Of a DNA stretch of 64,000 nt, positions 1-64,000 are shown one piece after another. The notes beneath the pieces were generated by a model. That model was not told the DNA's origin. It did not search any database and saw nothing but the letters and a program-made list of their open reading frames with translations. Both the position numbers and the translations under genes were made by a program. How positions within the stretch are numbered: the first letter of the stretch is position 1; each line of letters opens with the position of its first letter. The DNA is from Nitrosopumilus sp. Its GTDB lineage: Archaea > Thermoproteota > Nitrososphaeria > Nitrososphaerales > Nitrosopumilaceae. The stretch covers positions 1,248,001 to 1,312,000 of the forward strand of contig OY763927.2 in assembly GCA_963667665.2 (NCBI GenBank). The letters run 5' to 3'.

Positions 1-92
1 CAATAGAGAAGGGTTTGTTGTGATTCCATCTAGTAATCCCATATCATTAAATTTTCTAATAGATTCTAGATTAGCAGTGTCAAGAAAAATCT

Positions 93-1067
93 TCATAATT
101 TTTTGTTCCTAATTTCTTTGACTTGTTTTACCATATTAAAAGATGTTATTCCATGCTTTTCTAAGAGTAAAGGAACTTCGTTATCTCTAGCAGATTCACC
201 AAACATATCTTGAGCACCAATTCTCTTTATTGGTACAGGATATGTTTCAGAAACAGATTCTGTAACAGCAGAACCCATTCCACCAAAAATATTGTGTTCC
301 TCAGTAGTAACTATACAACCAGTTTCTCTTGCTGCTTTTTCTAAAATTTTATTGTCAATTGGTTTTATTGAAAACATATCCAAAACTCTACAGGAAATAC
401 CTTCTTGCTTTAATGTATCAGCTGCATCTAAAGCCATGCTAACAGTAATTCCACATGCTGCAATAGTACAATCAGAACCATCTCTTAGAGTAATACCTTT
501 TCCAATTTGAAAATCTTGAGATTCTGAATGAATCAAAGGAGTTTTGGATCTTGCCATTCTCATATAAAATGGACCATATTCATTTGCCATTAAGTGAGTT
601 AATTTGGAAACTGAAATAGTATCAGCTGGAATAAAAACTCGGAAATTAGGAATAACTCTCATTATTGCAATGTCCTCAAGTTGTTGATGTGAACCTCCAT
701 CAGGTCCAACAGACAAACCTCCATGAGAGACAACTAATTTCACATTAAGACCATTTTTGCCTTGGGGTGAAGGATAAGCAATATTATTTCGAATTTGATC
801 AACTGCTCTTCCTGGCAAAAATATTGCATAAGTACTAGCAAAAGAAATTTTTCCAGATGCTGCCAATCCAGCAGAAACTGTAACAAGATTTGCTTCAGCA
901 ATCCCAACATTGAAAAATCTATCAGGAAATTCTTTTCCAAAACCAGAAGTCTTTAGTGAATCAGTTGTATCTGCACCTAAAACTACAACATTTGGATTAT
1001 CTTTTCCAACTTGTATCAAAGATTTGGAATATTCTGAACGCATATCAGTCATAATTTTTTCAATCAA
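93..1067 (-). CDS. Transketolase, C-terminal (pyrimidine-binding) subunit
   Basis: [24 protein letters not shown] and [15 protein letters not shown] motifs of the split transketolase beta subunit; the true start may be a few codons downstream. Confidence 0.93.
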
Positions 1068-2731
1068 ATGTATCCTGCCTCCTGTGCAATTTTTTTAATT
1101 TGTTCTTGTTTCTCTCCTATAACATGCAAACCAATCCATTTATTCACTAAATCTGTCCCACCTAACTCATGGGCTTTATCAAGTAAAGCACTTCTTCTAG
1201 ATTTTAAAACCTCATTTCTAAAGTCTCTAATTGCTCCACGTACATCTTGCTGTCCAATAATAGCACCGCCCCCAACAAAGACACGAGCGCCTTCTGCAAA
1301 TATCGAGCCAATATTTTCAAGATTTACTCCTCCATCAGCCTCAATGTAGCCTGAAAAATTATGTTCATTTAGAATCGAATTCAATCTAGCCATCTTTGTG
1401 TGAGTTTCTTCAATGAATTTTTGACCAGATTTTCCAGGTACTACAGACATTACAATTAGTTGATCAAGTGAAGGTAAGAATTTGTAAGACCATTCAGGTA
1501 ATTCTGTATCAGGGTTTATTGCAAAACCTATTCCAACTTGATTTTGTTTTAATAAATCATGAATCTCTCCAAAACTAGATTCATCAGTTACTTCAGCATG
1601 AACTGTAATAATATCACTACCTGCATCAATGTAATCCCTAACATGTTTCACAGGATCATTAATCATCAAATGTGAATCAAATGGAATTACAGTAAGAGGT
1701 CTTAGTTCTTTGATTTTAGTATGATCAAAAGTTTTGTTTGGAACAAAGTGTCCATCCATTACATCAAGATGAATGTAATCAGCCCTACTCGAAACACATT
1801 TTTTAATTTCATTTTCTAGATTTGTCATATCACCTGCAATGATAGATGGAGCAATCATGAACTGTGAATTCAATTCATGATTAATGATAGGAACTACATC
1901 AGAATCAGGAGCTTTTCCATGCCATAGTGGATTATCCTCCATATGTTCTACTGATTTGCCCTTAACTGTTCTTGATATGATCATTGTAGGGATTCCTTTT
2001 GTTGCATTTGCTTTTGCAATGGCAGCATCAATTTGTTCTACTCTATGTCCATCAATTTCAATTACATTCCAACCAAAAGATCTCCACTTGTCACCAGTCT
2101 TCCAACGTGATGCATCTTTCCACATTTCAGAAAGATCATCACCTTCTAATTTTTCATCTAGTGGCATAATTTTTTCAGTGTAAGAATCTTGTTGAATAAA
2201 ATTTCTATCAAGAAAAGCAGTTAGATTATCAACCTTGTATTTTGCAGCAGTCATTGCAGCCTCCCAAATTTGTCCCTCGTCTGATTCTCCATCCCCAATG
2301 ATAGTATAAACATGATAATCTTTGGAGTTAATTTTTGCAGCAAGTGCAACTCCTATAGAATAAGATAATCCGGTGCCTAAAGATCCACCACAAAATTCCA
2401 CACCGGGACATTTTAGGTCAGGATGCCCTTGTAATCTACTACCAAATTTTCGTAGGGTTTCAAGTTCGGATTCTGGGAAATATCCTGCAACTGCCATATT
2501 TGAAAACAAACCAGGAGATGCATGACCTTTAGATAAAACGAAACGATCCCTGTCTTCCCATTGTGGATTTTTAGGATCAAATTTCAGATATTTATAAAAT
2601 AAACAACCCAAAATTTCAGCCATAGAGAAAGAGCCCCCAGGATGGCCTGAACCAGCAATATTGGTCGCTTTTATCACTAATTTACGGGCTCTAAGAATAT
2701 TTTTCTTAATTTGATAATAATTAAGCCCCAT
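1064..2731 (-). CDS. Transketolase N-terminal (TPP-binding) subunit fused to ribulose-phosphate 3-epimerase
   Basis: N-half has GHPGGS, DRFVLSKGH, LQGHP and GDGESDEG; C-half has APSI, IHLDVMDGHFVPN, DSHLMI, ITVHAE, VMSVVPGKSGQ and ADGGV (Rpe). Confidence 0.93.
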   Translation of the reverse strand: MGLNYYQIKKNILRARKLVIKATNIAGSGHPGGSFSMAEILGCLFYKYLKFDPKNPQWEDRDRFVLSKGHASPGLFSNMAVAGYFPESELETLRKFGSRLQGHPDLKCPGVEFCGGSLGTGLSYSIGVALAAKINSKDYHVYTIIGDGESDEGQIWEAAMTAAKYKVDNLTAFLDRNFIQQDSYTEKIMPLDEKLEGDDLSEMWKDASRWKTGDKWRSFGWNVIEIDGHRVEQIDAAIAKANATKGIPTMIISRTVKGKSVEHMEDNPLWHGKAPDSDVVPIINHELNSQFMIAPSIIAGDMTNLENEIKKCVSSRADYIHLDVMDGHFVPNKTFDHTKIKELRPLTVIPFDSHLMINDPVKHVRDYIDAGSDIITVHAEVTDESSFGEIHDLLKQNQVGIGFAINPDTELPEWSYKFLPSLDQLIVMSVVPGKSGQKFIEETHTKMARLNSILNEHNFSGYIEADGGVNLENIGSIFAEGARVFVGGGAIIGQQDVRGAIRDFRNEVLKSRRSALLDKAHELGGTDLVNKWIGLHVIGEKQEQIKKIAQEAGYI

Positions 2732-2807
2732 CTTGATCGTTATCTTTGTAAATTTAATAAAAATCTATTTCTATAAAATTTTAATTTGATCGGGACTATA
2801 GACTAGT

Positions 2808-3185
2808 ATGGAAATTAAAGAAAATACTCCAATTGTAGTTTATGACAATCAATGTTACTTGTGTGTAAAATTTGCTAGATTTGTTGATTTTTTTGCAAGA
2901 GGTAAAATGACAATGGTAGGACACTATTCAGATTTTGGAATAAAAATTAGAAATGAAATTCTAGATGAATCTGCATTAGACATGTTTTGGTTTATTGATA
3001 AAAAAAGAGCATACGGAGGAAGAGCAGCATTATTACCATTAGTCAAATCAATTTTTTCTAAAAAAACAAAAAATACATCAACTATGAATATTGATAAAAA
3101 TTGTCAGCAAGACTGTAAAACTGTTAAAGCAGTTTTTTTGAGATCATCAAGTCTGCTTACAAATAGCAGAAAAATAGATCTCTAG
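2808..3185 (+). CDS. DCC/DUF393-like thiol-disulfide oxidoreductase family protein
   Basis: N-terminal VVYDNQCYLC (DxxCxxC) motif. Confidence 0.7.
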   Translation: MEIKENTPIVVYDNQCYLCVKFARFVDFFARGKMTMVGHYSDFGIKIRNEILDESALDMFWFIDKKRAYGGRAALLPLVKSIFSKKTKNTSTMNIDKNCQQDCKTVKAVFLRSSSLLTNSRKIDL

Positions 3186-3220
3186 TAAATCTAAATAACA
3201 CATCATAACTCAGACACATA

Positions 3221-4699
3221 ATGAAGATAAAAACTGAAAGTTCTACAAAAAAGAAAACACAACTACTTTGTTGTTTTGTGTTAGAAAATTCAAACAAGAC
3301 TCTAGGATTAGGAAAATTTGATGCTAAAACATCCTCAGCAATTAATCAATCTCTAAAAGATATGCAAGGAAAATTTGGAAAATTAAACATTATTCCAGTA
3401 CCAGGAAAAAAACATGCACAAAGAATTCTACTTGCAGGGTTGGGAAGAAAAGAGAATTTAACAAAAGATACTATCAGATTAGTTTCAGGTAAAATTGCAC
3501 AAAAAGCAAGAGAGTTAAAACTTAAAGAATTTTCAATAATAACACCACCAAGTTTTGTAACTGATCAAATGTCATCAGTGACTCAGATTGTTGAAGGCTC
3601 CAAAATGGCTCTTTACAAATTTGACAAATTCAAGGCAGAAAAAATTAATAATTCACCAGATTTAACAATCATAGTTTCTAAATCAAATAAAACCTCACAA
3701 GCAATCAAAACAGCTGTAATTGTTGCAGATGGTGCCATATTTACAAAAAGTATTGCCAATTTACCTCCAAACGAGTGTACTCCAAGTACATTAGCAAATT
3801 TTGCAAGAACAATTTCCAAAAAGAACAAGATGAAATGCAGTATAATTTCTAAACCTGAATTAAAAAAGAAAGGTTTTGGCGGTATTACAGCTGTAGGACA
3901 AGGAAGTAAAAATGAACCTAAACTAATTGTTTTAGAACATAATCGTGGACCAAGAAATGAAAAACCAATTGTTCTAGTTGGTAAGGCAGTAACATTTGAC
4001 ACAGGAGGAATTTCGTTAAAGCCTGGTGATAAAATGAATGAGATGAAGTTTGACAAATGTGGTGGTTGTACAGTTCTTGGAATAATGAAAGCAGTTTCAG
4101 AATTAAAACTACCAATTAATGTTGTTGGAATTGTTCCATCAGTTGAAAATATGCCTAGTGGGGAATCATATAGACCTGGAGATATCATAAAGTTGTATAA
4201 TGGGAAATCTGCAGAAATTCTCAACACAGATGCAGAGGGCAGGTTGATTTTAGCTGATGCATTATCATATGGAGAAAAACATTATTCACCAAAAGCAATT
4301 ATTGATTTTGCAACTCTAACTGGAGCATGCATTGTAGCATTAGGTACCAATGTAGCAGCAATTGTATCAAACAATGAAAAACTAACAAAGAAAATTAATG
4401 AATCGTCTAAAAAAACAATGGAAGAAGTTTGGGAGCTTCCATTAAATCAAGATTATATGGATATGATAAAATCAGAAGTTGCAGATATGAAAAATATTGG
4501 AATTGATAGAGCTGCGGGAACCATAACTGCTGCAGCATTTTTAAGAAATGCAATTGAAAATACTCCATGGACTCATATTGATATTGCAGGAGTTGCATGG
4601 ACACAAGTAGCTACAAAAGAAAAATCATACAATCCAAAGGGTGCTACAGGTTTTGGTGTAAGATTGATTCTAGATTATTTACAAAATTTGAAAAACTAA
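3221..4699 (+). CDS. pepA: Leucyl aminopeptidase (M17)
   Basis: GKAVTFDTGGISLK, MKFDKCG, NTDAEGRL and ATLTGA motifs. Confidence 0.95.
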   Translation: MKIKTESSTKKKTQLLCCFVLENSNKTLGLGKFDAKTSSAINQSLKDMQGKFGKLNIIPVPGKKHAQRILLAGLGRKENLTKDTIRLVSGKIAQKARELKLKEFSIITPPSFVTDQMSSVTQIVEGSKMALYKFDKFKAEKINNSPDLTIIVSKSNKTSQAIKTAVIVADGAIFTKSIANLPPNECTPSTLANFARTISKKNKMKCSIISKPELKKKGFGGITAVGQGSKNEPKLIVLEHNRGPRNEKPIVLVGKAVTFDTGGISLKPGDKMNEMKFDKCGGCTVLGIMKAVSELKLPINVVGIVPSVENMPSGESYRPGDIIKLYNGKSAEILNTDAEGRLILADALSYGEKHYSPKAIIDFATLTGACIVALGTNVAAIVSNNEKLTKKINESSKKTMEEVWELPLNQDYMDMIKSEVADMKNIGIDRAAGTITAAAFLRNAIENTPWTHIDIAGVAWTQVATKEKSYNPKGATGFGVRLILDYLQNLKN

Positions 4700-4833
4700 T
4701 AACCTCTACTATTTCTATCAGGTGTACCAACATTTGGATTTCTAAAACCATGTTTTTCCATCATGTGATTTAAAAATCTAATATCATCAGAAAATGATTC
4801 ACCACATATACTACAATTTTGCATTGAAATCAT
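4696..4833 (-). CDS. Small C2H2 zinc-finger protein (45 aa, not in ORF track)
   Basis: Hand translation MISMQNCSICGESFSDDIRFLNHMMEKHGFRNPNVGTPDRNSRGY*; CxxC-x3-F-x8-H-x4-H pattern; alternative ATG at 4824. Confidence 0.7.
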   Translation of the reverse strand: MISMQNCSICGESFSDDIRFLNHMMEKHGFRNPNVGTPDRNSRGY

Positions 4834-4881
4834 AATCAAACCATTTAATTGAATATTAAAAGATTGATTGGAAAATAGAAA

Positions 4882-4999
4882 ATGCCAGCACTGTTGCTTC
4901 CCAAGAGCTCTCGCATCTTAGTAGCACAACAGCGACATCAGGTTTGACTTCCAAGTTCGGAATGGGATTGGGTCGCACCCTAACGCTATGGCCGGCTTG
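4882..4999 (-). rRNA. rrf: 5S ribosomal RNA
   Basis: Minus strand reads GCCGGCCATAGCG...CCCAATCCCATTCCGAACTTGGAAGTCAAACC...TGCGAGAGCTCTTGGGAAGCAACAGTGCTGGC: conserved CCGAAC loop C, complementary ends, ~118 nt, GC-rich island. Confidence 0.93.
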
Positions 5000-5092
5000 A
5001 AAAATGTTGTCAGATTCTCATCTATTAACGTAACGACAGATTTCAAATGTGCTCAAAATAGGTATAAAACAAAGAAAATACCGAGTTACAAT

Positions 5093-6880
5093 ATGACTCA
5101 TAGAGTTGCTGTTTTAGATCATGATCTATGTCAGCCAAAAAAATGTGGTTTAGAGTGCGTAAAATACTGCCCAATTAACAAATCAGGAGCAGATTGTATC
5201 ATTATTAGTGAAGAATCAAAAAAAGCTCAGATCGATGAAGACATTTGTAATGGATGTGGAATATGTGTCAAAGTATGTCCATTTGATGCAATAACTATCG
5301 TAAATCTTGCAAGTGAATTAGCTACAGATAAAATTCATCAGTATGGTCCAAATTCATTTCGACTATTCAAACTACCTACTCCAAAAAAAGGAGAAGTGGT
5401 TGGACTATTAGGAAGAAACGGAATGGGAAAAAGTACTGTAGTTAACATACTATCAGGAAATCTAAAACCAAATCTTGGTAGATATGAAAATCCACCAGAA
5501 TGGGATGAGATTTTAAAATATTATAGCGGAACAGAACTTAAACAACATTTTGAAAAAATTGAACAGAAACAAATTCGTGCATCAATAAAACCGCAACAAG
5601 TTCATCACATTGCACAAGCATTTGATGGAACAGGAAAAGAACTCATTGACAAATACGATGAAAGAGGAGTGTCAAGAGAATTAATCAAAGAATTAGGACT
5701 AGAGAATTCTATGGAACAGAGTTTAAAGGAACTAAGTGGTGGTGAGCTACAAAGATTAGCAGTAGCAACAGCAGCAGCAAAAGATACAGAATTTTACTTT
5801 TTTGATGAACCATCATCATACAATGATGTTTTTCAAAGAATTGGAGTTGCTCGCGTAATACAGAGTTTAGCAAAAATTGGAAAAAGTGTAATGGTAGTTG
5901 AACATGATTTAACATTATTAGATTTTCTCAGTGATTATATCGAAGTGTTATACGGTGAACCTACCGCATATGGAATTGTTTCAAGTGTTCTATCTACCAA
6001 AGTTGGAATCAATGTTTTTCTTGATGGATATTTACCAACAGAAAATGTCAGATTTAGAGACAAGAAATTTTCTTTTGATGTGTCCTCATCATCTACGGAT
6101 GTGTTTCAAGAAGGAAGTGATGTCATTACTTACCCAAAACTTGAGAAGAAATATCCTTCATTTTCTGTAACAATTGAGCCTGGTAGAGTAAGAAAAGGTG
6201 AAGTTCTAGGCATCATGGGAGCAAACGCACTTGGAAAGACAACTATGATGAAAATGATTGCAGGAGTTGAAAAGCCAGATTCAGGTAGTATTGACAAGAA
6301 AATAAAGATAGCATACAAACCACAGTATCTTCAAAATGATATGGATGTAGAAGTTATGGCATTATTAGATAAAGCAAATGATAATCCAATTGAAGGGAGT
6401 CTTGAAGAAGAACAAATACTTGAACCATTAAAAATTAAAAAATTATACAATAAAACAATCAAAAATCTTTCTGGAGGAGAATTACAAAAAGTTGCTGTTG
6501 CATCATGCCTATTACAAAAAGTTGATCTTTATGCATTAGATGAGCCATCAGCATTTTTGGATGTAGAAGACAGGATTGCAGTAGCAAAATTTTTGCAAAA
6601 ATTTGTTCGTTCTTTTGGAAAATCAGCAATTGTAATTGATCATGATTTACAATTGATGGATCTGGTTTCTGATACAATGATAATCTTTGAGGGAGAATCA
6701 GGAATATCTGGTCAAGCCACATCTCCATTGCCAAAAGCAGATGCTATGAATAAATTTCTAAAATCACTTGACATGTCATTTAGAAGAGATGAAAGAAGTC
6801 TCAGACCACGTGTAAACAAACTAGAAAGCAGATTAGATAAAAATCAGAAAGCATCTGGAAATTATTATTACAAGAATTGA
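5093..6880 (+). CDS. rli1: Ribosome recycling ATPase ABCE1/Rli1
   Basis: N-terminal two-[4Fe-4S] Cys pattern (CQPKKC..C...CP, CNGCGICVKVCP) and two ABC domains with LSGGELQ; start reassigned to MTHRV because the longer ORF runs into the 5S gene. Confidence 0.95.
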   Translation: MTHRVAVLDHDLCQPKKCGLECVKYCPINKSGADCIIISEESKKAQIDEDICNGCGICVKVCPFDAITIVNLASELATDKIHQYGPNSFRLFKLPTPKKGEVVGLLGRNGMGKSTVVNILSGNLKPNLGRYENPPEWDEILKYYSGTELKQHFEKIEQKQIRASIKPQQVHHIAQAFDGTGKELIDKYDERGVSRELIKELGLENSMEQSLKELSGGELQRLAVATAAAKDTEFYFFDEPSSYNDVFQRIGVARVIQSLAKIGKSVMVVEHDLTLLDFLSDYIEVLYGEPTAYGIVSSVLSTKVGINVFLDGYLPTENVRFRDKKFSFDVSSSSTDVFQEGSDVITYPKLEKKYPSFSVTIEPGRVRKGEVLGIMGANALGKTTMMKMIAGVEKPDSGSIDKKIKIAYKPQYLQNDMDVEVMALLDKANDNPIEGSLEEEQILEPLKIKKLYNKTIKNLSGGELQKVAVASCLLQKVDLYALDEPSAFLDVEDRIAVAKFLQKFVRSFGKSAIVIDHDLQLMDLVSDTMIIFEGESGISGQATSPLPKADAMNKFLKSLDMSFRRDERSLRPRVNKLESRLDKNQKASGNYYYKN

Positions 6881-7713
6881 CTCGAATGTTAAAAAAAGCA
6901 CTAGAAAACGCTCTCACATCAGAAGAAAGTGATGAGTTAATCTCAGCCTTTGATCAGATAGGAGATATAATTATTGTAAGAATTCCTGATTCTCTATTAT
7001 CAAAGAAAAAAATCATTGGTGAAACTTTGCTAAATGAGGTAAAAGTTGCTAGAAGTGTTTTTTATCAGGCATCAGATGTAGAAGGAGATTTTCGTACAAG
7101 AAACCTAGAGATTCTGGCAGGAGAAGAAAATACTGAAACAGAATATAAGGAATTTGGCTGTAAATTTTTAGTAGATGTTGAAAATGCATTTTTTTCACCT
7201 AGACTTTCGACAGAAAGAGAGAGAATTGCAAATTTAATTCAGGATGGAGAAGTGATTTCCAACATGTTTGCAGGAGTAGGAATGTTTTCTATAATGGCTG
7301 CAAAAAAGAAAAAATGTACTGTTTATAGTATTGACATCAATCCAGTTGCATCAAAGTTGTGTGAAAAAAATATTGAATTAAACAAACTTGTTGGAGAAGT
7401 GATTTCAATAAATGGTGACGCATCAGAAATTATCAAAAAACAACTAGTTAACAAATCTGATAGAACATTGATGTTGTTACCTGAAAGATCTGATGAATTT
7501 TTAGAATCTGCAATAAATACAACCAAAAATGGAGGCATTATTCATTATTATTCACATATTCATGCAGATAAAAAATCAGAAGCAGGAAAACTTTCAGAAG
7601 AACATTATCTTCAAGTAACACCAGTACAATCAGAAATTCTAAGTTCAAAAATTGTCAGAGCAGTGGGTCCTAGATATTATCAAACAGTAGTAGATGTAAA
7701 AATTTCAAAATAA
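6877..7713 (+). CDS. tRNA methyltransferase, Trm5/Met-10+ family (SAM-dependent)
   Basis: FDQIGDI, FFSPRLSTER, MFAGVGMF and DINPVA motifs; Trm5 versus Taw2 subtype not resolvable by eye. Confidence 0.8.
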   Translation: MTRMLKKALENALTSEESDELISAFDQIGDIIIVRIPDSLLSKKKIIGETLLNEVKVARSVFYQASDVEGDFRTRNLEILAGEENTETEYKEFGCKFLVDVENAFFSPRLSTERERIANLIQDGEVISNMFAGVGMFSIMAAKKKKCTVYSIDINPVASKLCEKNIELNKLVGEVISINGDASEIIKKQLVNKSDRTLMLLPERSDEFLESAINTTKNGGIIHYYSHIHADKKSEAGKLSEEHYLQVTPVQSEILSSKIVRAVGPRYYQTVVDVKISK

Positions 7714-7714
7714 A

Positions 7715-7933
7715 CTAATCATCAGATGTAATTGATGCAGATGAAGGTTTTGTTGTTGCCATCACATATCCAATCCATGCAACTACTGCAAGAATTGCCC
7801 CTGCAAGCATCAATACAGACAATTGTAATACAATTGGACTCCATTCAGAGAGCATCAACAGATATGCATAAAGAAAGAATCCACCTATGCAAAGAATGAA
7901 AATGGTGATGCCAGTCCCTTTACGTTTGTCCAT
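7715..7933 (-). CDS. Small two-TM membrane protein (DPM2-like architecture)
   Basis: 72 aa, two hydrophobic helices, ending WIGYVMATT. Confidence 0.65.
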   Translation of the reverse strand: MDKRKGTGITIFILCIGGFFLYAYLLMLSEWSPIVLQLSVLMLAGAILAVVAWIGYVMATTKPSSASITSDD

Positions 7934-7970
7934 TACGATGAATTTTTTGTGAGTTATTTATTGGTTTGAA

Positions 7971-8468
7971 CTAATTCAATTCTATTGCCATTAGATATGC
8001 ATCTTCACCATCTCGATAGTAAGCATTTAGTTGTTGTCTAATAACAAAACCAAGTTTTTCATATAGCCTCACAGCATCATTATTACTACATCTGACTTCC
8101 AGGTGAAATTCATCACAATTTTTTAATTTTATACCCTTTACTGATTCTTCAACAAGTACATTTCCTATTCCTTTCTTTCTATAATCATCAAGAACTGCAA
8201 TAGATACTACATGACCTTTTTTTACAAAACCTAATTTCTTAAAATTTGAAAAACCATATTCAGTTTTACACATAATATAACCAACATGTTTTCCTCCAAT
8301 TTCTGCAACAATAAATGCCTCAGGAATTTCTGCAAGTAAACTTTCATAAAAATAATCAGAATAATGTTCAGGGAGTGTTTTCAAATTAATTTCCATGATA
8401 GGAATCAGATCGCTTGGTTCTGCTCGTCTAATATTGCAATCACCTAATTGTCTTAGAATTACTTGCAT
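7971..8468 (-). CDS. N-terminal acetyltransferase, Ard1/RimI family (GNAT)
   Basis: LPEHY, GHVVSIAV, RKKGIG, LEVRCSN and YYRDGEDAYLM motifs; start placed at MQVIL. Confidence 0.9.
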   Translation of the reverse strand: MQVILRQLGDCNIRRAEPSDLIPIMEINLKTLPEHYSDYFYESLLAEIPEAFIVAEIGGKHVGYIMCKTEYGFSNFKKLGFVKKGHVVSIAVLDDYRKKGIGNVLVEESVKGIKLKNCDEFHLEVRCSNNDAVRLYEKLGFVIRQQLNAYYRDGEDAYLMAIELN

Positions 8469-8518
8469 GCTATAACATATTTGTATCAATATTTAATTTT
8501 AAACCAGAAAGCCATTTA

Positions 8519-9652
8519 ATGGAAAGATTTAGTCTTAAACAGATGGAAGAGGATTCACAAGAAGAGGTTATTTCATTCGTAAATGCCATATTTGAGGTAA
8601 GTGATTTTATTAAAACAGAATTTTCATTAGAATTTAAAATTGAGGATTTAGAATTCAAATCAAAATTTGTGGATTTAGCAAGAAAGTTAGAAAATCGGGA
8701 TTATGCATGTAAGTTAGAAGAGATAGATGGTAGCAAATACGTCATTGTTCAAAAATTCACTCTAAGAAAACAAGGGAAAATAATGAGTTCATCATGGACT
8801 CCTCGAATTTTGTTTGCAATTGTCATTTCATTTGTGATGTTTGATGGATACTATAGAACATCATTGGCAAATTCGGTTGTAGAAATTGGGAATCCTCTAG
8901 AAATGGCAATATTTTACACATTAGCAGTAATGGGAATTTTAGGAATTCATGAACTGGGTCACATTGTTGCTGCAAAAGTACATAGACTAAAAACTACTTG
9001 GCCATATTTTCTTCCAGGAATACCAATATTTGGCATTCCAACATTTGGGGCATTTATTCAGTCAAGAGGACTGACAATTAATCGAGAAATTTTATTTGAT
9101 GTTGCTATTGCAGGTCCTATTGCAGGATTGGTAATTGCAGTAATAGTTTCAATTTATGGAGCATACACTGCACCAATTTTAGATCCAGAATTTGCTGCAG
9201 AGTTATTTGCAGAATCCAGATTGATTGATCGTGGTCTAGGAGAACCATTGTTAATGACTGCTAGTTTAGCAATGTTTGGTAAAGGAGCATGGTATGGGCA
9301 GATCATACTCAGTACACCTCTTATGTTTGCAGCTTGGATTGGATTTTTAATTACATTTTTGAACTTATTGCCGGCATGGCAATTAGATGGAGGACATATG
9401 GCACGAACATTACTTAGTCCAAAAATGCATAGATATGCAACTTATGGTAGTGTTGGAATTCTTGTTTTGTTAAATTATTGGCCAATGGCAATATTGATTC
9501 TTGTGATGAGTTCAAGAAGTCCTAGTGCATCTCCACTGGATAATGTATCACCACTTTCAAGAAATAGAAAACTTGCATACATTGGAATTATAATATTAGC
9601 AATTTTATGCGCGCCGTTACCAACAAGTTTTTTGCCTGGATTTTTATCTTAA
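8519..9652 (+). CDS. Site-2 protease family (M50) membrane metalloprotease
   Basis: HELGH, AGPIAG and NLLPAWQLDGGH motifs; multiple TM segments. Confidence 0.92.
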   Translation: MERFSLKQMEEDSQEEVISFVNAIFEVSDFIKTEFSLEFKIEDLEFKSKFVDLARKLENRDYACKLEEIDGSKYVIVQKFTLRKQGKIMSSSWTPRILFAIVISFVMFDGYYRTSLANSVVEIGNPLEMAIFYTLAVMGILGIHELGHIVAAKVHRLKTTWPYFLPGIPIFGIPTFGAFIQSRGLTINREILFDVAIAGPIAGLVIAVIVSIYGAYTAPILDPEFAAELFAESRLIDRGLGEPLLMTASLAMFGKGAWYGQIILSTPLMFAAWIGFLITFLNLLPAWQLDGGHMARTLLSPKMHRYATYGSVGILVLLNYWPMAILILVMSSRSPSASPLDNVSPLSRNRKLAYIGIIILAILCAPLPTSFLPGFLS

Positions 9653-10726
9653 CAAAAGTCTAGCACCATCAGTAACTACTGTAACTTTTTGTTTTGCACC
9701 TTGTGTTTTGAGAATATAGTCCAGGGAATATTTTATACCTTGCAAAGAAATCATGTTAAGTTTCTTTGCATAAAATTCTGGAAGAATTGAAACTAGACTA
9801 ATTTGAAAATTCTTTTGAACTTCTGAAAGAAATAACAAATCTTCCATTCCACTAATGTATTTTGTAGGATTTTGGAGTTGTTCTAAAGTTAATCTATCTT
9901 CAATGTATTGTTGAATAGCATCAGAACCTAAACCACCTTTACATTCAGCCACTAAAATAGCAAGACCATCTTTTTTGATTGCATTAGAACAATTCCAAAG
10001 TGAAGAAAAAGATTTTCCTAGATTATCATTACTTGCATCTTTACCAGTACTAATTATCATTGTTTTATGTTGACCTATATCTTTGATTGAATGTGATTCC
10101 ATAATTTTAGTTGTAGAAATAGTTTCTGAAGGATGACCTATAGAAAAATCAATTATGCCTTTAGAATTTGCAATTATTTCAATTCCTTGAATTTCAAAAT
10201 TATTTGTGAATTTTTTTGCTTCATCTAAACTTTCAGGATATTGACCGGGTGTTGGAAGATTTCCTTGTCTTTTTGCATATGCTGAAAGCATTGATTCTAG
10301 ACCAAATTTTTTGATAAGACGAGTAGAAATGGTTTCATAACCAAATAGTCCATCAAATTCCATTTCAGCCATAAATACAAGATTAGAATTTGAAATACCA
10401 ACATCATCAAATTCATTAATTGAACTTCCTTCAGGTAATCCTGCTTTGACTAAATTTAGAATTTTTTTATCAGTTAGAATTTTTGGAAAAGGTTTTGATT
10501 TTTGCTCACACAAAGTAAACAATGATGAAATAATTTTTTGAATAGATTTTGAATTATGTAAAACTACAAGTTCCATTGGTTTTGATAAATCAAGTGTATT
10601 GAGTTTTTCATTAATCATTGAATCTTCCAAAATTTCACCTTCAGAATCAATTTTTTGCTCTAAATTCTCTGCTCTTATATCCAAAACAACGTCTGTAATA
10701 CCATAATTTAACCAAATTTCAGGCAT
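9644..10726 (-). CDS. Lactate-racemase (LarA/DUF2088)-like protein, degenerate
   Basis: N-terminal LNYG..V.L.I..ENL and C-terminal KKDGLAILVAECKGGLGS resemble the LarA family. Confidence 0.6.
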   Translation of the reverse strand: MPEIWLNYGITDVVLDIRAENLEQKIDSEGEILEDSMINEKLNTLDLSKPMELVVLHNSKSIQKIISSLFTLCEQKSKPFPKILTDKKILNLVKAGLPEGSSINEFDDVGISNSNLVFMAEMEFDGLFGYETISTRLIKKFGLESMLSAYAKRQGNLPTPGQYPESLDEAKKFTNNFEIQGIEIIANSKGIIDFSIGHPSETISTTKIMESHSIKDIGQHKTMIISTGKDASNDNLGKSFSSLWNCSNAIKKDGLAILVAECKGGLGSDAIQQYIEDRLTLEQLQNPTKYISGMEDLLFLSEVQKNFQISLVSILPEFYAKKLNMISLQGIKYSLDYILKTQGAKQKVTVVTDGARLLLR

Positions 10727-10776
10727 AATTCATAGATAATACAAACCAAAATAAATCCAGTGTAGTTAATTTTGGT

Positions 10777-11382
10777 ATGGACTTTGTTAAAGAGTTTGCA
10801 ACATTTTTGCATCAAAATGGCATTATAAAATTTGGAGACTTTACACTTGCTAGTGGAAAAAAGAGTTCATACTATGTAGATTTGAGACTAGTTCCAAGCT
10901 ATCCCCATGAATTTAGAAAAATGGTAAAATATCTTGAAAATGAGATTGTACAAAATATTGGATTAGATAAATTTGATTCTATTGTTTCAGTACCAACAGG
11001 TGGTTTGGTAATTGCATCAGCATTAGCTATTGAAACAGTCAAACCACTAATCTATGTAAGAAGTAAACCAAAAGATTATGGGACTTCAAAATCAGTTGAA
11101 GGAAAAATTCATGATGGAATGGAAGTGATCATGATTGATGATGTTGCAACTACTGGTAGTTCAGTTGCAAATGCAATAAAATCACTAAAAGAAGTCAATG
11201 TTTCTGTAAAAGATGCATATGTAATTGTTAATAGAATGGAGGGAGCAGATGAGGCATTATTGGAATTAGGAGTAAAGATGTATTCAATTCTAAATATTTT
11301 ACAAATCACAGAAGTATTGTACGAACAAAATCTTGTTGATGAGAGTACTTTAGAAAAAGTGAAAAATCAAATTAGTAAATGA
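10777..11382 (+). CDS. pyrE: Orotate phosphoribosyltransferase
   Basis: FGDFTLASGKKSSYYVDLR, KDYGT and IDDVATTGSS PRPP-binding motif. Confidence 0.95.
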   Translation: MDFVKEFATFLHQNGIIKFGDFTLASGKKSSYYVDLRLVPSYPHEFRKMVKYLENEIVQNIGLDKFDSIVSVPTGGLVIASALAIETVKPLIYVRSKPKDYGTSKSVEGKIHDGMEVIMIDDVATTGSSVANAIKSLKEVNVSVKDAYVIVNRMEGADEALLELGVKMYSILNILQITEVLYEQNLVDESTLEKVKNQISK

Positions 11383-11494
11383 GTTTTGGCAGCTCAGACA
11401 AATGCCTTCCAATCATCATTCAGATATAACTCTGATTCTTCATTGCAGCCAGTAAATTTTGGATTTGCTTGTTTTAAAACTAATGGAAATTATA

Positions 11495-11568
11495 TGGGCC
11501 CGAAGGGCTTCGATCCCTTGGCTCACCGGTTATGAGCCGGTTACTCTACCAAGCTGAGTTACGGGCCC
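11495..11568 (-). tRNA. tRNA with CAT anticodon, most likely tRNA-Ile2 (agmatidine-modified) rather than Met
   Basis: Cloverleaf GGGCCCG...ACCGG CTCATAA CCGGT...CGGGCCC-A; GGGCCC acceptor typical of archaeal Ile tRNAs; lacks initiator A1:U72. Confidence 0.85.
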
Positions 11569-11609
11569 TAAGCAGATGAATTTTTTCTCAGATATAAAAT
11601 GTTATGAGA

Positions 11610-12242
11610 TTAACAGTATTCTTCATAACAACTATCAAGCAACAAGTTTTGTGCAGAAATAGATTTGTCTGCAATTTCAAGCAAGTTGTTAGAGTCAGTT
11701 GAAGATTTTTCTAGTATATTTCTCCATGATGCAGTATGTCTAATGTCAGCTTCTGTATGGAGTTTGAAGTATTCTGTCGCTTCATCACTAGTCATTCCAT
11801 AGAATTCTGCTAATCCATCAAGTTTTGTTTGACTGATTTTAGGAATTTCTTTTTCAAAAGCATACATTGCACATGAACCACCCTCATAGGTATTCATTAA
11901 TTCATTCAAATCAGAAACAGCCTTACAAGTTTTGGTTAATCCAGTGTATGAAGTTAATTCATCTTCAGATACACCAAGCTCGACTGCAAAGTCGATCCAC
12001 AATTGTACATGATCAGATTCTTCTTGTTGGTTTGCAATTAATTCACTAATTACAGAATCAGGTGCTTTTTCAATAATTGGAGTCATAAAAGATGGAACTG
12101 CTTTTACAAGTTGAAAATATTCTTTAGAATAACCTGCCAAAGATTCCTGTGTTAACTTTCCATCAGACCACATCTGGTAAAATGGATGTTTAAGTAAACT
12201 TCGTTCTTCAATCATTTCATCAATTCTTTTTATTATATTCAT
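11610..12242 (-). CDS. CADD/TenA/PqqC-like heme-oxygenase-fold dimetal protein
   Basis: LLKHPFYQMWSDGKLT, EESDH, YAFEKEIP and HTEADIRH metal-ligand pattern as in Chlamydia CADD. Confidence 0.8.
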   Translation of the reverse strand: MNIIKRIDEMIEERSLLKHPFYQMWSDGKLTQESLAGYSKEYFQLVKAVPSFMTPIIEKAPDSVISELIANQQEESDHVQLWIDFAVELGVSEDELTSYTGLTKTCKAVSDLNELMNTYEGGSCAMYAFEKEIPKISQTKLDGLAEFYGMTSDEATEYFKLHTEADIRHTASWRNILEKSSTDSNNLLEIADKSISAQNLLLDSCYEEYC

Positions 12243-12321
12243 GTACCATCTCCAAATTTGCCAATAAAAAATCTTTGTGGTTTACAAAAGATTTTATGGA
12301 CAAAATACTGAATTTTCTTGG

Positions 12322-12415
12322 GTTCCAGTGGTGTAGACCGGTCAAGCATTTTGCCCTTTCAAGGCAAAGATCCCGGGTTCAAAATCAAACGATGAAAATC
12401 CCGGCTGGAGCACCA
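12322..12415 (+). tRNA. tRNA-Glu(TTC) with a 15-nt intron in the T-loop (59/60) and encoded CCA
   Basis: Acceptor GTTCCAG/CTGGAGC, anticodon arm TTGCC CTTTCAA GGCAA, T-stem CCGGG/CCCGG enclosing 22 nt that fold into a bulge-helix-bulge; intron 12384-12398. Confidence 0.88.
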
Positions 12416-12429
12416 AGATTTAATTACTA

Positions 12430-13308
12430 TTGAGAAAGTTTTTTGATCAGACCATTTTGGATAGAAAAAATATTGAGATTAATCCTCTACTTGAGACATA
12501 TGGTAAATATATTGAAAAAATAGATCAGGCTTTAAAGAAAGAACTAGATCTTTATTCTGAATCGGAATTCATTGAACCACTAAAATATTCCTTAGATGGA
12601 GGAAAGCGAATCAGACCTATTATTTTGACCTTGGCTGCTGAAAGCGTGGGTGAAATTGATGAAAATATATTTTCAGCGTCATGCGCTGTTGAATTTTTAC
12701 ATATGGAATCAATCATTCATGATGACATTATTGATAATGAAACAATGAGAAGACAAAAAGATCCTTTTCATATCAAATATGGATACAACACAAGCGTCCT
12801 TACTGGAGACTTTGTTTTAGGATTAATTCTTGCAATATCTTCTAGATTAAACAATCCAAGAATTACAAAAGATTTGGCTACTACTGCTATGTTAATGAGT
12901 GAAGGAGAAATGATTGAAAGTAGATTAGAAACTAGTGAAGATGTTACATTTGCAGATTACCTCAAAGTAATTGAATACAAAACAGCAACTGCATTTGAAG
13001 TTGCAGCTAGAATAGGTGCAATTATTGCAAATGGAACAGAAGAGCAAATTGAGGCATTAACGAGATATGGAAAAAATATTGGAATTGCATATCAAATTAG
13101 AGATGATTTGCTAGATTGGAAAAATGAAGACAAATTGTTTAATTTGTTAATCAAGAAAAGTGTAGACCCAAGAGATGTTTTTGACAAAATGGAAGATATG
13201 TTAAAAGAGTATTCTGAAAAAGCGAGATCTCATTTAAGAAAGCTTCCAGAAAATGATGCAAAAATAAATCTAGATAATTTAATTAAGTTAACTTCGTTTA
13301 AGGCGTAA
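12430..13308 (+). CDS. Polyprenyl diphosphate synthase (trans-IPPS, GGPP synthase-like)
   Basis: GGKRIRP, FARM HDDIID..MRR, YKTA and SARM YQIRDDLLD; start uncertain by about 10 codons. Confidence 0.92.
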   Translation: MRKFFDQTILDRKNIEINPLLETYGKYIEKIDQALKKELDLYSESEFIEPLKYSLDGGKRIRPIILTLAAESVGEIDENIFSASCAVEFLHMESIIHDDIIDNETMRRQKDPFHIKYGYNTSVLTGDFVLGLILAISSRLNNPRITKDLATTAMLMSEGEMIESRLETSEDVTFADYLKVIEYKTATAFEVAARIGAIIANGTEEQIEALTRYGKNIGIAYQIRDDLLDWKNEDKLFNLLIKKSVDPRDVFDKMEDMLKEYSEKARSHLRKLPENDAKINLDNLIKLTSFKA

Positions 13309-14782
13309 AGTCTGAACTAATTACTGGAGTTGCAAATTCTACAAATTGCATAAGTGGTTCTGGGAATACACCAAATCCAATCAAGAAAATCATTGAGAAG
13401 ATCATTACAGCAATAATTGGTTTTGATTCTTTAACTCTCTTCTGTGTTTCTCCTTCAAAGTACATCTTTCTGGTAATCCAACCATAGTAAGCAAGTGATA
13501 ATGCACTGTTAAGTACACCAGCTATTGCAAGCCATGGTGCCCACCATAATGTAGAACCAGCATCTAGTGCACTACCAAACAACATCAATTTACTCCAAAA
13601 TCCTGAAAGTGGAGGAACACCAGCAAGTGCAAATAGTGAGATAACCAAAGCTAGGGCAGTAATTGGCATTCTTCTTCCAAGTCCCTGTAGTTTATCGAGA
13701 TGAGTTACTGCAAGAGTTGTTACAATTCCTGCAATTGCAATAAAGGCCATACCTTTCATTACTGCATGATTTAGAATATGGTACAGTGAACCTTGTAAAC
13801 CAAGGGAACTATGAGGTGCAACTGCTAGTCCAATCAAAATGTATCCAGCGTGCGCTATGCTAGAATATGCCAACATTCTAGTGAGATTCTTTTGCATGAT
13901 TGCAGCAATATTACCAATAGTCATCGTCATTACTGCAAGAACACCAAGAGCTAATGTCCAATCAAGATTTAGAACAACTATACCAAGAACAATAATTCTA
14001 ATTGCTGCAGCAAATCCTACTTTCTTTGTTCCTGCTGCAAGAAGAGCAGCAATTGGTGGTGGTGCTCCCTCATATGTGTCAGGAAGCCATTGGTGGAAAG
14101 GTACGAGTCCCATCTTGAATCCAAATCCTGCAATAAACATTCCAACTGAAAGTAAAGCAAGTGGTAACAGAGACGGATCAAGTGTTGAATAACCTTGAAT
14201 TACTTCTCCAATGTTTGTAGAACCAGTTAATCCATATGAGATTGAAATTCCGTAAACTATGATTGCAGATGATAATGCACCAAACAAGAAATATTTTAGA
14301 GCAGCCTCATTAGAGCTTGGATTCTTTTTAATAAATCCAACCAACATGTATGTTGGAAGACTCATGAGCTCCCATGCAACAAATAGCATTACCAAGTCAG
14401 TAGAATATGCTACTAACACCATACCAATTGTTGCAAGTAGAATTAGAGAATAGTAAACAGCAGGAGAGTTATGTTTTCTCATGTAATTAAAAGAGCCAAC
14501 AGTAGTGAACAAAGCAACAATTAACATTGCTATTGCAAATAATCCACCAAAGGCATCATCTACAAGTACATCTTCTGAGAAAAGTGCAGCCGCTGCTACA
14601 TTATCATTAAGGAACTGGTATCCAACATAACCCATTGATACAATTAATGCTGCAAATGCAATTACCGCATAAAATGTGTTAGAACCTTGTTCTTTTCTTG
14701 CAATACTAATGATTGGAATAAGAATTCCAACGGTTCCAAGAATCGCCATTATTACCAGTGGGGTAGAAGTAATTTCTAACAT
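13298..14782 (-). CDS. nuoN: NADH-quinone oxidoreductase subunit N
   Basis: EAALKYFL, FKMGLVPFHQWLPDTYEGAP and RMLAYSSIAH; last gene of the nuo operon. Confidence 0.95.
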   Translation of the reverse strand: MLEITSTPLVIMAILGTVGILIPIISIARKEQGSNTFYAVIAFAALIVSMGYVGYQFLNDNVAAAALFSEDVLVDDAFGGLFAIAMLIVALFTTVGSFNYMRKHNSPAVYYSLILLATIGMVLVAYSTDLVMLFVAWELMSLPTYMLVGFIKKNPSSNEAALKYFLFGALSSAIIVYGISISYGLTGSTNIGEVIQGYSTLDPSLLPLALLSVGMFIAGFGFKMGLVPFHQWLPDTYEGAPPPIAALLAAGTKKVGFAAAIRIIVLGIVVLNLDWTLALGVLAVMTMTIGNIAAIMQKNLTRMLAYSSIAHAGYILIGLAVAPHSSLGLQGSLYHILNHAVMKGMAFIAIAGIVTTLAVTHLDKLQGLGRRMPITALALVISLFALAGVPPLSGFWSKLMLFGSALDAGSTLWWAPWLAIAGVLNSALSLAYYGWITRKMYFEGETQKRVKESKPIIAVMIFSMIFLIGFGVFPEPLMQFVEFATPVISSDFTP

Positions 14783-14792
14783 CTCATATCAC

Positions 14793-16889
14793 CTATATCA
14801 ACAATATCAGAACTACGAATAGTAATCCTGCTCCAAATACGAATAGATAAGATTGTGAGACACCAGTTTGCGTTCCTTGGACAACTTTAGCACTCCAACC
14901 AACTGCTTTCTGGAATCCATCGTTCATACCATAATCTATAGCTGTCTTTTCAAAGTATCTGAATACACCTCTTGATAACCATAATGGTGCTGCAACAAAG
15001 CACCAGTATATGATGGCGTTAAGATACCATCGATTTAAGAGAAATTTATGAATTCCATAAAAGAATAGATTAGAGTTTACAAATTTTACAGGATCAACCC
15101 ATCTACCAATATAGAAGATGTAGCCTAATCCAGCACCTATTGCAAATGCTGCCAATGATGAACCAACTGCAACAGGATTAAGTCCTTGCAAGAATTCTGG
15201 TAGAATTGATGATTCATTTGCATAATGTTCAGTGTGAATACCAAAGGAATTTTCAAGATAATCTACAAACGTATGGTGAAGTCCTTCTTCGAATGATAAT
15301 CCAATAAGACCAATTCCAATAGTTAGAACTGCAAGAATTCCATATGGAATCCACATTGATAATGGTGCTTCATGGATATGGTGTCCTTCTTCTTCCATCT
15401 TTTCGATGTGTTTGCTCTTCTTTCCAAAGAAGACCAGTCCCATCATTCTCATAGTATAGAAAGCAGTAATGACTGCAGTAAATACAGCAATTGCAAACAA
15501 TGGAATTGCCCATTCATTTCCAGATTCATAGACTGCTGCAAAGATTGCATCCTTACTCCAGAAACCTGTTGTGATAAATGGAGCACCCATTAATCCAAGA
15601 CCAGCTGCCCACATGAATGCATATGTTTTCTTCATCTGTTTTCTCAGACCGCCCATATCTGTCATAAATCGAGAGCCAACAGTATGCAATATAGCACCAG
15701 CTGCCATGAATAATGAAGCTTTGAACATTGCGTGTGAAATTAAATGGAAGAATCCTGCAGTGTAGCCATCAACATATTGATAAGATAATCCTGCAACACC
15801 TAATGCCATCATCATGTAGCCAATTTGAGAGCCGGTAGAATAAGCAAGAACTTTCTTTATTTCAGGATTCACCATTGCTTGTGTTGCAAGTAATAGTGCG
15901 GTAATTGCTCCAATCCAAGCAATAATCTCAAAGAATTGATCAGCAAGAATTCCTGCTGCTCCTAATGCAAATACAAGAGGACCTATTCTTGCAACTAAGA
16001 ATACACCGGCCTTTACCATAGTAGCTGCGTGAATCAATGCAGAAACAGCAGTAGGGCCAGTCATTGCTTCTAACAACCATTCGTTTAGCGGGAATTGTGC
16101 TGATTTTCCTACAGCTCCTCCAAAAATTAAAACAAACGCAGGAACCAAAAGCCCTTGAGAGGCCATTGTAACGGCCCATTCTGTATCTCCAATTAATTCT
16201 TTGAATCCAAAAGTATCTGCATACACAAATATCAAGAGCATACCTGCAATCATCATTACATCACCAACTTTGGTCATGATGAATGCCTTCATACCAGCAT
16301 GAGTTGGAGAATAGTAATCTAACATGCCAAGAACTGTACGTCCTTCAGTACCAACATGATCTTTCTTTTTATCGCGATACCAAAAGCTGATCAATGCATA
16401 TGACGCAAGACCTACACCTTCCCATCCAAAGAATACTTGAAGTAAGTTATCAGACATGACAATTAATTGCATTGAACCAATGAAGAACATCATCCAGAAC
16501 CAGAATCTTGTAATGTCTTTATCGCCTTTCATATATCCTGTACTGTAAATTAAAATGAGAAATGAAATCCAGCCAACAACATTTGACATTATAATGGAGA
16601 GTGGATCTGCCAAGACACCGGCTTTAAGACCAAGTGATTCTATCCATGGAATTTGATGATGTATTTCACCGGCCTCTAAAACAATTGGTATCATTGATGC
16701 TGCAGATAATGTGCTCATCAAAGCAAATCCAACTGCAATATAACCAGTTGCGTGTTTTGATAAGTGGCCAGTTCCGTATTTTGATAATTTAGCAATTCCA
16801 GGTATGATTAGAGCTGCTGCAAATGGAAGAATCCAAACTAACCAAGCACTAGTTGCTCCAATTTCAAATCCCATTAATTCAGTTGCCAT
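14793..16889 (-). CDS. nuoL: NADH-quinone oxidoreductase subunit L
   Basis: GKSAQFPLNEWLLEAMTGPTAVSALIHAATMVKAG and HAMFKASLF. Confidence 0.95.
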   Translation of the reverse strand: MATELMGFEIGATSAWLVWILPFAAALIIPGIAKLSKYGTGHLSKHATGYIAVGFALMSTLSAASMIPIVLEAGEIHHQIPWIESLGLKAGVLADPLSIIMSNVVGWISFLILIYSTGYMKGDKDITRFWFWMMFFIGSMQLIVMSDNLLQVFFGWEGVGLASYALISFWYRDKKKDHVGTEGRTVLGMLDYYSPTHAGMKAFIMTKVGDVMMIAGMLLIFVYADTFGFKELIGDTEWAVTMASQGLLVPAFVLIFGGAVGKSAQFPLNEWLLEAMTGPTAVSALIHAATMVKAGVFLVARIGPLVFALGAAGILADQFFEIIAWIGAITALLLATQAMVNPEIKKVLAYSTGSQIGYMMMALGVAGLSYQYVDGYTAGFFHLISHAMFKASLFMAAGAILHTVGSRFMTDMGGLRKQMKKTYAFMWAAGLGLMGAPFITTGFWSKDAIFAAVYESGNEWAIPLFAIAVFTAVITAFYTMRMMGLVFFGKKSKHIEKMEEEGHHIHEAPLSMWIPYGILAVLTIGIGLIGLSFEEGLHHTFVDYLENSFGIHTEHYANESSILPEFLQGLNPVAVGSSLAAFAIGAGLGYIFYIGRWVDPVKFVNSNLFFYGIHKFLLNRWYLNAIIYWCFVAAPLWLSRGVFRYFEKTAIDYGMNDGFQKAVGWSAKVVQGTQTGVSQSYLFVFGAGLLFVVLILLI

Positions 16890-16892
16890 ATT

Positions 16893-18446
16893 CTAAACTC
16901 CCAAAACCCCACTCATGTACGGAATTATTGATTTATAGAATATGTCAGGATAAATCCCCAACACAATAGAAAATCCTGCTAACACCATCATTGGTGCAAC
17001 CATGTACCAACTTCCTTCTTTCACATTTTCAAGATGTTCAGGAGTTTTACCAAAGAATACACGCTTTAGCATCCAAAGAAGATAAGACATTGTAAGAACT
17101 GTTGCAACAAGACCCAAACCAAATCCCACTGCTCGAAGTGTAGAACCTTCTTCAAGTGCAGTCTCTAATGCGCCAGCAAAGAGAATCCATTCTCCCATGA
17201 AACCGCTGGTTGGTGGTACGCCCATTATAGTCAAGGCACCAATTACTGCACATACTGCTGTAATTGGCATCTTGCCAGCCAATCCTCCAAGTTTTGAAAT
17301 ACTTCGGGTTCCGACTTTAACGATAATAATTCCAGCCATCATGAAGAGAATACCTTTTCCAATAGCGTGTGTTACATACATCATCTCAGCACCCGTAAGA
17401 CCAAGTACAGAAATTGTACCAATACCAAACAAGAGATAACCCATTTGGCTGATACTAGAGTAAGCAAGAAGACGTTTCAAGTCGTCTTGCATCAACGCCA
17501 TTGCACCGCCATAAATCATTGTAACAAGACCCCAAATGTAGAACCATATTGAAAGGTCAGCAAATGTAGCAGGTAAGAATTCAACAATTAATCTGAACAT
17601 ACCATAAATACCAATTCCAATCATGGCTGGAGACAACAATGCACTAATTGGTGTTGGTGCAGCACCGTGGACATATGGGAGCCAAATGTGAAACATAAAG
17701 ACTGCTAGTTTAACACCAAGACCTAATGCAATCGCAACTGCAGAAAGCATTGCAATGTCTTGAGGAATTTCTGATTCATTAATATCTGCAAAGTCAAAAC
17801 TTCCAACACTAAGACCAATCATCAAAAAGCCTAAAAGTAAAACAACTGCACCTGAGTGAGTCCAAAATAAGAACATCAAACCAATCTTTCTTCTATTACC
17901 TGCACCCCAAAGAGCAACTAAGAAGAAACCTGGAATCAACATGATCTCAAAGAATACAAAGAATTCAATCAGGTTTGTTGCAAGAACTGTTCCAAGCATT
18001 CCCACTGCAAAGAGAAGATAAAGTGCAAAGTATAGTCCAGATTTGGCATTTACATAATTGGTAAGAGCAGCTGATTCAACAACTGCAGTTTGTCCGCTTC
18101 CAGATGGAGTGATGTTTTGTTCTTCTTCGAATTGATGGTGGAATATGTGAATCATATATGGTTTTGAGTAAAGAACCAAGATTGTAGATAGAACGTAAAT
18201 CATTATTGCAAATGGTGATGCTAAACCATCTAACAAGAAACCAAACTCACCAAACTGGGTTGTCCATGGATAATGCTCTTCTACAGTTCCAGAAAGTGCA
18301 GCATTAACTATTAGAATTGTTGCATAAAGCAGAATTGCAAATGTAAACCACATTACAGGTGTAGGACCAAATTTTCTTCCAATAATGTATGCGACTGGAG
18401 CTAACAGTAGAGGCAGTATAACTGCCTGCAATAATGCATATTCCAT
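16893..18446 (-). CDS. nuoM: NADH-quinone oxidoreductase subunit M
   Basis: HIWLPYVHGAAP, DLKRLLAYSSISQMG and GFMGE. Confidence 0.95.
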   Translation of the reverse strand: MEYALLQAVILPLLLAPVAYIIGRKFGPTPVMWFTFAILLYATILIVNAALSGTVEEHYPWTTQFGEFGFLLDGLASPFAIMIYVLSTILVLYSKPYMIHIFHHQFEEEQNITPSGSGQTAVVESAALTNYVNAKSGLYFALYLLFAVGMLGTVLATNLIEFFVFFEIMLIPGFFLVALWGAGNRRKIGLMFLFWTHSGAVVLLLGFLMIGLSVGSFDFADINESEIPQDIAMLSAVAIALGLGVKLAVFMFHIWLPYVHGAAPTPISALLSPAMIGIGIYGMFRLIVEFLPATFADLSIWFYIWGLVTMIYGGAMALMQDDLKRLLAYSSISQMGYLLFGIGTISVLGLTGAEMMYVTHAIGKGILFMMAGIIIVKVGTRSISKLGGLAGKMPITAVCAVIGALTIMGVPPTSGFMGEWILFAGALETALEEGSTLRAVGFGLGLVATVLTMSYLLWMLKRVFFGKTPEHLENVKEGSWYMVAPMMVLAGFSIVLGIYPDIFYKSIIPYMSGVLGV

Positions 18447-18751
18447 TATCCTTTCAGGCTCCTAAAGTCTGCAATATCGACATTTTGATACATACGATAA
18501 GCCACAATAATTAATGAAAGTCCAACTGCTACTTCGGCTGCTGCAATTGCAATTGAGAATAATGCCAAAGTCTGACCTCCACTATCAGGTATGAATCTAC
18601 CAAATGCAACAAGGTTAAGATTTGCAGCATTGATAATTATTTCAATTGCAAATAACATTCGAATAAAGTTACGTTTTACTGCAAGACCGTAAATTCCTAT
18701 GCCCAAAAGAGCAACAGAAACAAGTGTAAAATCAATTAGTTCGTTGGCCAT
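18446..18751 (-). CDS. nuoK: NADH-quinone oxidoreductase subunit K
   Basis: RNFIRMLFAIEIIINAANLN and AAAEVAVGL; start at MANEL. Confidence 0.93.
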   Translation of the reverse strand: MANELIDFTLVSVALLGIGIYGLAVKRNFIRMLFAIEIIINAANLNLVAFGRFIPDSGGQTLALFSIAIAAAEVAVGLSLIIVAYRMYQNVDIADFRSLKG

Positions 18752-19244
18752 CTTCCACATCCACTCGTCTAGCTAAAACTAATGCACCAGTTACAGTACT
18801 TGCTAAAATTAAACCCATCAAAATTAATGCAGGCCAATAATAAATTACAAAGTCTGCACCAATATCTCTAAAATTAACTGGTGGTTCATCAGTAGTTATT
18901 GTTTTGATTCCAGAATCTATGAAAACTGCACCTAATGACACCATTATTATAAGCATCAAACCAATTCCTGCGAATTTTCTTCTCTTGTCTTCAATTTTTT
19001 TGAAGATGAGTTCTCTTTTTACCAACATGACAGTAAATAAAATTAAAACTGCAATTGAACCAACATAGACTGCAAGTTGAAACAATGCAACAAATGGTGC
19101 ATCTAACAATAAGAAGAATCCAGCAATTCCACCAAGAGAACCCATCAAAGCAATTGAACCGTAAATTAATGATCTCATTTCAAGTGCAGCAATTGCAGAA
19201 CCAATTGTAATTACAGTTAATGCAAGAAAGGCAACATCAGCCAT
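18732..19244 (-). CDS. nuoJ: NADH-quinone oxidoreductase subunit J
   Basis: FQLAVYVGSIAVLILFTVML; start at MADVA. Confidence 0.92.
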   Translation of the reverse strand: MADVAFLALTVITIGSAIAALEMRSLIYGSIALMGSLGGIAGFFLLLDAPFVALFQLAVYVGSIAVLILFTVMLVKRELIFKKIEDKRRKFAGIGLMLIIMVSLGAVFIDSGIKTITTDEPPVNFRDIGADFVIYYWPALILMGLILASTVTGALVLARRVDVEDGQRTN

Positions 19245-19734
19245 GTGATGCACCTCTATCAGTAATTATGATTTCACTATCTTGTGCAACGTATGGTTTT
19301 ACTTGAAGTTGAGCAGGAGTGTAGATTAATCCTTCTTTAGAAAACGAAGAAAGTTCATAGTCATTAGTCATGTATAGTGCATAAAATGGACATGCATCAA
19401 CACAAAGACCACAGAAAACACATTTACCATAATCAATCTGAGGCATGATTGCTTTCTTGTTGTGTTTATGTTCTTCTGGAACCTTTACCATTGCAATTGC
19501 TTCAGCAACTCCTTCACATGCAATAGAGCACAATTGGCAACCAGTACAATGATCATGAAATAACAGATGACGCCCCTTTAGTCCTGCAATTCCTACACCA
19601 GTTGAAGGATCAAATTGATATCCATCACCTACAAACTTTAGTTTCTCTTCAGGATAACGAAGCGTAAATCGCTTTATTGCAAGATGTTTAATTCCAGAGT
19701 TTAATGCACGAATAATACCTGTAGCAGTTCCCAT
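19237..19734 (-). CDS. nuoI: NADH-quinone oxidoreductase subunit I
   Basis: TLRYPEE, two CxxCxxCxxxC motifs and YELSS. Confidence 0.95.
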   Translation of the reverse strand: MGTATGIIRALNSGIKHLAIKRFTLRYPEEKLKFVGDGYQFDPSTGVGIAGLKGRHLLFHDHCTGCQLCSIACEGVAEAIAMVKVPEEHKHNKKAIMPQIDYGKCVFCGLCVDACPFYALYMTNDYELSSFSKEGLIYTPAQLQVKPYVAQDSEIIITDRGASHG

Positions 19735-21047
19735 TATTGTAACCCTCCTGGCCCAAGCACTCCAGCGTAAAGCAAACCAAGTGCAATAAAGATGTTAATG
19801 AAACAAAGACCGATGAGTTTGGTCCAACCAAGGTTCAACAATAGATCAACTCTGACTCTTGGGAATACACCTCTTGGCAATATTATAAAGAAAATTACTC
19901 CAGCTGTTTTGAGAACAAACCAAAGTGTTCCATTAAGCATTTCTTGTGTTATTGTATCATGAAGTAATGGTCCCAATCCATCAACAGTGAGAGTAATAGG
20001 ACCCATTTCAATTCCTTCAGTAATAATTTGCTCTGGGAATGCAGGTACAACCATTGGTCCATTCCAACCACCAAGGAACAAAACAACAAACAAGGCTGCA
20101 AACGCATAAAGTTTCAGATAGGATCCTAATTGAACAAGTCCATACATCATTCCTGAGAGTTCTGTTAACCATCCAGCTACAATTTCACTTTCTGCTTCTG
20201 GCAAATCAAATGGAATTCTTTCTAATTCTGCAAGCATTGTAATAAAAAAGACAATAGCACCAATTGGTAAAAATATAATCCATGGGAAATTTGCTTGGCT
20301 TGCTGAAATTTCAGACAGGTTTAGAGTTCCAGTCAACATAACAACTCCCAACAAAGACAAGATTAACGGAATTTCAAATGAAACCATTTGGAATAAAGCT
20401 CTAATTCCTCCAATGAATGGATACTTGCTGTTTGCAGACCATGCAGAAAGAATTGTAATGATTGGGAAGAATCCAATTACTGCAAATACACCAAGTAATC
20501 CCAAGTCTATATCTGCAACGACCCAACCAGGAGCTACTGGAATTAATGCAACAAATGCAGCTGCTGTTGCAACAAAGAGTACTGGTGCTGCCCAGAAAAT
20601 TGGTTTATCAGCTTTTGCAGGTATAATAATTTCTTTAGAAATTAATTTTAATCCATCACCCATTAATTGTAAAATACCTTCAACTTTTCCGCAGTAGAAA
20701 GGACCAACTCTTAGTTGTATTTTTGCCATCATCTTTCTTTCAACGAAAATTACTGAAGCTGCCAATAATGCTGCAAAACCAAATCCAGGAAATGCCATTA
20801 CTCTAAAGATGTCAGTTGTCAGGAATGCATGTATTATCGGAAGAAGGCGTGTAGGATTTACTAAAGCTGAAAATGCAAGAAATGGTGTAAGTAATTCTCC
20901 ATCAATTACAGGCAATGGAATGACAAATAAAATCATGAAAATTGCTGGAACTCCAACTAAAACCAATAACAGTAAGATCCAGAAAATATTGTCAAGTAAT
21001 GATTGGACAAATTTACTTAGTTTGAAGTTTGGTGCAATAACTGACAT
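19734..21047 (-). CDS. nuoH: NADH-quinone oxidoreductase subunit H
   Basis: ERKMMAKIQLRVGP and AELERIPFDLPEAESEIVAGW. Confidence 0.95.
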   Translation of the reverse strand: MSVIAPNFKLSKFVQSLLDNIFWILLLLVLVGVPAIFMILFVIPLPVIDGELLTPFLAFSALVNPTRLLPIIHAFLTTDIFRVMAFPGFGFAALLAASVIFVERKMMAKIQLRVGPFYCGKVEGILQLMGDGLKLISKEIIIPAKADKPIFWAAPVLFVATAAAFVALIPVAPGWVVADIDLGLLGVFAVIGFFPIITILSAWSANSKYPFIGGIRALFQMVSFEIPLILSLLGVVMLTGTLNLSEISASQANFPWIIFLPIGAIVFFITMLAELERIPFDLPEAESEIVAGWLTELSGMMYGLVQLGSYLKLYAFAALFVVLFLGGWNGPMVVPAFPEQIITEGIEMGPITLTVDGLGPLLHDTITQEMLNGTLWFVLKTAGVIFFIILPRGVFPRVRVDLLLNLGWTKLIGLCFINIFIALGLLYAGVLGPGGLQ

Positions 21048-22232
21048 TTACCTATCTGCCTCCACTGGCCAATAATTAAGACTCCAATAAACTGATGGCA
21101 TATTACCAAGTTTTTCACCTTTGAGAAGGTAGGGTAATGCAATCAAGTTTCTAAATGATGGAACACTTAGCTTTAATCTGTATGGCTCAGGTTTTCCATC
21201 AGAAACAATATAGTATCCTAAAGAACCTCTACCAGATTCTACACGTTTGTAAACTGAAGTAAGTCCTTTTCCTTTTGGATTTGGTTTTAGTTTAACTCTA
21301 ACAGAACCAGACTTTGGCATTTTTTGTAATGCTTGTCTAATAATGTTACAACTATCCATTATATCAAGCCATGGTATTTTAGATCTTGCGTAGGCATCTC
21401 CTGCTGTCATTACATTAGTATGGATATCTAATTCATCATAAGCATCATATGGTTCTTTAATTCTTAGATCATAATCTACACCACTTGCACGAAGTACAGA
21501 ACCAGTTGTTCCAAGTCTAATTGCATCTTGACGTGATAGTACACCAGTGTCTTGAGTTCTTGAAATCAGAATTGGGTTATCATAAAAGACTGCTGCATAT
21601 TCTTTAATACGTTTTTCAAAATAGTTTACTTGACGTAAACAAACATCTTCAAAGTTTGGTGGTAAGTCATTTCTTACTCCACCTGGAACAAAATGTGCAT
21701 GTGTAACTCTAGCGCCAGTCATTTTTTCCATAAGATCAATTAAGAGTTCACGGTCACCTGCTGGCCACATGAACATTGTAGAATGTCCTAAGAAGATTCC
21801 ATAAATTGCAAGCCAATACATTATGTAGATACATCTGTTAAGCTCAGATGCAATAACTCTAAGATACTGTGCACGTTCAGGAACTTCAATTCCAAGAATT
21901 TCTTCAACTCCCAATACATAGGGATAAAGAATATTACATGAATCATGAATAACTGGTCTTTCTAAGTGAGGAATGTTTAAGATATAATTTCTATATTCTG
22001 CCATTTTTTCTTCTCCACGATGAACATATCCGGGATCAGGATCACATGCAACGATATAGTCACCATCAATTTGTACAATAAGTCTCATGTGACCAGAACC
22101 TGGATGTTGTGGTCCAACATTGAGAGTCATGATTTTCTCATCAACTTTTTGAAGTGCTAATCCTGGTGGTAACCAATTTGATGATGGTTTTTCCATCTGT
22201 ATTTTTGATGATACTGGTAATTCTGTAGTCAT
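21048..22232 (-). CDS. nuoD: NADH-quinone oxidoreductase subunit D
   Basis: LNVGPQHP, GYVHRGEEK, IASELNR and C-terminal EADR; start at MTTEL. Confidence 0.95.
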   Translation of the reverse strand: MTTELPVSSKIQMEKPSSNWLPPGLALQKVDEKIMTLNVGPQHPGSGHMRLIVQIDGDYIVACDPDPGYVHRGEEKMAEYRNYILNIPHLERPVIHDSCNILYPYVLGVEEILGIEVPERAQYLRVIASELNRCIYIMYWLAIYGIFLGHSTMFMWPAGDRELLIDLMEKMTGARVTHAHFVPGGVRNDLPPNFEDVCLRQVNYFEKRIKEYAAVFYDNPILISRTQDTGVLSRQDAIRLGTTGSVLRASGVDYDLRIKEPYDAYDELDIHTNVMTAGDAYARSKIPWLDIMDSCNIIRQALQKMPKSGSVRVKLKPNPKGKGLTSVYKRVESGRGSLGYYIVSDGKPEPYRLKLSVPSFRNLIALPYLLKGEKLGNMPSVYWSLNYWPVEADR

Positions 22233-22234
22233 CT

Positions 22235-22852
22235 CTATCTTCCCTTTATTGTAAAGTCCTTTCTGAGTGGAGGTAAATCTGCCCAATCTTCTGGCAAAAG
22301 TAATCGTCTATTATCAGGATGACCTTCAAAGTAAACACCAAACATTTCAAAAACTTCCCTTTCATGAAATTCTACACTGTAAAATACATCTCTAAGAGTA
22401 GGAAGTTTTGTTGCATCACTTCCAGGAATTGGATTTTCTTCTCGTTGAGCCCTAGTAGATAAAGCAAGAATTTGTCTTGCTAATGAGGGATCGGAGTAAG
22501 AGCCTATGTGATATACAACTGCAATTTCTTGTTCTAGAGGATAATCTACACCTGAAACAGATTCTACATGATCATAGTTTAATTCATCACGAATGAATTC
22601 TGCAACATCATGAACATTTTCTCGGCCAACATTAATTCCAATTCTGTCTTCTTTTACAAATGCAACTTCAACTTTATCACCAAACTTTTCAACAATTTTA
22701 TCAGAAATATTTTTTTCAAATGCAGGTAATTCTATTGATGTTTCTTCAGGTTTTTTTACTACAGGTTTTGTTTCAGGTTTAACTTCAGGTTTTGCATCTG
22801 CAGGTTTTGTTTCAGGTTTAGCATCTGCAGGTTTTTCAGAATCAGAACTCAT
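22235..22852 (-). CDS. nuoC: NADH-quinone oxidoreductase subunit C
   Basis: HEREVFEMFGVYFEGHPDNRRLLLPEDW and PLRKDF; repetitive KPADAKPE N-terminus. Confidence 0.95.
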   Translation of the reverse strand: MSSDSEKPADAKPETKPADAKPEVKPETKPVVKKPEETSIELPAFEKNISDKIVEKFGDKVEVAFVKEDRIGINVGRENVHDVAEFIRDELNYDHVESVSGVDYPLEQEIAVVYHIGSYSDPSLARQILALSTRAQREENPIPGSDATKLPTLRDVFYSVEFHEREVFEMFGVYFEGHPDNRRLLLPEDWADLPPLRKDFTIKGR

Positions 22853-23376
22853 TATACAAACGTCCTAGCCTTCATTCTCTTTATTTTCTCTTGCAGTAAA
22901 ATACATCCTTGGATGAGAGTTTCAGGTCTAGGTGGGCAGCCTGGAACATAGACATCAACTGGAATTACTCCGTCAATTCCTGGAAGTACATTGTATGAAT
23001 CAAAATACAATCCTCCAGTAATTGCACAAGCTCCCATAGCAATTACATACTTTGGTTCTGGCATTTGATCATAAACTAATCTGAGACGTGGTGCCATTTT
23101 TCTTGTAATAGTTCCTTGAACAACAATTAGATCACATTGTCTAAGTGATCCAAATGCTTCAATGATACCAAATCTTTCAACATCATATCTAGGACTTGAT
23201 GCTGCGCCAAATTCAACACTGCAACAAGCTGTTTCAATGTGGACAGGCCAGAGTGACCAAATTCTACCCCAGTTGATGGCGTAGCCCAATGGTTTACCAA
23301 TTGCTTTTTCTAAAATGTCTCCTAACTTTCCTACAAAGACATTTGCATTTTCTGGTGTTACTAAGTCTTTAAGCAA
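22852..23376 (-). CDS. nuoB: NADH-quinone oxidoreductase subunit B
   Basis: ACCSVE, AMGACAITGG and PVDVYVPGCPPRPE. Confidence 0.96.
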   Translation of the reverse strand: MLKDLVTPENANVFVGKLGDILEKAIGKPLGYAINWGRIWSLWPVHIETACCSVEFGAASSPRYDVERFGIIEAFGSLRQCDLIVVQGTITRKMAPRLRLVYDQMPEPKYVIAMGACAITGGLYFDSYNVLPGIDGVIPVDVYVPGCPPRPETLIQGCILLQEKIKRMKARTFV

Positions 23377-23416
23377 TCTTATCCCCTATCCTCATAAATG
23401 AAATTGATATAAAAAA

Positions 23417-23791
23417 CTACCATATTCTTCTTCTCCCTGATTGATACAATGCAAATGCCATTGCACCAAACATTATAGCTAAAAATCCCATCATAGGTAA
23501 TGTTGCACTCTTTGGAAGTTCCAAAAGAGAACTTCCCCATGCATACAAGAAAATTGCCATGACATCAAATACTACAAACATCAGAATGTATGGATAATAT
23601 TGCATCATAAAGTGAGTTCGTCCTTCTCCTGACGGAACTTGGCCACATTCCATTGGCAAAAATTTTACAGGATTACTTCGTTTTCTTGGAGAAATCATTC
23701 TTGAAATAACTAATGCAGGTGCCATCGCTACTATACCAAAGGCAAACATCAGTACCACTGTACTATAATTGCCCGCTAATTCCCCGACCAA
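23417..23791 (-). CDS. nuoA: NADH-quinone oxidoreductase subunit A
   Basis: PMECGQ and YYPYILMFVVFDV; first gene of the operon; start uncertain. Confidence 0.93.
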   Translation of the reverse strand: MVGELAGNYSTVVLMFAFGIVAMAPALVISRMISPRKRSNPVKFLPMECGQVPSGEGRTHFMMQYYPYILMFVVFDVMAIFLYAWGSSLLELPKSATLPMMGFLAIMFGAMAFALYQSGRRRIW

Positions 23792-23904
23792 TTTAGCTAT
23801 TTGACCGAATTTTTGTATAAAAAGGTATGCTTACTTTTCTAGATCTTGTTTTAAAAAAAATGGTTTTTGAAAACTACTTAATAGGATTATAACGAAAAAC
23901 GTTC

Positions 23905-24369
23905 ATGACATTAAATATTGGGGATGTTGCTCCTGATTTTGAACTTCCAGATACAGAACTAAAGTTGCGGACTTTGGATGAATTTAAAGGAAAAAAAATT
24001 ATACTATCATTCATTGTAGCTGCAAGTTCTCCAGTTTGTGAAGCTGAACTTTGTACACTAAGGGATTCTTGGCAAGAGATTTCAGATCTTGGTGCACAAA
24101 TAATCTCAATCAGTAATGATGGTCCATTTGCAAATAAAGCATTTGCAGAAAAACACCACTTCAATTTTCCATTATTAGGGGATTATAACAGTAAAACAAT
24201 TCGTGATTATGACATATTGATGAAAGATTTACTTCACATTAAGGATTACAATGCTGCAAAACGTTCTGTATTCATAATAATGGAAGATGGAAAGATTGGT
24301 TACAAATGGGTTTCAGAAGATCCATTAAAAGAACCAAACTATGAAGAAATTAAAAATTTCTTAAAATAG
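23905..24369 (+). CDS. Peroxiredoxin/redoxin (AhpC/TSA family)
   Basis: IGDVAPDFELP, SPVCEAELC, FPLLGD and KRSVFI. Confidence 0.88.
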   Translation: MTLNIGDVAPDFELPDTELKLRTLDEFKGKKIILSFIVAASSPVCEAELCTLRDSWQEISDLGAQIISISNDGPFANKAFAEKHHFNFPLLGDYNSKTIRDYDILMKDLLHIKDYNAAKRSVFIIMEDGKIGYKWVSEDPLKEPNYEEIKNFLK

Positions 24370-24380
24370 AAAAAAGTTTT

Positions 24381-24893
24381 TTATTCTATTTCTGCAACTA
24401 CGTCGCCTTTGGCAACAGTTGCAGTTTCCTTTACTTTAATTGATTTTATAACACCATCTTTGTGTGCTTTGATAGCTACTTGCATTTTCATAGACTCTAA
24501 AGTACAGACAACATCACCTTTCTTTACAGAATCACCATCAGTAACTGCAATTGATACAACCTTTCCTGGAATTTGACTTTTCAAAGCTAATTGTGCATCA
24601 CCAGTACCACCTCTGCCAGTATTTTTGTAAACAATTTCATCAAAGTGGGAATTAATGTTTAGAGTAATTGGGACATTATCAATTACAAGATTCATTTCAT
24701 TTGTAGATTGTTCAAGATATTTTGCTCGGTGATAGTTTTGATCTAAAATAAATTCAATTCCTTTTGAACTCATATTAATAATTTTTAATGTATGCTCATT
24801 ATCATTAATCTTAATAACATATTCATTATTACCAAGATTTTCTATTATTTTTCCTTCAAATGATTTTTCAATGTCGGGTATTTTATAATCCAT
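24381..24893 (-). CDS. accB: Biotin carboxyl carrier protein of acetyl/propionyl-CoA carboxylase
   Basis: ESMKM biotinylation motif; operon context. Confidence 0.92.
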   Translation of the reverse strand: MDYKIPDIEKSFEGKIIENLGNNEYVIKINDNEHTLKIINMSSKGIEFILDQNYHRAKYLEQSTNEMNLVIDNVPITLNINSHFDEIVYKNTGRGGTGDAQLALKSQIPGKVVSIAVTDGDSVKKGDVVCTLESMKMQVAIKAHKDGVIKSIKVKETATVAKGDVVAEIE

Positions 24894-24899
24894 AATTCA

Positions 24900-26387
24900 T
24901 CAATCCAATTTATTTTTCCAATTAGAATTATTGTTAGTAATATTTTGTACACGACTCTTAAAGTATTCAGAATGAATTATTGCAGCAACCAAAGCTGCTT
25001 CACTTTTCTCTTCTTTTTCTTTCTTAAGATCTTTAGTTAATCTATCAATCATGCCATGACGCTTGAGAAAATCAGTGGATAATTCTCCATTTTTGTATTC
25101 ATCGGAATTTAGAATTGTTTTGTATAGAGGAATTGAAGTTTCCACTCCTTGAATGTAAAAGTCATTTAATGCTGAAAGCATTCTAGTTCTAGATTCTTCA
25201 AATGTTTGACCCCATGTACAGAGTTTTGCCATAAGTGAGTCATAAAATGGAGAAACTGCACATCCAGGATATAGATAAGTGTCACATCTAACACTTGGTC
25301 CTGCGGGAATTGTTACATCTGGAATAGGGCCAGTAGATGGAGCAAAGTCCAAGAACGTATCTTCTGCATTGATTCTACATTCTATTGCATAGCCATTCAT
25401 TTTGAGATCACTTTGTTTGAATGTAATTGCTTCTCCATTTGCAATATCGATTTGCAATTTGACCAAATCCAACCCAGATACAAGTTCTGTGATTGGATGT
25501 TCTACTTGTAATCTTGCATTAATTTCAATAAAATAAAATTCGCCATCATCAGCTCTTAGAAATTCAGCAGTTCCTAAATTTGTATAACCAACTGCATCAG
25601 CTGCTTTACAAACTAATGCACCTATACGATTTCTTGTTTCTTCATCAACAGCAGGTGAAGGAGTTTGTTCGATTAATTTTTGATTTCGTCTTTGAATTGA
25701 ACATTCTCGCTCAAAGATATGAACAGTATTACCATGAGTATCTCTAGCCATTTGAAATTCAATGTGTCGAGTTTTTTCAAGAAATTTTTCTACAAGAATG
25801 GCTGATTTTCCTACTGATGCCATTGATTCGCCTGTAACAGCTTCATAGCCTTCGCGTAATTCTTTATCACTAGTTACTATTCTAATTCCACGACCACCAC
25901 CACCATAAACTGATTTTAACATTACAGGATAACCAATTTTATTTGCAATTTTTTCTGCATCATCTGCATCTTTTACTAGACCGGGACTTCCAGGAACAGT
26001 TGGAACTTTAGCTTTTAACATTGCAGCTTTGCATTTCATTTTGTCACCACAGAGATCCATTGAATCAGCAGACGGACCAATAAAATTAATTTTATTTTTT
26101 TCACATAAACGAGCAAAGTCATCATTTTCAGAAAGAAAACCATAACCTGGATGAACAGCATCTGCACCAGAGGATAACATAACTTCCAGAATTTTTTCTT
26201 GATTAAGATATGATTTTGTAGGAGTAGCCTCTCCAATGTAATATGCTTCAGTAGCTTGTTTTACATGCATTGAATTGTAATCTTCATCAGAATAAACTGC
26301 AACTGATTTGATTCCAAGTCTTTTACATGTTCTAATTACACGTAAAGCAATTTCTCCTCTGTTTGCGATAAGTACTTTTTCAATCAT
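24900..26387 (-). CDS. accC: Biotin carboxylase subunit of acetyl/propionyl-CoA carboxylase (3HP/4HB cycle)
   Basis: KVLIANRGEIA, HPGYGFLSEN, GGGGRG, ERECSIQRRNQK and NARLQVEHP. Confidence 0.96.
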   Translation of the reverse strand: MIEKVLIANRGEIALRVIRTCKRLGIKSVAVYSDEDYNSMHVKQATEAYYIGEATPTKSYLNQEKILEVMLSSGADAVHPGYGFLSENDDFARLCEKNKINFIGPSADSMDLCGDKMKCKAAMLKAKVPTVPGSPGLVKDADDAEKIANKIGYPVMLKSVYGGGGRGIRIVTSDKELREGYEAVTGESMASVGKSAILVEKFLEKTRHIEFQMARDTHGNTVHIFERECSIQRRNQKLIEQTPSPAVDEETRNRIGALVCKAADAVGYTNLGTAEFLRADDGEFYFIEINARLQVEHPITELVSGLDLVKLQIDIANGEAITFKQSDLKMNGYAIECRINAEDTFLDFAPSTGPIPDVTIPAGPSVRCDTYLYPGCAVSPFYDSLMAKLCTWGQTFEESRTRMLSALNDFYIQGVETSIPLYKTILNSDEYKNGELSTDFLKRHGMIDRLTKDLKKEKEEKSEAALVAAIIHSEYFKSRVQNITNNNSNWKNKLD

Positions 26388-26393
26388 TTTAAA

Positions 26394-27941
26394 TCACAGA
26401 TTTATGTTTCCGTGTTTTCTTGGTAGTTGTTTTGCTCTTTTGTTTTCAAGCATATCTAGTGCTTTTATTAGCATAGGTCTTGTTTCAGCAGGATCAATTA
26501 CATTATCAACAGTTCCATGAGAGGCTGCAACGTAAGGATTTTCAAATTTTTCTGCAAATTCATCGATTAATTCTTTTTTAAGAGATTCAGGGTCTTCAGC
26601 TTTTGCAAGTTCTTTTCTATACATGATTTTTACGGCTGCTTCTCCACCTAAAACTGCACATCTTGCAGTTGGCCATGCATAGTTGATGTCAGTTCTAAGA
26701 TTTTTACTTCCCATTGCAATGTATGCACCGCCATATGCTTTGCCAATTACTAAAGTAATTCTTGGAACAGTAGCTTCACAAAATGCAAAGAGTAGTTTAC
26801 TTCCATGTCTAATGATTCCATTGTGTTCTTGATTAGAACCAGGCATGTAACCAGGAGTGTCAACTAAAGTGATAAGAGGTATGTTAAATGAATCACAGAA
26901 TCTGATGAAACGTGCAGCTTTGTTTGATGAATCAATATCAAGTGCACCAGCAAGATGCATAGGATTGTTTGCAATAAATCCAACAACTCTTCCATTCATT
27001 CTTCCATAACCAACTACAATATTTGGTGCAAACAATTCATGCACTTCAAAGAATTCGTGATTATCAACAATTGAGTTAATGATATCTTTCATGTCATAAG
27101 GTTGCAAAGGATTTTCTGGAATTATATTAATCAGATTATGATCTAATCTATTTGGATCATCATCAGTTGTAGTTTTAGGTGGCTCTTCAGTATTATTTTG
27201 TGGAAGATATGAAAGTAGTTTTTTGACATAATCCATACACTCGTATTCATTTTCTGCAACGAAATGTGCAACTCCACTTTTTGTACCATGTGTCATTGCA
27301 CCACCAAGATCTTCAAATGAAATTTCTTCACCTAATACAGTTTTGACTACATCAGGTCCTGTAACAAACATAGTTCCTATCTTGTTAACCATAATTACAA
27401 AGTCAGTCATTGCGGGAGAGTAAACAGCACCACCTGCAGAAGGACCAATGCTTGCAGTAATTTGTGGAATAACTCCAGAAGCTAATTGATTGTAATAAAA
27501 AATATCTGCAAAGCCATCAAGACTCATAATTCCTTCTTGGATTCTAGCACCACCAGAATCCATTATCCCAATAATTGGGCATCCTGTTTTAAGTGCATGT
27601 TCCGTAAGTTTTGTAATTTTTTGAGCTCCCATTCTACTTAGTGTACCACCAAGTATAGTAAAGTCATAAGCAAAGACAAAGATTTGTCTACCATTTACTG
27701 TCCCATATCCACAAATTACACCATCTGTAAAGAATTTCTTTTTCTGCATATCATATTCATGATAGTGATGAGTGGTTAATGGATCCATTTCAGTAAAAGT
27801 ACCTTCGTCGAGTAAAAGATTAATTCGTTCACGAGCAGTTAATTTGCCCTTATCATGTTGAGCCTTGATTCTATCTTGGCCCCCTCCTTGTAATGCTATG
27901 TTATTCTTTTTAGTATATTCTTCAATCTTTTCAGAATGCAT
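26394..27941 (-). CDS. pccB: Acyl-CoA carboxylase carboxyltransferase subunit
   Basis: GKLTARERI, DSGGARIQEG, GKAYGGAYIAM and KHGNINL. Confidence 0.95.
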   Translation of the reverse strand: MHSEKIEEYTKKNNIALQGGGQDRIKAQHDKGKLTARERINLLLDEGTFTEMDPLTTHHYHEYDMQKKKFFTDGVICGYGTVNGRQIFVFAYDFTILGGTLSRMGAQKITKLTEHALKTGCPIIGIMDSGGARIQEGIMSLDGFADIFYYNQLASGVIPQITASIGPSAGGAVYSPAMTDFVIMVNKIGTMFVTGPDVVKTVLGEEISFEDLGGAMTHGTKSGVAHFVAENEYECMDYVKKLLSYLPQNNTEEPPKTTTDDDPNRLDHNLINIIPENPLQPYDMKDIINSIVDNHEFFEVHELFAPNIVVGYGRMNGRVVGFIANNPMHLAGALDIDSSNKAARFIRFCDSFNIPLITLVDTPGYMPGSNQEHNGIIRHGSKLLFAFCEATVPRITLVIGKAYGGAYIAMGSKNLRTDINYAWPTARCAVLGGEAAVKIMYRKELAKAEDPESLKKELIDEFAEKFENPYVAASHGTVDNVIDPAETRPMLIKALDMLENKRAKQLPRKHGNINL

Positions 27942-28043
27942 AACAGTGATCTAAAGCATGAGGGTTTCATATATTAATTTAATTTGGTATTAAAAAAATT
28001 ATCAAATTTTTACAAAAATTCAAGTATTATTCATTTTAGAAAT

Positions 28044-28355
28044 TTAGGAGTTAAGAATTATGAATTTCTTTTTGGTTGATTTTTGGTAAGAGTCAAAAGC
28101 ATCTTTTTCCTCACTGCATTTCTTACAGATACATAATTGAGATACATTTGGAATATCACAATTTTCCTGAAATTCACATTGCGAACAACCAGCAGAAGCA
28201 CCACATACTGCGCATTGTAATTCATTGATTTGAGCACATTTTTCATGTTTTACACCTAATCCTTTTGCCCATAAGCCAATTTCATTGACTTTAATTTTTT
28301 CATTACACACTATACAAGTTCCTGGAAACTTCATAGGAATTTTTCTCCAACTCAT
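28044..28355 (-). CDS. Cys-rich zinc-binding hypothetical protein
   Basis: CIVC...W...HEKC followed by CAVC, CSQC and CICKKC; start overlaps the rfcL stop. Confidence 0.7.
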   Translation of the reverse strand: MSWRKIPMKFPGTCIVCNEKIKVNEIGLWAKGLGVKHEKCAQINELQCAVCGASAGCSQCEFQENCDIPNVSQLCICKKCSEEKDAFDSYQKSTKKKFIILNS

Positions 28356-29512
28356 TGGATTAGTTCAATCTCCTTGTCGATAATATCACCAAAAGTTTCT
28401 TCTAGGTCTAATTCAAGAGTATTATTTTTAATACAAAATAAAACATAAGGAAAACAAAGTGCTACAAAAGTACTAGATGATGTATGTAATTTTTTTGCCA
28501 TGACAGATGATAATGACTTTATTTTTTTGCCATCCCAACGAATTCTATTAAGTAAAGGCCATGAAAGATTGTATTGTGAATATCTAATTCTGTCATCATT
28601 TTGATACAATTCTATCAAAACATCATTAAGATAACGTAAAAGTCTCCAATTCTGAGTTTTCATAATCTTACCATAAAGCATATCAGCATTTGAAATAACT
28701 TTTAGATATTTTGCAAGTGTTATATTATCTAAATCACTTGTGATTATACTAGAATAAAATGCATCAATCTTTGTTCTTGGATCAATTTGCATAGAATACA
28801 AAACACCTCTAGCTTCTTCAATGGAATTTGCTTTAAAGAATGCATTTACTCCATCTTCAACATTAATACTTTCAAAAGACGTTTCAGTTTGAGGATTAAA
28901 TCCAGTTACTAAAGATTGAGTCAAATTAATCATTGAGCGGATATCTCCATGTGATTTGTCAATAACTTTGATCAAAGAGCCAGGACTTAGTTTTGCACCC
29001 TCTTTTTTCAGAATATTTTCAAGATAGACTCTCAAAAGACGAGGAGGAATTCTTTTGAAGTGGATTGTTTTAACCACTTTTTTGATACCTTTCATTTTGT
29101 CTAATGCATCATCGTTTGCAGCAAGGATGATAGGTACTGTTGGTTCTTTTAGAATATCAACAAGGGCTGCGGCTCCTCCATAATCACCACGACCATGAAT
29201 GCCATCTACCTCATCAACAAATATCATTGGAGTTCCTAAAACACTCACATTACCTAAGACAGGTATGAGAATTTCATTAAGTCTGGATTTACTTCGGGCA
29301 TCACTAGCATTAAGCCCAATCATATCATATTCAAATTGTTTTGCTATAAGATAGGCTATTGTGGTTTTTCCAATTCCAGGTGGTCCAACTAAAAGAAGAG
29401 GTTTTGTTCCTTTCTTCCATTTTGTAAACCATTCCATGATAGCAGCACGAGGTTCTTCGTTTCCCACCATATCAGAAATAATCTGAGGTCGGTGTTTTTC
29501 AGACCACATCAA
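28352..29512 (-). CDS. rfcL: Replication factor C large subunit
   Basis: WSEKHRP, GPPGIGKTT, LNASDAR, DEVDG, GDIRSMIN and QNWRLLRY. Confidence 0.92.
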   Translation of the reverse strand: MMWSEKHRPQIISDMVGNEEPRAAIMEWFTKWKKGTKPLLLVGPPGIGKTTIAYLIAKQFEYDMIGLNASDARSKSRLNEILIPVLGNVSVLGTPMIFVDEVDGIHGRGDYGGAAALVDILKEPTVPIILAANDDALDKMKGIKKVVKTIHFKRIPPRLLRVYLENILKKEGAKLSPGSLIKVIDKSHGDIRSMINLTQSLVTGFNPQTETSFESINVEDGVNAFFKANSIEEARGVLYSMQIDPRTKIDAFYSSIITSDLDNITLAKYLKVISNADMLYGKIMKTQNWRLLRYLNDVLIELYQNDDRIRYSQYNLSWPLLNRIRWDGKKIKSLSSVMAKKLHTSSSTFVALCFPYVLFCIKNNTLELDLEETFGDIIDKEIELIQ

Positions 29513-29517
29513 TTATA

Positions 29518-30633
29518 TCACTTGGGAAGTTTGGATTCAAACTCTGACCATTTGTTAGCCTTTTGTAATTTATTATACCAATATTGGTTATAATGCTCTA
29601 CAGTCAAAAACAAAAATTCTAAAAATTCTTTGTGGGAAAATCCTTCAGGTAATAATTCTAGAGTAAGGCGAGCATCTTGCAAAAACAGATTACTTTTTTC
29701 TAAAGTAATTTCAAATCCTTTTTTCACATCATTTGCTAATAGTGAATAGTAAAGTGGCCAAGAGGGGATTTTTACAAATCCATTTTTAATAGAGTCTTCA
29801 ATTTCATTTCCACAGCCAACACCTTCTGCAGCTCTTGCCATACCTAAATAGAAAATTTCTCCTAATGGTCGTTCTGCTAAAGCCATGTTTTTACCTGCAG
29901 TTCCCATTACTGCTCGATATTTTTTGTAAGAGAGTGCCATTTCTTCTTCAGTAATTTCAGTTGGTTTTGATTTTAATTTTTCATCAAGATATTGTCCTAT
30001 TCTTGCATCTTTGAATCCTTCTTCAAATTCTTTTAGTACTTGTTCACCGCCCTTTGAAATTTTATCACGAGCTAATTTCAAGATGTATGGATTCATTAGT
30101 TTGTAATCATCAAGAAATTCTAAATCTTCATCTCTATCTACAATTCTATCCATTGGTTCACTGAGATCTATTGCTAAGATATGACCCTCAACTACATTCT
30201 GTTTTAATTGAGGATCATCTCTTCCAGAATAATCTGCCGCAGCGTCAAACAATCCATTAAAAACAGGAAAGGTCATTTTTACAAAATTTGAGTTTAAAAT
30301 TCTAAGTACCCTGTCTTTTAGTACATCCAGACTTTCTAATTTTGATTTTATAGGCTCAATTTCTGATGCATTTAGTATTATTTCAGTTGAACCTACTTCA
30401 TTACCAAATGCTTGCTGAGTAGAATTTGGGTTAGTATCAGATTTTATTTCATTAAGAAGGCCTTGTGCAAATCTTTCGGCAAAATTTGGGAATTCATTTT
30501 CTGTTTCTTCTTTATATTTTTTAAATAATTTGTAACCTTTTGATTTGAACAAGCCTTGTTTGATAATTTGTTTACCAGGTTTTGTGCTCATCAAAGCTTC
30601 TTTACTTACAACAGATTGATCTTTGCCACTCAC
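29518..30633 (-). CDS. Conserved hypothetical protein, possibly a diverged class I isoprenoid-synthase fold
   Basis: 371-aa helical ORF; motif order DRIVDRDED / GQYLD / YKKYRA / GNEIEDS. Confidence 0.6.
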   Translation of the reverse strand: MSGKDQSVVSKEALMSTKPGKQIIKQGLFKSKGYKLFKKYKEETENEFPNFAERFAQGLLNEIKSDTNPNSTQQAFGNEVGSTEIILNASEIEPIKSKLESLDVLKDRVLRILNSNFVKMTFPVFNGLFDAAADYSGRDDPQLKQNVVEGHILAIDLSEPMDRIVDRDEDLEFLDDYKLMNPYILKLARDKISKGGEQVLKEFEEGFKDARIGQYLDEKLKSKPTEITEEEMALSYKKYRAVMGTAGKNMALAERPLGEIFYLGMARAAEGVGCGNEIEDSIKNGFVKIPSWPLYYSLLANDVKKGFEITLEKSNLFLQDARLTLELLPEGFSHKEFLEFLFLTVEHYNQYWYNKLQKANKWSEFESKLPK

Positions 30634-30715
30634 AAACGTAAACTTCTTTGTTGTTATTTATGCTTTCAAAATAAATGTTTACTTCACTTAAATTACGAAA
30701 ATCTAAATGTTCAGT

Positions 30716-31516
30716 ATGGAAGTAATAGAAATTCTTCGAGAAGCTTCAAATAGAATTTATAAAAATGTAAAAGATCTTGCAGGTACTGAACAAGCTGCAG
30801 GAGATTTTGGTAGAGGAGCAGGAGGAGACATTTCACGAAACATAGACATTGTTGCTGAAAAAACAGTTTTAGATTATCTCAAAGAAATTAATTTTGAATG
30901 TATTGTTTTAGGTGAAGAATGTGGAAGAGTTGAATTGTCAGATAATTCTAAAGGATATATCATTATGGATGCTATAGATGGGTCTGCTAATGCAGTACGT
31001 GGTGTTCCTTTTTTCTGTAGTTCATTGGCATTTGCAACTGAGAATAAACTTAGTTCAATTACAGATGGAGTTATTACAAATCTAACAAATGGAGAAATGT
31101 ATTGGGCTTCAAAAAATAAAGGCGCATTTTTCAATGAGGAGCAAATCAAAGTTCACAACAGTGATCCAATATACAAAATAGTTGGCATTAACATATCTGG
31201 GGCATCAATAGATTTGATGAAACGATTACATCCAATATTTGAAAACCACAATCACACAAGACATTTTGGTGCAAATGCCCTAGAAATGGCATTATTTGCA
31301 AGAGGATTGATGGATGTTTTTATTGATTTGAGAGATAAAATTAGAATTCAAGATATTGCTGCAGGGTATCTAATTGTTAAAGAAGCAGGAGGATTACTAT
31401 TAGATGCAGATTTGAACCCACTTGATGCTGATCTAAGTTATGATACAAGAGTTTCTTTTATTGCTGCTGCAAATCAGAAAATTCTAGATGAAATAGTATC
31501 GCAGATCAATCAGTGA
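30716..31516 (+). CDS. Inositol monophosphatase / FBPase (FIG superfamily)
   Basis: GEE, DAIDGSAN and DIAAGYLIVKEAGG motifs. Confidence 0.9.
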   Translation: MEVIEILREASNRIYKNVKDLAGTEQAAGDFGRGAGGDISRNIDIVAEKTVLDYLKEINFECIVLGEECGRVELSDNSKGYIIMDAIDGSANAVRGVPFFCSSLAFATENKLSSITDGVITNLTNGEMYWASKNKGAFFNEEQIKVHNSDPIYKIVGINISGASIDLMKRLHPIFENHNHTRHFGANALEMALFARGLMDVFIDLRDKIRIQDIAAGYLIVKEAGGLLLDADLNPLDADLSYDTRVSFIAAANQKILDEIVSQINQ

Positions 31517-31648
31517 ACAAATTACAATAGAAAATTAAATTTTCACAAGTAATTTTATAGTTTTTCATACTTGAGAGCAGTAATCGAATTTTGAGAATGA
31601 AAATATAAAAGAAATATTTTTATCTATAATAGGAGAAAAGCTTCTTGT

Positions 31649-32491
31649 ATGGTTTCTGAGATGAAGGCAAAGGTCACTTATATGGAAATGTTAAAAGAAG
31701 ATCTTGTAATTATGCGAGTAGTTCCAGAAAATGGAATGCCAGAATACAGAACTGGTCAATTTCTAACTATTGGTCTTCCAATACCAGCAGAAAAAAAGGT
31801 AGTTAGAAGAGCATATTCACTTGCATCCCATGCAGGGAATAGAGATTATTTTGAATTTGTAATTAGATGGGTAAGAAAACCACTTCCAGGTCGTGTTACA
31901 ACTGAATTATTTTATCTAGGTGTTGGTGATGAAGTATCACTAGGATATCCTACAGGAGCTGCATTACAAATTAGTGAAAAGTTACCTAACGGAGAAAAAG
32001 ACAATAGAAGAGTTATTTGTGTTGGCGGTGGAACAGGATTAGCACCATTTATTGCATTTGCACATCATTTCCATGATACTAATGACAAAAGAGAATTGAT
32101 TATTTTGCACGGAGCAAGTTACATTGATGAATTAAGTTACAAACGACTTTTAACAGATTTGGAAAATGATAGTAAAAAAAGGGGAAGTGATCAATGGAAC
32201 TTTAGATATAGGGCAGCCATCAGTAGACCAAAAGAATACTATAACAGATCTTGGTCTGGCCATGTAGGCAGAGTAGAATCATTTTTCAAGCTTGATAAAA
32301 AAACGGGATTATCACCAGTAGATGAAATGGTAGGAGAAGAAATAACGCCAGAGAACACCATAGTATACATTTGTGGTTATCAAGGTACAATTGATGGTGT
32401 AATTGACTCTCTTGGTTCAAGAGGTTTTGTTACGGAACACGAGAAAAATCCCGATGGAAGTTTTGGAATAAAGTTTGAATCTTACGGATAG
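31649..32491 (+). CDS. Ferredoxin--NADP+ reductase (paralog 1)
   Basis: GQF, RRAYSLAS, GGTGLAPF, YICG and C-terminal FESYG. Confidence 0.9.
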   Translation: MVSEMKAKVTYMEMLKEDLVIMRVVPENGMPEYRTGQFLTIGLPIPAEKKVVRRAYSLASHAGNRDYFEFVIRWVRKPLPGRVTTELFYLGVGDEVSLGYPTGAALQISEKLPNGEKDNRRVICVGGGTGLAPFIAFAHHFHDTNDKRELIILHGASYIDELSYKRLLTDLENDSKKRGSDQWNFRYRAAISRPKEYYNRSWSGHVGRVESFFKLDKKTGLSPVDEMVGEEITPENTIVYICGYQGTIDGVIDSLGSRGFVTEHEKNPDGSFGIKFESYG

Positions 32492-32601
32492 AAAGAATTT
32501 CCAAGAAAATAATCATAAATTTAATTTTTATAATTAGAAAAGCAATTTTATTAGATCAGACATACCTGTGGATTTTTATATTGTAGTATTTTTCCTAAAG
32601 T

Positions 32602-32769
32602 ATGGCAAAACTCAAGTGTGGAGATTACGGATTTGAATGTGATTTTGTAGCAGAAGGGGAAATGGAAGAGGTCATAGTGAATTTTAGAAAACACACTGAT
32701 GAAGAACATGGAATAGACTATTCTAAGGAAGCAGTAATGCAGTTTCTCTTAAGAAAACAAGGAATTTAA
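32602..32769 (+). CDS. DUF1059-family small metal-binding protein (55 aa, not in ORF track)
   Basis: Hand translation MAKLKCGDYGFECDFVAEGEMEEVIVNFRKHTDEEHGIDYSKEAVMQFLLRKQGI*; C-x6-C...H-x4-H. Confidence 0.82.
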   Translation: MAKLKCGDYGFECDFVAEGEMEEVIVNFRKHTDEEHGIDYSKEAVMQFLLRKQGI

Positions 32770-32774
32770 GAAAA

Positions 32775-33863
32775 TTAAGAATCTAATTTTTGCATTGTCA
32801 TAGATAAAATAGGCACTTCTTTTGCAATAATTTTTTCAACTGCAGGAACAATGTTTACTCTAGCTTTAACACCTTCTTCATAAATTTCATAAATTTGATC
32901 TCTAAACAATAATTTAATTCCTGGAAGTGCTGTAATTCCTTCAGCTACAGTTCTAGGTTCTGACAAATCTAAAATTAGTGTACCTTTTTTCTTTTCTTCC
33001 ATCGCCAAATGGATTCCATCATAAGTGATTAAGAAATAATCACAAGTCGTTGCAACAAAGATAATATCATATTTATCAAAACCAGATAAAGCTTCATTAA
33101 ACTCAATAGGATTTCCTCCCAAGAGTGTTGTAAATCCAGTTGCACGATCAATTGTTCTACTTGTGACATCAAAGTTGATGTCTCTTTTCTTCAAAGTTTT
33201 GGCAACCATAGCAGCTTGCTCACCAGTACCAATAAGTAATACTTTTTTCTTGGCATCAAGTCCTGCTTTTTCATCTACTAGTTTTATTGCAACATCACCA
33301 AGAGAAACAACATCTTTTGCAATTCCTGTGGTATCTCGCATTCTTAGAGATAATCTAATTACGCTTTCAAATAATTTATTAAGAATTTTGCCAGATACGC
33401 CTGCACTCTTTGCCTTAGCGAATGACAAAACAATCTCATCAAATATTTCTTGTTTTCCAATAACTGGAGAATCCAATCCAGATGCTAAACGTAATAGATG
33501 AAGATAAACATCATCGCCTTTGTATACTTCAAGAGTTTGATCAAAATGATCAATATCATTCTGGTTTAATGTAGACAAAGGTATCCAAGTATCTTTGATT
33601 TGATTTAACACAAGAGTTTTTCCTTCAGCTCTTCTTGCATCTGGAGAATCAGAAGTTTCAACATTGCTTACTAAAAAGATTTCAACTCTACTTGCTGTTT
33701 GAATAATTACACATTCATCAACACCAGAAATTTTTTTGAATTCTTCAGATGCTGCAATTACATCTTTGAAATTAAATTTTGATAGCATATGTAGAGGAAC
33801 ATTTTTGAAAGTGACTCTTGCATTCATTACATCAAAACTTACTTTACCCAAATCATTCACCAT
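32775..33863 (-). CDS. Glutamyl-tRNA reductase (HemA)-like protein lacking the catalytic Cys
   Basis: HLLRLASGLDS, Rossmann IGTGEQA and LDLSEPR; has QTASRVE where active HemA has TCNRxE; short C-terminus. Confidence 0.8.
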   Translation of the reverse strand: MVNDLGKVSFDVMNARVTFKNVPLHMLSKFNFKDVIAASEEFKKISGVDECVIIQTASRVEIFLVSNVETSDSPDARRAEGKTLVLNQIKDTWIPLSTLNQNDIDHFDQTLEVYKGDDVYLHLLRLASGLDSPVIGKQEIFDEIVLSFAKAKSAGVSGKILNKLFESVIRLSLRMRDTTGIAKDVVSLGDVAIKLVDEKAGLDAKKKVLLIGTGEQAAMVAKTLKKRDINFDVTSRTIDRATGFTTLLGGNPIEFNEALSGFDKYDIIFVATTCDYFLITYDGIHLAMEEKKKGTLILDLSEPRTVAEGITALPGIKLLFRDQIYEIYEEGVKARVNIVPAVEKIIAKEVPILSMTMQKLDS

Positions 33864-34573
33864 TAAGATTTTATCTTGTCCCGTCCGCCTTTTGCAGTTC
33901 TGAAAACATTCATTCCGATGTAGAAATTTTCATGTAATGACTTTAAGTAAGTAATATCATTTTTAGCATTTTTGATTTGTTTTTCAGTAGCTTCTGGATC
34001 ATTTTTTAATTTTTCAAGTATTTGTTTAGATTCTTCTATAAATGTATCAACTGCTTTTTCATAATTTGAAACACCACCAAACTCTGGACTAAGAACATGT
34101 TCAGGAACATAATTAGGAGTTACATCTTGGAACCTCTCAGCTTCTCTTGTTATAGATTCCTGTTCTTCTGCTGAAAGAATTGGTCGTGGGAATCGATCTT
34201 TCTTATCTAACCAAAATTCTGGTTCACCCATCTCTCGTCTAAAGATTTCTTCGCCTTGTCTCTTGAATGTATAATCAGGACCCTTTACTGCATCTTCTTT
34301 TACTTCATCGGCAATTGCCTTGTATTCTGCTTCTGCTGCAGATTCTGCTTTATCTTTTGCAGCTGCTGCTTTTGCAATAGCTTTTTGTGCTGCAATTTCT
34401 GCTTTTTCAGCTGCTTTTGCTGCTGCATCAGCTTTACTTGTAGCATCTACTGCCACTTTGGCTTCTTTTGCAGCTTTAGTTTTTGCAACTTTTTCTGTAG
34501 ATGATTTATCTGATGCTGTATCTTCTGAAGGTTTTGCGTCTACTTCGGATTCCTTTTTCTCCTCAGACATCAA
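33863..34573 (-). CDS. Hypothetical protein with an Ala/Lys/Glu-rich low-complexity N-terminus
   Basis: Long ORF whose stop overlaps the hemA-like ATG; globular-looking C-terminus ending ENFYIGMNVFRTAKGGRDKIKS. Confidence 0.75.
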   Translation of the reverse strand: MMSEEKKESEVDAKPSEDTASDKSSTEKVAKTKAAKEAKVAVDATSKADAAAKAAEKAEIAAQKAIAKAAAAKDKAESAAEAEYKAIADEVKEDAVKGPDYTFKRQGEEIFRREMGEPEFWLDKKDRFPRPILSAEEQESITREAERFQDVTPNYVPEHVLSPEFGGVSNYEKAVDTFIEESKQILEKLKNDPEATEKQIKNAKNDITYLKSLHENFYIGMNVFRTAKGGRDKIKS

Positions 34574-34713
34574 AATTTACTGAAGTTGCCTGAATTTTAA
34601 GATTCTTGTATGAAAAATCGTTGATCATTTCTTTTTTGATTATTAATATCTGTAAATATAATTCTGATCGATTGTTAAAGGATTTTCAGATAAATTAGAT
34701 TTTATAAAAATTA

Positions 34714-34791
34714 TGGCGCCCTCGGCGGGATTTGAACACGCGTCTCAGCCGTGACAGGGCCGAATTCTAGACCGGGCTATACTACAAGGGC
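34714..34791 (-). tRNA. tRNA-Asp(GTC), CCA encoded
   Basis: GCCCTTG...CGGCC CTGTCAC GGCTG...TTCAAAT...CGAGGGC-G-CCA. Confidence 0.9.
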
Positions 34792-34887
34792 ACAAATACT
34801 TTGAATCAAATTGCCAGATTAAAAGTTTCTGTCACGATAAAAAATTTTGTAAAAGTCTAAATTATACACGTAAAGCATTTTTCATGA

Positions 34888-34961
34888 GGGTCTATGGCGC
34901 AGCCAGGTAGCGCACCGGACTTTTAATCCGGTTGTCGAGGGTCCGAATCCCTCTAGACCCG
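34888..34961 (+). tRNA. tRNA-Lys(TTT)
   Basis: GGGTCTA...CCGGA CTTTTAA TCCGG...GAGGG TCCGAAT CCCTC TAGACCC-G. Confidence 0.9.
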
Positions 34962-34980
34962 CTACTTTTCTTTCTTTTAT

Positions 34981-36441
34981 TTATTGAATTAATTCTTTAA
35001 CTTGTTTTTCCAAGTTTTCAATAGATGAATTGATTTCATTTTCCCTGTTAGTTATAGTGGTTCTATAGTTATTGATCATTTCAATTCTATCAGAAATCAT
35101 TCTTTTCTGTTCATCAAATCCAGAGGAACCAAATGATTTTCTGTCCTTTAGAGAAGAGACAACAGTAACAGAAGAGACAATTTTTGAAACAATTTTGGGA
35201 TCAACTTTAGTATCAACTACAGATTTTTTTATTTCTGGTAAAGTCAATTTGGAAATAGGTTTTTTTGATTGATGTGCTAATTGAACCAAAATACCTGTAA
35301 TTTTATGTGTAACTCTAAATGGAATTCCCTCTTGAACTAATTTTTCAGCAATATCTAATGCAATAAGATTACTTGACTCTGTAATTTTTTTCATTTGTTT
35401 TTCATTTACGTTCAAAGTGAGAAGTATTGATTTTAGAATTAATAGTGAACTGATGGATATTTTTGATGTTGACCAAATAGATGATTTTATTTGTTGTAAA
35501 TCACGTCCATAGCCAGATGCTAGTCCTTTGATAGTAGTTAGAATTGCAGTTAGGTTTCCAATAACTTGAGCAGTTTTACCTCGTGTCAATTCTAAAATAT
35601 CTGGATTTTTCTTTTGAGGCATTACGCTTGAAGGAGACGTAAATTCATCAGCAAGTTCAATAAAAGAAAATTCAGATGTAGACCAGAGGATAAAATCTTC
35701 AGATATCTTACTTAGATTAGTCATCAAAATTGAAACCATTGCAACATATTCTGCTACAAAATCACGCGTACTTGTAGCATCAATTGAATTCTCAACAAGA
35801 CCATCAAAACCCAACATCTTTGCAGTGCTATGTCTATCAATTTGGATACTTGTTCCACCAACAGGTCCTGCGCCAAGTGGACTTTGGTTTACTCGTTCAA
35901 ATGTTCCATAAAGTCGTTGGAAATCTCTAGACAAAACATCTGCATGTGCCAAAAGGTAATGAGAAAATAAACCAGCTTGAGCTTGTTGAAGGTGAGTATA
36001 AAGTGGCATTATTGTTTTTTGATGATTTTTAGCCACAGAAACTAGAGCTTCAATGGCATCTAGAAGGCAATTACAAATAATGTTGATATCATCTCTAATT
36101 TTCATTCTAATATCTAATGCAACTTGATCATTACGCGACCTTGCAGTATGCATTTTTCCTCCACTTGCCATTCCAGCCTTTTTGATAACAAGTGATTCAA
36201 TTAATTCATGGATATCCTCTGCTCCAGATGATGAATCAAATTTTTCTTTTTTCAAATTCTCTAATGCCGACAAGATCTTTTTTGCATCATTTTTTGTTAT
36301 GATGTTATTTTGAAATAACATTAAAGTATGAGCTTGACTTCCAAGAATATCATAAAGTGCAATTTCAAAATCATCATTTATTGAGGAAATATAATCTAAA
36401 GTAATATCACTCAAATCATTTCCAAGACGTGAACGATACAT
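34981..36441 (-). CDS. argH: Argininosuccinate lyase
   Basis: EDIH, HTARSRNDQ, YTHLQQAQ and SSVMPQKKNPD; start at MYRSRL. Confidence 0.95.
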   Translation of the reverse strand: MYRSRLGNDLSDITLDYISSINDDFEIALYDILGSQAHTLMLFQNNIITKNDAKKILSALENLKKEKFDSSSGAEDIHELIESLVIKKAGMASGGKMHTARSRNDQVALDIRMKIRDDINIICNCLLDAIEALVSVAKNHQKTIMPLYTHLQQAQAGLFSHYLLAHADVLSRDFQRLYGTFERVNQSPLGAGPVGGTSIQIDRHSTAKMLGFDGLVENSIDATSTRDFVAEYVAMVSILMTNLSKISEDFILWSTSEFSFIELADEFTSPSSVMPQKKNPDILELTRGKTAQVIGNLTAILTTIKGLASGYGRDLQQIKSSIWSTSKISISSLLILKSILLTLNVNEKQMKKITESSNLIALDIAEKLVQEGIPFRVTHKITGILVQLAHQSKKPISKLTLPEIKKSVVDTKVDPKIVSKIVSSVTVVSSLKDRKSFGSSGFDEQKRMISDRIEMINNYRTTITNRENEINSSIENLEKQVKELIQ

Positions 36442-36491
36442 CACATAAGATTTTAGAATGGTTATATATAGCATCGACGCTTTTGCCAAAC

Positions 36492-36815
36492 ATGAGTCAA
36501 GATATCAAATTGCTTCGAGTAAAAATCTTCGATGAGTTATCTAAGATTGTGGATCCAGAAATCAATACATCAATTGTTGAATTAGAGTTGATTGATGAAG
36601 TTGATATCAATAATAGTAATGTTAAAGTTGATTTGCATCTTACTAGTCCATTCTGTCCAGCAGTTTTTGGTTTTAAGATTTGCCAAGATGTGCACGATTA
36701 TCTTTTGAAGGTAGATGGAGTAGATGATGTCAAAGTAAATGTTTCAAATCACTTTATGGCAGAACAAATTAACAATCAGGTAAACAATAGCCCAAACCCA
36801 AAAAAACTAGGTTAA
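36492..36815 (+). CDS. DUF59/PaaD-like Fe-S cluster assembly factor
   Basis: IVDPEINTSIVELELI and LTSPFCP; start at MSQDI. Confidence 0.88.
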   Translation: MSQDIKLLRVKIFDELSKIVDPEINTSIVELELIDEVDINNSNVKVDLHLTSPFCPAVFGFKICQDVHDYLLKVDGVDDVKVNVSNHFMAEQINNQVNNSPNPKKLG

Positions 36816-37579
36816 CTTCTAAATCCTAACAAATAGCCTCGAAGTAGTTGTATTCCCATTGCAGGATCAACTCCTTTTGGACATACTTGACTACAAGAAC
36901 CAGCAAAGTGACATCTCCAAATACCATGAGATTCATCAATTATCTTAAGTCTGGAATCTTTTCCCTTATCTCTGCTATCAGCAACATATCGATATGCTTG
37001 AGCTAATGCTTGTGGTCCAACAAATGAAGAATCTGTTGCCATGGTAGGGCATGCAGAATTACATAAACCACATTTGATACAATTAGCAAATTGTATGTAT
37101 TGTTCTACTTCTTCAGGAGTTTGTAAGAATTCTTTTTCATCAGATTCTATTTCTGAATCATCTCGTATTAGATATGGTTTGATTTTATGATGAGATTCAA
37201 ACAATTTTTCAAACTTTACTGCCAAATCACGAATAATTGGAAAATTACTCATAGGTTCAACTGTAATTACATCAGAGTTTAATTCAGTAATTTTTGTAAA
37301 ACATGCAAGTTTTGGTTTTCCGTTGATCATCATTCCACACGAACCACATGAAGCTTGTCTACAAGAATATCGAACTGCTACTGAATGATCAAAATGTTTT
37401 TTGACCTCAAGAATTGCATCTAGAACAGTTGTCCATTTTTCATATGGAACAGAAAACTCCATAAATCCACTTGTTTCATCGTATGCTGGATTATATCGTG
37501 AAATTCTAAGTGTAATTGATTTTGAAGAAGATAATGGCGTTGATGTTTGTTCTTCTGCAATACTAGATACCTGTGCCAT
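36812..37579 (-). CDS. sdhB: Succinate dehydrogenase iron-sulfur subunit
   Basis: SCRQASCGSCG, CIKCGLCNSACP and CHFAGSCSQVCPKG. Confidence 0.95.
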   Translation of the reverse strand: MAQVSSIAEEQTSTPLSSSKSITLRISRYNPAYDETSGFMEFSVPYEKWTTVLDAILEVKKHFDHSVAVRYSCRQASCGSCGMMINGKPKLACFTKITELNSDVITVEPMSNFPIIRDLAVKFEKLFESHHKIKPYLIRDDSEIESDEKEFLQTPEEVEQYIQFANCIKCGLCNSACPTMATDSSFVGPQALAQAYRYVADSRDKGKDSRLKIIDESHGIWRCHFAGSCSQVCPKGVDPAMGIQLLRGYLLGFRS

Positions 37580-37581
37580 TT

Positions 37582-37926
37582 CTATACCATCCCCATGTTA
37601 GTAACAATTATTGTTCTTGAACCATATGCTATTAATCCAACCATTGCAGCAATACAACCATAAGAGACAGCTTTTTCGTAAGTTTTCCCTTGTTTTAATT
37701 CCAATAAAATAACTCTAAGTCCATTAAATCCATGAATTGAAAGCAAGACAAGTATCAATTCCAACATTATAGCATATGGAACGAATTTGTAGTTAGCAAG
37801 AACACTTTCAAATTCTAAGGATTCTGCAAATCCCTGCGTAAGACGCATCAAAACATGAACTGCTACTAGTGCTACTGCTGCAATTGCAGTTCCATAGTGA
37901 ATTTTCATGATTGTACTTTCTCTCAT
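37582..37926 (-). CDS. sdhD: Succinate dehydrogenase membrane anchor subunit
   Basis: Three TM helices, HGFNGLRVIL, operon position. Confidence 0.85.
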   Translation of the reverse strand: MRESTIMKIHYGTAIAAVALVAVHVLMRLTQGFAESLEFESVLANYKFVPYAIMLELILVLLSIHGFNGLRVILLELKQGKTYEKAVSYGCIAAMVGLIAYGSRTIIVTNMGMV

Positions 37927-37927
37927 C

Positions 37928-38359
37928 TTATTCACCAAACATTACTGCCATTCCATACATCATTGCAACTGCGGCAAGAACAATTGCAGAATAGATTCCT
38001 ATCTTGTGTCTGTAGTTTTGTGATGCTGGATCATATGGGTAATCAGGTCTAGCAGGTTTTCCTACACCAACTCCTCCATGACCTAACATCACTCTAACTC
38101 CATTAACAGTATGAAATACACACATTCCAATTACAATTGCTAAAACAGCATGTCCTTCAGTAGATGATGTCATTTCCATTAACTCATCCCATCCAACTTG
38201 TCCCCTCAGAATATTACTTGTTTCATAAATGTGAGCTATAAAATATGCCAATAATCCTAATCCACTTAATCGCATTAACAAATATGCAACTCGTTCTATG
38301 CCATAGCGACGAGGATTTATCATTCCTCCAACGCCTTCTTTGTGTTCGTCGGAAGTCAT
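37928..38359 (-). CDS. sdhC: Succinate dehydrogenase cytochrome b subunit
   Basis: MRLSG and FHTVNGVR; TM helices; operon position. Confidence 0.87.
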   Translation of the reverse strand: MTSDEHKEGVGGMINPRRYGIERVAYLLMRLSGLGLLAYFIAHIYETSNILRGQVGWDELMEMTSSTEGHAVLAIVIGMCVFHTVNGVRVMLGHGGVGVGKPARPDYPYDPASQNYRHKIGIYSAIVLAAVAMMYGMAVMFGE

Positions 38360-40072
38360 CTAATATTTTCTCTCCACTGGCTTGTACTTAGTAATTGTTA
38401 CTGGAAATTTTTTCATGATTGGTTCATTTGGATCATAGTAGGCAAGTGTATGATGTAAAAAGTTTACATCATCACGTTTAGTATAATCAGTTCTAGCGTG
38501 TGCACCACGAGATTCTTTTCGATTAATTGCACCAATCAACACAATCTCTGCTACTCTAAACATAGAATCAAGTTCCATGACATTTGAAAAGTTAGTGTTA
38601 TACTCTTTTGCTTTATCATCAACATGTTTCCAAGTCTGCACTTTTAGTTCACGAATCTTTTTGAGACCTGCAACTAGATCAGTTTCATTTCTGTAAACAT
38701 ATGCCTTTTCATTCATAGTGTCAGTAAGTTGTTGTCTAATTTCATATGGATTTGCATCACCATTTCCTCTAAAGATTCCATCATAGATTCTCGTCTCTTC
38801 GGCTGTAACCAAATGATGAGGCCAAGGAATTGATGGGATGCCCTTTTGGATGTACTCAACTGCTAATTCTCCTGTAATTTTACCCCAAACAAGGCATTCA
38901 GAGGTAGAATTTGCGCCTAATCGATTTGAGCCATGAGCACTATTACATGCAGCCTCGCCAGCAGCCCAAACACCTAGCATTTCTGTTGCTCCTTGAATAT
39001 CAGTATGTATTCCGCCCATCATATAATGACAAACAGGTCTAATGTCAAGTAAGTCTTCGGCAGGATCAATACCAGAAAATTTGATAGAGATTTCTCTTAT
39101 TCCACCTAATTTTTCTTTAATTTTTTCATCTCCGATATGTCTTAAATCAAGTTTCATACAATCAACTCCAGTTTCATGTTTGAATCCTCGACCTTCTTGA
39201 ATTTCCGTTATAATTGATCTTGAAACAATGTCACGTGGAGCTAATTCCATTGTACTTTCAGCATAATTTTTCATAAATCGTTCACCTTTGTTGTTAAGAA
39301 GATAAGCACCCTCTCCTCTTGCACCTTCTGTGATCAAAATTCCAGATGGTAAAATTCCTGTTGGATGAAATTGCACAAACTCCATGTCTTTGAGTGCCAT
39401 ACCTGCACGGTATCCCATATCCAAACCATCTGGAGTTGATGACAATGAATAAGTTGAAAAACTATACAATCGTCCAGCACCGCCAGTCGCAATGATAAGA
39501 GCTTTACCTTTGATTATGTAAAATGTGCCAGAAGATAATTCTATTGCAGTAAGTCCCATGAATCTTTTTCCATCATGAATGATTGATGTTGCAAACCATT
39601 CGTTAAGATATTCAATATTTTCGTATTTTTGACATGTGTCATACAAGGTCTGCATTTCAAAGAAACCAACTTTATCTGATGCATAAGTTGCTCTTGGAAA
39701 ACTATAACCACCAAAATTTCTTTGATCAATTTTACCATCATCTTTTCTAGACCATGGCATTCCCCAATGTTCTAATTGGTAGATTTCTTTTGGCATTTCT
39801 ACACAGAGTTTTTCTGCAACATCTTGGTCTGCAAGAAAGTCGCTTCCTTTCACAGTATCATAAATATGGGATTCAATAGTATCACCTGCTTCTTCACAAA
39901 TTACTGCTGCAGTACCTCCTTCTGCAGATACAGAATGAGAACGCATTACTTGTAATTTTGAAACAATGCCGATTTTCAGATTTGGTCCCTTTTTTGTAGC
40001 TGCTATTGCAGCTCTCAAACCAGCAAGACCAGAACCACAGATTATCAAATCAAATTCGATAGAATCAACCAT
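38360..40072 (-). CDS. sdhA: Succinate dehydrogenase flavoprotein subunit
   Basis: GSGLAGL, RSHSVSAEGG, EFVQFHPTG, HYMMGG, HGSNRLGANS and ESRGAH. Confidence 0.96.
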   Translation of the reverse strand: MVDSIEFDLIICGSGLAGLRAAIAATKKGPNLKIGIVSKLQVMRSHSVSAEGGTAAVICEEAGDTIESHIYDTVKGSDFLADQDVAEKLCVEMPKEIYQLEHWGMPWSRKDDGKIDQRNFGGYSFPRATYASDKVGFFEMQTLYDTCQKYENIEYLNEWFATSIIHDGKRFMGLTAIELSSGTFYIIKGKALIIATGGAGRLYSFSTYSLSSTPDGLDMGYRAGMALKDMEFVQFHPTGILPSGILITEGARGEGAYLLNNKGERFMKNYAESTMELAPRDIVSRSIITEIQEGRGFKHETGVDCMKLDLRHIGDEKIKEKLGGIREISIKFSGIDPAEDLLDIRPVCHYMMGGIHTDIQGATEMLGVWAAGEAACNSAHGSNRLGANSTSECLVWGKITGELAVEYIQKGIPSIPWPHHLVTAEETRIYDGIFRGNGDANPYEIRQQLTDTMNEKAYVYRNETDLVAGLKKIRELKVQTWKHVDDKAKEYNTNFSNVMELDSMFRVAEIVLIGAINRKESRGAHARTDYTKRDDVNFLHHTLAYYDPNEPIMKKFPVTITKYKPVERKY

Positions 40073-40143
40073 TTTTCAGACAAACTTGCTTTGAGTGGGA
40101 TAAATATGTAGTAATTGATAGGCGTGATCCAAAATACTAAAAT

Positions 40144-40169
40144 ATATCACTAGTGATATCACTAGTGAT
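40144..40169. promoter_or_regulatory. Perfect palindromic operator candidate (ATCACTAGTGAT x2) at the padR start
   Basis: 40146-40169 ATCACTAGTGATATCACTAGTGAT is its own reverse complement and overlaps the padR ATG. Confidence 0.6.
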
Positions 40170-40677
40170 GATTTCGGAATGGTTTCAGAGAGTAGGAAGT
40201 TCAATTCCAAGAGGATTTTCAAGATATTTCATTTTAGAGTTATTGAAAAAGAAAACACACACTGGAAAAGAGATCATCGATTATGCAGTTAAACAAAGTA
40301 ATGGAATTTGGAAACCATCACCAGGATTGATCTATCCATTGTTAGGTAGATTACTAGATGAAGGATTAATTGAAGAAGCCAAAGACGGAAAATATCAATT
40401 AACAAAGAAAGGGAAGGAAACAGCAGATGATGTAGATAAGATAAACGATATTGTTAGAAAGCAATTAGAGGTTTTATTTAGACTAAGTAATGTAGGAAAA
40501 TTTGTTGCTATTGATCTATTAGAAAAGATTTCATCAATGGGATCTATTCTTAGTTCAAATTTTGCCCATATGACTGATGAAGAAACCAAGAAATACAAAC
40601 ATTTTCTTGAATCAGAATTAAAGAAAATTCAAGAAAAAGAAGTAAAGAAAAAAGGCAAAGAAATAAAGATCGAATAG
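40168..40677 (+). CDS. PadR-family transcriptional regulator
   Basis: WKPSPGLIYPLLGRLLDEGLI and YQLTKKG winged-HTH pattern. Confidence 0.88.
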   Translation: MISEWFQRVGSSIPRGFSRYFILELLKKKTHTGKEIIDYAVKQSNGIWKPSPGLIYPLLGRLLDEGLIEEAKDGKYQLTKKGKETADDVDKINDIVRKQLEVLFRLSNVGKFVAIDLLEKISSMGSILSSNFAHMTDEETKKYKHFLESELKKIQEKEVKKKGKEIKIE

Positions 40678-40778
40678 CAATAATAGAAAAATTATTTTAA
40701 GTTTCAAAGAATCAAATTGAAATGGTATTAGATAATTTTTGATTAAAATCATAAATAATTCAGAGAAAGAACACCATT

Positions 40779-41645
40779 ATGAAAAATTTGAGAAATATGT
40801 TAAAATCAAAAAAACCACTTGTCATTCCAGGAGTTTATGATGCATTAGGAGCAAAAATTGCCCAAAAAGTCGGATTTGAGGCAATGTTCCAAACAGGTTA
40901 TGGAACATCTGCAACTCTATTTGGAATGCCAGATTATGGATTTATCGGAGCTGCTGAAACAGTAGATAATGCAAGACGCATATGCAGAGCAGTTTCAGTA
41001 CCTGTAATTGTAGATTCAGATACAGGATATGGAAATGCTTTGAGTGTATGGAAAATAGTTAAGGAATTAGAATCAGCAGGAGCTGCAGGAATTTTTCTTG
41101 AAGATCAAAGATGGCCAAAAAGATGTGGACATATGCAAGGAAAAGAAGTAATTCCACAAGAGGAATATACTGAAAAATTATCAGCCGCACTTGACGCAAG
41201 AGAAAGCAAAGATTTCATAATTGTTGCAAGAACAGATGCAAGAGCTACTGAAGGATTAGATGCTGCTATTGAGCGTGGAAAGCAAAATAAGAAAACAGGA
41301 GCAAACGCGATATTTGTTGAAGCCCCAAGATCATTAGAAGAGATGAAAAAGATTGGAAAGGAGATCAATGCGCCATTAGTTGCAAACATGATTGAAGGAG
41401 GAGTTACTCCATTGAGTTCAGCTGAAACATTAAACAAGATGGGATTTAAAATAATTCTTTATCCACTATCTGTTTTGTATGCTAACTCATTTGCAACCAT
41501 GAATATTCTAAAAGAATTAAAGAAATCAGGTAACACTACAAAATACAAACATAAAGTTGTGAATTTTGATCAGTTTAATGATCTAGTTGAACTTCCAAAG
41601 TTCAGAAAGATGGAAAAGAAGTTCAAATTTTCAAAAAGAAAATAA
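40779..41645 (+). CDS. prpB: 2-methylisocitrate lyase / PEP mutase family enzyme
   Basis: PGVYDAL, DSDTGYG, LEDQRWPKRCGH and ARTDAR. Confidence 0.85.
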   Translation: MKNLRNMLKSKKPLVIPGVYDALGAKIAQKVGFEAMFQTGYGTSATLFGMPDYGFIGAAETVDNARRICRAVSVPVIVDSDTGYGNALSVWKIVKELESAGAAGIFLEDQRWPKRCGHMQGKEVIPQEEYTEKLSAALDARESKDFIIVARTDARATEGLDAAIERGKQNKKTGANAIFVEAPRSLEEMKKIGKEINAPLVANMIEGGVTPLSSAETLNKMGFKIILYPLSVLYANSFATMNILKELKKSGNTTKYKHKVVNFDQFNDLVELPKFRKMEKKFKFSKRK

Positions 41646-41670
41646 AAGAAAAATTTCAAGTAAAGCGCAG

Positions 41671-43965
41671 CTATGCTGTGGTTCTCTTTACTTCAATTTC
41701 TATCGTTGAAACGTTTCTGGTTCTACCGTCTTGTGACTCTAATGCTTCAGAGCCAATTTTGATTTCACCAACAGCGTAGCCTGCACTTTCTGTTTTTCGT
41801 GCAATGATTTGAGCTACATCTACAGCACGGCCAATGCTCATGCCTCTAGCTTTGATGTAGACGGCTGATAAGTTTGCCAATTGAATAAGCGCTGATGTTA
41901 CATATGCCATCAATGGTTTCTTACCAATGAATATAGTATCTCTGGTACCTGAAGATTCTCTAGGTTTGGAAGACTGTGTATTTTCTCTAGGTTTGGAAGA
42001 CTGTGTATTTTCTCTAGGTTTGGAAGACTGTGTATTTTCTCTAGGTTTGGAAGACTGTGTATCTTCTGGAGTTTCTTTAGATTCAGAAGTCTGTGTATCT
42101 TCTGGAGTTTCTTTAGATTCAGAAGACTGTGTATCTTCTGGAGTTTCTTTAGATTCAGAAGACTGTGTATCTTCTGGAGTTTCTTTAGATTCAGAAGACT
42201 GTGTATCTTCTGGAGTTTCTTTAGATTCAGAAGACTGTGTATCTTCTGGAGTTTCTTTAGATTCAGAAGTCTGTGTATCTTCTGGAGTTTCTTTAGATTC
42301 AGAAGTCTGTGTATCTTCTGGAGTTTCTTTAGATTCAGAAGTCTGTGTATCTTCTGGAGTTTCTTTAGATTCAGAAGACTGTGTATCTTCTGGAGTTTCT
42401 TTAGATTCAGAAGTCTGTGTATCTTCTGGAGTTTCTTTAGATTCAGAAGTCTGTGTATCTTCTGGAGTTTCTTTAGATTCAGAAGTCTGTGTATCTTCTG
42501 GAGTTTCTTTAGATTCAGAAGTCTGTGTATCTTCTGGAGTTTCTTTAGATTCAGAAGTCTGTGTATCTTCTGGAGTTTCTTTAGATTCAGAAGTCTGTGT
42601 ATCTTCTGGAGTTTCTTTAGATTCAGAAGTCTGTGTATCTTCTGGAGTTTCTTTAGATTCAGAAGTCTGTGTATCTTCTGGAGTTTCTTTAGATTCAGAA
42701 GTCTGTGTATCTTCTGGAGTTTCTTTAGATTCAGAAGTCTGTGTATCTTCTGGAGTTTCTTTAGATTCAGAAGTCTGTGTATCTTCTGGAGTTTCTTTAG
42801 ATTCAGAAGTCTGTGTATCTTCTGGAGTTTCTTTAGATTCAGAAGTCTGTGTATCTTCTGGAGTTTCTTTAGATTCAGAAGTCTGTGTATCTTCTGGAGT
42901 TTCTTTAGATTCAGAAGTCTGTGTATCTTCTGGAGTTTCTTTAGATTCAGAAGTCTGTGTATCTTCTGGAGTTTCTTTAGATTCAGAAGTCTGTGTATCT
43001 TCTGGAGTTTCTTTAGATTCAGAAGTCTGTGTATCTTCTGGAGTCTGTGTATCTTCTGGAGTTTCTTTAGATTCAGAAGTCTGTGTATCTTCTGGAGTTT
43101 CTTTAGATTCAGAAGTCTGTGTATCTTCTGGAGTTTCTTTAGATTCAGAAGTCTGTGTATCTTCTGGAGTTTCTTTAGATTCAGAAGTCTGTGTATCTTC
43201 TGGAGTTTCTTTAGATTCAGAAGTCTGTGTATTTTCTGGAGTTTCTTTAGATTCAGAAGTCTGTGTATCTTCTGGAGTTTCTTTAGATTCAGAAGTCTGT
43301 GTATTTTCTGGAGTTTCTTTAGATTCAGAAGTCTGTGTATCTTCTGGAGTTTCTTTAGATTCAGAAGTCTGTGTATCTTCTGGAGTTTCTTTAGATTCAG
43401 AAGTCTCTGTATTTTCTGGAGTTTCTTTAGATTCAGAAGTCTCTGTATTTTCTGGAGTTTCTTTAGATTCAGAAGTCTCTGTATTTTCTGGAGTTTCTTT
43501 AGATTCAGAAGTCTCTGTATTTTCTGGAGTTTCTTTAGATTCAGAAGTCTCTGTATTTTCTGGAGTTTCTTTAGATTCAGAAGTCTCTGTATTTTCTGGA
43601 GTTTCTTTAGATTCAGAAGTCTCTGTATTTTCTGGAGTTTCTTTAGATTCAGAAGTCTCTGTATTTTCTGGAGTTTCTTTAGATTCAGAAGTCTCTGTAT
43701 TTTCTGGAGTTTCTTTAGATTCAGAAGTCTCTGTATTTTCTGGAGTTTCTTTAGATTCAGAAGTCTCTGTATTTTCTGGAGTTTCTTTAGATTCAGAAGT
43801 CTCTGTATTTTCTGGAGTTTCTTTAGATTCAGAAGTCTCTGTATTTTCTGGAGTTTCTTTAGATTCAGAAGTCTCTGTATCTTCTGGAGTTTCTTTAGAT
43901 TCAGAAGTCTGTGTATCTTCTGGAGTTTCTTTAGATTCAGAAGTCTGTGTGTTATCTGTCGACAT
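41671..43965 (-). CDS. albA: Alba DNA/RNA-binding protein with a ~670-aa acidic tandem-repeat N-terminal extension
   Basis: C-terminal 94 aa IFIGKKPLMAYV...KARGMSIGRAVDVA...RNVSTIEIEV is Alba; repeats are in frame without stops; TATA-like TTTAAATTAT at typical distance upstream of ATG 43965. Confidence 0.88.
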   Translation of the reverse strand: MSTDNTQTSESKETPEDTQTSESKETPEDTETSESKETPENTETSESKETPENTETSESKETPENTETSESKETPENTETSESKETPENTETSESKETPENTETSESKETPENTETSESKETPENTETSESKETPENTETSESKETPENTETSESKETPENTETSESKETPENTETSESKETPENTETSESKETPEDTQTSESKETPEDTQTSESKETPENTQTSESKETPEDTQTSESKETPENTQTSESKETPEDTQTSESKETPEDTQTSESKETPEDTQTSESKETPEDTQTSESKETPEDTQTPEDTQTSESKETPEDTQTSESKETPEDTQTSESKETPEDTQTSESKETPEDTQTSESKETPEDTQTSESKETPEDTQTSESKETPEDTQTSESKETPEDTQTSESKETPEDTQTSESKETPEDTQTSESKETPEDTQTSESKETPEDTQTSESKETPEDTQTSESKETPEDTQTSESKETPEDTQTSESKETPEDTQTSESKETPEDTQTSESKETPEDTQSSESKETPEDTQTSESKETPEDTQTSESKETPEDTQTSESKETPEDTQSSESKETPEDTQSSESKETPEDTQSSESKETPEDTQSSESKETPEDTQTSESKETPEDTQSSKPRENTQSSKPRENTQSSKPRENTQSSKPRESSGTRDTIFIGKKPLMAYVTSALIQLANLSAVYIKARGMSIGRAVDVAQIIARKTESAGYAVGEIKIGSEALESQDGRTRNVSTIEIEVKRTTA
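41956..43950. repeat. Coding tandem-repeat array: 52 x 36 bp plus one 18-bp half unit (42061-43950) and 4 x ~27 bp (41956-42060)
   Basis: Unit CTGTGTATCTTCTGGAGTTTCTTTAGATTCAGAAGT repeated head to tail with few single-base variants; copy number derived from the translated length. Confidence 0.97.
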
Positions 43966-44079
43966 AACATTCAACCATTTAAGGATAATTTAAAGCTAAA
44001 GGAATTTTTTTGAATTTAATGGAAATTTTGCAAAAAATTTGAACTAATATTAACTACAAAAGAGTAATTTATTCTGAAC

Positions 44080-44634
44080 TTGGAAAATATTTCAAAGATT
44101 TTAGAATTAGGAAGTTGTGAAGAAAAAATCAAAATTTTACAAACATTAGATTGTACAAAAAATCCAGAATTTTTGGAAAAAATGATTTTAAAATTAGATG
44201 ATGATGATATTCAGGTTAGAGGAGAGGCATTTAGTTCACTTGTATTAAATGAAAATAAAATTTCAAATTTTTTAATTAAAAGTTTGAATTCTACAAGCAA
44301 AAATATCAGAGGTTTTGCATCATTGATATTAGCAAATAGAAATGAAACAACTGCAATTCCAGAAATTTTAAAACTTGTAAAAGATGAACGGTCTATGGTC
44401 AGAGAATGTGCAATTGGGGCACTAGGATATCTCAAAGCTCAAGAAGCTAAAGAAACTTTTCTTGAATCTCTGTTAGACTCTAATTTGGAAGTAAGAAAAA
44501 GTGCTCTTCAGGCAGTTATTGATCTAAATATTATAATTTCAAAAAATACAATAAATGAAATTAGTAAAGAAAAAGATCCTGAAATAAAAAAATTAGTTTC
44601 TATATTAAAAAAAAGTGGACCGGAAGGGATTTGA
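44080..44634 (+). CDS. HEAT-repeat protein
   Basis: Repeated L..D....VR..A..AL pattern (LDDDDIQVRGEAF, DERSMVRECAIGALG, LDSNLEVRKSAL). Confidence 0.85.
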   Translation: MENISKILELGSCEEKIKILQTLDCTKNPEFLEKMILKLDDDDIQVRGEAFSSLVLNENKISNFLIKSLNSTSKNIRGFASLILANRNETTAIPEILKLVKDERSMVRECAIGALGYLKAQEAKETFLESLLDSNLEVRKSALQAVIDLNIIISKNTINEISKEKDPEIKKLVSILKKSGPEGI

Positions 44635-44689
44635 ACCCTCGATCCGATGCATGCCATGCACCTATCCTACCGGACTAGACGACCGGCCC
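44616..44689 (-). tRNA. tRNA-Ala(GGC)
   Basis: GGGCCGG/CCGGTCC acceptor with G3:U70, anticodon arm GGTGC ATGGCAT GCATC, GAGGG TTCAAAT CCCTT. Confidence 0.9.
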
Positions 44690-44815
44690 ATTAATCAGAA
44701 TTCTGATCGAATAATATTTTTCAAATTGGTTATTAACGTTTAGCGGTGTAAGTAAAATCTAGTATGAAGTTAACACAAAAGATATTTAACCATAATTAAT
44801 CATGATTGAATCGTT

Positions 44816-45676
44816 ATGGTGGTAGATAACAAAGCAACTGTCACATATGTTCAATTATTAAAAGAGGATCTTGTGATTATTAGATTAGTTCCAAAAGATG
44901 AAGAGGGTAATGTTGCTCCAGTTCCAGATTTTAAAGCTGGTCAATTTATCACATTGGGATTACCAAATCCTCTAGAAGGTGGAAAGATTGTTAGACGAGC
45001 ATATTCAATTGCATCGCATCCAGAAAATAAAGATTACATTGAGCTTGTAATTAGATGGGTTAGAAAACCACTTCCAGGTAGATTAACTACACAATTATTT
45101 AATTTAAAAGAAGGAGACGAAATTCTTTGGTTAAAACCTACAGGTAAAGCCCTTGACATTAACGAAGAACTTCCCAATGGAAAAAAAGATAGCAGACGAA
45201 TTATTTGTATAGGTGGAGGTACAGGCCTTGCACCATTCGTTAGTTTTGCACAGCATTTTCATGACACTGGAGATAAGCGAGAAATCATAGTATTACAGGG
45301 TGCAAGTTACGTTGATGAGTTAAGTTACAAAGATTTGCTAACTTCACTTGAAAATGAGAGTATTGAGAAAGGCAAAGATGTATGGAACTTTAAGTACAGA
45401 GCCGCAGTAAGTAGACCTCAAGAATGGTTTAACAGATCATGGGGCGGTCAAATTGGAAGAGTTGAAACATTTCTAAGACCTAGGGAGAATGGAATGTCAC
45501 CACTAGAAGAATTAATTGAGAAAAAAATTACTAAAGAGAATACAATTTTCTATGTTTGTGGTTGGCAAGGAACAATAGATGGTGTAATGGACTTTTTAAA
45601 GCCACTAGGTTTTGTTACAGAACATGACAAACGTGAAGACGGAAGCTTTGAACTCAAATACGAATCATACGGATAG
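44816..45676 (+). CDS. Ferredoxin--NADP+ reductase (paralog 2)
   Basis: AGQF, RRAYSIAS, GGTGLAPF, YVCG and YESYG; clear paralog of 31649-32491. Confidence 0.9.
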   Translation: MVVDNKATVTYVQLLKEDLVIIRLVPKDEEGNVAPVPDFKAGQFITLGLPNPLEGGKIVRRAYSIASHPENKDYIELVIRWVRKPLPGRLTTQLFNLKEGDEILWLKPTGKALDINEELPNGKKDSRRIICIGGGTGLAPFVSFAQHFHDTGDKREIIVLQGASYVDELSYKDLLTSLENESIEKGKDVWNFKYRAAVSRPQEWFNRSWGGQIGRVETFLRPRENGMSPLEELIEKKITKENTIFYVCGWQGTIDGVMDFLKPLGFVTEHDKREDGSFELKYESYG

Positions 45677-45727
45677 AATTATCAAAAAATCAATCATTGA
45701 AATATGAGATTTATTTAGTGATTATAA

Positions 45728-46330
45728 TTGATTACTGCACTATATCTTGCGCATCTAAATCCACTGACAAATGCACATGTTGAAATTATTTCAGAGTTGA
45801 AAAAAGAAGCTGATATTGTTAAAGTCATGCCTGTAGTTTTCAGAGATGATGACAGAGAAATAAACAGTAAAAGTTTTCCATTTAATTTTGAAACCAGAAA
45901 GAAAATGCTCATATCAGTTTTTGAAGATTCAATTCAAATTACAGATGATTATGCATTTCTTGCTCCATTTAAAAAATACTTGCCACCTTTAGTCAGATCA
46001 AGGTCATGGAAATTAAAAAAACAAATTCTGCAGGGAGTAGAAGGAGATTATTTTTCATATACAGGAGACAAAGCTGAGGGTTATATGTTAAAAATGTACA
46101 GACTAAAACCAAAGTTAGGGAAAAGAAAATCACTTTCTGCATCATCTGTTAAAGAAAAATTATTTGATGCTGCACTTGGGAAAGAATCCACATGGAAAAA
46201 TGATGTGCCAGAAAGTATAATCAAGATAATTGAAGAAGAATGGAAAACAGTTGAGAAATTTGCAAATATGGAAGATAAAACTACTAGAGTTTTAGGAATG
46301 AAATTTCCTAAAGAAGGATATTCAAAATAA
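45728..46330 (+). CDS. Nucleotidyltransferase of the HxGH/cytidylyltransferase superfamily
   Basis: LNPLTNAHVEII (variant HxGH), PFNFETRKKML, SASSVKE and WKNDVPES. Confidence 0.7.
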   Translation: MITALYLAHLNPLTNAHVEIISELKKEADIVKVMPVVFRDDDREINSKSFPFNFETRKKMLISVFEDSIQITDDYAFLAPFKKYLPPLVRSRSWKLKKQILQGVEGDYFSYTGDKAEGYMLKMYRLKPKLGKRKSLSASSVKEKLFDAALGKESTWKNDVPESIIKIIEEEWKTVEKFANMEDKTTRVLGMKFPKEGYSK

Positions 46331-46365
46331 ATAGAGATTAATACACATTCAGTAAAAAATTTTCT

Positions 46366-47283
46366 ATGAAACTTCCACTTTCAAAATATGTCTGGTTTGA
46401 TGGAAAATATGTTCTTACAGAAAAAGCTCAAGTTCCATTAACTACTCATGCAATTCATTATGGAACGTCAATCTTTGAGGGAGTAAGGGCATATTGGAAT
46501 GGAAAGAATCTCTATGTGTTTAGACTAGATGAGCATGTAAAGCGGTTTAGAAGATCAGGTCAGTTTTATAATATTTCACTTAATTTCTCTGACAAGGAAA
46601 TCACTGATGCAATTACTGGAATCTGTAAAAAAAATAAGATTAAAAAATCATGTTATATCAGACCATTTTACTTTGTTGGGGATTATGGAATAAATCTACA
46701 TGTAACAGAAAAGGCACCAACTAATGTTGCAATTTTTACATTTCCTTTTGGAAATTTGTTTAACAAGAATGGAATTTCAGCAGGAGTAGTATCTTGGAGA
46801 AAATTCTCAGATTTAGCTACTCCTTCACAAGCAAAAATGGGAGGAAATTATCTAAATTCTATAATTGCAACACAAGAAGCAAAAAGAAATGGTGTTGATG
46901 AAGCAATTTTGTTAGATCATAATGGAAATGTTAGTGAAGCGCCAGGAGAAAATATCTTCATTGTAAGAGATGGACAGTTAGTAACACCATCACTAGCATC
47001 ATCAGCACTTGAAGGTATTACTCGTGATGCAGTAATCAAAATTGCAAGAGATTTAGATATTGATGTAGTTGAGAGATACATTTCTAGAGATGAGTTAGTT
47101 ATGTCTGATGAGATTTTTCTAACAGGAACAGCAGCTGAAATCACTCCTATCATATCAATGGATTCAAAAAAGATAGGTAATGGTAAACCGGGAGATATAA
47201 CAAAGAAGATGATGCAAGAGTATACAGACATAGTAATGAACAAAAATGATGACTATTCTCATTGGTTAACAGAGGTGTATTAG
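46366..47283 (+). CDS. ilvE: Branched-chain amino acid aminotransferase
   Basis: IHYGTSIFEGVR, AKMGGNY, SEAPGENIF, LEGITR and LTGTAAEITP. Confidence 0.95.
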   Translation: MKLPLSKYVWFDGKYVLTEKAQVPLTTHAIHYGTSIFEGVRAYWNGKNLYVFRLDEHVKRFRRSGQFYNISLNFSDKEITDAITGICKKNKIKKSCYIRPFYFVGDYGINLHVTEKAPTNVAIFTFPFGNLFNKNGISAGVVSWRKFSDLATPSQAKMGGNYLNSIIATQEAKRNGVDEAILLDHNGNVSEAPGENIFIVRDGQLVTPSLASSALEGITRDAVIKIARDLDIDVVERYISRDELVMSDEIFLTGTAAEITPIISMDSKKIGNGKPGDITKKMMQEYTDIVMNKNDDYSHWLTEVY

Positions 47284-48219
47284 ATGAAAATTGTTCAAAT
47301 TGGAACCGGTGGATGGGGTAAAAACCATACGAGAATTTTATCTCAATTAGGTGTACTTTCAGCTGTTTGTGATGCAGATTCTCAAAGAAGTAAAGAATAT
47401 GGAGAAAAGTATTCTGTAAATCATTATGAATCATTAGATGAGCTACTTAGTTCAGAAGAGTTTGATGGAGCATTTGTAGTAACACCTACATCAACTCACA
47501 CAGAAATTGCAACAAAATTGTTAGATGCAAAAAAACATGTTTTTGTAGAAAAACCAATGACGTACAAATCTGAAGATGGTGAAAAACTTGCCAAACTTGC
47601 AGAGAAAAATAAAGTAGTTTTAACATGTGGGTATATTGAGAGATTTAATCCTGCAGTAGATGTTGTAAAAAAATTTGTCAAGGAAAAGAAATTTGGAGAT
47701 TTGGTAATGCTAGAATTTCATCGTGAAAATAGAATGCCTCTTCATATCAAAGATGTTGGGATTATCTATGATACTTCAGTTCATGATATTGATACTGCAA
47801 ATTGGTTGTTTGATGATATGCCACATGTGGTATTTGCAAGAGCAGGTAAAATAAAACATGAACATGAAGATTTTGCAAGCATTATGCTTGGATACAAAGA
47901 TGACAAAGTTGCAATCATTTCATCAAACTGGATTACGCCAAAAAAAGTTAGAAAATTTAATGCTGTATGTACAGATGCTATAATTTCATCAGACTTTATT
48001 ACTCAAGAAATCATTGTGGAAAAAAATGATGAATCAGAAATTATTCAAAATGAAAAACAAGAACCATTATTATTAGAAATTCAAAGTTTTCTTGGAGCAA
48101 TTGAAGGTAAAAATGAACAAGTTGTAAAATCACAAGAAGCAGTTAATGTTACAAAAATTGCAGAAGCTGCACTTTTATCTAGTCAAAAAGGAATACCAAT
48201 CTATCTAGATCTAAAATGA
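47284..48219 (+). CDS. Gfo/Idh/MocA family oxidoreductase
   Basis: GTGGWG, VFVEKP, IERFNPA and DTSVHDID. Confidence 0.9.
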   Translation: MKIVQIGTGGWGKNHTRILSQLGVLSAVCDADSQRSKEYGEKYSVNHYESLDELLSSEEFDGAFVVTPTSTHTEIATKLLDAKKHVFVEKPMTYKSEDGEKLAKLAEKNKVVLTCGYIERFNPAVDVVKKFVKEKKFGDLVMLEFHRENRMPLHIKDVGIIYDTSVHDIDTANWLFDDMPHVVFARAGKIKHEHEDFASIMLGYKDDKVAIISSNWITPKKVRKFNAVCTDAIISSDFITQEIIVEKNDESEIIQNEKQEPLLLEIQSFLGAIEGKNEQVVKSQEAVNVTKIAEAALLSSQKGIPIYLDLK

Positions 48220-48485
48220 ACAAAACAATGATGGATATTTTGGCATGCCCAATAGACAAAAATCACCCTCTAGAATTATTTGAAATTAAAGAGAAAGACA
48301 ATATTGTCTCCGAAGGAGCACTATTTTGCTCAAAATGTTCCAGATTTTATCCAATTATTGAAGAGATTCCAATAATGCTTCCGGATGAATTAAGAGACAA
48401 AAAACAAGAATTAGAATTTCTAAAAACTAACAAGGACAAATTACCTGAAAAAATTATTACAAAGGCAAACCCATGGCATTTGTGA
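48216..48485 (+). CDS. trm112: Trm112 family methyltransferase activator
   Basis: MDILACPIDK, LFCSKCSRFYPIIEEIPIMLPDELR. Confidence 0.9.
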   Translation: MNKTMMDILACPIDKNHPLELFEIKEKDNIVSEGALFCSKCSRFYPIIEEIPIMLPDELRDKKQELEFLKTNKDKLPEKIITKANPWHL

Positions 48486-48489
48486 GATA

Positions 48490-48966
48490 ATGGTTACAAA
48501 TTTTATTTCTGAAAAAGCAAAAATTGGTCAGAATGTACAGATTTGGCATTTTTCATATGTTGGAGATAATGTAGAGATTGGAGACAATGTTAAGATTGGT
48601 TCTCTTGCACATATTGATTACAATGTAAAGATTGGAGAGAATACAAAGATAGAAGGTCAAGCATACATTCCACCGTTATCCATAATTGGAAAAAATGTAT
48701 TCATTGGTCCAGCAGTTGCATTAACAAATGATCCTTATCCCATGTGTGATAAAATGGTCGGTGTTACAATTAAAGACAATGCAATAATTGGTGCACGTGC
48801 AGTAATCAAAGCAGGAGTCACTATAGGAAAAAACAGTGTTGTTGGAATGGGCGCAGTTGTAACAAGAGATGTTCCTGAAAACACTGTTGTCATTGGTTCT
48901 CCAGCTACAATCAGATACACTAGAGAAGAATATGACAAGAAACAAAGAAAGTGGAAAGAGAGTTAA
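48490..48966 (+). CDS. Hexapeptide-repeat (LbH) acetyltransferase, WbpD-like
   Basis: IG.NV.I repeats, IWHF, FIGPAVALTND and VVTRDVP..GSPA. Confidence 0.85.
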   Translation: MVTNFISEKAKIGQNVQIWHFSYVGDNVEIGDNVKIGSLAHIDYNVKIGENTKIEGQAYIPPLSIIGKNVFIGPAVALTNDPYPMCDKMVGVTIKDNAIIGARAVIKAGVTIGKNSVVGMGAVVTRDVPENTVVIGSPATIRYTREEYDKKQRKWKES

Positions 48967-49193
48967 GACTTTATCTCTTTTTTAAAAATCAAGTTTTTCA
49001 ATTTAGACAGAATTAAAATCCATATTACAACTAAAATAATTGCAACTATTGCTTTAATTATAGATCCAATAAACATATCAAATTCACCAAATCCAGAAAC
49101 AGAAATTGGTCCTAATATTGTAACAACAATTCCACCGCCGACAAGTATCAAAATCCACATTGCAAACAAAAATCCAAAAAGATCAGACTTCAA
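48963..49193 (-). CDS. Small two-TM membrane protein
   Basis: Two hydrophobic helices and a basic C-terminus; coupled to the upstream gene. Confidence 0.7.
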   Translation of the reverse strand: MKSDLFGFLFAMWILILVGGGIVVTILGPISVSGFGEFDMFIGSIIKAIVAIILVVIWILILSKLKNLIFKKEIKS

Positions 49194-50182
49194 AGAGAAA
49201 CCCCCATCATAAATGCAGTAATTATAGCCAAAATTCCTGAAAATATAGCTAGTTTGAAAATTGCAAATCCAACTTGTTTTTCAGATAATGGCCCTCCTGC
49301 AAGTATCAGTCTTACCAAAGTAATAGGAGCAGTCTTGTCATCAGTTGCCCTAAGTAGGAAATCATCAGTATGATCTACTGGTTTTCCCTTGATTTGTCTA
49401 TGCTCTACTATTCGTTTTACGCTTGATAGGAACAAAAATGAGTTGATAACAGCAGGCAATAATGCAATGGCAGCTAAAATTTCTACACCACCTACAATTG
49501 CAATTGTTCCATACATTGCACCAAATGTTAATGCTCCTGAATCTCCGGGAAAAATCTTGCTTGGAACTTTATGGTATTTATAAAAAGCCAATGAAACAAA
49601 TCCTAGTGGCAAACTAACTATTGCAATTTCATAATTTTGTACAATAAACAAACATATCGACAATGAAAAACTTGCAATTACCATAAAGCCACTAGCAACT
49701 CCATTTAGAACATCAATTGAATTAATTGTATTTCCAGTAATAGGAATTATAAAAACTATCAAAGCAAGATAGAGTACTGGGATTTGTACTATTCCAAATA
49801 ACGGAAAGGCAAGATTTGAATCATATGCACCCAATGCGATAATGGGAATTGCTGCAAATGCAAGTGCAACAGGTTTGAACCAACCACCCATTACTTTTCT
49901 ATCATCAATGTATCCAATTACAAAAGCAGCAGACGTAGTAATAATTATGGCAAGAATTTCATTTAACTGTAAAAATGCATAAAGAACAATTTCTGATGCA
50001 ATGATTCCTACAATTATGGATGGTCCACCTGGTCTGACAACCATTACATCTTCTTTTTTGTTCATGTCTTTTACTGCTAGATTTCTTTTTCCTAGAAATT
50101 TGATTAAAGGAGGAGTCATTAGAAATACGACAAAAAACGCAACTATGCAAGAAGCTACTGCTGGAAGTATTAATTCAATCAA
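49190..50182 (-). CDS. UDP-GlcNAc:dolichyl-phosphate GlcNAc-1-P transferase (MraY/AglH family)
   Basis: GYIDD, NTINSIDVLNG and IFPGDSG motifs; multiple TM segments. Confidence 0.85.
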   Translation of the reverse strand: MIELILPAVASCIVAFFVVFLMTPPLIKFLGKRNLAVKDMNKKEDVMVVRPGGPSIIVGIIASEIVLYAFLQLNEILAIIITTSAAFVIGYIDDRKVMGGWFKPVALAFAAIPIIALGAYDSNLAFPLFGIVQIPVLYLALIVFIIPITGNTINSIDVLNGVASGFMVIASFSLSICLFIVQNYEIAIVSLPLGFVSLAFYKYHKVPSKIFPGDSGALTFGAMYGTIAIVGGVEILAAIALLPAVINSFLFLSSVKRIVEHRQIKGKPVDHTDDFLLRATDDKTAPITLVRLILAGGPLSEKQVGFAIFKLAIFSGILAIITAFMMGVSL

Positions 50183-52309
50183 TTATCTAACCTTTCGTAA
50201 TTCAGACTTTATGTTATCTGCAAGGGTTGAACCAATTTTATCTATTTCTGCTAATTTATTCACTGGAATTTTTGCCAAATCATCTAAATTCTTAATTCCA
50301 TGTTTGTAGAGAGTTCTGGCTCTAACCCTTCCAATTCCTTTGACTCTAACTAGTTCAAGCAATTCCTCTCGAATTCCATAAACAATTCTTTTTCTTAGAT
50401 TACCAAGTTCTTCAAGCAAATCAGCTCTTTTCACATGCTTGGAGATCTCTCTGAGGCAGTATGAAAGCCAATTTGCAGTCTCCGTCATCCTATGCATGTC
50501 TCCTGACTCAATTCCAAGGTTATCAGATAGTGACAATTCTGAAGATTCGGTAATCCAAGCCTGTAAGGCCAAAAGGCTTCTTGAGCAATCATATTCTGAA
50601 ATTTGTTCAAGCAATTCTGAAGAATTATTTTCTATCAAAAGACTGGCAGATTCATAATCCTTCTTTCGAAGTGAGAATTTTGGGAAAAATTCTTCACAGT
50701 TTGAGATCAAGTGCAAAAATCCAAATGTATGTTTTCTTTCTTGGGATACATTTTCAATAGCATCTCTAAAGTATGTTGCAGTTAAAGGATCAATATACAA
50801 CATTGATGTCTTTTTTCCAAATTCAGTAGCTGCATATCTTTCACCTTTTTTGATTATCAGATATTTGCTGGATAAAAAACGCAAAGAAATATCAATTGCA
50901 AATTTTATTGTAGGTTTTCTTGATTGTAAACCTCCTAATGTTTGTAAGAAAAATTCCAAGATCTCATCTTTTTTAATTCCAGGATGTGTAACTATAACAC
51001 TAAGTATGTGAGTTCGCAGAGATTTGTCATCAGTAATCTTTGAAATTATTGGTTCTGGTTCTCCATTAACATAATAATCAATCAAGTCCGCAGTATTTCC
51101 ATTTCCAACAATTATTGCTTCTCCATAATCATCATATTGTGGTCTTCCAGCTCTGCCACAGAGTTGTTTGTATTCTAAAATACTAATGGGTCTATTTGCC
51201 CCAACTTTTGCATTATACCGATTAACATTTGAAATTACAACTCTTCTTGCTGGAAGATTAACTCCAGCTGCTAAAGTTGGTGTGGATGACAATAACTTGA
51301 TAGTTCCTTTACGAAATTCTGTTTCTATTGTCTCTCTGCAATTTTGATTCAACCCTGCATGATGAAATGCAACTCCTTTTTTAACAAGAAATGCTAATGT
51401 CTTTATTAATTCTGTATGTTCATTTTGGGCTAGAATTTTTTTTGAGGTTTTTTCTAATTCCTTCAAATCTTTTTTTTCTAAAATTTGAGAGATGGCATCT
51501 GCTGCTTTTGTTGCAAGAGATTTTGAACGGTTTCTAGTCTCTGCAAATACTAAAGATTGACCTCCTTCTTTTACTGATTGTACGCCTAAATCAATAGGAG
51601 TTCCACGTATGCTACGCTCAACTGAAAAGGTTTTACCATCATTCATAGTAACTTCGCCTGCATCACATACTCCCTCTGTTAGAGGTACAGGTCTCCAGTC
51701 ATTTTTTACTAGCTTGCAATCAAGCCAATCTGCAATCTCATCAGAATTTGTAATAGTAGCACTAAGACCTACAATCTGAGGTTTTGTTTCTAGTAATTTT
51801 AGTTGTGTAAGAATCATCTCAAGTGTTGGACCTCGATTTTCATCTCCAATTAAATGGACTTCATCAGTAATTACTAGTCCAATTTCTTCAACCCATTCAG
51901 CACCATGCCTAATAATTGAATCCATTTTTTCATTTGTTAAAATTAAAACATTACTTTTCTCCAAATTCTTTTCAATATTTTCATAGTCTCCAGTTGATAT
52001 ACTGACTTTGACTTTATTTCCTATTGCAACTTTTTCTAATTTTTTAAATTCTGAGAATTTTTCAGCAGCCAATGCACGTAAAGGACTAAGATAAATCACC
52101 TTGCCGGTATTCTTTGAAAGATAACTAATTATTGCAAGCATTGCAATCAGGGTCTTTCCACTTGCAGTAGGAGCAGATACTAGAATACTTTTCCCATCTA
52201 GTAAGCCAGATTCAATACTATCAGCTTGTGGAGGATATAATTTTTCATAACCTTGTGATTTTAAAAATTCAATTGCAGAATCGGGAAGATCTAGTTTCTC
52301 TATTTTCAT
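50183..52309 (-). CDS. hel308: Hel308/Hjm Ski2-like DNA helicase
   Basis: LYPPQ, PTASGKT, DEVH, LSAT, FHHAGL, GVNLPAR, QLCGRAGRP and C-terminal HhH with RARTLY. Confidence 0.93.
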   Translation of the reverse strand: MKIEKLDLPDSAIEFLKSQGYEKLYPPQADSIESGLLDGKSILVSAPTASGKTLIAMLAIISYLSKNTGKVIYLSPLRALAAEKFSEFKKLEKVAIGNKVKVSISTGDYENIEKNLEKSNVLILTNEKMDSIIRHGAEWVEEIGLVITDEVHLIGDENRGPTLEMILTQLKLLETKPQIVGLSATITNSDEIADWLDCKLVKNDWRPVPLTEGVCDAGEVTMNDGKTFSVERSIRGTPIDLGVQSVKEGGQSLVFAETRNRSKSLATKAADAISQILEKKDLKELEKTSKKILAQNEHTELIKTLAFLVKKGVAFHHAGLNQNCRETIETEFRKGTIKLLSSTPTLAAGVNLPARRVVISNVNRYNAKVGANRPISILEYKQLCGRAGRPQYDDYGEAIIVGNGNTADLIDYYVNGEPEPIISKITDDKSLRTHILSVIVTHPGIKKDEILEFFLQTLGGLQSRKPTIKFAIDISLRFLSSKYLIIKKGERYAATEFGKKTSMLYIDPLTATYFRDAIENVSQERKHTFGFLHLISNCEEFFPKFSLRKKDYESASLLIENNSSELLEQISEYDCSRSLLALQAWITESSELSLSDNLGIESGDMHRMTETANWLSYCLREISKHVKRADLLEELGNLRKRIVYGIREELLELVRVKGIGRVRARTLYKHGIKNLDDLAKIPVNKLAEIDKIGSTLADNIKSELRKVR

Positions 52310-54393
52310 ACTCGGTTATAATGACCGGGTCTTGATTCATAAATAGATGCTTCTCTAAGCATTCTTCGGATATAGTTTCTTGCCTCATCTTCAGTGAATT
52401 TATCACTCTTTTCTAGTTCCCTGACAAACAACTTTTCTTCTACGGGTACCTTGTTATCACCTTCAAGGCCTCTGAGAACATCCATGAATAATTGCATCTT
52501 TGAAACCTCACTTCTTGGTTTTCCTTGTAATACTCCAAGATCTACTTTTCCAGTATTGACATCTACTCCTGCGTCCTCAAGCATACTCTGAAGCAAGAAG
52601 ATTGCACGCTCAGCATCTTCTAGTTCTACCTCGTTTTTCATGAGTAATCTTGCTCTTGCAGTAGAGAGTCTGATAATTCCCTCTAGTTGTCTTGGCGTAA
52701 CTGTAATCATCTCTTCGGATTCTACATTTCTCATCTGGAGATAGTATTCGAGGATCTTTTCTTCAGCATCTTTTGTCATTTTAGGAGTACCACGTTTTGC
52801 ATATGAGAGATATTTTGTTAGTAAATCAACATCAATTACAGAACGTTTGTCTGTTCCTTGTATAGAATGCAGTTCTATAATGTGTCTAGCAATTCTTTCA
52901 TCTTTTTCTTTACTTGGAATATCTCTTACAACAAAAATCAAGTCAAATCTTGTAAGCAATGGAATTGGCAAGTTTACATTTTCTGTAATATTTTTGAATG
53001 GATCATATTTTCCATACATTGGGTTTGCAGCAGCTAAAATTGATGTTCTAGCATTTAGTGTGGCGACAATACCACCTTTTGCAATACTGGCTGACTGTTG
53101 TTCCATGACTTCGTGTAAAGCACTTCTATCTTCTGGTTTCATCTTGTCAAATTCATCTATACATACAAGACCTTGGTCACCAAGCACTACTGCACCTGCT
53201 TCAAGCATCATGATTCCAGTTTTGTCTTTAACTATAGCAGCTGTAAGTCCTGCAGCAGTTGAACCTCTACCAGAAGTATACAAACCTCGTGGTGCAATCC
53301 TTGTACAAAACTTTAGCATCTCACTTTTTGCAGTACCAGGATCTCCAACTAGAAATACGTTAATGTCGCCTCTAATCTTGCTTCCATCACCCAATATTTT
53401 TTGATTAGCACCAACGATAAGTAACATAATAGCTTCTTTGATAACTGAATGTCCTTGAATATGAGGAGCAAATGAATCAATTAGTTTTTGATATACATCA
53501 GGACTTTTACTTAATGCTTTGATCATTTCTTCTTCTTCAGGTGAAACTTCGTCTTTTGCTATTTTACGAGACATTTTAGAACCATGCCCACCCAAAAATT
53601 CAATGTTATTTCCTTCAATTCTTAATCGGTATAATCCACTATGACCTCTCTGAACACCTGCAACAGATTCTTGTTCGATTCTTACTATACCTGTAAGAAT
53701 TATTCTGTCTCCAGGCCTTGCATTATCGACTAAATCCTGCCTAATTGTGACATCAATATAGTGAGGAAGTTGTCCTGGAGGTAGATCTTCAGGAAGTTCT
53801 TGTAATCTAAGAAGTTGAAAATCAATAAACTTGCTTGCTTCAGGTTTTATCTCAAAATCCCTGTGTTTACAAGATGGGTTATCACATACTACAGGAATTT
53901 TAACATCCATTCCTTTAAGCTGAATTACTTTGGTAGGATGATCATCTGGACAAACAAAGACTAGTTCTTTTGCAAGAGGTTTTACTTCTGATGCTCTAAC
54001 TACCATTCCTGAAACACTTGTAATTGTTCCAATAGTTTCAGCATTGATTTGTCTGAGACTTCTCTGAAGTGGATAATTTATTATTCTTACACGAACTTCA
54101 TCTTTTATTTTTTCAGCATAATCAGGAAATCTTGTTTGTAGTGCTTCTTTGATTGCTCTAGAAAACGCATCAAAGACTCTATCAGGACTTGTAGTAAATA
54201 AGATCTCAATTTCTGGTTCTACAACCAAATCATTGTAATCAACTACAATGTATTTTGCATTTTTAGGCATCATCTCATCGATTGCCTCTACATAGGTATA
54301 GTTACCAGATTTATTTTTGAATCTAGTCAGGAATTCTTTTACTCTATCTGACAATGCAGAATCTGTAAATGTACTAGTTTGAGTCTTGCTCAT
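52306..54393 (-). CDS. mcm: Replicative helicase MCM
   Basis: GDPGTAKSE, CIDEFDKM, AAANP, TRFDLIF and TPRQLE. Confidence 0.96.
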   Translation of the reverse strand: MSKTQTSTFTDSALSDRVKEFLTRFKNKSGNYTYVEAIDEMMPKNAKYIVVDYNDLVVEPEIEILFTTSPDRVFDAFSRAIKEALQTRFPDYAEKIKDEVRVRIINYPLQRSLRQINAETIGTITSVSGMVVRASEVKPLAKELVFVCPDDHPTKVIQLKGMDVKIPVVCDNPSCKHRDFEIKPEASKFIDFQLLRLQELPEDLPPGQLPHYIDVTIRQDLVDNARPGDRIILTGIVRIEQESVAGVQRGHSGLYRLRIEGNNIEFLGGHGSKMSRKIAKDEVSPEEEEMIKALSKSPDVYQKLIDSFAPHIQGHSVIKEAIMLLIVGANQKILGDGSKIRGDINVFLVGDPGTAKSEMLKFCTRIAPRGLYTSGRGSTAAGLTAAIVKDKTGIMMLEAGAVVLGDQGLVCIDEFDKMKPEDRSALHEVMEQQSASIAKGGIVATLNARTSILAAANPMYGKYDPFKNITENVNLPIPLLTRFDLIFVVRDIPSKEKDERIARHIIELHSIQGTDKRSVIDVDLLTKYLSYAKRGTPKMTKDAEEKILEYYLQMRNVESEEMITVTPRQLEGIIRLSTARARLLMKNEVELEDAERAIFLLQSMLEDAGVDVNTGKVDLGVLQGKPRSEVSKMQLFMDVLRGLEGDNKVPVEEKLFVRELEKSDKFTEDEARNYIRRMLREASIYESRPGHYNRV

Positions 54394-54904
54394 TTAGATC
54401 TCCTCTTATTTGTTTTTCAAACTCTACACTGTTATCATGGATTGTTTTATAGAATGCACTTTCTTCAACAGTTAATTTGTTGTAGAGTTCAGAATTTAGT
54501 TTGATAGAGTCTGCTATCTTTACTAGTTTACCTCTTCTCATTCTAAATAACTCTAACATCATACTTTCAACTTTATCAAAATCGTTATGATTCAATTCTT
54601 TCATAGATTCTTTTAGTTTAATGTAAAAATGAGAGTCTAGTGTAGAGATTTGATATTCTCCAACCATCTTTTCTTTTGATAATGCTTGTTTTAGTTCAGT
54701 AATCATATCTGGAGAATCAAGTGTTGTCAATTTATTATCAGATAGTATTTTTCCAATCCACTGAGGCATGTTAATTATCTCCCCTGTAGTTCCCTCGGTT
54801 TTTATTCCTGCAACATTAAATTTGAAATCGCGATTAACTGTAACCTTAGCATCCTTTAGGCGGTGTCCAACCGAATGCACTTTTTCTATTTTATCTATTT
54901 CCAT
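54374..54904 (-). CDS. GINS complex subunit (Gins23/Psf2 type)
   Basis: N-terminal B-domain with MPQW, then helical HFY...RRGKL...LTVEE; directly upstream of mcm. Confidence 0.8.
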   Translation of the reverse strand: MEIDKIEKVHSVGHRLKDAKVTVNRDFKFNVAGIKTEGTTGEIINMPQWIGKILSDNKLTTLDSPDMITELKQALSKEKMVGEYQISTLDSHFYIKLKESMKELNHNDFDKVESMMLELFRMRRGKLVKIADSIKLNSELYNKLTVEESAFYKTIHDNSVEFEKQIRGDLNEQDSN

Positions 54905-54909
54905 ATCGA

Positions 54910-55004
54910 GATCTTGATCCGCCTGAAGATCTTCAAGTCAGGATCCGTCAATTGATCTGATCAAACAGCTCAATAGAATTGATCCAAGCGATCTCAGGCT
55001 GATC
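54910..55004. promoter_or_regulatory. Dense GATC cluster (9 sites) in the gins/rfcS divergent intergenic region
   Basis: GATC at 54910, 54916, 54928, 54942, 54954, 54959, 54981, 54990 and 55001; non-coding (in-frame TGA 12 codons upstream of the gins ATG). Confidence 0.7.
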
Positions 55005-55095
55005 GCATAGAAAATACAACTAATTTTGATTTTAATTTGTAGTATGTCATAATAACCAATTCGGATTTATTAATGGGAATTGAACCTAAAGTTTT

Positions 55096-56046
55096 ATGTC
55101 TGCAACAGGAATGTGGGTAGAAAAATATCGACCAACAAAACTTTCAGAAATTGTAAACCAGACAGAAATTATTGGAAGTTTAGAAGCTCTAATCAAAGAT
55201 CCCACTGATATGCCACACTTGATGTTTTCTGGTTCTGCAGGAGTAGGCAAAACCACTACTGCATTATGTCTTTCAAGACAAATTTTAGGGGAATATGCCA
55301 AAGACCACACTCTTGAGTTAAACGCATCAGATGAACGAGGAATTGAAATGGTTAGACAAAAAGTAAAGAAATTTTCAAGATTTGCCGGAATGGTAGATGT
55401 TCCATTTAAAATTATTATTTTAGATGAAGCAGATGAAATGACCTCAGCTGCTCAAACTGCACTTAGAAGAATTATAGAAGATACCGCAAAAATTTGTAGA
55501 TTTATTTTAATTGCAAATAATATTTCAAAAATTATAGAACCTATTCAAAGCAGATGTGCAACTTTCAAGTTTACAACAGTTTCTGAAGAAGATGTCATTG
55601 CCAGACTAGAAGAGATTGCCAAAAAAGAGAAAGTAAAGACTGACAAAAAGGGTCTAAAGGAAATTTATGAATATACAGAAGGAGATTTGAGACATGCAAT
55701 TAATTTAATGCAAGCAACTGCAAGTCTTGGTGGAATCACTGAAGAGAATGTAAAGGCATCAGCTGGATTATCAAAAACCAGTGATGTTGATGAAGTCCTA
55801 AAAATTGCACTAGCCGGAAAAGTTGTCGAAGCAAGAGAGAAGATGATAGAATTAATCAAAGTTTATGGAATGTCAGAATCTGATTTCCTAAAGTATTTCA
55901 ATTCAGCTGTATTCAAATCAAAACATACCAATTTGTCAGATATTTTACAAGTAATTGCAAAGTATGATTATAGAATACTAGTTGGAGCAAATTCTGAAAT
56001 TCAGTTATCTGCAATGCTTGCAGAACTTGCAAAATTAGAAAAGTAA
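55096..56046 (+). CDS. rfcS: Replication factor C small subunit
   Basis: WVEKYRP, GSAGVGKTT, ELNASDERG, ILDEAD, QSRC and GDLRHAIN. Confidence 0.96.
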   Translation: MSATGMWVEKYRPTKLSEIVNQTEIIGSLEALIKDPTDMPHLMFSGSAGVGKTTTALCLSRQILGEYAKDHTLELNASDERGIEMVRQKVKKFSRFAGMVDVPFKIIILDEADEMTSAAQTALRRIIEDTAKICRFILIANNISKIIEPIQSRCATFKFTTVSEEDVIARLEEIAKKEKVKTDKKGLKEIYEYTEGDLRHAINLMQATASLGGITEENVKASAGLSKTSDVDEVLKIALAGKVVEAREKMIELIKVYGMSESDFLKYFNSAVFKSKHTNLSDILQVIAKYDYRILVGANSEIQLSAMLAELAKLEK

Positions 56047-56054
56047 TTCAAGAA

Positions 56055-56966
56055 TTAAGCATCTAGAGATTTTAGATTTTTACATCTGTTTCTTATAGTA
56101 ACTTCAGTTACGCCTGCAGCCAAGGCAATTGTTTTTTGGGTTGTATTCTCGCCAGTCTCCATACTTGCAATATACAAAGCAGATGCTGCCATTCCCATAG
56201 GATCTTTTCCAGATACAATTTGATGTTGTTCAGCTTTTTTGAGAAGCTTCATTGCATGACGTTTAGTTTTTTCAGATAGACCTATCTGACTTGCAATTCG
56301 TGAAATACATGAAACTGAATCAACTACCGGCATCTTCAAATCTAATTCTTTTACTACCATTCTATAACAAATAGCGAGATTTTTTCTCGTAATGTTAATT
56401 GAACTTGAAACATCATTAAGAGTTCTTGGAGTACCAGTTTCACGACAAGCAGCATAGAGTGTTGCAGCAATTAATGCAGAAATTGATCTACCCCTAACAA
56501 GTTTCTTTTCAAGAGCTTTTCTGTAAATGTAAGCTGCTTTTTCTACAATAGGATCAGATAAAGATAATTTCTCTTTCATTTTGAGTAATTCACTTAGTGC
56601 ATGTTGAAGATTTCTATCAGCAGAATCTTTAGTACGACTTCGGCTATCCCAAATACGTAATCGCTTAATTGAGGATTTCATGGATGAAGATAACGGATTT
56701 CCAGAAGAGTCTTTGTTCATTGGGCTAATTATTGTACTAAGACCTTGATCATGTCTTGTTAGTGATGTTCTATCTCCAGTTCTTGATTTGTTGGTACCAC
56801 TATCTGAGAATGTTCTTTCTGGTCCTTGATTGTCTATTCTGCCAGTAATTACAAAACCACACTTGCCACAAAACATTTCACCTGTTTCATCATCAGTAAT
56901 TATTTTGCTTTTTCCACATCTAGGACAGCCTTGTTTTTTTGATAGTTGTTGATTTTGTTGTGCCAT
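56055..56966 (-). CDS. tfb: Transcription initiation factor IIB paralog
   Basis: Zn ribbon CPRC...CGKCG, HDQGLST, ADRNL, VRGRSI, GKDPMG and GVTEVTIRNR. Confidence 0.94.
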   Translation of the reverse strand: MAQQNQQLSKKQGCPRCGKSKIITDDETGEMFCGKCGFVITGRIDNQGPERTFSDSGTNKSRTGDRTSLTRHDQGLSTIISPMNKDSSGNPLSSSMKSSIKRLRIWDSRSRTKDSADRNLQHALSELLKMKEKLSLSDPIVEKAAYIYRKALEKKLVRGRSISALIAATLYAACRETGTPRTLNDVSSSINITRKNLAICYRMVVKELDLKMPVVDSVSCISRIASQIGLSEKTKRHAMKLLKKAEQHQIVSGKDPMGMAASALYIASMETGENTTQKTIALAAGVTEVTIRNRCKNLKSLDA

Positions 56967-57038
56967 GTTATTTTATCTTAAATGTTAATGTCTAATAAAT
57001 CGTCAAATCTCTGCATTGTGATCTATGAATAATAAAAA

Positions 57039-57122
57039 CGCAGAGAGAGGGATTTGAACCCCCGTATGCTTGCGCACACAGGCTCTCAAGGCCCGCGCCC
57101 TACCGAGCTAGGCGACCTCTGC
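57039..57122 (-). tRNA. tRNA-Ser(TGA)
   Basis: GCAGAGG acceptor, CGGGC CTTGAGA GCCTG anticodon arm, long variable arm, G73 discriminator. Confidence 0.87.
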
Positions 57123-57195
57123 AAAAAATAGTGTGAAAAAGTGATTAAAATTTGTTGATGTAAAAATAAAAAATAAGAAAAAAGAAAAAGTTTCT

Positions 57196-57744
57196 TTAAT
57201 TGTGAGCGTGTGGTCCGCCACCACTAGATGGCATTACAACAAATGTTCCATCTGCTTTCTCGTGCCATTCTTGGTTAGCTGCTTCAATTCGAATAGCTCC
57301 TTGAGGACAGATTTCTTGACATGCCATACAAATCGTACAATCATGTTCTCGGATTGGTTGTGATTTGTCTGAAGCATCTAATCTTTCAGTTGCTTCTGTA
57401 AGACCAGTTCCTTCAAAGGTTGCATCAAGACAGTCTGCTGCCGGAATGTCTTTTTCGGTTCTATACCATTGAAAAGTTTGAACAGGACATACACCAAAGC
57501 ATTCACCTGCTGCAATACATGAATCCCAATCAACTGCGACTGTTGTTCCATGAATTCCTAAAGGAACCATTTTCTCTCCATGTTCTGCATAAGCTGCTTT
57601 TACATCCTCATTTGAGAATGCTTTGCCGTTTGGATCTCCTTTGCCCCAGATAAAGTGCTTATTTTCTCCATCTGAATGGCTAGTTTTTCCTACGGGCTTT
57701 ACGTCATTTGTACAAAAATCTTCTGGTATTACTAAATCTACCAT
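57196..57744 (-). CDS. Dicluster (7Fe, Zfx-like) ferredoxin
   Basis: [31 protein letters not shown] and CTICMACQEICP. Confidence 0.88.
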   Translation of the reverse strand: MVDLVIPEDFCTNDVKPVGKTSHSDGENKHFIWGKGDPNGKAFSNEDVKAAYAEHGEKMVPLGIHGTTVAVDWDSCIAAGECFGVCPVQTFQWYRTEKDIPAADCLDATFEGTGLTEATERLDASDKSQPIREHDCTICMACQEICPQGAIRIEAANQEWHEKADGTFVVMPSSGGGPHAHN

Positions 57745-57761
57745 ACTATAATGATTTGAGA

Positions 57762-57779
57762 ATATTATTTAAAGCTAGG
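57762..57779 (-). promoter_or_regulatory. BRE/TATA promoter of ferredoxin 1 (CCTAGCTTTAAATAATAT)
   Basis: Identical 18-mer at 58337-58354 before ferredoxin 2, at the same distance from the ATG. Confidence 0.65.
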
Positions 57780-57808
57780 GCAAAATTAGTTGTGACTAAA
57801 TCTTTTAT

Positions 57809-58327
<519 letters not shown>

Positions 58328-58336
58328 TCACAATAG

Positions 58337-58354
58337 ATATTATTTAAAGCTAGG
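58337..58354 (-). promoter_or_regulatory. BRE/TATA promoter of ferredoxin 2 (CCTAGCTTTAAATAATAT)
   Basis: Identical 18-mer to 57762-57779. Confidence 0.65.
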
Positions 58355-58443
58355 CCAAGATTGTTAGGAGTACCAGTCAGTAATAGATCAGTTATGTAGT
58401 AATTTCCTTACGTTCATAACGATCTACGATCAATTTCGTGGAT

Positions 58444-59109
58444 ATGGATATTTTCAAATTTGATGTGTATCGTGGACCAAACCTTGGAGTCTACATTAGT
58501 GTTAATGATAATACTATACTAGTTCCAATGGGTTATGCCAAATCAAAAGCAGAGAAACTTGAAAAATATCTTGATGCAGAGGTTTTATTCACATCAATTG
58601 CAAACACTAGACTAATTGGAATATTATCTGTAATGAATAACAAAGGAATCCTGCTTCCTAAAACTGCATATCAAGATGAATATGATTTTTTGAAAAAAGA
58701 GACTGGCTTGGAAATTGGTGTACTTGATTCAAAATTTACTGCATTAGGAAATGTAATTTGTGCAAATGATAAGGGTGCAGTTGTTTCTCCTTGGTTATCA
58801 AAAAATGATTGCCAGACAATTTCAGATGTACTAGGAGTTGAGGTAATTCAGAAAAGAATTGCAGGATTCAACCAAACAGGAGTAGTCATTGTAGCAAACA
58901 ATTCTGGTGCTGCAATCCATCCAGAAGCTGATGAAGAAGACATGAAGACATTCTCTAATTTGCTAGGCGTGAAAATAGAGCAGAGCTCAATTAATAATGG
59001 CACGCCCTATGTCTCATCTGGAATTCTTGCAAATAATCATGCTCTAGTTGTTGGGTCTCTAACTACGGGTCCTGAAATAATGATGTTAACTAGGGCTTTT
59101 CTAAATTAA
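58444..59109 (+). CDS. eif6: Translation initiation factor 6 (aIF6)
   Basis: PNLGVY, ALGNVICANDKGA and ANNHALVVGSLTTGPE. Confidence 0.93.
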   Translation: MDIFKFDVYRGPNLGVYISVNDNTILVPMGYAKSKAEKLEKYLDAEVLFTSIANTRLIGILSVMNNKGILLPKTAYQDEYDFLKKETGLEIGVLDSKFTALGNVICANDKGAVVSPWLSKNDCQTISDVLGVEVIQKRIAGFNQTGVVIVANNSGAAIHPEADEEDMKTFSNLLGVKIEQSSINNGTPYVSSGILANNHALVVGSLTTGPEIMMLTRAFLN

Positions 59110-60370
59110 GAATAGAGTTTGGATCTTCAGTTAGTTTCTCTAAAGAGATAACTCCTTCTGTTCCATCAATCATGTTTCTTAGTACGACATTTCCCTCTTC
59201 AAGTTCTTTTGGTCCAACAATAATTGAGAATCTAGCATTTGTTGCAATCTCCATCTGTTTTTTTAGATTACGTCCTGCCAAATCAATATCAGTTGGAATA
59301 TTTGCTAGTCTTAATAGTGATGTAATTGATAATGCAACTTTTTGCATCTCTTCATTAGTGTACAATACTGCAACTCTGCTTTGTTTTACATCAGGAATTA
59401 TTCCTTGCTCTTGCATTGTTAGTATCATTCTCTCTACTCCACCAGCAACTCCTGTTGCTCCAATGTCTTCTCTGCCAAATGCTTTAGTTAGTGAATCGTA
59501 TCTACCTCCACCAGCTAGAGCTCCTAGAGTTGAATTTTTATCAAATACTTCAAAGACAATACCAGAGTAATAGTCTAATCCTCTTACTATACCGAAATTA
59601 ATTCTAACATTTGAGACTCCGCGATTCTCTAGTGAATCAATTAATAATTTTAGTTCATCCCATGATTCTAGCTGTGATACATCAAATGCTTCTTCTACTT
59701 CTGAGATGGTTCCTTTAATTTGTGAGAACTCTAGAATCTTTTCTAATTTTTCTGTATCATATCGGTCTTTGAATTCTTGTATGATTTTGTCTTTGGATTT
59801 TTTTGCAATTTTATCTACTGCTCGCAGAATATCTGCTACTAGTGTTGAGTCTGTAGAATCAAAGATTTTGTTGATATAGGATTCTACGAGATTTCTATGA
59901 TTAACATCAATTGTGATATTTTTGAGTAATAGTGAATCAAATAGTCGAGATGTTAACTCTATAACTTCAGCCTCAGATTCTAAGGTTGGTTTTCCATAAA
60001 TTTCCAAATCCCACTGGTGAAAGTAGCGGTATCGTCCTTTTTGAGGCTCGTCATATCTGAACACTCCGCCATAGCTTGCAATTTTTGCTGGAAGCTTCAT
60101 TGATTTCTGATTAGCTGCGAATCGGGTTAGTCCAACTGTAAAGTCAAATCGTAACGCTACATCTCTATCTCCTTTATCTTTGAAATAGTAAATTTCATCT
60201 TTTATTCCAGGACCTGACTTTGTCTCTAATACTGATAGTAGCTCAATTGGGGATGGATCCATAAATGAAAACCCGTATAGGTTTGATAGTTGCTTGAAAT
60301 GATTCCTGATATGCTCAATGTTTGCAGTTTCTATACTTTCAAAGTCTTTCATTCCACGAGGTAGTTCCAT
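59090..60370 (-). CDS. hisS: Histidyl-tRNA synthetase
   Basis: PRGMKDF, LRFDFT, FRYDEPQKGRYR, VRGLDYYSG and GGGRYD; start at MELPRG. Confidence 0.96.
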   Translation of the reverse strand: MELPRGMKDFESIETANIEHIRNHFKQLSNLYGFSFMDPSPIELLSVLETKSGPGIKDEIYYFKDKGDRDVALRFDFTVGLTRFAANQKSMKLPAKIASYGGVFRYDEPQKGRYRYFHQWDLEIYGKPTLESEAEVIELTSRLFDSLLLKNITIDVNHRNLVESYINKIFDSTDSTLVADILRAVDKIAKKSKDKIIQEFKDRYDTEKLEKILEFSQIKGTISEVEEAFDVSQLESWDELKLLIDSLENRGVSNVRINFGIVRGLDYYSGIVFEVFDKNSTLGALAGGGRYDSLTKAFGREDIGATGVAGGVERMILTMQEQGIIPDVKQSRVAVLYTNEEMQKVALSITSLLRLANIPTDIDLAGRNLKKQMEIATNARFSIIVGPKELEEGNVVLRNMIDGTEGVISLEKLTEDPNSILNLEKP

Positions 60371-60437
60371 TGATAATCTGTTAGATGATTGTGATTTAGA
60401 TATTTCTGTAGAGCTAGGTAGTTTTTTTGCAGTATAA

Positions 60438-60872
60438 ATGAAAATTAAATTACTAGAGATGTCCATACAAAGTATGGACTATAACAGTCTGAATAGTAAT
60501 ATTTTAAAACTAAACCCAAAGGTTAGGTATGCTGGAATCTATCAAACCGGAAATGTGCAAATATGGGAAAAAATACAGAAAGGAATTACCAGACTATTTG
60601 ATAAGGAAAAAACCAATGACACTTTAATTCATGCATACATGAGATGGCGAACTCGTCAACATGATTCAGAAATAATTGGTCAACCAATGTATTCAATTAC
60701 AAAATATGCAAAAATTAATCGTCTAACAATTCCTGCAAATTCAAAGGCACTCTTAATGGTAAATACAGAATCAGATCTTGAAATTCATGAGATAGTTGGT
60801 GATATTATAAAACTAATTGGAAAATATTCTGATGATCCCGACTATACACCAAAAAAAGTGCATTTGGGATAA
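60438..60872 (+). CDS. Thaumarchaeal hypothetical protein (DUF6659/roadblock-like)
   Basis: ILKLNPKVRYAGI...IGQPMYSITKYAKINRLTIP...LMVNTE pattern; start may be 60474. Confidence 0.6.
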   Translation: MKIKLLEMSIQSMDYNSLNSNILKLNPKVRYAGIYQTGNVQIWEKIQKGITRLFDKEKTNDTLIHAYMRWRTRQHDSEIIGQPMYSITKYAKINRLTIPANSKALLMVNTESDLEIHEIVGDIIKLIGKYSDDPDYTPKKVHLG

Positions 60873-61064
60873 GATGATTGTCTAACAAAGACGTTTCTCA
60901 TAATTGATACAATAAAAAATGAGACGTTTTACGTCGTTATTTCTGGTAAATTTTGCATTAATCTATATGATGTCATGAATATTTGTTTAGTTTTTACTTT
61001 ATTATTAAATAATTTGAAATATTTTTTTTGCTTTGTTTAAATATTTTTTAAACATATTAGTTTC

Positions 61065-61124
61065 ATGGAAACTGCATATGTGCGTTCAACTCTTACTTTG
61101 ATGTGGATTCAGAGACAAAATTAG
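61065..61124 (+). pseudogene. Internally deleted remnant of a stand-alone Lrp/AsnC ligand-binding-domain gene
   Basis: Translates METAYV-RSTLTLMWIQRQN*; joins motifs matching the first (MAKAYV) and last (RSTLT) residues of the adjacent Lrp domain. Confidence 0.6.
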
Positions 61125-61131
61125 GAGAAAT

Positions 61132-61680
61132 ATGGCTAAAGCCTATGTCTTAATTGTAAATGAACCTGGAGCAGAAGATTCTATAATTTCTAATTTAAGT
61201 AAAATATCAAGTATTACAGATGCCCATAGAACATTTGGAACATATGACATACTAACCAAACTAGAATCTCATGATGAAGATATAATTCAAAATAATATTA
61301 CAAATGGAATTAGAAAAATTTCAAAGATTAGATCAACTTTAACAATACTGGTCGATAAAAAACCAGGAATCTTAAAGGTAAACGAAATTGAACAAAAAGT
61401 ATTAGATGAGCATACGGCTCAGGCGTATATTATCACTATTCATCGTGTAAAGACAGACGAACCTTACATAATGAAAAGATTACAAGAAATTCCTGAAGTG
61501 ATAGAAGCAGATTTCTTGATTGGATACTATGAGATGATTTGTAAGATTTCTGCTCCTTCATTCAATGACATTTCTGAAATTGTTAGTAGTAAGATTAGAA
61601 AGATTTCTGGAATAAAATCTACAATAACAGTTAATGTGATAAATAATCAGGGATTTAGTAGAAAACCATGTTCTAGGTAA
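61132..61680 (+). CDS. Tandem Lrp/AsnC ligand-binding (RAM) domain protein without an HTH
   Basis: Two copies of AY(V/I)...G.Y(D/E)...KI...IRKI..I.ST.T. Confidence 0.85.
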   Translation: MAKAYVLIVNEPGAEDSIISNLSKISSITDAHRTFGTYDILTKLESHDEDIIQNNITNGIRKISKIRSTLTILVDKKPGILKVNEIEQKVLDEHTAQAYIITIHRVKTDEPYIMKRLQEIPEVIEADFLIGYYEMICKISAPSFNDISEIVSSKIRKISGIKSTITVNVINNQGFSRKPCSR

Positions 61681-61836
61681 ATGCACAAAATGTTCTTGAA
61701 GAAGAATTGAAAATATTTGAATCTTCAATGCCGTAACTAAAAAAACGAGATACTCTCTATTAGTACCATGAAAATTTAACCCTCTAGGGGATTTCCTAAT
61801 TGATTCAATTCTTTAGAGGCTTGAACCATTCTTTTT

Positions 61837-61977
61837 TTAGAATCCTTCTTCGTCTGCATCAGGTTCTTTATTTATTTTCTCAAAAGTCATATCTGCTCTT
61901 TGGCATGATTCACATTTTTCCCACATACCAAATTCATTCCTATATTTTCCTGTTCCATCACATCTCAAACAGTTCAA
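61837..61977 (-). CDS. Small zinc-finger protein with a DnaJ-like CxxCxGxG motif (46 aa, not in ORF track)
   Basis: TTG start; hand translation MNCLRCDGTGKYRNEFGMWEKCESCQRADMTFEKINKEPDADEEGF*. Confidence 0.6.
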   Translation of the reverse strand: MNCLRCDGTGKYRNEFGMWEKCESCQRADMTFEKINKEPDADEEGF

Positions 61978-62091
61978 TTTGATTTAATTAGATTAGATTA
62001 GCATTAAGGTTTTCTAAGAATCTGATTTTTTTTGAATCTAGATGTTTGATTCTAAACTCTTTTTTTACAGTATAAAGTAGAAAATTTGTAT

Positions 62092-63117
62092 ATGTCTAGT
62101 GTAATAGTAAATGGAGTAATTCTCGCAATGGTATTTGTTTTGTTTATTCCAGTATCAGTATTTGCGCCATCTCATCCAGAGTATGTTGGATTTGATTCAC
62201 CAAGAAAGCAAGTAGCACAAGGTGTTTTGCCTTCAGCAGTTACTTGCAATGAAGGATTATCATTAATTGTAAAAAATAGTGGCACTCCTGCATGTGTTAA
62301 AGAATCCACTTTAGATAAACTTGAGAAACGTGGTTGGGGAGGAGTTCCTGGCCCTTGTTGCAAAAAGATGCATGAAGAAACTCAGACACTTCCTGATTAT
62401 CAAAAAAATGAAAACAACAATTCTGCAGTATTCTCTGTTGGGAAATTAAAAGTAGATGTAATGGATGTGAAATATTATCAAAACTCTATAGGATATCTTG
62501 CTGCACCTCAATTAGAAGGAGACTATCCTGGAATAATTATGATTCATGAATGGTGGGGACTAAATGATAACATCAAAGAGATGGCAGAAAAACTAGCATC
62601 GCATGGATATGTTGTATTAGCTGTAGACTTGTATGATGGAAATGTAGCAGTAACCTCTGAGCAAGCTCGTTCCTTGATTGGATCTTTTGAGAAACAATAT
62701 TGGATTGATAACATGAATGCTGCTACATCGTATCTTCAAGTAGAGTACTTGCCTGAAAAGATTGGATCTATTGGTTGGTGCTTTGGTGGCGGTCAATCAT
62801 TGAATCTTGCATTAAATAATGAGATGGATGCAACTATAATTTACTATGGAAATCTAGAAACACAATTAGATGTACTATCAGTAATTGATTGGCCAATCCT
62901 TGGAATTTTTGCAGGGTTAGATACAGGAATTCCACCTGAAACAGTTAATGAATTTGAATCAGCATTAGATGAGCTATCTATTCCAAATGAAATTTACATT
63001 TATCCTGATGTAAATCACGCATTTGCAAATCCATCGGGAGATAGATATGCACCTGAAGAGTCTAGTGATGCATGGAATAAGACTATAGAATTTCTAGAGA
63101 GCAATTTGAAGAATTAG
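62092..63117 (+). CDS. Exported dienelactone hydrolase family protein with an N-terminal Cys-containing module
   Basis: Signal/TM N-terminus; HEWWGLN, GWCFGG nucleophile, GLD and NHAFAN triad. Confidence 0.88.
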   Translation: MSSVIVNGVILAMVFVLFIPVSVFAPSHPEYVGFDSPRKQVAQGVLPSAVTCNEGLSLIVKNSGTPACVKESTLDKLEKRGWGGVPGPCCKKMHEETQTLPDYQKNENNNSAVFSVGKLKVDVMDVKYYQNSIGYLAAPQLEGDYPGIIMIHEWWGLNDNIKEMAEKLASHGYVVLAVDLYDGNVAVTSEQARSLIGSFEKQYWIDNMNAATSYLQVEYLPEKIGSIGWCFGGGQSLNLALNNEMDATIIYYGNLETQLDVLSVIDWPILGIFAGLDTGIPPETVNEFESALDELSIPNEIYIYPDVNHAFANPSGDRYAPEESSDAWNKTIEFLESNLKN

Positions 63118-63452
63118 TCTGATTAACTTTGATTTATTAATTAATTTAGAAAAATTTTATGTCGTACAATACCAATGCTTGAAATCGTACTATACGACTT
63201 GTAAAGGCTAGACTAATTTTATCTAGATTTATAACGCATGATCATTGGCGTGAATGATGTTTCAGAAAATAATCTGTCATCTTGAAAAATTATTCAAGTA
63301 TGTAGATAGACAAACTAACATCGGTTGATGTTTTATCGGGGGAAGCGTTTGTCTTCCCTCTGACCCTTTAGATTAAGTGAAGTAAAACTACCAAATTGGG
63401 GATAAAAATGAAGGATTATAACAGATCCATATTTTTTTATTTATACTCTCAT

Positions 63453-63692
63453 TCACAATGAAGTAGGGTATTTTTTGTAAATAGATTTGTAGATGGTTCC
63501 TTTTGTATACTCTATTCCATGTTCATTATTCATGTATTCACAATAAGCATCAACTACTTGATCAATTACTCCTTCCATAAAATAATCACAATCAAAACCA
63601 TAATCATCACACCTAATGTTTACAATTTTAGAGATTACCTTGTCACCTTGTATAGTGGATACGTTACTAGTGTCTACGGATAATTCTGCCAA
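63453..63692 (-). CDS. DUF1059-family small protein (second copy, start uncertain)
   Basis: CDDYGFDCDY...EHGIEY, similar to 32602-32769. Confidence 0.6.
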   Translation of the reverse strand: MAELSVDTSNVSTIQGDKVISKIVNIRCDDYGFDCDYFMEGVIDQVVDAYCEYMNNEHGIEYTKGTIYKSIYKKYPTSL

Positions 63693-63868
63693 CTAATTTG
63701 GTACGTGATGGATTGATTTAAAGATGATCAAAAGTATGTAAGTATGAAAAAAATATAATATATTTTAATAAAAATACACAAAAACTGTAAAAAATAGTCT
63801 AGATGATCCGAAATTAGTTCTACATTGTTTACTGAAATTCTTAATTCTTAGTTTGCTTTGAATGTATT

Positions 63869-63979
63869 ATGGCTTTTACTAGATGTGGCAAATGTGGCGA
63901 ACTTCGATTTGATACAAAAATTAATCTTTGTGCAAATTGTGGCTATAGAATTACAAGGACTGCAAAGTCATTTGAGTGA
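63869..63979 (+). CDS. Tiny zinc-ribbon protein (36 aa, L37e-like Cys spacing; not in ORF track)
   Basis: Hand translation MAFTRCGKCGELRFDTKINLCANCGYRITRTAKSFE*. Confidence 0.6.
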   Translation: MAFTRCGKCGELRFDTKINLCANCGYRITRTAKSFE

Positions 63980-64000
63980 TGAAGGAATTTTGATAGTGAA

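Follow-up and report, generated by a model that had tools for sequence, protein, structure and literature searches.

The window analysed here is a 64-kb stretch of DNA (G000:C1:1248001-1312000) from a Nitrosopumilus genome of 1,884,960 bp that is 99.97% complete. At positions 54905-55095, a spacer separates two divergent sets of genes encoding replisome components. On the minus strand, gins (54374..54904), which encodes a protein with an Sld5 domain (Pfam PF05916), is the first gene of a gins-mcm-helicase group and is followed by mcm (52306..54393; Pfam MCM, MCM_OB, MCM_lid and MCM_N) and by a gene for a Hel308-like helicase (50183..52309; Pfam DEAD, Helicase_C, Helicase_dom4_arc and HHH_5). 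On the plus strand lies rfcS (55096..56046; Pfam AAA, Rep_fac_C and RFC lid), which encodes the clamp loader small subunit. The identities given to these genes (GINS/Sld5, MCM, Hel308-like helicase and RfcS) by a previous reading of the window from its sequence alone, hereafter the sequence-only reading, are thus borne out by Pfam. Directly 3' of rfcS and convergent with it, a TFB (TFIIB) paralogue is encoded on the minus strand (window positions 56055-56966). This gene was rejected as a conserved neighbour of the locus, which it adjoins in only 10 of 80 related loci.

The part of the gins/rfcS spacer which is rich in GATC (54905..55010, to which no strand is assigned) contains nine GATC sites, located at 54910, 54916, 54928, 54942, 54954, 54959, 54981, 54990 and 55001, along with one AGCT at 54967. 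Neighbouring GATC sites are 5-22 bp apart. With 44% G+C, while the remainder of the spacer has 22% and the window as a whole 34%, this region is indeed the locally GC-richer stretch that had been noticed. It is not an N-terminal extension of GINS either, since the in-frame TGA located 12 codons 5' of the gins ATG was found again; the gins open frame comprises 187 aa, versus 176 aa for the protein. A small open reading frame within the spacer was also considered and rejected, as the frames present are spurious (at most 30 aa), none of them is conserved and relatives have stops in all frames.

In the whole genome, GATC occurs 5,799 times, i.e., 3.08 per kb. On this basis, 0.29 sites are predicted per 95 bp versus the nine observed (Poisson P(>=9) = 3.3e-11), and multiplying this value by all genome positions still gives 6e-5. 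The approximately 30-fold enrichment put forward by the sequence-only reading is therefore real, as is the lack of any comparable cluster in the 64-kb window, where every other 95-bp stretch holds at most three GATC. Extending the density check to the genome, all other stretches with at least six GATC per 100 bp proved to be simple tandem repeats. These are a 12-mer repeated 20 times (C1:11494-11722) and a repeat with a 15-base unit (C1:307258-307405), both located inside coding sequence according to a crude ORF call, and a 9-mer repeated six times (C1:907715-907760). The gins/rfcS spacer is thus the sole dense GATC cluster of this 1.9-Mb genome which is not a tandem repeat. Genome-wide, none of the other 15 palindromic tetramers falls as far below expectation as GATC (observed/expected 0.69), and the GATC count in the window, 183, is below the shuffle expectation of 245 +/- 14.

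Elsewhere in the genome, non-coding mini-clusters of four to five GATC have sequences unrelated to the cluster under study, with one exception. At C1:1653819-1653900 (locus L122, about 2320-2400), five GATC are found together with an 11-mer, GATCTGATCAA, common to both places. This mini-cluster lies upstream of L122:2465-4618, which encodes a 717-aa protein with HTH_20, ATP-cone and partial NRDD (anaerobic ribonucleotide reductase) domains. Paired GATC doublets of the form TGGTGATC(N1-2)GATCACC were also observed at two non-coding places, C1:567764-567893 and C1:590237-590332. With a spacing of ~46 bp and ACCAG/CTGG words, they look like a different repeated operator.

The cluster is shared by close relatives. 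A search with the GINS protein yielded 80 named records, of which 78 also included rfcS in the retrieved segment, and 77 of these 78 Nitrosopumilus/Nitrosarchaeum spacers hold 5-10 GATC (2, 5, 6, 7, 8, 9 and 10 GATC in 1, 1, 16, 46, 10, 1 and 3 loci, respectively). Nitrosarchaeum spacers are just 125 bp long, yet they carry six to seven GATC. Presence in orthologous spacers, on which the functional proposal of the sequence-only reading hinged, was found in all 19 loci of the genus with an alignable spacer of ~190 bp, where 5-7 GATC occupy conserved positions. In two divergent loci of the same genus, with G+C-rich spacers, zero and four GATC are present, and two loci from other families have none in the spacer.

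Comparison of these spacers revealed a conserved core of ~42 bp, GATCGATCAATT-CTGTTAAC-N10-GATCAWTTGATC, in which two palindromic GATC doublets are placed on either side of a TGTTAACA dyad. The palindromes within this core are GATCGATC, TGTTAACA and GATCAATTGATC. The strict core is found in 68 of the 78 spacers mentioned above. When the pattern GATCGATC-N22-GATCAWTTGATC was searched with at most one mismatch, it was retrieved from 114 of 151 Nitrosopumilaceae genomes and from 19 of 25 genera (111/148 genomes without three unpublished ones), with no match for the reversed control. Among the 151 genomes, it is nearly always single-copy and located at the gins locus. In addition, 60 spacer regions covering the 25 genera were fetched, rfcS being adjacent in 55 of them. 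An ungapped alignment of 21 genus representatives gave the consensus GGATCGATCAATTCTGTTAACAATTTGGTTAGATCATTTGATCC, with at least 90% identity at GATCGATCAATT, at GATCA.TTGATC and at the TT and AC of the dyad. Across these 21 genera, the core positions outside GATC (AATT, TT.AC) are as strongly conserved as the GATCs themselves. Mapping on an RfcS tree, midpoint-rooted for drawing only, places the element nearly throughout the family, the two deepest genera being without it, with secondary decay in genus g21 and, partially, in g18, g29 and g31. Genera counted as lacking the element include g21, g23, g24, g28 and g33.

GATC is enriched beyond this core. Among 23 genus representatives, it outnumbers every other palindromic tetramer (119 occurrences in 3,727 nt, versus 67 for AATT) and still does so outside the strict core (59 in 3,157 nt). 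Although the flanks of different genera are not alignable, zero to five additional, independent GATCs are found in them, often within a few bases of the gins or rfcS start. Given the genome-wide avoidance of this tetramer, these counts argue that GATC has a role of its own.

The position of the core relative to the promoters is best seen in genera with short spacers (g22, g25, g35, g38 and g40), in which it lies exactly between two divergent TATA-like boxes. The box facing gins, ATTAAAT (gins strand), precedes the gins start by ~29 nt and is separated from GATCGATC by 2-7 nt; the one facing rfcS, TTTATTA, precedes the rfcS ATG by ~30 nt, with ~10 nt between it and GATC(C/T). We take both to be TATA boxes, following the archaeal TATA consensus. 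With these assignments, the core fills, in most genera, the whole space between the two predicted outward-facing core promoters, both BRE positions included. The GATC sites are embedded in a longer palindromic sequence which is conserved in 21 genera and located, in most genera, between the predicted TATA boxes.

This geometry could be that of a special core promoter, in which the GATC doublets, abutting both TATA boxes at the places of BREs, would be unusual BREs read by a dedicated TFB paralogue. Such a paralogue is encoded directly after rfcS in this genome, and in Sulfolobus, TFB2 is reported to drive a cell-cycle wave which includes Gins23 (bioRxiv 10.64898/2026.09.06.749720). We nevertheless regard this explanation as improbable: the TFB gene is a neighbour in few of the related loci, as stated above, the length of 42 bp, the internal dyad and the palindromes all exceed what a BRE requires, and inversion of the core, described below, is tolerated.

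On the rfcS side of the present spacer, the core promoter block AATAACCAATTCGGATTTATTAATGGG (55051..55077, plus strand) is invariant or nearly so in 20 spacers and recognisable family-wide. Its TATA box, TTTATTAA (55066-55073), assigned by the archaeal consensus, is located 30 nt before the ATG and therefore implies a leaderless mRNA. Towards gins, an insertion of ~65 bp is present in Nitrosopumilus and three other genera; it contains a conserved AT-rich box, TTTTGATTTTAA, which reads TTAAAATCAAAA on the gins strand. In the window, this box occupies 55024..55035 (minus strand), ~125 nt upstream of gins, and it is nearly invariant in 20 spacers of the same genus. Because no TATA-like sequence is present around -27 of gins in this genome, the box is a candidate for a relocated gins TATA box in the long-spacer genera. 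As no gins TATA box adjoining the core could be placed in this genome or in the long-spacer genera, the core may be transcribed there.

The core is also rearranged in the clade of the window. A profile built from 73 distinct cores gave as best genome-wide hit C1:1302948-1302984 on the minus strand (E 0.005), while no other locus of the genome was significant. This hit corresponds to an inverted copy of the family core at 54948..54984 of the window, in which the GTTAAC dyad has degenerated. The sequence GTCAACAGAATTGATC, which is the reverse complement of GATCAATTCTGTTGAC, is found in the clade relatives L047 and L178. The clade has gained extra GATCs, reaching 8-10. The ninth GATC of the window belongs to a distal block, TCAGGCTGATCGC (54994..55006, without assigned strand), which is largely conserved in 20 spacers of the same genus; its GATC is kept in 15 of these aligned spacers and absent in five. 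In our opinion, the nine GATCs probably represent a local, rearranged and GATC-enriched form of an ancient control element of the family.

A transcribed core would be compatible with an RNA element, either the 5' leader of the gins-mcm mRNA or a small RNA, acting via its structure or a trans-acting factor. In the long-spacer genera, the lack of a TATA-like box ~27 nt before gins and the presence of TTAAAATCAAAA far upstream go in this direction. Furthermore, the predicted fold of the plus strand is slightly more stable than those of shuffled sequences (z -2.5; -1.7 for the minus strand, which argues against such an element), and a metatranscriptome contig from a relative extends beyond the gins ATG by 153 nt, into the spacer. 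The latter is a weak hint, as such contigs show neither strand nor ends and DNA carry-over is possible. The RNA data consist of assembled contigs; those from a run of the same strain cover gins at 54645-54894 and rfcS at 55122-55357, and the fact that they do not cover the spacer proves nothing. Searches of the spacer against Rfam gave no match at E<=10. The consensus fold is weak (-10.9 kcal/mol, with no covariation term), its pairs reflect only the self-complementarity of GATC, and compensatory changes affect two of 15 predicted pairs, each in a single sequence. In most genera, the core is placed between outward-facing TATA boxes and hence would not be transcribed from them. In the clade of the window, inversion of the core would have swapped the RNA for its complement. 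Because the core was inverted and yet retained, and because neither covariation nor an Rfam hit was obtained, the element is better understood as a DNA element, and we consider an RNA function very unlikely.

The proposal of the sequence-only reading was conditional on methylation of GATC in this organism, and it pointed to an orphan methyltransferase as the enzyme to look for. The genome encodes an orphan Dam, a D12-class methyltransferase (PF02086, 218 bits; C1:1778176-1778928, locus L031 1450-2310), directly downstream of amoA. Its FxGxG (FLGGG) and DPPY motifs are intact, no endonuclease was seen beside the gene and no DpnII-type endonuclease was found in this genome. We infer its GATC specificity from relatives (PMC6329791, PMC11033074). 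Methylation of GATC, the premise of the proposal, is in agreement with the published m6A levels of at least 98% in two members of the family. Of 9,618 GATC sites, 9,446 carry m6A in Nitrosarchaeum BD3, which has an orphan methyltransferase (PMC6329791). For Ca. Nitrosomarinus catalina, a review puts GATC methylation at more than 99% and also designates Nmar_1319 as a GATC methyltransferase (PMC11033074). GATC methylation has also been reported through archaeal marine MAGs (PMC8919816). The BD3 record itself possesses the element, with seven GATC (L117). Dam (PF02086) is found in 149 of the 151 family genomes and in all 25 genera; its co-occurrence with the element is hence uninformative. In one genome (G089), a diverged second copy of the core is located ~135 nt upstream of dam, between amoA and dam. 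The amoA-dam gene order of the present genome is also that of G089.

The location of the cluster was compared with that of the replication origin. The orc1/cdc6 gene (C1:1536111-1537313) is 235 kb from the cluster. An ORB-like 13-mer, TTTCCACTCCAGG, has two copies in the genome, both beside orc1/cdc6 at C1:1.5376 Mb and none at the cluster. The cumulative GC skew shows a turn near 0.53 Mb and a plateau at 1.5-1.75 Mb, with no turn at 1.30 Mb. A single replication origin has been reported for N. maritimus (PMC4010727). The cluster was thus rejected as a replication origin, the ORB repeats, the adjacency to orc1/cdc6 and the skew switch all being elsewhere. A broader proposal is that of a chromosomal site not involved in transcription, such as a second origin, an MCM loading site or a partition or centromere-like site. 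It is in line with an element which is unique, single-copy, palindrome-rich and next to mcm. Against it stand the ORB, skew and single-origin observations, to which can be added the lack of an AT-rich unwinding stretch inside the 44% G+C cluster, and it appears to us the least probable of the explanations considered, with hardly any likelihood of being correct.

The origin has no GATC array, the nearest GATCs being three sites in the promoter of a neighbouring gene. In 14 single-contig genomes bearing the element, which belong to six genera, the distance from the gins locus to the origin marker is 195-314 kb, i.e., 0.20-0.39 replichore, whereas it ranges from 98 to 812 kb in 10 genomes without an intact element. 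This constant distance may reflect just conserved gene order.

Two lineages are informative regarding the role of the GATCs. In the Nitrosopumilus locus L053, the backbone of the element is kept and five of seven GATCs have been lost by single substitutions. Loss of Dam was considered as the cause of this decay and rejected, as Dam is intact in the L053 genome, with DPPY present. Similarly, genus g21 keeps the backbone with only one of the four core GATCs, and Dam hits are present. These GATCs are therefore dispensable in some lineages, which weakens the methylation part of any explanation.

SeqA binds paired GATC sites, and distances of 5-22 bp fall within its spacing range. The cluster could be a pure Dam/SeqA-like timer, in which GATC density alone would carry the information and, once the fork has passed, an archaeal reader of hemimethylated GATC would sequester both promoters until Dam remethylates them. 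The near-universal orphan Dam, the near-complete GATC methylation in relatives (PMC6329791, PMC11033074), the similar origin distance in complete genomes and the GATC enrichment outside the core, with its turnover between genera and its gains in the clade of the window, would all suit such a timer. No match to SeqA (PF03925) or MutH (PF02976) was obtained in this 99.97% complete genome, while the controls matched in E. coli. Moreover, conservation of the core is just as strong outside the GATCs, the backbone persists in L053 and g21 with most GATCs gone although Dam is present, and the origin is devoid of a GATC array. A SeqA-like array with GATC as its sole information is thus a poor fit and, as an explanation of the locus, unlikely. 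The methylation switch envisaged by the sequence-only reading is upheld in part: none of the three observations which it named as refuting was made, as a Dam-class enzyme is present, the cluster occurs in relatives and the genome has no other comparable non-repeat cluster, whereas its SeqA-like formulation fits poorly.

As in the E. coli Dam/SeqA system (oriC and the dnaA promoter), a dense GATC cluster is found in a regulatory region of replication functions, the Dam-class methyltransferase is an orphan and, judging from relatives, nearly all GATC sites are methylated. In contrast to E. coli, no SeqA was found, the site is distant from the origin and from the promoter of the initiator gene (235 kb), the lineage is archaeal with TBP/TFB promoters, and conserved non-GATC sequence and palindromes indicate a sequence-specific binder.

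Collectively, these data establish a cis-element on replisome promoters which is real, statistically extreme and deeply conserved. Since non-GATC positions are conserved and two lineages keep the backbone without the GATCs, its best reading is that of a protein operator. As a whole, we favor an ancient DNA-level control element, probably an operator at the gins-mcm-helicase and rfcS promoters. Judging from its anatomy and conservation, the core would be bound by a dimeric sequence-specific DNA-binding protein, for which there is at present a candidate only, and this protein would control TBP/TFB recruitment at both replisome promoters at once. Every GATC of the core and the extra flanking ones would be Dam substrates; their state (un-, hemi- or fully methylated) may therefore influence how far the element is occupied, or how strong the promoters are. 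Replication forks would pass the element about a quarter of a replichore from oriC. That methylation-dependent occupancy ties expression of the replisome genes to fork passage is conceivable, although we would not go so far as to call it probable.

Several known systems can be compared with such an operator. The closest match to the finding that GATCs and flanks are both conserved is provided by the OxyR (agn43) and Lrp (pap) operators of enterobacteria, in which GATCs are located inside regulator binding sites and methylation competes with binding; in the present case, binding is only predicted. Those operators are phase-variation switches of surface genes with two to three GATCs, whereas four invariant and two to five variable GATCs are found here, at essential replisome genes and with family-wide conservation. 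In Caulobacter, the CcrM/GcrA system acts on ctrA and dnaA: methylation sites in promoters change state at fork passage, and chromosomal position sets the timing. The gins locus likewise keeps a similar origin distance in 14 complete genomes, which may be synteny. The two cases differ in the site (GATC here, GANTC in Caulobacter) and in the class of methyltransferase, and no GcrA-like factor is known here. The bacterial SeqA and CcrM/GcrA models have been summarised elsewhere (PMC13076061). Among archaea, the closest parallel is the control of cyclic genes by TFB2 and aCcr1 in Sulfolobus, where cis-elements at the promoters of cell-cycle and replication genes are reported to be bound by a small repressor (aCcr1) or by a TFB paralogue (bioRxiv 10.64898/2026.09.06.749720). 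The phylum and the motif differ, and methylation is not part of the Sulfolobus system.

A candidate for the operator-binding protein is encoded beside the ORB repeats and orc1/cdc6, outside the window (C1:1537806-1538192; locus L191 1807-2193). This 128-aa protein is present in 148 of the 151 family genomes, with 46-89% identity. It has no Pfam domain above the cut-off and is called hypothetical in the sources. The promoter of its gene is conserved family-wide and contains three GTTAAC and three GATC, the three GTTAAC being the sole GTTAAC cluster of the genome. The words GATCAATT..CTGTTAACA and TTAGATCCTCA are common to this promoter and to the gins/rfcS element. By profile search, the likeness to the core is weak (E 3.7 and 5.8), and the resemblance rests on reading these shared words. 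The GATCs of this promoter are absent in g21, g23, g24 and g33, which are four of the six genera lacking the core pattern at gins/rfcS.

An AlphaFold model of the 128-aa protein, computed with 60 homologues (pLDDT 86), predicts an N-terminal beta-hairpin and helix followed by a C-terminal winged helix. With Foldseek, the winged helix matched DNA-binding domains of MarR, MecI, BlaI, Fur and ArsR, as well as a RosR domain (probability ~1.0, E ~0.01, 2-3 A over 63-75 columns). On the basis of this model, the protein is a candidate regulator of the element, its own promoter possibly bearing a related GATC/GTTAAC composite. Its distribution does not single it out, because it is also present in genera without the element. 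In the most complete version of this scheme, the oriC-adjacent protein would read the methylation state of the four core GATCs and their satellites between gins and rfcS, and fork passage at ~0.2-0.4 replichore would reset helicase and clamp-loader expression once per cycle. We propose this version as a speculation, with a rather low chance of proving right.

If true, archaea would have a first example of an epigenetic switch coupled to replication, and the orphan Dam found almost universally in ammonia-oxidising archaea would have a function. The control of the ordered cell cycle of TACK archaea is described as unclear in a 2024 review in which the word methylation does not occur (PMC7617429), and no published description of the element was found in full-text literature searches. 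Being short, single-copy, deeply conserved, largely composed of Dam sites and located at the MCM/GINS and clamp-loader promoters, the element offers a testable handle on the order of the Thaumarchaeota cell cycle and on the role of archaeal orphan Dam enzymes, in globally abundant nitrifiers.

Besides the gins locus, extra copies of the core, some of them with gins-side flank, are found before genes without Pfam match in four other genomes (L185, at G156:C21:363800-366900; L184; L186; L187). One extra copy is near a transposase-like ORF, recognised as such by reading its sequence and without a Pfam hit, and for this reason the element may travel with mobile DNA. Finally, the present genome contains an N6_N4 methyltransferase pair in two identical-scoring copies, C1:1815449-1817175 (minus strand) and C1:1868341-1870067 (plus strand), which are inverted and ~51 kb apart, a layout suggestive of either a large inverted duplication or a mobile element present twice.
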